Shown here in pieces: positions 1 to 31,614 of a stretch of DNA of 31,614 nucleotides. The stretch comes from a virus (Duplodnaviria > Caudoviricetes): positions 1 through 31,614 of IMG/VR virus record IMGVR_UViG_3300032218_000524. One strand, given 5' to 3'. Position 1 is the first letter of the stretch. Each line of letters starts with the position of its first letter. The notes below the pieces were generated by a model. The model did no database searches, had not been told where the DNA came from, and saw nothing but the letters and a program-made list of their open reading frames with translations. Position numbers and translations under genes: made by a program.

Positions 1-123
1 CATTCGTTAATGATGCATCAAGAAAGCCTATTGTAGATGATTTAGGTACTTCAGATTTAACTAAAGAAGATTTTGCAAGGGTAGATAGCTTAATTCAAGT
101 TAACATCTTTAGTGGTCATCAAA
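1..123. repeat. Terminal direct repeat, copy 1 (circular assembly overlap)
   Basis: 1-123 is identical to 31492-31614. Confidence 0.97.
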
Positions 124-1202
124 TTACCACACCTTCGATATTCGGTATTGCTGAAGCTGGAAAGTTAGGAAGCAGAACAGAGATGAGAGATGGATATGAG
201 ATTTTTAAGAATACTTATGTTAATTCAAAGCAAATGTTCTTGGAATCTACATTTAATATGTTAGCAGGATTTGCTGGTTATCCAGAAGATTTAAAGATTA
301 TTCCAACAGAGCCAGTAGGTATCGAATTAAGTGAAACAGGATTGCTTCAGATAATGAGCAAAGATGAGTTAAGAGAGAAACTTGGTTTACCTATACTTGA
401 AGTACAATCAACTTCTACTAATCAAGATGTGATTGATGCCATCAATAGCCTATCGCCTTTGGTAGCTAATAAGGTATTAGATCAATTAACACCAAATGAG
501 TTAAGAGCTTTGGTATCTTTACAACCAGCACAAGGTGGGGAATCAATTCCAACTGCTCAACCTGTACAACAACCTGTACAACAATTTTCAGATATTGAAA
601 GCTTAAAAATATTTGAGGAATTTGGGGAATCAAAAGATAGCTTTAATGTATGGAAGCAAAAGAATGTCTTCCAAGATGTAGAACTATTCGCTGATGTAAC
701 ACAGATTCAATCTTCAATACTTGATTTAATAAGTAAGGATAAAAGGATTACACCTGAAGTTATAGCAGATACATTAAAAGAAGATATTAGTACAGTTAAG
801 AATATTATAAAGGATTTAGAAGATAAAGGATTCTTAAAGTCTAAAGAAAGCAAAATAGGTAAAGGAATAGATGAGAATGTAATAGTTGAAAGAACATTAA
901 CACAACCTTTGTCAGATATAGTAGAAGCAGTAAGACCTAAAACAACTGCATTTTTAATTCGCTATTCTTATGAATGGAAGGCTGGTTTTAGCGATATTAA
1001 TTTAGTAACAAGTAGGGATTTTTGTAAATATGTTTTAGCCGCAAATAAGATGTATAGTAGAAGCGAAATAGAAACTATGTCTGCAAGACTTGGATATTCT
1101 GTATGGGATAGACGTGGCGGATGGTGGACTAAAAAAGGTACTAATATACATTCAGAATCTTGTAGACATATATGGAAATCAAACATAGTAACACGAAAAT
1201 AA
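1..1202 (+). CDS. Portal protein, 3' part (gene starts at 30771 and crosses the join; 640 aa total), with C-terminal winged-HTH and MuF-like extension
   Basis: The frame is open from base 3 into the listed 183..1202 ORF and continuous with the ORF starting at 30771. Portal-like GHQITTPSIFGI..GKLGSRTE and DELREKLGL; wHTH-like SILDLISKDKRITPEVIADTLKEDISTVKNIIKDLEDKGFL; terminal SRDFC...CRHIW. Confidence 0.8.
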   Translation, partial: FVNDASRKPIVDDLGTSDLTKEDFARVDSLIQVNIFSGHQITTPSIFGIAEAGKLGSRTEMRDGYEIFKNTYVNSKQMFLESTFNMLAGFAGYPEDLKIIPTEPVGIELSETGLLQIMSKDELREKLGLPILEVQSTSTNQDVIDAINSLSPLVANKVLDQLTPNELRALVSLQPAQGGESIPTAQPVQQPVQQFSDIESLKIFEEFGESKDSFNVWKQKNVFQDVELFADVTQIQSSILDLISKDKRITPEVIADTLKEDISTVKNIIKDLEDKGFLKSKESKIGKGIDENVIVERTLTQPLSDIVEAVRPKTTAFLIRYSYEWKAGFSDINLVTSRDFCKYVLAANKMYSRSEIETMSARLGYSVWDRRGGWWTKKGTNIHSESCRHIWKSNIVTRK

Positions 1203-1203
1203 A

Positions 1204-1788
1204 ATGAGCTTAAACGTATTATTTATATCGGTAGATACGATAAAAGATAGAACAGGTCTACATAATAACGTAGATGATAAACTTGTTAAACCAGAGATAA
1301 AGACTGCTCAAGATATGTATATCTTACCAGCACTCGGATCGTCTTTATATAATAGATTACAAGCTGGAATAACAGCAAATGATTTAACTGCAAATGAGAT
1401 TTTACTTCTTGATAATTATGTAGTAGATACTTTGGTTAACTATGTCTTAAGTGAACTTCCTCAAGGGATGTCATTTCAGTTTTACAACAAAGGATTACTA
1501 AGAAAACAAGGGGATAATAGCGAATATCCATCAATGCAAGATATGATTGATGTGGCTAATCGTTACAGAGCCAGAGCAGAATTTTACAAGCAAAGATTAA
1601 TTAAATATTTAAAGCAGAATAATGTGTTATATCCTCAATATTTAAATTTTGGAAGTGGTATTGATGCAATTAAGCCAGAGAATGATGGTTATACTGCATC
1701 GGTTTATCTTGGGGATAGTTACTGCTGTGGAGGTGCTAAGACATTTAAAGAACTTTATCAAGGTAATAATCCAACTTGTTGTCAATGA
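1204..1788 (+). CDS. Putative head-tail adaptor/connector protein
   Basis: 194-aa helical ORF directly after the portal; AQDMYILPALGSSLY-type motif; position. Confidence 0.55.
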   Translation: MSLNVLFISVDTIKDRTGLHNNVDDKLVKPEIKTAQDMYILPALGSSLYNRLQAGITANDLTANEILLLDNYVVDTLVNYVLSELPQGMSFQFYNKGLLRKQGDNSEYPSMQDMIDVANRYRARAEFYKQRLIKYLKQNNVLYPQYLNFGSGIDAIKPENDGYTASVYLGDSYCCGGAKTFKELYQGNNPTCCQ

Positions 1789-1910
1789 GTAAAGAAGTAA
1801 ACATTAAGAATCAAGAAAAACTAAAAGTTTATCTAAAAAAGAATGGCATACACATTAAATCAAATAGTAAAAAAGATAACGGACTACGGAAACCAACACG
1901 CTCAAATTGA
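1785..1910 (+). CDS. Small basic protein (41 aa, MSKEVNIKNQEKLKVYLKKNG...)
   Basis: Not in the ORF track; ATGA overlap with the upstream stop; overlaps the next gene in another frame. Confidence 0.4.
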   Translation: MSKEVNIKNQEKLKVYLKKNGIHIKSNSKKDNGLRKPTRSN

Positions 1911-2271
1911 GTATGTGCTTTATGGTGATGTAGTAGATCATTTATCTTTAGGCGAAGTTACTTATCCAGCATTCTTTTTTAATATGTCTGGAATAAGTAT
2001 GCAATTTAAACAGATAACTTATACATTTAGTTTATATTTTTTAGATAGGCAGATAGAAAATACAGAGCAAATAGAAGTTCAGTCTGACCAAATTCAAATA
2101 TGCCAAGATATAGTCGCACAAATTAGAAACAATTCTAATGAGTGGATAATTTCAGAGAATATACCTATGGATTATTTCTGTGAAACAGAGCCAGATGTTT
2201 TGGCTGGAGTTAAAGCAGATATAAGCATAACAGTTTCATCTATTAATAATCGTTGTCAGATACCTGTGTAA
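1843..2271 (+). CDS. Putative tail terminator/tail completion protein
   Basis: 142 aa, acidic, YPAFF motif and beta-rich pattern typical of tail-completion proteins; structural context. Confidence 0.55.
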   Translation: MAYTLNQIVKKITDYGNQHAQIEYVLYGDVVDHLSLGEVTYPAFFFNMSGISMQFKQITYTFSLYFLDRQIENTEQIEVQSDQIQICQDIVAQIRNNSNEWIISENIPMDYFCETEPDVLAGVKADISITVSSINNRCQIPV

Positions 2272-2272
2272 T

Positions 2273-4555
2273 ATGGAATCAAAAAAAATTAATCAGTTAG
2301 CGACAAACCTTGCACCAGTATCAACAGATTTAACAGTTATAGGTAATCCTACTACTGGAGAATTAAAGAAGATAACTTTATCACAAATATCATCGCTATT
2401 TGGTGGGGGTATTGGTTCAATAGGAATGGTAGTTCCATCGGGATTTTCAGTAAGTCCAGCTACTTTAACTGCTAATGGAACTTTTACAATATCAGGTGCA
2501 GGAACTACGGCACAATATATAAGAGGCGATGGTAGTTTAGCGACATTCCCAAGTTTCTTATCTTCAGATAGACTAATTCAAGAAGTTAGGAATAATAGTG
2601 GTGCTACGATGCTAAAAGGAACTATTGTATATATCAATGGTGCAGTAGGTAATAAGGCAACAATAGCCAAAGCATTAGCCACAAGTGATGCTACTTCTGC
2701 TCAAACTTATGGGGTAGTACAAGATGACATACCTAACAATTCAAATGGTTATGTAGTTGTAATTGGAGAAGTTACAGGATTAGATACGAGTGCATTATCA
2801 GATGGTCAGCAATTATATTTAAGTGGTACAACTGCTGGTTATTATACAACAACTAAACCTTATGCACCTATTCATTTAGTTTATGTAGCAGTAGTGTTAC
2901 GTTCTCATCCTACACTTGGTGTATTAGGAGTCAAGATTGGTAACGGATATGAAATGGATGAACTTCATAACGTATCTGCACAAAGTCCTTCCAATAATGA
3001 TGGCTTATTTTATAATTCTACTACTTCTCTTTGGGAGAAAAATACTATTTCTGGTGTACTTGGTTACACTCCAGCCTCATCTTCTTTATATGTTCCATAT
3101 ACAGGAGCAACAACTAATGTAGATTTAGGAACAAATAATTTATTAGGTAAAGTATTATTCATAAAAGAACAAACTGCTGGAAGTTTTAGTAATACAAGTG
3201 GATTTACTGCAATAAATGTAAGTGATTCTTATTTTTCATTTTCAAGAAGTTCAAGTCAAAGAGCAAGTTTCTACTATCAGCCAAATGCTTATTCATATAC
3301 ATTACCTTCATCTTCTGGAACATTAGCATTAACAAGTGATATTCCTTCATTGACAGGATATGTTCCTACAACAAGAACAATAAGTACAACATCGCCTTTA
3401 AGTGGTGGTGGGGATTTATCAGCAAATAGAACTTTATCTATTACTCAAGCTACAACTTCAGTTAGTGGATATCTTTCAAGTACAGATTGGAATACATTTA
3501 ATGGTAAACAAGATGCTATAACATTAACTACTACTGGGACAAGTGGTGCAGCTACTTTGGTAGGTTCAACATTAAATATTCCACAATATTCAGGAACAAA
3601 CATCTATAATGCAGATGGAACATTAGCTAGTAATAGGATTGTAACAATGGCTGCATACAATCTATCATTTAATTCTACTGCAAGAACAAGTGGTGCAGCA
3701 TATACAATTACTGCTATACAGACAACAAGGAATGCAACTGATACAAATGATGCTGCTTTATCTGCTTCTTATACTTATGCTTCAACAAACGTATCTGCAC
3801 AAGCACTATCAAGAGTAATGGCTTTAAATTTAATTTCAAGTGCTACTGGAGGAGGTATAAATGATTATAGAGGAATAGATATAAATGTTCAATTAAATAC
3901 TACTAATGGTGCTGATGCTAATAATATAGTATATATTGCCAATACTACTTCTGCCACAATAATTACTCAAAGAGGATTTATTATAGATTCAATGCAAGGT
4001 ACTAATAGAGGTGCTTTTGTATCAAATGCAATAGGTGGAAGTAATTCTACATATTTATTAATTGGAACTAAAACAATACCATCTGGAACTTGGGGAATAT
4101 ATCAAACAGAATCTACATTTAATAACTATTTTAATGGTAAAATTTTAATAGGTACAACAACAGATGCTGGATACAATTTAGACATAAATGGTAGTGCAAG
4201 AATACAAGGAAACGTTGTTTATGAATGTTTCCAACCAACTACAACAACTGTTGCATCAACGGCAACATTAACACCTGATTTAAGTTTAGGCGATACTTTT
4301 ACAATAACTGCTCAAGCTGCATCATTATCTGTTGCTAATCCTACTGGAAGTCCTGTTAATGGACAAAAAATGATGATAAGGATTAAAGATAATGGAACTG
4401 CAAGGGCTATTTCTTGGAGTGGTAGTCAATATAGAGCATCAACTGATCTAACATTGCCAAGTACTACAATAGTGAGTAAAACAGTATATCTTGGATTCAT
4501 ATATAATTCAATAGATACTAAATGGGATTTGATAGCTTTATTAAATAACTTCTAA
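2273..4555 (+). CDS. Tail fibre / receptor-binding protein
   Basis: 760 aa, G/S/T-rich and modular: KKINQL anchor, QYIRGDGSLA, YVPYTGATTNVDLG, GYLSSTDWNTFNGKQ, IGTTTDAGYNLDING, C-terminal beta domain. Confidence 0.8.
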   Translation: MESKKINQLATNLAPVSTDLTVIGNPTTGELKKITLSQISSLFGGGIGSIGMVVPSGFSVSPATLTANGTFTISGAGTTAQYIRGDGSLATFPSFLSSDRLIQEVRNNSGATMLKGTIVYINGAVGNKATIAKALATSDATSAQTYGVVQDDIPNNSNGYVVVIGEVTGLDTSALSDGQQLYLSGTTAGYYTTTKPYAPIHLVYVAVVLRSHPTLGVLGVKIGNGYEMDELHNVSAQSPSNNDGLFYNSTTSLWEKNTISGVLGYTPASSSLYVPYTGATTNVDLGTNNLLGKVLFIKEQTAGSFSNTSGFTAINVSDSYFSFSRSSSQRASFYYQPNAYSYTLPSSSGTLALTSDIPSLTGYVPTTRTISTTSPLSGGGDLSANRTLSITQATTSVSGYLSSTDWNTFNGKQDAITLTTTGTSGAATLVGSTLNIPQYSGTNIYNADGTLASNRIVTMAAYNLSFNSTARTSGAAYTITAIQTTRNATDTNDAALSASYTYASTNVSAQALSRVMALNLISSATGGGINDYRGIDINVQLNTTNGADANNIVYIANTTSATIITQRGFIIDSMQGTNRGAFVSNAIGGSNSTYLLIGTKTIPSGTWGIYQTESTFNNYFNGKILIGTTTDAGYNLDINGSARIQGNVVYECFQPTTTTVASTATLTPDLSLGDTFTITAQAASLSVANPTGSPVNGQKMMIRIKDNGTARAISWSGSQYRASTDLTLPSTTIVSKTVYLGFIYNSIDTKWDLIALLNNF

Positions 4556-4980
4556 TGACAACTTTAAAATCTTATTTAGTTTATCCTGTATATGCAGATG
4601 GTATAACATTTTCATCAAATGCTTCAGGTACTTCTTGGGGTGGATTTGATGGTTGGACTACAATCGTACCTGCTAATACAATAACAACATCAATAAATTT
4701 ATGTGGTGTATATTTTCAATTTGGTAGTGCTACTGGTGCAGGAGTATTGCAGGAATATGTTATTGAATTAGGTTATGGTTCATTTGGTTCTGAAACAGCC
4801 TTAATACAATTCCCTATTTCATATCGAAATATAAATGGTATTGGACAAAGTAAACCTACAACAATTTTAGTTCCAGAGCCAGTACCTATTCCTGCAAATG
4901 TAAGAATAGCTATAAGAGGTGCAAATAATTTAACAGTAGGTTCTGCAATAAATTTAACAAAAATAATATATCAAGCATAA
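4555..4980 (+). CDS. Tail-fibre-associated beta-rich protein, paralogue A
   Basis: TAATG-coupled to the fibre; shares EL(G/A)xG..GSE..IQxP and PEP....RI..R motifs with the next two ORFs. Confidence 0.7.
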   Translation: MTTLKSYLVYPVYADGITFSSNASGTSWGGFDGWTTIVPANTITTSINLCGVYFQFGSATGAGVLQEYVIELGYGSFGSETALIQFPISYRNINGIGQSKPTTILVPEPVPIPANVRIAIRGANNLTVGSAINLTKIIYQA

Positions 4981-5401
4981 TGGCAACAACAACAAATAAA
5001 TATTACGCTTATCCTGTATTAGCAAATGGAATAACAGTTACTTCTGGCACATCTTGGGCAAATGGATCGTGGACGCAAATAGTACCAGCAAGTACGATAA
5101 CAAGTACTTTTTATATTACAGGATTAACTTGGTGCTTTATTGCTGCTACGGCTACTGCAACAACATATGAATTCTTATTTGAATTAGGTACTGGTGCTGC
5201 TGCATCTGAAGTATCTATTATTCAAGTTCCTGTATCATTGAGAAATATTACTAACGTAGGATATACACCTACAAATCTTGTGATATTTCCAGAGCCAGTT
5301 CAAGTATCAGCAAATACAAGAATATCTTGTAGATTATCAAATAGTAGCACAACTGCATATGCTATACCAGCAGTTAAAATATTTTATCAAGCATAATGGC
5401 A
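4969..5401 (+). repeat. 17-bp direct repeat TATCAAGCATAATGGCA at 4969-4985 and 5385-5401
   Basis: Exact match spanning the A/B and B/C stop-start junctions. Confidence 0.9.
4980..5396 (+). CDS. Tail-fibre-associated beta-rich protein, paralogue B
   Basis: YPVLANGIT, WTQIVPASTITS, ELGTGAAASE, PEPVQVSANTRI and KIFYQA align with paralogue A. Confidence 0.7.
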   Translation: MATTTNKYYAYPVLANGITVTSGTSWANGSWTQIVPASTITSTFYITGLTWCFIAATATATTYEFLFELGTGAAASEVSIIQVPVSLRNITNVGYTPTNLVIFPEPVQVSANTRISCRLSNSSTTAYAIPAVKIFYQA

Positions 5402-5857
5402 GTAAATAATATTTTAAGTTTAACATCTAATACAAGTGGAATTGCACTAACAAGTGGAAGTGGTTCTGCTTGGGCAGTAAGTAGTTATGTTCAAATGACT
5501 GCTGGTTTATCAATACCTATTGCAATAATAGGATTTTCATATATGATAGAAGGTAATGCTGGTGCTGGTGCTAATTTAGGTTCTTTATTAGAACTTGCTA
5601 TTGGTGCATCAGGTTCTGAAATGATTAAAATACAAATGCCTTCAACTGTTAGAACGCAATCAGTAGCTGGATATAATCATCAAACTATATATGAGGTTAA
5701 ATTACCAGAGCCATATTTAATTCCAATTAGTACAAGAATAGCAATTAGAGGTAGTGTAAGTGATGCAACTGGTGGTATATCATTTGGTAATGTTAAGATA
5801 TACTATTATGAAAAGTCTGCACCAACAAGAAATTCAAACTTTATAACATTCTTTTAA
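5396..5857 (+). CDS. Tail-fibre-associated beta-rich protein, paralogue C
   Basis: ELAIGASGSE, IQMP, PEPYLIPISTRIAIRG, VKIYY; extra tail ending NFITFF. Confidence 0.7.
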   Translation: MAVNNILSLTSNTSGIALTSGSGSAWAVSSYVQMTAGLSIPIAIIGFSYMIEGNAGAGANLGSLLELAIGASGSEMIKIQMPSTVRTQSVAGYNHQTIYEVKLPEPYLIPISTRIAIRGSVSDATGGISFGNVKIYYYEKSAPTRNSNFITFF

Positions 5858-5868
5858 AAATAAATAAA

Positions 5869-6129
5869 ATGAAACAAATACAAGCAAAATCAATTTGGAT
5901 TAATGGAGAAGAAAAAAATGCTGAATTTATAAATGTAGTAAGCATTTATGATGATCTATTTTCAAGAGCAATTTTTCATTATCAATTATTAACTATTGAG
6001 CAATTAGAACTTGCAAAAGGTAATGTTGATATATCAGATGAAAACTATCTTTTATGGGGAACTGCAAATGATATAAACTTAAGTGCATATGAATATGTTA
6101 CAACTAAACTTAATTTAGTATTGGCATAG
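5869..6129 (+). CDS. Hypothetical protein, possibly tail fibre assembly/accessory
   Basis: 86-aa ORF closing the fibre module; A-rich leader. Confidence 0.5.
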   Translation: MKQIQAKSIWINGEEKNAEFINVVSIYDDLFSRAIFHYQLLTIEQLELAKGNVDISDENYLLWGTANDINLSAYEYVTTKLNLVLA

Positions 6130-6135
6130 ATTTTG

Positions 6136-6143
6136 TACATTTG
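6136..6143 (+). promoter_or_regulatory. Bacteroidota-type -7 promoter box TACATTTG
   Basis: Matches TAnnTTTG; intergenic, 16 nt before ATG 6160. Confidence 0.6.
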
Positions 6144-6159
6144 AAGCAAAATATATTTT

Positions 6160-6306
6160 ATGACAATCATTGAACTTAAAGCACAGATTTATGATTATTT
6201 AGCACAACTTGAGTATATCCAAAAGAAGATTCAAGAAGCTAATAAAGAACTGCAAGAACTAATTGAGAAACAACCAGTACAAGAACTTCAAATTGTAAAA
6301 GATTAA
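6160..6306 (+). CDS. Small coiled-coil protein (48 aa, MTIIELKAQIYDYLAQLEYIQKKIQEANKELQEL...)
   Basis: Manually translated; heptad pattern; follows a promoter box. Confidence 0.7.
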   Translation: MTIIELKAQIYDYLAQLEYIQKKIQEANKELQELIEKQPVQELQIVKD

Positions 6307-6324
6307 ACCAAAAAACAAAACAAA

Positions 6325-6483
6325 ATGAAAATTTTATTTTCAAACATCAAGACAACTTTGTTCGGTGCAGTCGCTGGTATTCCAATGATCTTGGAAGGTG
6401 TTGCACATAAGGACTGGGCAAAAATTGCAACAGGCGTAGGTACTTTACTTATCGGCTTGTTCGCAAAAGACCATAACAAATAG
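6325..6483 (+). CDS. Small two-TM membrane protein, holin-like (52 aa)
   Basis: Manually translated MKILFSNIKTTLFGAVAGIPMILEGVAHKDWAKIATGVGTLLIGLFAKDHNK; two hydrophobic segments; A-rich leader. Confidence 0.6.
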   Translation: MKILFSNIKTTLFGAVAGIPMILEGVAHKDWAKIATGVGTLLIGLFAKDHNK

Positions 6484-6513
6484 TTGCTTTATTAATTTAA
6501 AGCATTATCTTTG
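6484..6513 (+). promoter_or_regulatory. Bacteroidota-type promoter TTG-N19-TATCTTTG containing palindrome TGCTTTA-N6-TAAAGCA
   Basis: Consensus -33/-7 spacing; inverted repeat at 6485-6504. Confidence 0.6.
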
Positions 6514-6539
6514 TTGAAGTTTAGTCTTTAAAGTGGTTT

Positions 6540-6568
6540 CCTCTCCCCTAAAAAGGAGAGGTTTTTTT
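6540..6568 (+). terminator. Intrinsic terminator
   Basis: CCTCTCC-8nt-GGAGAGG followed by T7. Confidence 0.85.
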
Positions 6569-6606
6569 ATATATACGCATAAGATACCAAACAAAAAAAT
6601 AAACTT

Positions 6607-6647
6607 TTTGCTTAAAATTGTGGATTGTTAAGTAGATTTGTGGAAAC
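6607..6647 (+). promoter_or_regulatory. Early promoter (TAGATTTG 6633-6640) flanked by two TTGTGGA repeats
   Basis: TAnnTTTG box 21 nt before ATG 6662; TTTG at 6607; TTGTGGA at 6618 and 6638. Confidence 0.6.
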
Positions 6648-6661
6648 AAAACAAAATCACA

Positions 6662-7246
6662 ATGAAGACAATTCAAATCAAAGGCAAGGACTATGTAACA
6701 GTCAATGAGCGTATCAAGTTTATCGCAGACAATTTCGAGTATTCAATCGCATCTGATTATGAATACTTTCCAGAACAAAAAATGTGGGTAGTTAAAGCTA
6801 CTCTATCAATCAACAAAGAAGGTTTAGCATATGAATATGTTGGCCTTGCTCAAGAAGTTGAAAGTTCCAATTACAAAGATGTTAACCATACATCAGCTTT
6901 AGAGAATGCACAAACCAGTGCAGTTGGAAGAGCGTGTGCGATGGCAGGAATAGGTATTGATGGTGGTATGGCTTCAGCAGATGAAGTTCAAAAAGCTATT
7001 AATAGAACTGATGAGGTCGGAGAAGATTCAAGACTTTATCTTTTGTCATTACTTGAGAATACTACTTATGACGAACAAGCAAAAGAAAAACTTGCTATGA
7101 GAATTGAAGGCATCTTAAAGCAAGATGATTACACTAAGGCATTATCTAATTTGCAGATGAATCAGATTGAGGACAAAGATCGTATCTCAATGGGATTACC
7201 TTACAACCAATCCGATATTAAGAAAACTTTAAAGAATTTAAAATGA
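6662..7246 (+). CDS. Putative single-strand annealing recombinase (Rad52/Sak-like)
   Basis: KGKDYVTVNERI and SALENAQTSAVGRA..GIG motifs; ATG 6662 preferred because TTG 6638 lies inside the promoter box. Confidence 0.6.
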   Translation: MKTIQIKGKDYVTVNERIKFIADNFEYSIASDYEYFPEQKMWVVKATLSINKEGLAYEYVGLAQEVESSNYKDVNHTSALENAQTSAVGRACAMAGIGIDGGMASADEVQKAINRTDEVGEDSRLYLLSLLENTTYDEQAKEKLAMRIEGILKQDDYTKALSNLQMNQIEDKDRISMGLPYNQSDIKKTLKNLK

Positions 7247-7608
7247 TTGAACAATATAACGACTACTATCAAAGGATGCTAAAGTATCTTGCAGAGCCAT
7301 TACCTACGGAATATTCAGACCTATTAACAAGGATAGGTAAACTTGGAGTACTAATGGCAAAAGCTGGAGAATACCTTACCGAATGTCAATACAAAATTGA
7401 TAGTGTTATTGATACTGAATGTCAGGCCAATATAGAATTACTTGATAAGTATTCAGCTTCTACATTCAATATGATGATTAAGGCTAAAGGTAAGGACTGG
7501 AATCGCCTTAAAACAGGTTTTGAGAAATGTTGCTCAACTTCAGTACATCAAATAGATGCAATCAGAACAATTTTATCATTCGAAAAGGCTAAAATGAATC
7601 TCATATGA
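7243..7608 (+). CDS. Hypothetical helical protein
   Basis: 121-aa ORF, ATGA-coupled on both sides. Confidence 0.6.
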   Translation: MIEQYNDYYQRMLKYLAEPLPTEYSDLLTRIGKLGVLMAKAGEYLTECQYKIDSVIDTECQANIELLDKYSASTFNMMIKAKGKDWNRLKTGFEKCCSTSVHQIDAIRTILSFEKAKMNLI

Positions 7609-7787
7609 GCGATTACCAAAAGATACCTACCCACGAAAGGATGCTTATACTTGCAAAAGTGTACCATAATATGTGGTATGATGACTTACGATTTAATATG
7701 GTTATGAATCTCATTGATAGTTGGGATAACAATCCAATAAAGGAAGCCAAATTTTTAGATGAGATAACAGATAAGATAGAATTATAA
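7605..7787 (+). CDS. Hypothetical protein
   Basis: 60-aa ORF, ATGA-coupled. Confidence 0.6.
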   Translation: MSDYQKIPTHERMLILAKVYHNMWYDDLRFNMVMNLIDSWDNNPIKEAKFLDEITDKIEL

Positions 7788-7802
7788 ACAAAAACAAATA
7801 AA

Positions 7803-8015
7803 ATGGAGAAGCAACAAGAATTTGCACAAGGAATTTTCCTGACAAAGACAAGTAAAGGTTATTTTAATTTATCAATCAAGCAAGAAGATGGATCATACAA
7901 GAAGTATGTGGCCTTTGAATCCAAGAAAGATGACAAATACGGAGGGAGGATATATTCAGTCTTTGATAAGCAAGAAAGAACAGAACAAAAACCTAAGGAA
8001 GATTTACCTTTCTAA
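7803..8015 (+). CDS. Small single-stranded DNA-binding protein
   Basis: Beta-rich 70 aa with SSB-type C-terminus EDLPF; near the recombinase. Confidence 0.65.
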   Translation: MEKQQEFAQGIFLTKTSKGYFNLSIKQEDGSYKKYVAFESKKDDKYGGRIYSVFDKQERTEQKPKEDLPF

Positions 8016-8027
8016 ATAAAAACAACT

Positions 8028-8417
8028 ATGAGGACTGAAGCATTGAGAGCATTAATTAAAAGCCATTATAATCTTATTCATAGATTAGAGGATATACTTG
8101 ATTCAACACCAACAAGAAGGCGAGATTTTGTATGTCCAGAGGATATAATAATTGATGCAGTCAACCAAGAATTCCACACAGATTGTCAGAAACATTCAAG
8201 AGTACTCAAGGTCATCTATGCACGACACGCAGCCTGTTATCTTTTAAAGAAACATACTACAATGATTTGGAAAGATATTGCCTATGCAACTGGTAATTCT
8301 GACCATTCTACTGCTATGGCATCTTATAAAGCCTGTATTAATTTAATGTCTACTAATGATGAATATCTTGGAAAGGTAGAACGAATAATTAAAATTTTGG
8401 AAGAAGCTAAAATTTAA
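8028..8417 (+). CDS. DnaA C-terminal (domain IV)-like HTH DNA-binding protein
   Basis: ARHAACYLLKKHT...DIAYATGNSDHSTAMASYK resembles the DnaA RQxAMYL...IG..FGGRDHTTV signature. Confidence 0.75.
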   Translation: MRTEALRALIKSHYNLIHRLEDILDSTPTRRRDFVCPEDIIIDAVNQEFHTDCQKHSRVLKVIYARHAACYLLKKHTTMIWKDIAYATGNSDHSTAMASYKACINLMSTNDEYLGKVERIIKILEEAKI

Positions 8418-8426
8418 CTATCTTTA
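8396..8426 (+). promoter_or_regulatory. Bacteroidota-type promoter TTTG-N19-TATCTTTA
   Basis: Consensus spacing; one mismatch in the -7 box. Confidence 0.6.
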
Positions 8427-8431
8427 GCAAA

Positions 8432-8520
8432 ATGATGAATGCAGACATCATAATACTAACAATCTTTTTATCCTATTGGGGGAGGTGCTGCATCACCAAC
8501 CTCAATGGGATATTTTTTTT
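8432..8520 (+). ncRNA. Candidate kissing-loop leader RNA/attenuator ending in a terminator-like hairpin
   Basis: Hairpin 1 ATGATG/CATCAT with loop AATGCAGA; hairpin 2 (8469-8512) with loop CTGCAT, then T8; loop sequences ATGCAG and CTGCAT are complementary. Confidence 0.65.
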
Positions 8521-8982
8521 ATGCAAATACATTTAAACGATCTCGAATTAAAATTAATTAAACATCTTGCGATTCAGCGAGAAGAGATTACCAAAGGAAT
8601 AGAAAATTTTAAGAATTACAAGGTAGATGATAAGCCAAGTTTACAAATGGCCTATGAAGGACTATGTTCTGAATTCGCATTTTGCAAATTGATGAATATA
8701 TATCCCGATTTGTCATTACAAAACTATGGACATATTGACTGTTATCATCCAGATTGGGGAACTATTGATGTAAAGTCTACAAAGTTTACTGATGGAAAAC
8801 TTTTAGTTGGCTTATGGAAGAAGAAGTTTCCTGATGCATATGTGTTAATGATAGACAAAAATCCTATTTTCGATTTTGTTGGCTGGATAGAATCTGAAAA
8901 GATGATAGATGATGCTAACATTGAAAGTACAGGAAAGGGAAAAGCATATATAATGCCACAATGGAAACTAAATAAACTATAA
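8521..8982 (+). CDS. Putative PD-(D/E)xK nuclease-like protein
   Basis: G..SE.AF, ID.....TIDVKST motifs; ATG 8521 preferred because the TTG start lies inside the RNA hairpin. Confidence 0.5.
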   Translation: MQIHLNDLELKLIKHLAIQREEITKGIENFKNYKVDDKPSLQMAYEGLCSEFAFCKLMNIYPDLSLQNYGHIDCYHPDWGTIDVKSTKFTDGKLLVGLWKKKFPDAYVLMIDKNPIFDFVGWIESEKMIDDANIESTGKGKAYIMPQWKLNKL

Positions 8983-8983
8983 A

Positions 8984-9706
8984 ATGAATACAGGCCAAAT
9001 AATCAAGTCTAAAACTACGGATAGGTATACTACCATTCCGAATGAGATAATCAAATCTACCCACCTTAAAATGGCTGAGAAAGGATTTTTATGTTATTTG
9101 TTATCACTTCCAGCAGATTGGGTTATATATAAAGTTAATTTGTATAAGAATTTGCCTGATCCAAAGGGAACAATAGATACTTTATTTAAATCTTTACAGG
9201 ACAAAGGATATATCGTTTCTGTTAGGATAGTAAATTCAGAGACTGGGAAGTTTATTGGATGGAATCATATTGTCTATGATGAGCCAACCGACATTGACTT
9301 TTACCGAAGTCGGGATTTACCGATATCGGTTTCCACCGAAGTCGGTGAATCTGCCCCTATACTAAGTACTAATAATACAATACTAAATACTAATATCTTA
9401 GTAAATAATAATACAAAAGAAAAAAAGCCGTTACTTGAAGAAGTTATTAGCTATTTTTTAGAAAAAAACAGTACAGAAGAAAGGGCAAAACAGGCATATG
9501 AATACTACGATGCTGCAAATTGGCACGATAGCAGAGGAAAAATTGTAAAAAATTGGAAACAAAAAATGTTGGCTAATTGGATTAATAACAATAACTTTAC
9601 TAAAACCACAAAAAATGAAACAACTAAACGAACTAATCTCGACTACTACAAAGACGCTTACGAGCAGTCCATCGAATGGGCAAAAAAATGGGATGACCAA
9701 AGATGA
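8984..9706 (+). CDS. Phage replication initiator (N-terminal winged HTH, lambda O-like organisation)
   Basis: YTTIPNEII...L...KGFLCYLLSLP.DW...L.DKGYI; internal iterons; C-terminal EEV..YF...YY..ANW....GK.VKNWK domain. Confidence 0.8.
   Translation: MNTGQIIKSKTTDRYTTIPNEIIKSTHLKMAEKGFLCYLLSLPADWVIYKVNLYKNLPDPKGTIDTLFKSLQDKGYIVSVRIVNSETGKFIGWNHIVYDEPTDIDFYRSRDLPISVSTEVGESAPILSTNNTILNTNILVNNNTKEKKPLLEEVISYFLEKNSTEERAKQAYEYYDAANWHDSRGKIVKNWKQKMLANWINNNNFTKTTKNETTKRTNLDYYKDAYEQSIEWAKKWDDQR
9287..9425. other. Putative origin of replication: four iterons at 16-bp period plus AT-rich tract
   Basis: ACCGAnnTCGG(T/G) at 9303, 9319 and 9335, degenerate copy at 9287; TACTAA at 9360, 9367, 9381 and 9388. 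Confidence 0.8.
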
Positions 9707-10385
9707 GATAGCTTTTATCTTTGCTAAAAGTTCTCCAAGAATGAAGGAAGTTCACATTCCAGAAATCATTCAAATACTAAACAAAGGAATGCTACTACTT
9801 GGAATCAAAGGCGAAAAATTACCTTCGGAATTTGAATATCAAGTACTAACAACTGAATTAAGAACGCAATACGCTGGACTTGCACTTAAGGAATTAGACC
9901 TTGCTTTTACATTAGCAGCACGAGATCAACTTGATTTTAATGCAGAAACTTATCAGGCAATGACAGTCTTTTATCTAAACAAAATGCTATCTTCTTATTT
10001 ACGATGGGCAGCACAAAAGCAATTTGTAGATAGGATTCTTGATGAGCCAAAACAACCAGAATTTGACAAAGTAGAAGAAGATGAGATAATTAGAACTTCC
10101 TTTGAAAGTTTTAAAAAGTTTAAGAAATGGGATGCTATCTTTAATTCATTGGGTACATTCAGAATTCTGATTGAAAGAGATTTGATTGATATGACAGAGG
10201 GAAGCAGAGAAGAAATAGTAACTATAACTGAACAAGCCATTAAACAACTTGCTCAACAGGTAGATCACGAAGATAGGCAAACCATTCTTAACCAGCTTGA
10301 AGATGATGATGCAATGGAATTAAACTGCAAAAGAATGGCAGTTGCTCAATACTTCAATAAAATTATGAGAGATGAGAGAAAATAA
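9615..10385 (+). CDS. Hypothetical replication protein (possible helicase loader; start may be later, e.g. 9693)
   Basis: 256-aa helical ORF overlapping the initiator's 3' end, in the lambda P position; function inferred from position only. Confidence 0.45.
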   Translation: MKQLNELISTTTKTLTSSPSNGQKNGMTKDEIAFIFAKSSPRMKEVHIPEIIQILNKGMLLLGIKGEKLPSEFEYQVLTTELRTQYAGLALKELDLAFTLAARDQLDFNAETYQAMTVFYLNKMLSSYLRWAAQKQFVDRILDEPKQPEFDKVEEDEIIRTSFESFKKFKKWDAIFNSLGTFRILIERDLIDMTEGSREEIVTITEQAIKQLAQQVDHEDRQTILNQLEDDDAMELNCKRMAVAQYFNKIMRDERK

Positions 10386-11481
10386 ACTTAATGTTTTGTC
10401 TCTCTTTGATGGAATGTCTTGTGGTCAACAGGCATTAGAAAGAGCTGGATTTAATATAGAAAATTACTTTGCTTCAGAGATTGACAAGTATGCTATTCAA
10501 GTAACAATGGTTAACTATCCAAATACTAAACAACTTGGATCAGTAGTCAACGTAGATGGATATTCTTTGCCTAAAATAGATTTACTACTTGGTGGAAGTC
10601 CTTGTCAATCTTTCTCATTTGCAGGTAAACGAAATGGAATGTCAACTAAAGATGAACAAGAAATATATACTTTAGAACATTATTTACAATTAAAATCTGA
10701 AAACTATGAATTTGAAGGTCAATCCTATTTATTTTGGGAATATATGAGGATATTAAATGAAGTTAAACCTAAATATTTTTTATTAGAAAATGTAGAGATG
10801 GGAGAGAAATGGGAAAAGATTTTAAATAAAGCAATAGGTATAAAAGGTATTCATATTAATTCATCTTTAGTATCAGCACAAAATAGAAAAAGAATATATT
10901 GGACAAATATAGGATTAGAGAAAAAAGGATTATTTGGAGATTATGAATCTATAGTAGAACAACCTAAAGATAAAGGTATATTACTGAAAGATATTTTAGA
11001 AGATGAAGTTGATAAAAAGTATTATATAAATTCAGAAAATACAAAAAGATTATTGAATTTAATAAAGGATAAAGATTTAAAAAATTATGAATTATTAGAT
11101 ATTTATAATCAAAAAATTCATAATAATAAATCAACAAGTATTACTGCTCAAATAAGTTCATCTAATTCTATATTTATAGTACATAATCTTCAGAAAAGAA
11201 GTCCTGATAGACCAAGTATTAAAAAAAATAAAAATGCAGGTGGTAGTGGTCATTTAAGCAGACAAGATGGAAAAACATATTGTTTAGATAGTGCTAATAC
11301 CCAAGCAGTTGAAATAAAAGCTGATGAAAAAATAAGAAAACTTACTCCATTAGAATGTGAAAGACTTCAAACAGTTAATGATAATTATACAAATCATGTT
11401 AAAGATTCTCAACGTTATAAAATGTTAGGCAATGGATGGACAATAGACGTAATTGCACATATCTTAAAATATATAAAATGA
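10372..11481 (+). CDS. dcm: DNA (cytosine-5) methyltransferase
   Basis: Motif I LSLFDGMSCG, catalytic GGSPCQ, ENV, QNRKR, RKLTPLECERLQ, motif X LGNG. Confidence 0.95.
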   Translation: MRENKLNVLSLFDGMSCGQQALERAGFNIENYFASEIDKYAIQVTMVNYPNTKQLGSVVNVDGYSLPKIDLLLGGSPCQSFSFAGKRNGMSTKDEQEIYTLEHYLQLKSENYEFEGQSYLFWEYMRILNEVKPKYFLLENVEMGEKWEKILNKAIGIKGIHINSSLVSAQNRKRIYWTNIGLEKKGLFGDYESIVEQPKDKGILLKDILEDEVDKKYYINSENTKRLLNLIKDKDLKNYELLDIYNQKIHNNKSTSITAQISSSNSIFIVHNLQKRSPDRPSIKKNKNAGGSGHLSRQDGKTYCLDSANTQAVEIKADEKIRKLTPLECERLQTVNDNYTNHVKDSQRYKMLGNGWTIDVIAHILKYIK

Positions 11482-11684
11482 AAGATAATATAGTAGAATT
11501 AGTCATAGACAAATACAAACATAGGTCTGAAGCTGGTATTGAGAAATATGGCACAACGCTTGAAAGAAACTTACTTACCTTTGATGAATGGATGACACAC
11601 CTTCAAGAAGAACTTATGGATGCTACTTTGTACATTGAGAAGATTAAAAAACTTGGAATAAATAACGCTAAAAATGCTGATTAA
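11478..11684 (+). CDS. Small all-alpha protein, possibly MazG-like NTP pyrophosphatase
   Basis: GIEKYGTTL...HLQEELMDATLY motif; ATGA-coupled start at 11478. Confidence 0.5.
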   Translation: MKDNIVELVIDKYKHRSEAGIEKYGTTLERNLLTFDEWMTHLQEELMDATLYIEKIKKLGINNAKNAD

Positions 11685-11760
11685 AATAATATTAGTAATT
11701 TTAACTTATGAGATTATTAGGTACTGGATAATTAAACTATTTTACAAAATCATAAACTAA
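11674..11760 (+). CDS. 28-aa hydrophobic peptide (MLIKIILVILTYEIIRYWIIKLFYKIIN)
   Basis: Manually translated; fills the gap between neighbouring genes. Confidence 0.45.
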   Translation: MLIKIILVILTYEIIRYWIIKLFYKIIN

Positions 11761-11765
11761 ACAAA

Positions 11766-11984
11766 ATGAAACCACAACAAAAAGCTAAACAGTTATTCTA
11801 CAAGATGCATCAAGAAATTAATGGAACTGAAAAAGGTATGGATCAAAAGTATGCTGCTTTTAGATGTTCATTAGTAGCAGTAGATGAAGTATTGCAAAAC
11901 ATTAATGATACATTTCAAGGTTTTCTGGATGCTGACCTTGTGGCATATTGGCAACAAGTTAAAAAAGAAATGAATAGCTTATGA
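11766..11984 (+). CDS. Hypothetical protein
   Basis: 72 aa; KAKQL...SLVAVDEVL...YWQQVKKE; A-rich leader. Confidence 0.65.
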   Translation: MKPQQKAKQLFYKMHQEINGTEKGMDQKYAAFRCSLVAVDEVLQNINDTFQGFLDADLVAYWQQVKKEMNSL

Positions 11985-12247
11985 AACAGATATTAACAAT
12001 AGCTTTAATCTTATCATTGATAGCATTATTTATTCAAGTCCATTCGACTTCCAAAGCACAAAAGGAACTTACTGATGCTAAACTTAAGTATCAGGGATTG
12101 CACGAATATTCGGATTCTTTATATACTGAATTATATCCAGCACAAAACGAATTGGATAGACATATTGAGGCTTTACATATTTTTATGAAAAGGAATCCTA
12201 AAGCTGCTGACCAATATGCCACAATAATTTCAGAAGAAACAGAATAA
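11981..12247 (+). CDS. Membrane-anchored coiled-coil protein
   Basis: N-terminal hydrophobic helix followed by a helical region. Confidence 0.6.
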   Translation: MKQILTIALILSLIALFIQVHSTSKAQKELTDAKLKYQGLHEYSDSLYTELYPAQNELDRHIEALHIFMKRNPKAADQYATIISEETE

Positions 12248-12250
12248 CCT

Positions 12251-12565
12251 ATGGATTTAACGGCAAGTGAATTAACTAAATGGGCAAAGGAAACTTTGGC
12301 TAAGACTGGATGCAGACTTAACAGAGTGAACAACATTCCTGTAAGAAGAAGGAAGGGAACGATAGAAAAGGGATGGCCAGACCTTCAAGGTTATACATCA
12401 TTAGGTTTATATTGTTGCGTTGAAGTTAAAAAAATAGGGGATAAATTAAGCATAGAACAGATTGATAGATTGGAAGATGTAACTAATTGTAATGGAATAG
12501 CTTATATTTGTACTGAATATGAAAGCGAACCTTTATTAATTCAATGGGGCGAAACGAAATTTTAA
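12251..12565 (+). CDS. VRR-NUC-like PD-(D/E)xK nuclease (possible Holliday junction resolvase)
   Basis: KGWPDL...VEVKK..DKLSIEQ motif. Confidence 0.8.
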   Translation: MDLTASELTKWAKETLAKTGCRLNRVNNIPVRRRKGTIEKGWPDLQGYTSLGLYCCVEVKKIGDKLSIEQIDRLEDVTNCNGIAYICTEYESEPLLIQWGETKF

Positions 12566-13026
12566 TAGAATTTTGGAATTCTGAAGAGGTTAACAATGCC
12601 TTTTCAAGGATGCATCCTATTGAATTAAAAGACGATCTAAAAGCTGAAGTATTCCTTATCTTATGCGAGATGCCAGAAGCTAAATTGATTGATTTATATG
12701 ATAAGAAACAACTTCGATTCTATCTTGTTCGCATAATGCTTAATCTTGTACAATCTACTGATAAAAAATTCTATCAAAAGTACAGGAACTTTACAGAACT
12801 TGTAGGCTATGAAAAGAAAGATGAGGAGTATAACGAAGAGATTATAAATGTTAATGCACACATTGAGGATTTATATTGGTATAAACAAGAGATATTAAGA
12901 TTATATACATTTGAATTTAACAAAAATGCAAGGGAATTGAGCAAGAATACTGGTATTCATTATATGTCTATAATAAGGACTTTGAATCAGATTAAACAAG
13001 AATTAAAGAAAAAAATTAGACAATGA
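12544..13026 (+). CDS. Phage ECF-like RNA polymerase sigma factor
   Basis: Region 2-like DDLKAEVFLIL...FYLVRIMLN; region 4 HTH-like RELSKNTGIHYMSIIRTLNQIKQELKK; 160 aa. Confidence 0.7.
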   Translation: MGRNEILIEFWNSEEVNNAFSRMHPIELKDDLKAEVFLILCEMPEAKLIDLYDKKQLRFYLVRIMLNLVQSTDKKFYQKYRNFTELVGYEKKDEEYNEEIINVNAHIEDLYWYKQEILRLYTFEFNKNARELSKNTGIHYMSIIRTLNQIKQELKKKIRQ

Positions 13027-13211
13027 AAAAAAACGATTATACCATATACATATTCTGCATATACCTTATATTGATTATTATACTTTTATTGAGCCAACAA
13101 TCTTGTAATTTATACTATAAGACATTATATAGAGGTAAGCAAACAAGTTGCCCTACTAACAATCCAAAATACTTTTATAAACAAGCTGGAACTAAACCTT
13201 TCAAAAGATGA
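13023..13211 (+). CDS. Small membrane protein, possible lipoprotein
   Basis: MKK start, hydrophobic stretch, then QQSC; ATGA-coupled. Confidence 0.5.
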   Translation: MKKNDYTIYIFCIYLILIIILLLSQQSCNLYYKTLYRGKQTSCPTNNPKYFYKQAGTKPFKR

Positions 13212-13450
13212 TTATAATAGCTGCAATCTGTTTCTCTTTGTTCTTTATAGAGATACATCGTTATCCAGAGCGATGGAAAATTAACTTTAAGCCGTTTAAT
13301 TGTGGCAGTTGCCTTGCTGCTTGGACTGCATTAGCTTTATATTTATCCCCTAAAATAGTAACCGATATCTTTTTAGTTATGTTTGTTAGTGGTGTTATTG
13401 CACCGATAGCAAGGAATGCTATGAATTGGTTATGGAAAAAACTTTATTAA
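13208..13450 (+). CDS. Small membrane protein with CxxC
   Basis: KPFNCGSCLAAW between hydrophobic segments. Confidence 0.6.
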   Translation: MIIIAAICFSLFFIEIHRYPERWKINFKPFNCGSCLAAWTALALYLSPKIVTDIFLVMFVSGVIAPIARNAMNWLWKKLY

Positions 13451-13451
13451 T

Positions 13452-13745
13452 ATGAATCAAGAAGATAAGGAATTTATGGAAGCCAATATTAACAATTACC
13501 ATACCATACAGAATGGTTATTTGCGTAATCTTGATATTCATTTGATGAATAGATATGAGGCTATTTATAGAAGCAATTTAGATGCAAACTTCCTACTAAC
13601 TAAATGGTGTGCAGCTTGTGTAATGGATTGTCTTACAAGGCTATATAATCACTATGTAAGTCTACCAAAGGAAGAAGTCCAAGACTTGACAAAAACTGAC
13701 TTGACAAATATTGTCAAACCTAAAAGAGGCAGACCTAAAAGATGA
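13452..13745 (+). CDS. Hypothetical protein with CxxC and C-terminal AT-hook-like motif
   Basis: WCAAC; ends KPKRGRPKR. Confidence 0.6.
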   Translation: MNQEDKEFMEANINNYHTIQNGYLRNLDIHLMNRYEAIYRSNLDANFLLTKWCAACVMDCLTRLYNHYVSLPKEEVQDLTKTDLTNIVKPKRGRPKR

Positions 13746-14737
13746 GAGTACTCGGAATAACTTCTGCAAATTCTGGTGTTGGTTATCATAGAATTATGAT
13801 GCCATTGGTACATCTTGAAAAAGACTATTGTTTAATTACCGATACATTGTCAGAGGAAGTCTTTGAGAAAGGCTTTGACATTGTAGTAATGAATAGATTT
13901 TTATCTAATGTTAGCATAGATGAGATTGTAAGATTGAGGGATAAATTTGGATTCAAACTGGTAGTAGATAATGATGATTACTGGAAGTTAGAGCCATCGC
14001 ATATACTTGCTGAAAGATATTATGAATTTGGCATTACAGAACAAATCACAAAGTATTTAAGGATAGCTGACCTATGTACCTGTACTCACGAAAGATTAGC
14101 TGAAGAGATTAAGCCATATAATTCAAACGTAGAAATACTTCCTAATGCATTGCCTTATGGGAGAGAGCAGTTTATGGATAACAAAGTTGAATCTGATTTG
14201 GTTCGATTCTTTTGGTCTGGATCGGGAACGCATATAAACGACATAGATATACTTAAAAGACCTATGAAGCGATGCGTAGGATTACCTATCCATACAGTTA
14301 TGGCTGGTCATAATGAAGGAGAGAAGCATTTATGGGATAGAATGATAACTTCTTTTACTGCTGGACTAAAGCTGAATCCTAAACTATATGCTTATAATGA
14401 GGTAACTAAATATATGGCAGCTTATGCTGATAGCGATGTTTCTATTATCCCTTTGGTAGATAATAAGTTTAATGCTATGAAAAGCAATTTAAAGGTATTG
14501 GAAACGGCAGCTAAAAAGAATCCTGCAATAGTATCTGAAGTGAATCCATATTTAGGATTGCCAGTACATTACGTTAAGAATCAAGGGGATTGGTTTAAGC
14601 ATATAAGGAATTTAACCTTTGACAAAGCTATGCGAGAAGAGAGTGGATTGAATCTTTTTAACCATTGCGATAAGTACTTCAATTTTGACTTGATAAATGC
14701 GAATAGATTAAGCATTTATAAGAAGTTAATAACATAG
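13742..14737 (+). CDS. Glycosyltransferase, GT-B fold (GT4-like)
   Basis: GVGYHRI..PL, VVDNDDYW, LPNA, DVSIIPL.DNKFN..KSNLKVLE motifs. Confidence 0.85.
   Translation: MRVLGITSANSGVGYHRIMMPLVHLEKDYCLITDTLSEEVFEKGFDIVVMNRFLSNVSIDEIVRLRDKFGFKLVVDNDDYWKLEPSHILAERYYEFGITEQITKYLRIADLCTCTHERLAEEIKPYNSNVEILPNALPYGREQFMDNKVESDLVRFFWSGSGTHINDIDILKRPMKRCVGLPIHTVMAGHNEGEKHLWDRMITSFTAGLKLNPKLYAYNEVTKYMAAYADSDVSIIPLVDNKFNAMKSNLKVLETAAKKNPAIVSEVNPYLGLPVHYVKNQGDWFKHIRNLTFDKAMREESGLNLFNHCDKYFNFDLINANRLSIYKKLIT
14691..14718 (+). promoter_or_regulatory. Candidate phage late promoter TGATAA-N16-CATTTA
   Basis: Same bipartite motif and spacing as four other sites; precedes the HAD/lysis genes. Confidence 0.55.
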
Positions 14738-14738
14738 T

Positions 14739-15164
14739 ATGCCTGTAATTAAATGCTCAAACGGAAAATATCGCATCGGAACTGGTGCTTGTATCTATGA
14801 TACAGAAGATAAAGCGACAAAGGTATGGAAGGCCATCCTTGCTTCAGGCAAATATAAGGCAGATATGAATAAGGTATCATATGATTATGATGATACGTTA
14901 AGCACAGAGAGAGGGAAGAAAATGGCTATGGCTGACATAAAGAGTGGGAAGATAGTATATATCATTACTCGTAGATCAAGAAGCCAAGAAGTCCTTAATG
15001 TGGCCAAAGATTTAGGCATACCAGACAGTAGAGTAATTTTTACAAGTGGTGCTTTAAAATGGTCAGCAGTTGCCCATTACGGAATCGGTACTCATCACGA
15101 TAATAACGCAAGAGAGATTGAACTTATTAATTCACGGACAGATGCTAAAGGAATTAAGTTTTGA
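14739..15164 (+). CDS. HAD-superfamily phosphatase-like protein with short N-terminal Cys-containing domain
   Basis: HAD motif I YDYDDTL, motif II YIITRR, conserved K, motif IV HHDNN. Confidence 0.65.
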   Translation: MPVIKCSNGKYRIGTGACIYDTEDKATKVWKAILASGKYKADMNKVSYDYDDTLSTERGKKMAMADIKSGKIVYIITRRSRSQEVLNVAKDLGIPDSRVIFTSGALKWSAVAHYGIGTHHDNNAREIELINSRTDAKGIKF

Positions 15165-15442
15165 GTAGGCTTGAGGAATTAGGAATAAACATTAGTCTTT
15201 CATTAGCTGGTTTCTTTGGAAGCCTATTAGTCATTGGCAAGAATGGTATTCACGATTTCAAAACAATGTTTATATCAATGTTGGGAGGTGTGGCTTCAGC
15301 TAATTATCTTACTCCAGTAGTCTGCGAATTGTTTCACGTTGAGAAGTCAAACTACCAATTTAGTATAGCTTTTCTTTTAGGATTTATGGGGTTGAAAGGT
15401 ATTGAGAAAATAGTTTTACGATTATTTAAACGCACCGAATGA
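15161..15442 (+). CDS. Putative holin
   Basis: 93 aa, about three hydrophobic segments, basic C-terminus, coupled to the endolysin. Confidence 0.7.
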   Translation: MSRLEELGINISLSLAGFFGSLLVIGKNGIHDFKTMFISMLGGVASANYLTPVVCELFHVEKSNYQFSIAFLLGFMGLKGIEKIVLRLFKRTE

Positions 15443-16020
15443 GCCTTGAAACTAAACTTACTGCAAATGTGTACATTCAAGTAGAACTTATTAAGGATAA
15501 GTATTATCTTGATGCATTATGTATGGCTCACTTCCTTTCACAATGCAGTCACGAATCAGGCGATTTTAAGCATACTACCGAAAATCTTAATTATTCAGAG
15601 GAAGGATTACTAAAAACATTCCCAAAATACTTCAATACCGATACTGCAAAATTGTATGCGAGGAATCCAGAAAAGATTGCGAGTAAAGTTTATGCTAATC
15701 GAATGGGTAATGGCGATGAAAAGAGTGGCGATGGATTTAGATTTAGGGGAAGAGGTTATATCCAGCTAACAGGCAAGAACAATTACAAACTATTTGGAAA
15801 CTTTATCGGGCAAGATATGATTGCTAATCCAGAGGCAGTTGCGAATATATATCCATTGGAATCTGCTTATTGGTTTTTTACTGCGAATAAACTTTGGGAT
15901 ATATGCAAAGAAGGGGATAGTGAGAAAGTTATCAAAAAGTTGACATTGCGAGTAAATGGTGGTATCTTTGGTCTGCAAGATAGGATAGAGAAGTTTAACT
16001 TCTTTCATCATTACCTTTAA
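15439..16020 (+). CDS. Endolysin, glycoside hydrolase family 19
   Basis: HFLSQCSHESG, ENLNYS, RGRGYIQLTGKNNY, VNGG..GL.DR. Confidence 0.92.
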   Translation: MSLETKLTANVYIQVELIKDKYYLDALCMAHFLSQCSHESGDFKHTTENLNYSEEGLLKTFPKYFNTDTAKLYARNPEKIASKVYANRMGNGDEKSGDGFRFRGRGYIQLTGKNNYKLFGNFIGQDMIANPEAVANIYPLESAYWFFTANKLWDICKEGDSEKVIKKLTLRVNGGIFGLQDRIEKFNFFHHYL

Positions 16021-16029
16021 AAATCCTTT

Positions 16030-16992
16030 ATGACTAATAAAGCACTTTGCCTTAAGTACCGAGAGCAATACGGCTGGGATATGCCAACATTAAAACTTGC
16101 TCGAATACTATACAAGAATGAGAACTTATCGTTCCCTTCATTAGAAGCTGCAAGGACTTCATTAAGAAACTTGGAAGGCAAGTCAGATAAAAAATCTAAA
16201 GCAGTTAAAGTCATTGAGAATAGGCCATTAAATCCATATAATCTACCAGCTTCAGATGAAACTAATTATACTCCTTTCATTATTGATGCTAAAAAATTAC
16301 TTGTTCTGTCCGACATTCATATACCTTACCATAGCATCGAAGCATTATCTTCTGCTATTGAGTGGGGAAAGAAAATGAAACCTGATGCAATATTACTCAA
16401 TGGGGATTGCCTTGATTTCTTCGGTTTAAGTCGTTATGCTAAAGATCCAAAGAAAAGAAGTTTCTCAAGTGAATTAAAATCATTCAAGGACTTTATACAG
16501 GTTTTGAATAAGCAATTAGATGCTAAGATTTATTTCAAGATGGGAAACCACGAAGAAAGATATGAGCATTTTTTATGGATGAAAGCTGGAGAACTTGAAG
16601 GGGTGGATGAATTTGAAATAGGCAATATCATAAAGGCAAGGGCAGAAGGAATAGACATCATAAAGGATAAGCGAATTATTAAAGCAGGGGATTTAAACAT
16701 TATACACGGCCACGAATACCCATCAGCATTCAGTCCAGTAAACATTGCAAGGGGATTGTTCACAAGGGCAAAGGTATCGGCAATGCAAGGCCATAATCAT
16801 TCTACAAGTGAACATACAGAAACTGATATGAATGGCAAGATAGTTACTACATTTTCTTTAGGATGCTTATCTGAATTACATCCTTTATATTTACCTTTGA
16901 ATAAATGGAATCACGGCTTCGCTTTCGTTGAAATAAGTGGCAATGATTTTCAAGTACAAAATAAAAGGATTTATAAAGGAAAAGTTTTATGA
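16030..16992 (+). CDS. Calcineurin-like metallophosphoesterase
   Basis: SDIH, NGD..D, GNHE, HGH and GHNH motifs. Confidence 0.9.
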   Translation: MTNKALCLKYREQYGWDMPTLKLARILYKNENLSFPSLEAARTSLRNLEGKSDKKSKAVKVIENRPLNPYNLPASDETNYTPFIIDAKKLLVLSDIHIPYHSIEALSSAIEWGKKMKPDAILLNGDCLDFFGLSRYAKDPKKRSFSSELKSFKDFIQVLNKQLDAKIYFKMGNHEERYEHFLWMKAGELEGVDEFEIGNIIKARAEGIDIIKDKRIIKAGDLNIIHGHEYPSAFSPVNIARGLFTRAKVSAMQGHNHSTSEHTETDMNGKIVTTFSLGCLSELHPLYLPLNKWNHGFAFVEISGNDFQVQNKRIYKGKVL

Positions 16993-17180
16993 TACCAAAG
17001 AAAGTAAACAAGATGTCATTAGAAGAACAAGAAGTATTTTTTATGAGTAGGCTTAAGCTAATTTATCAAGAAGAACAGTTGTATAGAAAAGCATTGGCAT
17101 CTGTGCGGGGAAAGGTTAAGATAGAAGTAGGCGAAATAGATAGACCAGATTTGATAGCATTGAAGGATGATAAAAGTTAG
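16989..17180 (+). CDS. Hypothetical protein
   Basis: 63-aa ORF, ATGA-coupled. Confidence 0.55.
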   Translation: MIPKKVNKMSLEEQEVFFMSRLKLIYQEEQLYRKALASVRGKVKIEVGEIDRPDLIALKDDKS

Positions 17181-17433
17181 ATATAAAAAGTTAGGCAAGG
17201 AGAAGGTTTGGGGATTGGCAGATTCCGAAGGCATTATCTATTTGGATAGTAGGCTTAAAGGAAAGAAACATTTAGAGATACTTATACACGAATCGCTGCA
17301 CTTACTTTATCCCGATAACACAGAAGAAGAAGTGGTTGAGAAAAGCATTATACTTTGTCAGTTAATTTGGCAGCAAAGATATAGGCGAATCGAAGATGAT
17401 AAAAAAGAACCTTTGCAGGATGGAACAATTTGA
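17167..17433 (+). CDS. Small HExxH zinc-metallopeptidase-like protein
   Basis: IYLDSRL...ILIHESLH...EEE. Confidence 0.65.
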   Translation: MIKVRYKKLGKEKVWGLADSEGIIYLDSRLKGKKHLEILIHESLHLLYPDNTEEEVVEKSIILCQLIWQQRYRRIEDDKKEPLQDGTI

Positions 17434-17484
17434 GCCGATTAACAAGAATTTGCGGCTCATAAATACGAATAGATACGTTTATAT

Positions 17485-17754
17485 ATGAAAAAACATACTA
17501 AAGTTTACACTAAATACTTTGATTACGGATTAGAAGATTATATGGGATGCGAAGTCTGTGGAAGTAGAGCAGTAGACATTCATCACATTGAAGCAAGGGG
17601 AATGGGTGGATCAGATGATGAGGATTATATAGAGAACCTGATGGGATTGTGCAGAGATTGCCACGTTAAATATGGTGATAGAAAACAATATATTCAAATG
17701 TTAAAAGATATTCATTATAAATTTATTGATGACTATGGTAGATACTATGGGTAA
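17485..17754 (+). CDS. HNH endonuclease
   Basis: CEVC, DIHHI, NL.GLCRDCH. Confidence 0.88.
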   Translation: MKKHTKVYTKYFDYGLEDYMGCEVCGSRAVDIHHIEARGMGGSDDEDYIENLMGLCRDCHVKYGDRKQYIQMLKDIHYKFIDDYGRYYG

Positions 17755-18226
17755 TAATATTCATCCTACGGCAATAATAGGAAGGAATGTAACATTAGGT
17801 AAAAATAACTATATAGGTGCTTATTGTATTATAGGCGATAATGCAGAACATAGAGGAGAATGGAATAATACACCTAATAAAGTAACGATAGGAGATAATA
17901 ATATTATAACTGGACTTGTAACGATTGATGGAGGAATGGTGGAAACAGTTATAGGGAATAGTAACTTTTTTATGAAGCATTCTCATATTGGCCACGATGC
18001 GATTGTACATAACCATACGACTATATCCTGTGGGGCAAAGATAGGAGGACATTGTATCATAAATGATGAGGTTAACATAGGTTTAAACGCAGTCATCCAT
18101 CAACGAGTAGAAATACCAAGAAGATGTATGATTGGTGCAAGTGCTTTTGTAGGAAAAAAAAGCATACTTCAACCAAGACATAAATACGCTGGAGTGCCAG
18201 TAAAAGAATTAGGAGAAAATATATGA
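17747..18226 (+). CDS. Hexapeptide-repeat (left-handed beta-helix) acyltransferase, LpxA-like
   Basis: IHPTAII, HSHIGHD, IGLNAVIHQ, CMIGA, AGVP; start 17747 preferred (alternative 17726). Confidence 0.88.
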   Translation: MGNNIHPTAIIGRNVTLGKNNYIGAYCIIGDNAEHRGEWNNTPNKVTIGDNNIITGLVTIDGGMVETVIGNSNFFMKHSHIGHDAIVHNHTTISCGAKIGGHCIINDEVNIGLNAVIHQRVEIPRRCMIGASAFVGKKSILQPRHKYAGVPVKELGENI

Positions 18227-18846
18227 AAGTAGCTTTACTTTTACTTGATTATTTAAGACATACCTATACCGAAAAGGCTATACAAAGTTTTCTATTAGGA
18301 AACTATCCATATGATTTATTTGTAATTGATAGATTTGGAATAGCAGCTGCATTAAACGAAGGAATAGATAAAACAAAAGATTATGATGCTGTATGTTTCT
18401 GTGGTAATGATATTGAGATGCCTTCTAATTGGTTATTAATGGCAGTAGAACATATCGAAGCAATACCTAATACAGGAATGTGTGGCATTTATTGCGTTGA
18501 GAACTTACCAGCACTTGAAGTAATTAATGGAATTGAGGTTCATTCTACATTTGCAACATTCGGTAATGTAGTAATAACCAGAAAAGCCATTGATGCAGTA
18601 GGTTATTTTAATGAAGCATACGATCCATATGGAATGCAAGATAGCGACTATGGGTTAAGGCTTACTAAACTTGGCTTTAAGAATTACTATATCAAAGGCT
18701 TACAATCCTATCATTTAGGCCACGATGTAGGAGAACAAACCGAATACAGAAAGATGAAAGATGAAGGATTAAATAAGGCAGCAGAGGTATGGGCTAAGTC
18801 AATAAAGCAATATGAAAGAAGTAATAATTACACAATCTTTAAATAA
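18223..18846 (+). CDS. Glycosyltransferase family 2-like (GT-A)
   Basis: GIAAALNEGI, GND, VGYFNEAY..YG.QDSDYGLRL...G. Confidence 0.85.
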   Translation: MKVALLLLDYLRHTYTEKAIQSFLLGNYPYDLFVIDRFGIAAALNEGIDKTKDYDAVCFCGNDIEMPSNWLLMAVEHIEAIPNTGMCGIYCVENLPALEVINGIEVHSTFATFGNVVITRKAIDAVGYFNEAYDPYGMQDSDYGLRLTKLGFKNYYIKGLQSYHLGHDVGEQTEYRKMKDEGLNKAAEVWAKSIKQYERSNNYTIFK

Positions 18847-19241
18847 TGGAAGAGATAATAAGGGGAAGACCTACTAAATATAAAGAAGAGTATTGTGAAA
18901 TGCTTATAGAACATATGTCGGAAGGCTATTCCTTTGAATCTTTTGGGGGGATAATAGAGGTAGCAGAAGATACTTTGTACGAATGGGTTAAGGTGCATAA
19001 GAATTTTTCCGACTCCAAGAATATAGGAACGCAAAAATCAATGATTTGGTGGGAGAAGATGGGCAGGAAAGGGATGATAAATGAGATACCATTCTTCAAT
19101 GATAGGATATGGAGGCTGAATATGATTAATCGATTTAGAAGCAAGTGGACAGATGGAACGAAGAACGAGAATAACGATAAAAAAGAAATAGTTGTCAGAT
19201 ACGAAAGAAATAGACCTGATCCTTCCGATTCCTCACAATAG
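18846..19241 (+). CDS. terS: Terminase small subunit
   Basis: GRPTKY, HTH ending TLYEW..H..F; directly upstream of terL. Confidence 0.8.
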   Translation: MEEIIRGRPTKYKEEYCEMLIEHMSEGYSFESFGGIIEVAEDTLYEWVKVHKNFSDSKNIGTQKSMIWWEKMGRKGMINEIPFFNDRIWRLNMINRFRSKWTDGTKNENNDKKEIVVRYERNRPDPSDSSQ

Positions 19242-20370
19242 ACAATGGGAGGTACTGGACTGCAAGGAAAGATTTATAGTGATGATGGCAGGTCGAAGAT
19301 TTGGCAAGTCATTAATCAGTCAGTCTATTGCCATTGAGTATGCCATAGAGAAGAAGCTGGTAGCATATGTTACACCTACATACCAACTTGCTAAGGTTTT
19401 CTTTGATGACATACTAAAGATAATTCCATCCGAAATAGTCCTACCGAACAAGTCAGACCTAACAATAGAATTTATTACTGGAGGAAAGATACGATTCTTT
19501 ACAGGGGAAAGACTTGATAACTTCAGAGGACTAAAGTTTCATATTGCCATTATAGATGAGGCTTCATATATAGCCAATTTAGAGCAAGGATGGATGAATA
19601 GTATTAGACCTACCCTAACAGATTTCAAGGGCAAGGCTATCTTCTTATCTACTCCCAGAGGCAAGAACTACTTCTACTCCCTTTATATGAAGAACGGAGA
19701 AGATGGGTGGAGGTCATTTAAATTCAGCACCTACGATAATCCTTATATTGATAAGGCAGAAATAGATGATGCACGAAGACAGTTACCAGAAGTTGTATTT
19801 GAGCAGGAATATATGGCGAATCCTATGGAGAACGCTGCTAATCCTTTTGGTACTGACCACATTCGTAAATGCATCAAGCCTATGTCTATGAATGATATCG
19901 CTTGTTTCGGAATAGATGTGGCGAAGTCCTATGACTGGACTGTGATAATAGGATTGGATTCACAAGGCAATACGGCTTATTTTGAGAGGTTTCAGAATGA
20001 CTGGCATACTACGAAGCAGAAGATACTTGGACTGCCAAGAAGACCTATCCTAATAGATTCTACCGGTGTAGGCGATCCAATCTTTGAGGACTTGCAAAGA
20101 GAGGGGATGCAGATTCAAGGACTAAAGTTCACACAGGTATCAAAGCAACAGTTAATGGCTGGACTGCAAACGGCAATCCATCAAGGTAAGATAGGATATC
20201 CAGAAGGCATCATTACCCAAGAACTTGAAATCTTTGAATACCAGTATTCAGCGAATGGTGTAAAGTATTCAGCACCATCAGGATTCCACGATGATTGCGT
20301 TATGGCTTTGGCTTTAGCCTATAACAATATCAGCTTCAAGGCTGGTAGTGGAAAATACTCATTCCTATAA
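19192..20370 (+). CDS. terL: Terminase large subunit
   Basis: Walker A AGRRFGKS, Walker B IIDEA, STP motif, nuclease GIDVA and HDD. Confidence 0.95.
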   Translation: MSDTKEIDLILPIPHNRQWEVLDCKERFIVMMAGRRFGKSLISQSIAIEYAIEKKLVAYVTPTYQLAKVFFDDILKIIPSEIVLPNKSDLTIEFITGGKIRFFTGERLDNFRGLKFHIAIIDEASYIANLEQGWMNSIRPTLTDFKGKAIFLSTPRGKNYFYSLYMKNGEDGWRSFKFSTYDNPYIDKAEIDDARRQLPEVVFEQEYMANPMENAANPFGTDHIRKCIKPMSMNDIACFGIDVAKSYDWTVIIGLDSQGNTAYFERFQNDWHTTKQKILGLPRRPILIDSTGVGDPIFEDLQREGMQIQGLKFTQVSKQQLMAGLQTAIHQGKIGYPEGIITQELEIFEYQYSANGVKYSAPSGFHDDCVMALALAYNNISFKAGSGKYSFL

Positions 20371-20409
20371 AATAGTTTAGCATTCTGCACTTTGTATTAA
20401 ATTAAGGTT

Positions 20410-20417
20410 TATATTTG
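20410..20417 (+). promoter_or_regulatory. Bacteroidota-type -7 box TATATTTG
   Basis: Consensus match 19 nt before ATG 20437. Confidence 0.6.
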
Positions 20418-20436
20418 TATAAACAAATCACTTTAT

Positions 20437-20523
20437 ATGAAACCGAAAACCATTGCCAAGATTATCATCGTATTGATACTACTTTATTTTGTAGGTCATC
20501 TTCAAGATATTTATTGTAGATAG
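20437..20523 (+). CDS. 28-aa single-TM peptide (MKPKTIAKIIIVLILLYFVGHLQDIYCR)
   Basis: Manually translated; has its own promoter box. Confidence 0.55.
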   Translation: MKPKTIAKIIIVLILLYFVGHLQDIYCR

Positions 20524-20543
20524 TATAAAATACTTTATCTTTA
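20514..20543 (+). promoter_or_regulatory. Promoter TTG-N19-TATCTTTA with operator-like palindrome AGTAT-AAA-ATACT
   Basis: Spacing fits the consensus; inverted repeat at 20522-20534; precedes the XRE gene. Confidence 0.5.
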
Positions 20544-20562
20544 CTGAAATAAAATTACATAT

Positions 20563-20757
20563 ATGTTAAACGAATTATTGAAACAAGAAAGGAAAGCAAG
20601 TAATCTAACGCAAAAAGAACTTGCTGAAAAGTCAGGTATCAGCTTTGTAACCATTAATAGAATTGAAGGTGGAAGCAATCCAAGAATATCAGTATTGAAT
20701 AAGCTATTCTCTGCAATGGGTAAACAACTTGTAATATCTATTAACAATGTGGGATAA
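20563..20757 (+). CDS. XRE-family HTH transcriptional regulator
   Basis: LKQERK..NLTQKELAEKSGIS..TINRIEGG.NP. Confidence 0.92.
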   Translation: MLNELLKQERKASNLTQKELAEKSGISFVTINRIEGGSNPRISVLNKLFSAMGKQLVISINNVG

Positions 20758-21418
20758 GATAACTTTATTTCAATATCAGCAATTAGTTCCAGCATTGCAA
20801 GAACAAGATGCCACAGAACAAAACTGCAAGATCATTGCAATCCTTAATAACTGGACTGAACATCAAGTTGATAGCTTGAGTATTGAGGCATATAATAATG
20901 AGAAACAAAAACTAATGTTCCTTAATGATAAGATTGAAGGTAAGCCTGTTAAGTACATTGAGGTCAATGGTAGAAGATACCGATGTATATATGACATTCG
21001 TAAATTACCAGCAGCAAGGTATATTGAAAGTAAGGTATTCAGTCAGGACTTTATACCTAATCTTCATAAGTTAGCTGCTTCAATGGTCATCCCACAAAAG
21101 AAAACATTATTCGGATGGAAGGATATTAAGTATGATGCGAGTAACCACGAAGAATATGCACAAGATATGTTATCAGCAAGATTCATAGATGTTTATCATT
21201 CCATTGTTTTTTTTTATCAAGTATACAGAAACTGGATGCAAGTTTCGAAGGATTATTTGATTCAACAGTTAGCCAAGAAGATGACTATGGAGGAGGCGAA
21301 AAGGGAGGTTCAAAATTTATTGAGTATTATGGATGGCAATATTGCACCAAACTTGTTGCCGACTACGAAAATTGCACAGTTAGCCAAGCATATGAATTAC
21401 CAACAATCGAATACCTAA
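20747..21418 (+). CDS. Putative tail assembly chaperone (0-frame product, 223 aa)
   Basis: WDKITL.QYQ start; VFF encoded over a T9 slippery run. Confidence 0.6.
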   Translation: MWDKITLFQYQQLVPALQEQDATEQNCKIIAILNNWTEHQVDSLSIEAYNNEKQKLMFLNDKIEGKPVKYIEVNGRRYRCIYDIRKLPAARYIESKVFSQDFIPNLHKLAASMVIPQKKTLFGWKDIKYDASNHEEYAQDMLSARFIDVYHSIVFFYQVYRNWMQVSKDYLIQQLAKKMTMEEAKREVQNLLSIMDGNIAPNLLPTTKIAQLAKHMNYQQSNT

Positions 21419-21462
21419 ACATATTGTCCTATTTAAAAGCCGAGAAAGATTTCAAGAAATAG
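20747..21462 (+). CDS. Putative tail assembly chaperone, -1 frameshifted product (~238 aa)
   Basis: T9 at 21207-21215; the -1 frame is open to TAG 21460-21462 (LSSIQKLDASFEGLF...KFIEYYGWQYCTKLVADYE...EYLNILSYLKAEKDFKK). Confidence 0.7.
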
Positions 21463-21480
21463 TTTTGGTTAGTCCTTACC

Positions 21481-21510
21481 ATCCCTGTCGTTTCCACGAT
21501 GGGGATTTTT
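21481..21510 (+). terminator. Intrinsic terminator
   Basis: ATCCCTGTCGT-TTCC-ACGATGGGGAT (two GU pairs) followed by a T-run. Confidence 0.75.
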
Positions 21511-21527
21511 GTATCATAAAGTTTATC

Positions 21528-21555
21528 AGTTACTATCATTAATTAATCGCATTTA
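21528..21555 (+). promoter_or_regulatory. Candidate phage late promoter AGTTAC-N16-CATTTA
   Basis: Shares TAATCGCATTTATAT with the 30368 site; 7 nt before ATG. Confidence 0.6.
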
Positions 21556-21562
21556 TATATGT

Positions 21563-22216
21563 ATGAATAAGGCACAGGCAAAGTTTATTGAGCAAGATGT
21601 TTTAAGCAAATTGGGTGGCAATTATAATTCTGTAAAGGATGATGAATATCCTGTTATTGAGCGATTATTAATGGCAGCAGGGGAACAATTCAATGAGCAG
21701 ATAGGCATTAATTTGGCAAAGACTAAAAGCATTGTAACTGGTAAGTTAGCTGAACCTGCATTCCCGATTGTTACTATGTTTGGTAATAAGTATGTTTTAG
21801 AGATTGGTTATGAAAAGGGAAGTGAACAATCTAAATATTATGATTTTGTAGATAAAGGTGTTAAGGGAACTAATAACACAAAGGCTGAATCAAAATCTCC
21901 ATATTCGTTTAAGACAGGGAAGAAATCTATTCCTGTTAGTGTAGTAAAGAAATTCCTTTCATTATCAAATAAGAAGTCTATAACTGTCAAAAAATATACC
22001 AAGTTAGGATCAGAAAAAAATGCAGTAGATATAACAAAGGCTTTACCATTTATGATTGCTCGAAGCATACATAGTAAAGGTACACCTTCAACACATTATT
22101 ATTCAGATGCTATTAAACTTATATTTGGTCAAGAATTTAAAAAAGAAGTAGAGAAGGCTTTAGGTGCTGAAATAAATATTAAAGTAGTTAAATATTGGAA
22201 CAATAAATTTAAATAA
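21563..22216 (+). CDS. Putative tail completion/neck protein (HK97 gp10-like)
   Basis: Basic; TGKL, YYDFVDKGVKG, IARSI..KG..P.HYY motifs; ATG 21563 follows the promoter. Confidence 0.55.
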   Translation: MNKAQAKFIEQDVLSKLGGNYNSVKDDEYPVIERLLMAAGEQFNEQIGINLAKTKSIVTGKLAEPAFPIVTMFGNKYVLEIGYEKGSEQSKYYDFVDKGVKGTNNTKAESKSPYSFKTGKKSIPVSVVKKFLSLSNKKSITVKKYTKLGSEKNAVDITKALPFMIARSIHSKGTPSTHYYSDAIKLIFGQEFKKEVEKALGAEINIKVVKYWNNKFK

Positions 22217-23422
22217 ATGGCAATTACGATTTTAGATACTCCAGCTTCATACTCATCAATGCACGATGACCTTTGGTATGTGGCTTCATCAACCAATAGT
22301 GGAACTACTAACTTCAAGTTCATAGTTGATGTCTATGTGAATGGTACATTAGCTGGAAGGTCAAAGGTATTCCCTTCGCCATCAGGCAGTTATGGTGTAT
22401 ATAATGCATCCCCTATTGTTAGATCATATGTAACAAATTACTTTGAGCCATCAGGTACATCAATTCTTGTTGCATCAAATGATAAAATAAAAGTTAATTA
22501 TATAATCGCAGTAGGAGAAGAAGTAAGTGGCGTAACTACGGCTAATATGGCATCTGGTTCTTTTAGTGCTTATAACTTCTATCCTCCATTGTTTGCTGAT
22601 ATCCTTGCCACCAATGCAGAAATACCATTAGTCTTATCTGACTATTATAATAACTTACTGATAGAAAACTTTTCAGATGACTGGTTAACGGAACGAAGCG
22701 AAGAGATAGGTATTGAATATGGCGATATTTTTTATGCGACATTCTTTAAAGTTACTGCTGGAAGTTACCTTGCTAAGATTGACATAGTTAATCCAGATGA
22801 ATCAATAGCAGCTACATATAGTGCTTCTATTTCTTTAGCTGGAGAATTTAATTTATTTAACTGCTCGGCTGCGAATATAAATGCTTTCGCTGGAACAACA
22901 ATAATAACAGAAAATACATATGGCTATAACGTATATCTTACACTTGGAGTTGCGGTTACAAGAAAACTTCGATTTCGACAAAAATGTTACCCTAAGTTTC
23001 GCCAGTATAACCTTCACTTCCTCAATCGCTTAGGTGGATGGGATACAATGAAATTCGCCTTAGTCAATCGTAGATCAACTGACTTCCAAAGGTCAGCATA
23101 TAGAAGAAACGATTGGCAGTTAGTAGGCAATCAAATGCAGAATGTAGATAGTTATAACCGATATAATGAAACGACTTTAAACTATGCCATTCAGCATAAA
23201 GATAAGTACCATTTGATTTCAGATTGGGTAAATGAGCAAGATTATGACTGGCTTCAGCAACTTGTTTCATCAAGTATAGTTTATATGGAAGTGCTGGGTG
23301 CTTATTTTCCTGTAACTGTTCTATCGAATACATATAGTTATAAGCTAACGGCTGCTGATAAGTTATTCAATTTTGAGATAGATATTGAAGTTGGCAAGTA
23401 CATAAATTCACAATTCAGATGA
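22217..23422 (+). CDS. Putative tail tip/baseplate structural protein
   Basis: 401 aa, beta-rich, FLNRLGGWDTMKF motif; tail context. Confidence 0.55.
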   Translation: MAITILDTPASYSSMHDDLWYVASSTNSGTTNFKFIVDVYVNGTLAGRSKVFPSPSGSYGVYNASPIVRSYVTNYFEPSGTSILVASNDKIKVNYIIAVGEEVSGVTTANMASGSFSAYNFYPPLFADILATNAEIPLVLSDYYNNLLIENFSDDWLTERSEEIGIEYGDIFYATFFKVTAGSYLAKIDIVNPDESIAATYSASISLAGEFNLFNCSAANINAFAGTTIITENTYGYNVYLTLGVAVTRKLRFRQKCYPKFRQYNLHFLNRLGGWDTMKFALVNRRSTDFQRSAYRRNDWQLVGNQMQNVDSYNRYNETTLNYAIQHKDKYHLISDWVNEQDYDWLQQLVSSSIVYMEVLGAYFPVTVLSNTYSYKLTAADKLFNFEIDIEVGKYINSQFR

Positions 23423-25461
23423 TTAGTACAGAGATTTATATTGAGAATTACAGGCTTGATTTGGTAGATGACATTTTAACTGAATTTACCTATACCATAG
23501 ATGATATTCAAGATTTTGGAAATAAGAATACATCTTATAGCAAAACTATAAACCTAACTGGAACGGCTAATAATAACCAAATCTTTGGATTCATTTTTAA
23601 TCTCAATAGTAGCAATGTTACCGATGATTCTCAACCAAACGTATTAGGTAACTTCAACGCTGCTAAAGCTGCACAATGTAGAATCTTCATTGATAGGATA
23701 CAGATATTTAAAGGCGTTTTAAGGCTTATGGAGATAGTTCAGAATGGAGATGACATACAATATCAATGTTCAGTATTTGGCGATTTAGGAGGATTTATGA
23801 GTCAATTAGGCAATAGTAAAATAGAAGAATTAGATTTCTCTACATACAATCAAGCTTGGAACTACACAAATATTCAAAATAGTTGGAATACAGTTGCTGG
23901 TAGTGGGGTGTATTATCCATTAATTGACTACGGAAAGGTATCAACTAACAAGATAGATTTTATATATAGGGCATTTAGACCAGCATTTTACGTTAGGCAA
24001 TACCTTCAAAAGATATTAACCAATTCTGGCTACACTTGGGATTTTCCATTGCTTACATCTTCAGCATTAATGCAGAGATTAATCATTCCTAATAATCAAA
24101 CTGGATTAAGTTCTCTTTCTTCCATCCTATTGAAGGCAAAAGCAACAGAAGATACATTTAACTTCACTACTAAAATAAAATTCACTTCAGTAACACTTGG
24201 ATCGTTTACCTTATCTGGAGGCAGTGATGTATATACATATGGAGGTGCTTCAGCCGTTGTTGGGGATATTAAATTTGACATAAGATTAAAGGTAAATACA
24301 TATACATCCACAGGACTTAAACGATTTAAGTTATGGAAAGGTGCTACTTTATTAGCTTATCAAGATGTCAATGTGGGAACAGGGGCAAATACATTCTCAA
24401 TAGTATTAGAGAAAACTAATGTTACAATCAATCCATCTGATACAATTTACATTGAAGTTCCAGCTGACATAACAAATTACACTGTTTTTGAAAGTGCCAA
24501 AGGTTATTTAAACATAATTTCTCCTAATCCAACTTATGTAAAGTTAAATTATGGCGATACTATCATAATGAATGATGTAATACCTAAAGGCATATTCCAA
24601 AGAGATTTCTTTTTGAGTATATGCAAGATGTTTAACCTATATGTTTATGATGATCCAGTAGATAGCAAGAAATTAATTATTAAACCTTATATAGATTTCT
24701 ATTCAGGACAACAAGTTGATTGGACTAACAAAATAGATAGGTCAAGGCCAATGAGTATAAAACCTATGAGTGAACTTAATTCACGATACTATCAATTTAA
24801 GTATAAGCAAGATAATGACTATTATGCAGAGAATTACAGAAAGAAATATAATGAAGGCTATGGCGATAGGCTATATGATACTGAATTTGATTTTGTTAGT
24901 CAAACTTCTTCGACTGAAGTAATTTTTGCATCAAGCATATTATGGCAAAAGACTGGAACTGACAAGATATATCCAGCTATTTATAAGTTGAGCAATACAA
25001 CTGTTGAGGATAGTATGGATTCAGTTATAAGGATTCTACAAGCACAGAAGATATCAAGCGTAGCAAGTTGGAAGATAACTCAAGATGATGGGACAACTGC
25101 TTATTCTACACAGACAAGTTATGGATATGCTGGACATCTATTTTTTAGTGGTGGCATACCTACTGAAGACATCAATTTCGGTTCGCCAAAAGAACTTCAA
25201 ATAAGCGTTTCAAGTTATCCTACAACTAATCTATTCAATGCTTATTATTCAGACTATATGGCTGAAATAACAGATAAGGATAGTAGGTTATTAACTTGCA
25301 ATGCACTATTAAATACAGTTGATATTCTTAACCTTGATTTTTCAAAGATAGTTTGGATTGATGGGGTGGCATTTAGATTGAATAAGGTGGATGCATTTAA
25401 TCCTATGGAATATACAACTACCAAGATAGAATTATTAAAAGCAATAAATACAACATTTTAA
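23419..25461 (+). CDS. Putative tail tip/baseplate hub protein
   Basis: 680 aa; SYSKTI.L.GT.NN..IF, YYPLIDYG, KMFNL motifs; adjacent to the tape measure gene. Confidence 0.6.
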   Translation: MISTEIYIENYRLDLVDDILTEFTYTIDDIQDFGNKNTSYSKTINLTGTANNNQIFGFIFNLNSSNVTDDSQPNVLGNFNAAKAAQCRIFIDRIQIFKGVLRLMEIVQNGDDIQYQCSVFGDLGGFMSQLGNSKIEELDFSTYNQAWNYTNIQNSWNTVAGSGVYYPLIDYGKVSTNKIDFIYRAFRPAFYVRQYLQKILTNSGYTWDFPLLTSSALMQRLIIPNNQTGLSSLSSILLKAKATEDTFNFTTKIKFTSVTLGSFTLSGGSDVYTYGGASAVVGDIKFDIRLKVNTYTSTGLKRFKLWKGATLLAYQDVNVGTGANTFSIVLEKTNVTINPSDTIYIEVPADITNYTVFESAKGYLNIISPNPTYVKLNYGDTIIMNDVIPKGIFQRDFFLSICKMFNLYVYDDPVDSKKLIIKPYIDFYSGQQVDWTNKIDRSRPMSIKPMSELNSRYYQFKYKQDNDYYAENYRKKYNEGYGDRLYDTEFDFVSQTSSTEVIFASSILWQKTGTDKIYPAIYKLSNTTVEDSMDSVIRILQAQKISSVASWKITQDDGTTAYSTQTSYGYAGHLFFSGGIPTEDINFGSPKELQISVSSYPTTNLFNAYYSDYMAEITDKDSRLLTCNALLNTVDILNLDFSKIVWIDGVAFRLNKVDAFNPMEYTTTKIELLKAINTTF

Positions 25462-27528
25462 ATGGCACTAACAGATGGCATAGAAGTACCCTTAGGTAAT
25501 CTCAAAGCACAGTTAAGAGAAGCACAAAAAGAAGTACAAAACCTTGCCGATAAGTTTGGTGCTACTTCAGAACAGGCTATAAATGCAGCAAAAAAGGCAG
25601 CAGAACTAAAAGATAAGATAGGCGATGCTAAGGCATTAACTGAAGCATTTAATCCTGATGCTAAATTTAAAGCATTCTCTCAAACTTTAGGGGCAGTAGC
25701 TGGTGGATTTTCAGCAGTTCAAGGGGCAATAGGTTTACTTGGTGGCGATGCAAAAGACTTTGAAAAAACAATGGTCAAGGTGCAGTCAGCAATGGCACTA
25801 TCTCAAGGATTAAATTCTTTAGGAGAACTTGGAGATGCATTTAAAAATCTAAAATCAACTGCCGTAAGTTCATTTAATGCAATTAAAACGGCTATCGGTT
25901 CAACAGGAATAGGATTACTTGTTGTGGCTTTAGGTGCTATCTATGCTTATTGGGATGACATTAAAGAGGCAGTATCTGGTGTAAGTGAAGAACAGAAAAA
26001 ACTTAACAAGGCAACTAAAGAAAACTTAAAAGCACAGGAAGATAAGATTGATGCTATTGATGGGCAGTCTAATCAGTTAAAACTTCAAGGTAAATCTGAA
26101 AAAGATATACTCAAATTAAAGGTAGCACAGACAGATGAGGCGATAAAGGCAGCAGAGGTTAATCTTGTAAATGCTAAGAATACTAAGAATGCACAAGTAG
26201 AAGCAGCACAAAGAAATCACGACATCCTACAAGGTATTATAAGAGGATTAACTGCACCAATAACTTTGCTTTTATCTACGATTGATTTAGCTGGTAAAGC
26301 ATTTGGTAAGAACTTTAATTTGGAACAAAAGTTTTCTGGTGGACTTGCAAACTTATTATTCGATCCAGCAGCCGTTGCAAAGGAAGGAGATGCAACTATT
26401 AAAGAAGCTGAAACAAGTCTTAATAAATTAAAGGAAAAAAGGGCTGGTTATCAACTATCATTAAATGGTATTGATGCAAGTGCAGCTAAAGAAGCAGCAG
26501 CAAATAGAAAGAAAAATGCTGATGACATAGAAGCAGAAAGAAAAAAGGATGAGGAAAGAGCCAAAGAAATAGCAGATGATAAAGCAAAAAGAGAAGATGA
26601 CGCATTTAAAGTACAAAGAGATGCCTATATATCTACATTAGATGAGCGTAAAAAGGCTGAATTAAAGATAGAGGATGAATATGAGGCTAAACGTAGTACA
26701 TTATTAAGAGCAAATATTACTGATTTTTCAGCTATTGAAGAGGAAAAACGACTTGCTTTAGCAAAGATTCAAGAAGATTATGATAAAAAAGAACTTGAGG
26801 AAAAAGAGAAAAAAGAACAGGAAAAAGCTGATATAGAAAATAGGTTTATAGATTCTAAACTTGAGTACGAAAAATCAATAGCATTAACTAATAGAGAAAA
26901 AGCAGATGCTGAAATAGCAGCACTTGAAGAGGATTATAGAAGGAAACTTGCATTGGCAGAAAAAAATGGAGAAGATACTACATATCTTGAACTTCTAAAA
27001 GCTAATAAGATAGCTGATATAAATAAAAATGCTGCTCAAAATGATAAGAAAATTAAAGAAGCTAAATTTGCTGCAGATGTTGATATGGCTGCACAAACAT
27101 TAAATGTATTAGCTGGTATAGTTGATAAAAATAGTGCAGCAGGAAAGGGAATTGCAGTCGCTCAAGCAGTAATCAATACTTATCAAGCAGCATCAAAAGC
27201 ATTTGCACAAGGTGGTGTACTTGGGCCAGTACTCGGTGCAGTAACTATCGCAGCAGGTTTACTTAACGTTAAAAAGATTATAAGTACTAAAGTACCTTCA
27301 GCAAAAGGATCGGGAACAGTTGGCGATGTTGGAGGTATATCTGCCCCATCAATGTCTGCTTCTGCACCAATAACTGCAACACAACCACAAGCACAGATGA
27401 CACAACTTGACCAAACTTCTATCAATGCTTTAGGTAATCAGGCAATAAAGGCTTATGTGGTAGAAACGGATATGACAACTAACCAACAAAGAATCAAAGC
27501 CATTCAACAGAGAGCAAGATTCGGTTAA
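25462..27528 (+). CDS. Tail tape measure protein
   Basis: 688 aa, A/K/E-rich coiled coil with hydrophobic Gly/Ala segments. Confidence 0.8.
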   Translation: MALTDGIEVPLGNLKAQLREAQKEVQNLADKFGATSEQAINAAKKAAELKDKIGDAKALTEAFNPDAKFKAFSQTLGAVAGGFSAVQGAIGLLGGDAKDFEKTMVKVQSAMALSQGLNSLGELGDAFKNLKSTAVSSFNAIKTAIGSTGIGLLVVALGAIYAYWDDIKEAVSGVSEEQKKLNKATKENLKAQEDKIDAIDGQSNQLKLQGKSEKDILKLKVAQTDEAIKAAEVNLVNAKNTKNAQVEAAQRNHDILQGIIRGLTAPITLLLSTIDLAGKAFGKNFNLEQKFSGGLANLLFDPAAVAKEGDATIKEAETSLNKLKEKRAGYQLSLNGIDASAAKEAAANRKKNADDIEAERKKDEERAKEIADDKAKREDDAFKVQRDAYISTLDERKKAELKIEDEYEAKRSTLLRANITDFSAIEEEKRLALAKIQEDYDKKELEEKEKKEQEKADIENRFIDSKLEYEKSIALTNREKADAEIAALEEDYRRKLALAEKNGEDTTYLELLKANKIADINKNAAQNDKKIKEAKFAADVDMAAQTLNVLAGIVDKNSAAGKGIAVAQAVINTYQAASKAFAQGGVLGPVLGAVTIAAGLLNVKKIISTKVPSAKGSGTVGDVGGISAPSMSASAPITATQPQAQMTQLDQTSINALGNQAIKAYVVETDMTTNQQRIKAIQQRARFG

Positions 27529-27529
27529 A

Positions 27530-27557
27530 TGATAACATTTAAAATTAATAACATTTA
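27530..27557 (+). promoter_or_regulatory. Candidate phage late promoter TGATAA-N16-CATTTA
   Basis: Fills the intergenic gap; 5 nt before ATG 27563. Confidence 0.65.
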
Positions 27558-27562
27558 TATCT

Positions 27563-28153
27563 ATGGAATTACCTATTTACGAATTAATGATAAGTGATGA
27601 TATGAACGATGACGCAGAAGTTAATTTTGTGGCACTTGTTGATAGACCAGCAGTACAAAGGAATTGGAATGCGTTTAAAGATAAAGTTAACTTTCAGATA
27701 ATTAGTGAAGATAAAAAGATTATTAGTGGATTACTTATGTTGGCTGATACTCCTATTTTTCGCAGTGATGCTACTAATGGGGACTATTACGTTACATTTA
27801 GTAAAGATACTATTTTCAAGATTGCTCAAAGGTTTTTTAAGAAAGGTTATCAGGCGAATGTAAACCTAATGCACGAGGCATCTATGCAGGTAGAAGGTGT
27901 TACTATGTTTGAATCATTTATAAGCGATACAAGCAGAGGAATAGCACCAATGAAAGGATTTGAAGATAGTCCTGATGGCAGTTGGTTTGGATCGTTCAAG
28001 GTAGACAATGAAGCAGTATGGCAAATGATTAAGGATGGTAAAGTGATGGGATTTAGTGTAGAGGGAATCTTTGAATATACAAGACAAAAGACTAAAGAAC
28101 AAGCTATGCTTGATAACATAAAAGACATATTATCAGGCTTAAGTGATAAATAA
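27563..28153 (+). CDS. Prohead maturation protease (XkdF-like)
   Basis: VALVDRPA, NLMH, PDGSWF, GKVMGFSVEG; upstream of scaffold and capsid genes. Confidence 0.8.
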   Translation: MELPIYELMISDDMNDDAEVNFVALVDRPAVQRNWNAFKDKVNFQIISEDKKIISGLLMLADTPIFRSDATNGDYYVTFSKDTIFKIAQRFFKKGYQANVNLMHEASMQVEGVTMFESFISDTSRGIAPMKGFEDSPDGSWFGSFKVDNEAVWQMIKDGKVMGFSVEGIFEYTRQKTKEQAMLDNIKDILSGLSDK

Positions 28154-28172
28154 TTCTATTAATTCACATTTA
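28144..28172 (+). promoter_or_regulatory. Candidate phage late promoter TGATAA-N17-CATTTA
   Basis: 10 nt before the scaffold ATG. Confidence 0.55.
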
Positions 28173-28182
28173 AAATAAAAGT

Positions 28183-28779
28183 ATGAACGCACAAGAAGCA
28201 ATACTAAAAATTAGGGCATTATTTGAAGATGCTCAAGTTCCAGTTGCAGAATCAAAGGCTATGCCTATGGATAAACCAGCTAAGCTTGAAGCTATTGAAT
28301 ATAGCCTTGAGGATGGTACAAAAGTAATGATTGACAAATTAGAAATCGGTGGCATTGTTGCTAATTCCGATGGCAGTCCTGTTGTCGCTGGAGAACTTAA
28401 ATTGGCAGATGGTACTTCAATTCAGATTGATGACAAAGGTTCAATAATTGAAGTTGCAAGTCCTGCTGAAGATATGCAACCTGAAGAGATGCCAGTAGCT
28501 GAAATGAAAAACAAGATGGCTGAATTAGCTGCTGAATTTCAAGCTAAAGTTGACATCCTAAACTTCGAGAAAGAAGAACTACAAAATAAACTTAAGGCTT
28601 TAACTGAAAAGACATCACAAGGATTTACTCAAGTATTAAACTTAATCAGTGATATGAGTAAAGTTCCTTCTGCTGATCCTATCGCTAAGCCTAATTCTTT
28701 CAAATATCAAGATACTAAAGACTTGAAGTATGAGAGAATGGAGAAATACAGACAAGCAATTTTAAACAATAAAAACTAA
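28183..28779 (+). CDS. Putative capsid scaffolding protein
   Basis: Acidic, LEDGT/LADGT repeats, C-terminal coiled coil; between protease and capsid genes. Confidence 0.65.
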   Translation: MNAQEAILKIRALFEDAQVPVAESKAMPMDKPAKLEAIEYSLEDGTKVMIDKLEIGGIVANSDGSPVVAGELKLADGTSIQIDDKGSIIEVASPAEDMQPEEMPVAEMKNKMAELAAEFQAKVDILNFEKEELQNKLKALTEKTSQGFTQVLNLISDMSKVPSADPIAKPNSFKYQDTKDLKYERMEKYRQAILNNKN

Positions 28780-28784
28780 ATAAA

Positions 28785-29738
28785 ATGGCATTTAACGTTT
28801 CTGCATTAGCAGACTACACAATTCAAAATGCAGCGGAACTTGTAACATCTTCAGTTCTCGGTGCAAAAACCGCTAAACTTATCCAGTCAGCTGGTAACGT
28901 TATGGTAGGTGTTAAGTCATCAGAATCCATCAACATTATGGATACAGATGCAATTTTCCAAGCTGGTGGTACTTGTGGTTTTAACGCTTCAGGTGCAACT
29001 ACATTCACTCAAAGAACTGTAACAGTTGGAAAGATTAAAGTTCACGAAGCTATTTGTCCTAAAGATTTAGAAGCTAAATATCTTCAACAATCATTAGCAA
29101 TAGGCAGTCGTTATGATGGAATTCCTTTCGAGCAAATGTATAGTGAAAAGAAAGCTGCTACAATCGCTAAACAACTTGAAGAAAGTTTATGGCAAGGAGA
29201 TACAGCTTCAGTTAATGTAAACCTTAACAAGTTTGATGGTTTAGTTAAATTGATTGGTGCTGCATCTGGTGTAATTGCTGCTAACACTTCAACTTATATC
29301 TCTGGTGCGCCATTATCTTCAATTACAACTGCTAACGTAGTATCTGTATTTGATGGTATCTATCAAGCAATTCCAGCTAAAGTTGTAGCTGCTGATGATA
29401 TGACTATTTTCTGTGGTCAAGATGTTTTCAGACAATACACAATAGCTTTAAAGAATAGCAATGCTTTCCATTATCAAATTGATGTTAAGGCTGATGCTGA
29501 ATTCTATCTTCCTGGTACTTCAATCAAAGTTATTGCGGTTGGTGGATTGAACGGAACTGGTAAACTTTATGCACTTCGCTTGAGCAATATGTATCTCGGC
29601 ACGGATCTTTTATCGGAAGAAGAGAGATTCGAGGTGTTCTTCGCCAAAGAATCTGATCAAATTAGATTTGTAAGTGAATTCAAAATGGGTATAAACATTG
29701 CATTCCCTGATGAAATTGTGAAATTCATCTTAGCTTAA
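28785..29738 (+). CDS. Major capsid protein
   Basis: 317 aa after protease and scaffold, followed by a terminator; CPKDLE, WQGD, FDGLVK motifs. Confidence 0.85.
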   Translation: MAFNVSALADYTIQNAAELVTSSVLGAKTAKLIQSAGNVMVGVKSSESINIMDTDAIFQAGGTCGFNASGATTFTQRTVTVGKIKVHEAICPKDLEAKYLQQSLAIGSRYDGIPFEQMYSEKKAATIAKQLEESLWQGDTASVNVNLNKFDGLVKLIGAASGVIAANTSTYISGAPLSSITTANVVSVFDGIYQAIPAKVVAADDMTIFCGQDVFRQYTIALKNSNAFHYQIDVKADAEFYLPGTSIKVIAVGGLNGTGKLYALRLSNMYLGTDLLSEEERFEVFFAKESDQIRFVSEFKMGINIAFPDEIVKFILA

Positions 29739-29745
29739 ATTAATA

Positions 29746-29777
29746 TAGGAAGGGATTAAGTTCCCTTCCTAATTTTT
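29746..29777 (+). terminator. Intrinsic terminator
   Basis: TAGGAAGGGA-TTAAGT-TCCCTTCCTA then ATTTTT. Confidence 0.85.
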
Positions 29778-29797
29778 AAAATTATAAATATACAATT

Positions 29798-30319
29798 ATG
29801 GCGGCTTGTGCGTTGACCTCGAATTATGTCATTGACTGCAAGGATTCATTAGGAGGGCTTACAGAAGTCTACTTTATGGAATTTGGAAACTTGACATCTT
29901 ACACAGAAGCGAGTGGTGTGATTACTGCTCTTGTAAAAGCTACTGGTAAGAAATTTTATAAATACGAATTAGTTAGAGGTACTTCAATGTTTACTGAAAA
30001 TATCAATGCTTCAGTAGAAAACGGAAGCGTTTTTTATCAGCAAGAATTGACTATCATTCTTAACAAGTTACAAGTAGCTACAAGAAATGAGATTTTGCTT
30101 CTTGCAAAGAATCGTCTTGTTGCCGTAGCTAAAGATAATAATAGTAAATATTGGATACTTGGAATTACAAAAGCCTTAGATATTACTGCTGGTAGTGGTG
30201 CTTCTGGTACTGCTGAAGGCGATAGAAGCGGTTATACTTTGACCTTTACAGGCAAAGAGGCTGCACTTGCTCAAGAAGTAGGTTCTGCCATCGCTGCTGC
30301 TCTTCAGACTGCTGGATAA
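29798..30319 (+). CDS. Major tail tube protein
   Basis: 173 aa; C...DC.DSLGG, ENGSVFYQQEL, GD.SGYTLTF; has its own terminator. Confidence 0.7.
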   Translation: MAACALTSNYVIDCKDSLGGLTEVYFMEFGNLTSYTEASGVITALVKATGKKFYKYELVRGTSMFTENINASVENGSVFYQQELTIILNKLQVATRNEILLLAKNRLVAVAKDNNSKYWILGITKALDITAGSGASGTAEGDRSGYTLTFTGKEAALAQEVGSAIAAALQTAG

Positions 30320-30343
30320 CTGATAAGTCGTATTACGCAACTT

Positions 30344-30368
30344 TGCCTCACTTCGGTGGGGCATTTTT
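30344..30368 (+). terminator. Intrinsic terminator with cUUCGg tetraloop
   Basis: TGCCTCAC-TTCG-GTGGGGCA-TTTTT. Confidence 0.9.
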
Positions 30369-30395
30369 GTTAATAGTCATTACTAATCGCATTTA
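30368..30395 (+). promoter_or_regulatory. Candidate phage late promoter TGTTAA-N16-CATTTA
   Basis: Immediately after a terminator; 7 nt before ATG 30403. Confidence 0.65.
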
Positions 30396-30402
30396 TATTA
30401 GT

Positions 30403-30774
30403 ATGATTAATTTGACTAAGGCAGCTACGCAAAATATATATTTAACATTAACTGAAATGCAGTTATTGACTGCACCTAATTATCTATTTAGATTTATCAA
30501 TAGATCATCAAACGAAGAGGTCAAATTTGTGTTATTGAATGCAACAGATACAAGCCTATTTAAAGATAGATACAATAAGTTTAGCATAGTTACAGATACT
30601 TACTTCTCATCCAGCGTTAACGGAATGTATGTTTATGAGGTATATGAGGAAGCTGGAACAGGAACAAATATAACAGGACTTAATCTACTTGAGAGTGGTA
30701 TAATGATGCTTAATAGTCCATCTACTATCTTTACAAATTATACGACTACGGATACTTATAAAATCAGACAATGA
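30403..30774 (+). CDS. Hypothetical virion structural protein (123 aa, beta-rich)
   Basis: ATG 30403 preferred because TTG 30343 lies in the terminator; coupled to the portal gene. Confidence 0.6.
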   Translation: MINLTKAATQNIYLTLTEMQLLTAPNYLFRFINRSSNEEVKFVLLNATDTSLFKDRYNKFSIVTDTYFSSSVNGMYVYEVYEEAGTGTNITGLNLLESGIMMLNSPSTIFTNYTTTDTYKIRQ

Positions 30775-31614
30775 ATATACAGTTAATACAATTTGCTGAA
30801 GCTAAACAACCGCAATACGCTGAAAAGAAAGGCGAAGGATATATTCAGTATGGGGAAAGAAACGACTATCCTCAATACTTGATTGAACTATTTAACAAGT
30901 CAGCTAAGCATAATGCAATCGTAAAAAGTAAAGTTCACTATATATGTGGTAACGGATGGACTGGATCGAGTGAGCAATTCATTCAGCATATTAACAGAAC
31001 GGAAACCTTAAATGATATTACTACTAAGATATCTTTAGATATTGAATTATTTGGCGGTGCATTTTTAGAAATCATTTGGGGAATGGATGGTAAAGTTAGT
31101 GAGGTGTGGCATTGTGATTATAGCAAGTTTAGAACAAATAAGGATAATAGTCAGTTTTGGTACAAAGAAGATTGGAATGATAAGAAGGAAAAAGCTGAAA
31201 TCTATTTGGCTTTCAATCCACAACTACCAGAAGGTAAGCAGATACTCTATGTAAAGGAATACAGGCCTAATGTAGGCAGTTATGCATTGCCTTCATACTT
31301 TGGGGCATTAAACTATATAGAATCAGATATTGAGGTATCTAAGCACGTTTTAGGTAATGCTAAAACAGGCTTCTCGGCAAGTAAACTTATAACTTTACCT
31401 AATGGAGAGCCAAGTCCTGAAGAACAAAGGGTAGTTCACAATAAGTTTAAGAATACATATACCGGTGCTGATGGTATTAAGTATATGTTAGCATTCGTTA
31501 ATGATGCATCAAGAAAGCCTATTGTAGATGATTTAGGTACTTCAGATTTAACTAAAGAAGATTTTGCAAGGGTAGATAGCTTAATTCAAGTTAACATCTT
31601 TAGTGGTCATCAAA
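30771..31614 (+). CDS. Portal protein, 5' part (continues at base 124)
   Basis: Not in the ORF track because it has no stop in the window. Manual translation MNIQLIQFAEAKQP...YGERNDYPQYLIELFNKSAKHNAIVKSKVHYICGNG. Confidence 0.8.
   Translation, partial: MNIQLIQFAEAKQPQYAEKKGEGYIQYGERNDYPQYLIELFNKSAKHNAIVKSKVHYICGNGWTGSSEQFIQHINRTETLNDITTKISLDIELFGGAFLEIIWGMDGKVSEVWHCDYSKFRTNKDNSQFWYKEDWNDKKEKAEIYLAFNPQLPEGKQILYVKEYRPNVGSYALPSYFGALNYIESDIEVSKHVLGNAKTGFSASKLITLPNGEPSPEEQRVVHNKFKNTYTGADGIKYMLAFVNDASRKPIVDDLGTSDLTKEDFARVDSLIQVNIFSGHQ
31492..31614. repeat. Terminal direct repeat, copy 2
   Basis: Identical to 1-123. Confidence 0.97.

Follow-up and report, generated by a model that had tools for sequence, protein, structure and literature searches.

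A widespread kissing-loop leader RNA before replication genes of uncultured freshwater phages and its proposed role in terminator control

Several described RNAs resemble parts of the leader reported here. In the guanidine-IV riboswitch (GGAM-1/mepA), the loop of a 5' hairpin kisses that of an intrinsic terminator lying beyond a linker, a contact proposed to pull the linker taut so that steric hindrance keeps the outermost pairs of the terminator from closing (PMC7736828, PMC11611296); guanidine is bound by loop nucleotides that do not vary, and exporter genes follow. P4 CI (seqA/seqB/seqC) and Gifsy-1 IsrK are terminated leaders in front of replication or early genes in which the short leader RNA acts on the long form, with an upstream open reading frame in IsrK coupling translation; both use extended antisense pairing, and P4 also involves processing and a lysogenic state (PMC4825925). 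P1/P7 C4 and P4 CI have separate complementary target sites, on both sides of the small RNA or at other genome positions. The rep leader of IncI-alpha ColIb-P9 has loop-initiated long-range pairing ahead of an initiator together with an upstream open reading frame whose stop exposes the pairing partner, and is controlled by a counter-transcribed antisense Inc RNA that acts on translation by way of a pseudoknot (PMC4705826). DNAVirus_187 is a 49-nt motif with 122 sequences (105 freshwater) and a Bacteroidetes host, located within 25 bp upstream of DUF1376/DUF4373 genes (PMC10690425).

The window (the whole stretch of DNA analyzed, 31,614 nt, 33% G+C) is an entire virus record with a direct terminal repeat of 123 nt (1 to 123 and 31492 to 31614), complete by the record's own estimate, and all of its genes with PHROGs or Pfam matches are on the plus strand. 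The leader, on the same strand, begins with hairpin P1 (8432 to 8451), the predicted 5' end of the transcript, which starts with an AUG and has 6 bp and an 8-nt loop, AAUGCAGA (8438 to 8445), containing the kissing hexamer AUGCAG (L1; 8439 to 8444). An A/U-rich linker of 17 nt (8452 to 8468), variable in sequence and held in length, leads to the terminator-like hairpin P2 (8469 to 8512; -24.7 kcal/mol), which has a 13-bp lower stem, a 4-bp upper stem, GU pairs 8474/8507 and 8479/8502, a 2x2 internal loop (GA/AA), and an apical hexamer CUGCAU (L2; 8488 to 8493) that is complementary to L1 and covaries with it. The U-tract of the predicted intrinsic terminator (U8; 8513 to 8520) abuts the main start codon, AUG 8521, and the 3' arm of P2 overlies positions -21 to -9 of that codon. 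The coordinates given in a preliminary description of the sequence all hold, and the exact 6-nt loop complementarity noted there is present in the window and kept in all 31 leaders of the family described below. The UGCA palindrome noted in both loops is also there but is incidental and without a role across the family, as only one of nine loop codes has a palindromic core; palindrome-driven self-dimerization is rejected on that count.

The segment 8425 to 8525 folds at -31.1 kcal/mol (z = -5.09, equalled by none of 200 shuffles), and among 173 predicted hairpin pairs in the window lying 30 to 60 nt apart, only in the leader pair do the loops show complementarity of at least 6 nt. The 10 positions (-10 to -1) before 41 other start codons checked in the window have on average 2.8 U and 5.2 A. 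T>C at 8486 and A>G at 8495, which jointly keep the pair, are both found in contigs from three of the four sequencing runs compared.

Set beside the described systems, the leader seems to work like the guanidine-IV expression platform and sits like the P4 CI and IncI controls, but it lacks a defining feature of each. It shares with guanidine-IV a 5' hairpin loop kissing the loop of a terminator hairpin, here a predicted terminator; unlike in guanidine-IV, its loops vary with no ligand pocket evident, and the genes that follow are initiator-like or unknown-function phage genes. In contrast to the extended pairing of P4 CI and IsrK, it offers a single loop match of 6 to 8 nt, with no third matching site and no integrase found in the window or five relatives, and no consistent target sites of the C4 and CI kind were found in the 11 genomes searched; by analogy with P4 CI and IsrK, any trans-acting RNA would be the terminated leader itself. 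It differs from ColIb-P9 in that the pairing partner is the terminator loop, a conserved antisense promoter is absent, and the upstream stop varies in position. The 49 nt of DNAVirus_187 are close to the 47-nt P2 span of the commonest related subfamilies, but DNAVirus_187 is a single automatic short prediction, is listed with terminator 'no', and is too short for both hairpins. Compared by size, habitat, and gene context, it may represent the terminator portion of a leader related to this one, in which case part of the element may already have been catalogued automatically.

A covariance model from 15 seed leaders, used on loci reached through upstream-gene homologues and pattern scans, found 31 leaders, the window included (27 distinct rows, and 25 distinct sequences from P1 to the AUG), on viral and metagenome contigs. 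The preliminary description had staked its reading on covariation of the loops in homologues, and they do covary: in the 15 aligned seed leaders every pair of the kiss helix is formed (100%), and four of the six have changed on both sides. All 31 leaders have a perfect 6-nt loop match, using nine L1 codes (AUGCAG, UAGCCG, AGGCAG, GUUCAG, UGUCCG, UGUCAG, AGUCAG, UGGCUU, and UAGCAG). That the match is kept through paired mutations in related phages argues that this is a real RNA element, and the covariation indicates that the loop-loop pairing itself is real. For the structure as a whole, observed pairing (98%, versus 35 to 47% in slid controls) was reached by none of 500 shuffles; P1 is 100% paired, with one pair covarying between A-U and U-A, and P2 has two-sided change at 8 of 11 lower pairs and 3 of 4 upper pairs. 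P1 is 18 to 21 nt from an invariant C of P2 in all 25 distinct leaders, and L1 and L2 are 41 to 44 nt apart across all 31 members. The U-rich tail has 5 to 8 U in the first 8 nt past the last G/C pair of P2 (28/28 leaders), and it runs straight into the next AUG, which lies 10 to 12 nt past that pair (28/28). Near-invariant nucleotides are mostly in stems, and the internal loop is purine-rich and semi-conserved. No alternative helix of at least 4 bp is conserved at 85% except one between the AUG and a 3' UAU, and an extended duplex between a P1 arm and upper P2, seen in the fold of the window, fails conservation pair by pair.

The leader is single-copy in 10 of 10 near-complete relatives, and in 26 of the 31 loci it is directly followed by an initiator-like gene. 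These genes are of four sequence types, representatives of which match HTH_36/phrog_19658, phrog_11233, and phrog_4707 (annotated initiators) or, weakly, DUF1376; the DUF1376-type gene, from its position, is probably an initiator too. Initiator type and loop code are unlinked among the family leaders, and the leader stays while the gene downstream changes among the four types, as expected of a cis element. The leader of L049 (603-1103) is near-identical to that of L047 whereas the upstream genes are only about 66% identical, pointing to recombination at the end of the DnaA-domain gene, with a similar case in L244/L250.

Leaders in front of DUF1376-type genes extend the design beyond the family. 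The best 80 of 348 confirmed viral loci, of which one is too short and one has no box, reduce to 40 distinct leaders in about six related groups, some of them family members, and in 39 of these 40 a stem-loop matches the apical loop of the 3' hairpin over at least 6 nt, compared with 63 of 8,000 shuffled controls showing the design. The covariance model scores 15 of the best 80 loci strongly and 14 weakly. Further codes are used (AUGGUAC, AUGCGAC, GUCGUAU, GUAGGAU, GUGGUAG, and GGGCAAU) on stems unrelated in sequence, and the kissing design recurs in several sequence-unrelated subfamilies. The loops are 38 to 43 nt apart in 17 hand-picked leaders of this wider set and 38 to 44 nt apart overall. 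In the GUAGGAU subfamily (L288, L296, L300, and relatives), the leader is found about 90 nt before position 901, and 13 of 15 distinct leaders have in P1 a start codon followed at once by a stop, AUG-UAG; the upstream gene in L288, L294, and L296 is other than the DnaA-domain gene.

In the window, the gene ahead of the leader (8028 to 8417, plus strand) codes for a 129-aa protein consisting of a DnaA domain-IV helix-turn-helix only (Pfam Bac_DnaA_C, E 6e-11), and its stop codon is directly 5' of the promoter box. The family leaders each follow a DnaA-domain-IV gene; the leader is right behind such a gene at all 21 close homologue loci (L066 to L086) and absent behind it at all six distant ones (L087 to L092). 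The preliminary description had the leader gating initiator genes, and it does precede them, but the first gene after it (8521 to 8982, plus strand; phrog_18407, weak DUF5843) codes for a 153-aa protein of unknown function, and the predicted replication initiator (phrog_4707 and phrog_270 'replication initiation protein') occupies 8984 to 9706 on the same strand. Genes of the 153-aa type come after the leader in 4 of the 31 loci, and the leader is missing at all eight distant homologue loci of this gene (0/8). Other long structured leaders, of two kinds (L037:446-615, L040, and L042; L039:2331-2500 and L043), precede distant homologues of the 153-aa gene and are unrelated to the kissing-loop leader.

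A promoter had also been proposed, and a predicted one is found, although it is a variant of the Bacteroidota -7 box and not a sigma-70 promoter. The box, TATCTTTA (8419 to 8426, plus strand), is a TAnnTTTG variant of the sigma-A type with a predicted start at about 8431-8432, and a TTTG at 8396 to 8399 on the same strand could be a -33 element, agreeing with the consensus for Bacteroidota-type promoters (PMC7366714). A TAnnTT[TC][GA] box lies 4 to 5 nt 5' of P1 in 28 of 28 leaders examined; as the Bacteroidota box spans -12 to -5 (PMC9723704), P1 would begin at +1 or +2. Leaderless mRNAs are rare in Bacteroidota, at 5.5% and about 3.7% (PMC9723704, PMC7366714), which weighs against the reading of the leader set out below. 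The boxes suggest a Bacteroidota host, and many of the sequencing runs sharing words with the window carry a freshwater or aquatic label; no RNA runs are listed among them. No conserved antisense promoter is seen at the 28 leader loci, where a strict minus-strand TAnnTTTG occurs in three, at unrelated places, and looser minus-strand boxes are not conserved.

The P1 AUG opens a predicted short upstream frame of 34 codons (8432 to 8536, plus strand) that passes through the linker and P2. Thirty of the 31 family leaders have AUG at the start of P1, 9 to 19 nt after the stop of the DnaA-domain gene, and in all 24 distinct AUG-bearing leaders the frame gets to the 5' arm of P2. Stop triplets in the three frames number 1/23/18, or 1/9/11 after clustering; with 1 of 21 stop triplets in the upstream frame over 12 clusters, which are not fully independent, the binomial P is about 0.002 (one or fewer), and it is 0.0002 for zero. 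Counted from the main AUG, its stop falls anywhere between -47 and +61 and occurs in each of the three registers, and the frame varies in length; at 15 to 50 codons and with variable sequence, a conserved leader peptide is ruled out. Nor is the frame general, as the large GUAGGAU subfamily has nothing more than AUG-UAG, 3 of 40 leaders from the best 80 of 348 wider-set loci have no P1 AUG, and in L280 and L292/L293 the frame of the first AUG stops before P2. In L079 (2890-2998) an ACG replaces the P1 AUG and the loop code supplies an AUG whose frame, judged by eye, enters P2; L280 to L282 likewise have an ACG at the P1 start and an AUG from the loop code, the L280 frame stopping just before P2. 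In L080 (2899-3010) and L082 the stop of the upstream frame overlaps the initiator start codon as AUGA, and in L262 the frame is open for 129 codons.

The leader likely decides whether transcription runs into the replication genes. The preliminary description offered a cis attenuator or an RNA of about 90 nt, and the anatomy fits an attenuator before initiator genes, termination being predicted. Transcription would start at the P1 AUG or one base before it, as the conserved box suggests, and L1 would pair with L2 once L2 emerges about 40 nt later. The linker seems too short to span P1, the kiss, and a zipped P2 easily, and the kiss would thus compete with the finished terminator: formed during synthesis, it would hold the lower terminator stem open, and polymerase would read on with no ligand involved; were L1 not paired in time, P2 would zip, transcription would stop at the U-tract, and an RNA of about 88 nt would be released. 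By default we read this balance in cis as a kinetic competition. In the window's subfamily only, ribosomes from the P1 AUG would enter P2 and free the start of the next gene from it, which would couple translation of that gene to the upstream frame; as P2 overlies -21 to -9 of the main start, such entry would help initiation there.

A helical step rises about 2.8 A and a stretched nucleotide covers about 6 A. With the kiss and full P2 together, the linker of 14 to 19 nt would span 28 to 33 helical steps (one outlier, L313) and by our own estimate would be close to full extension. Hairpins P2 of 47 to 48 nt go with linkers of 14 to 16 nt and those of 39 to 41 nt with linkers of 17 to 19 nt, a trend opposite to that needed if the kiss and full P2 coexist. 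Part-transcript folding, under a nested model in which ViennaRNA scores no true kiss, has the upper stem of P2 giving way to L1:L2 pairing in 19 of 25 cases. Together with the guanidine-IV likeness, the geometry and folding lead us to read the kiss as the read-through state, so that on balance the kiss probably blocks completion of the terminator and lets transcription continue into the replication genes; this ON direction, drawn from analogy and rough geometry, is put forward with somewhat more belief than doubt. The 6-bp kiss duplex (-6.2) is much weaker than full P2 (-24.7), and any block must therefore be kinetic or limited to the lowest pairs.

An RNA-based substitute for a repressor switch, which had been floated for this leader, gains no support. 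No tyrosine integrase is found in the window (PHROGs, Pfam) or in any of the five near-complete relatives searched (5/5), no CI/Cro pair flanks the leader, and a search of 11 genomes for a second site carrying the loop code gave no consistent intergenic partner; these absences, with that of an antisense promoter, leave the idea unsupported. In pairwise whole-genome alignments (for example, G002-G005, 28.5 kb, 90% identity), only the two loops change in step. With no other code-bearing RNA found, the leader itself is the sole candidate partner for action in trans, and we consider as unlikely, though worth retaining, a feedback in which the terminated RNA of about 88 nt, its own kiss blocked by full P2, captures L1 of nascent leaders with its free L2, in the manner of P4 CI RNA or short IsrK. 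Termination would then be forced as genome copies accumulate, and the loop code would be a type-specific exclusion signal. This would be an input added to the kiss model, and it would make of the leader a protein-free and ligand-free circuit that counts itself, an attenuator in cis with its terminated form as trans repressor, whose loop code of 6 to 7 nt would set type-specific copy control or exclude related phages, which is rather improbable. Nine codes among 31 leaders, most heterologous code pairs reaching at most 4 of 6 Watson-Crick pairs, are consistent with it, as is a contrast between L067/L068 and L073, which agree in all 42 linker and lower-stem columns and differ at three of six kiss pairs, but that is the one close-pair contrast in support. 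In a check for diversifying selection of the code, the tree gives 7, 6, and 5 changes for three kiss columns, much as for third codon positions (mean 6.15), yet lower-stem pairs also reach 6 changes, and fast code change is thus not special; the feedback is kept on these rates as a rival with rather low probability. The loop match, moreover, ends within 6 to 8 nt, and with no integrase found in the window or five relatives there is no clear immune state to keep.

The kiss might instead act in the opposite direction, clamping P1 over its AUG and compacting a terminated or untranslatable state until a ribosome on P1, leaderless or re-initiating past the DnaA-domain gene, breaks the kiss and melts P2, which would turn the operon on. 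Pairing of the P1 AUG in the full-length fold (unpaired probability 0.01 to 0.12), the frame open into P2 in 24 of 24 leaders, the upstream gene stop 9 to 19 nt before the AUG, and the P1 AUG in 37 of 40 wider-set leaders (best 80 of 348 loci) all agree with such a lock; however, at -19 to -25 kcal/mol the terminator can do without a kiss, the linker seems too short for the kiss plus full P2, some leaders have no AUG, and its position in stem or loop differs between subfamilies, making this improbable, more so than the feedback in trans. Stabilization of the kiss by a ligand or by the upstream DnaA-domain protein is very improbable: the guanidine-IV layout, the semi-conserved purine-rich internal loop, and the adjacent DnaA-domain gene suggest it, but the near-invariant nucleotides are mostly stem, with no loop pocket, the loops are the variable part, the design is kept in sequence-unrelated subfamilies, and L288, L294, and L296 have no DnaA-domain gene upstream. 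The phi29 pRNA is an oligomerizing structural RNA, and the leader could by that model be a small structural RNA that oligomerizes through L1-L2 contacts, its place before the initiator being incidental. Its own predicted promoter and terminator and its two complementary loops would suit this role, which we nevertheless hold to be the least credible of these alternatives, since in all 28 leaders examined the U-tract leads directly into an AUG 10 to 12 nt past the last G/C pair, and since from one subfamily to another the design goes with initiator-type genes.

Rfam gave no gathering-score match, to the models of the C4 and CI RNAs or to any other, for the window or 10 related loci (local best E 1.3, unrelated families), in agreement with the earlier statement that no known family could be assigned, and titles and abstract starts, with few subscription papers covered, yielded no published description of the leader; the available portion of PMC5737381 has no such motif. 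An exact-loop pattern scan of viral contigs returned 36 stretches, none with the structure, which are chance matches, and a looser viral pattern gave 22 stretches, 8 on known contigs and 14 others, of which 3 are new members. A single DnaA-domain protein query found no viral locus, whereas alignment queries did; GenBank phages gave no meaningful DNA match and one weak protein match. Of 120 loci in prokaryote genomes (loose pattern, 2 of 64 parts), the 100 that were scored all failed (best E 0.61), and the covariance model found no leader in five single Bacteroidota genomes; none was found either in 151 genomes of the family of G011, with 25 candidates scored per genome and no positive control, a result from which absence in prophages does not follow.

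The leader is thus a real and widespread RNA element without an Rfam family, with a proposed function in kissing-loop control of a terminator. Its kiss-versus-terminator architecture, riboswitch-like and apparently ligand-free, would be a standard replication-gene leader in a large group of uncultured freshwater phages. With its natural code variants as ready-made compensatory mutants, it lets one ask directly whether steric gating of an intrinsic terminator takes nothing more than a kissing loop. It bears also on how phages without an evident repressor time or cap initiator synthesis, and should the short RNA work in trans, these codes could serve as a compact, partly orthogonal set of RNA regulators for Bacteroidota.

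Elsewhere in the window, the initiator gene contains iteron-like repeats with an ACCGA core (9287 to 9345, three copies with 16-nt spacing), followed by A/T-rich repeats (9359 to 9423). By analogy with lambda O, the ACCGA repeats and the A/T-rich stretch are likely a replication origin. At 6506 to 6570, a strict TAnnTTTG box has a hairpin with a U-tract about 35 nt beyond it, which may mark a short RNA or no more than a terminator and shows no specific complementarity to the leader; the early operon may begin from another box, at 6633.
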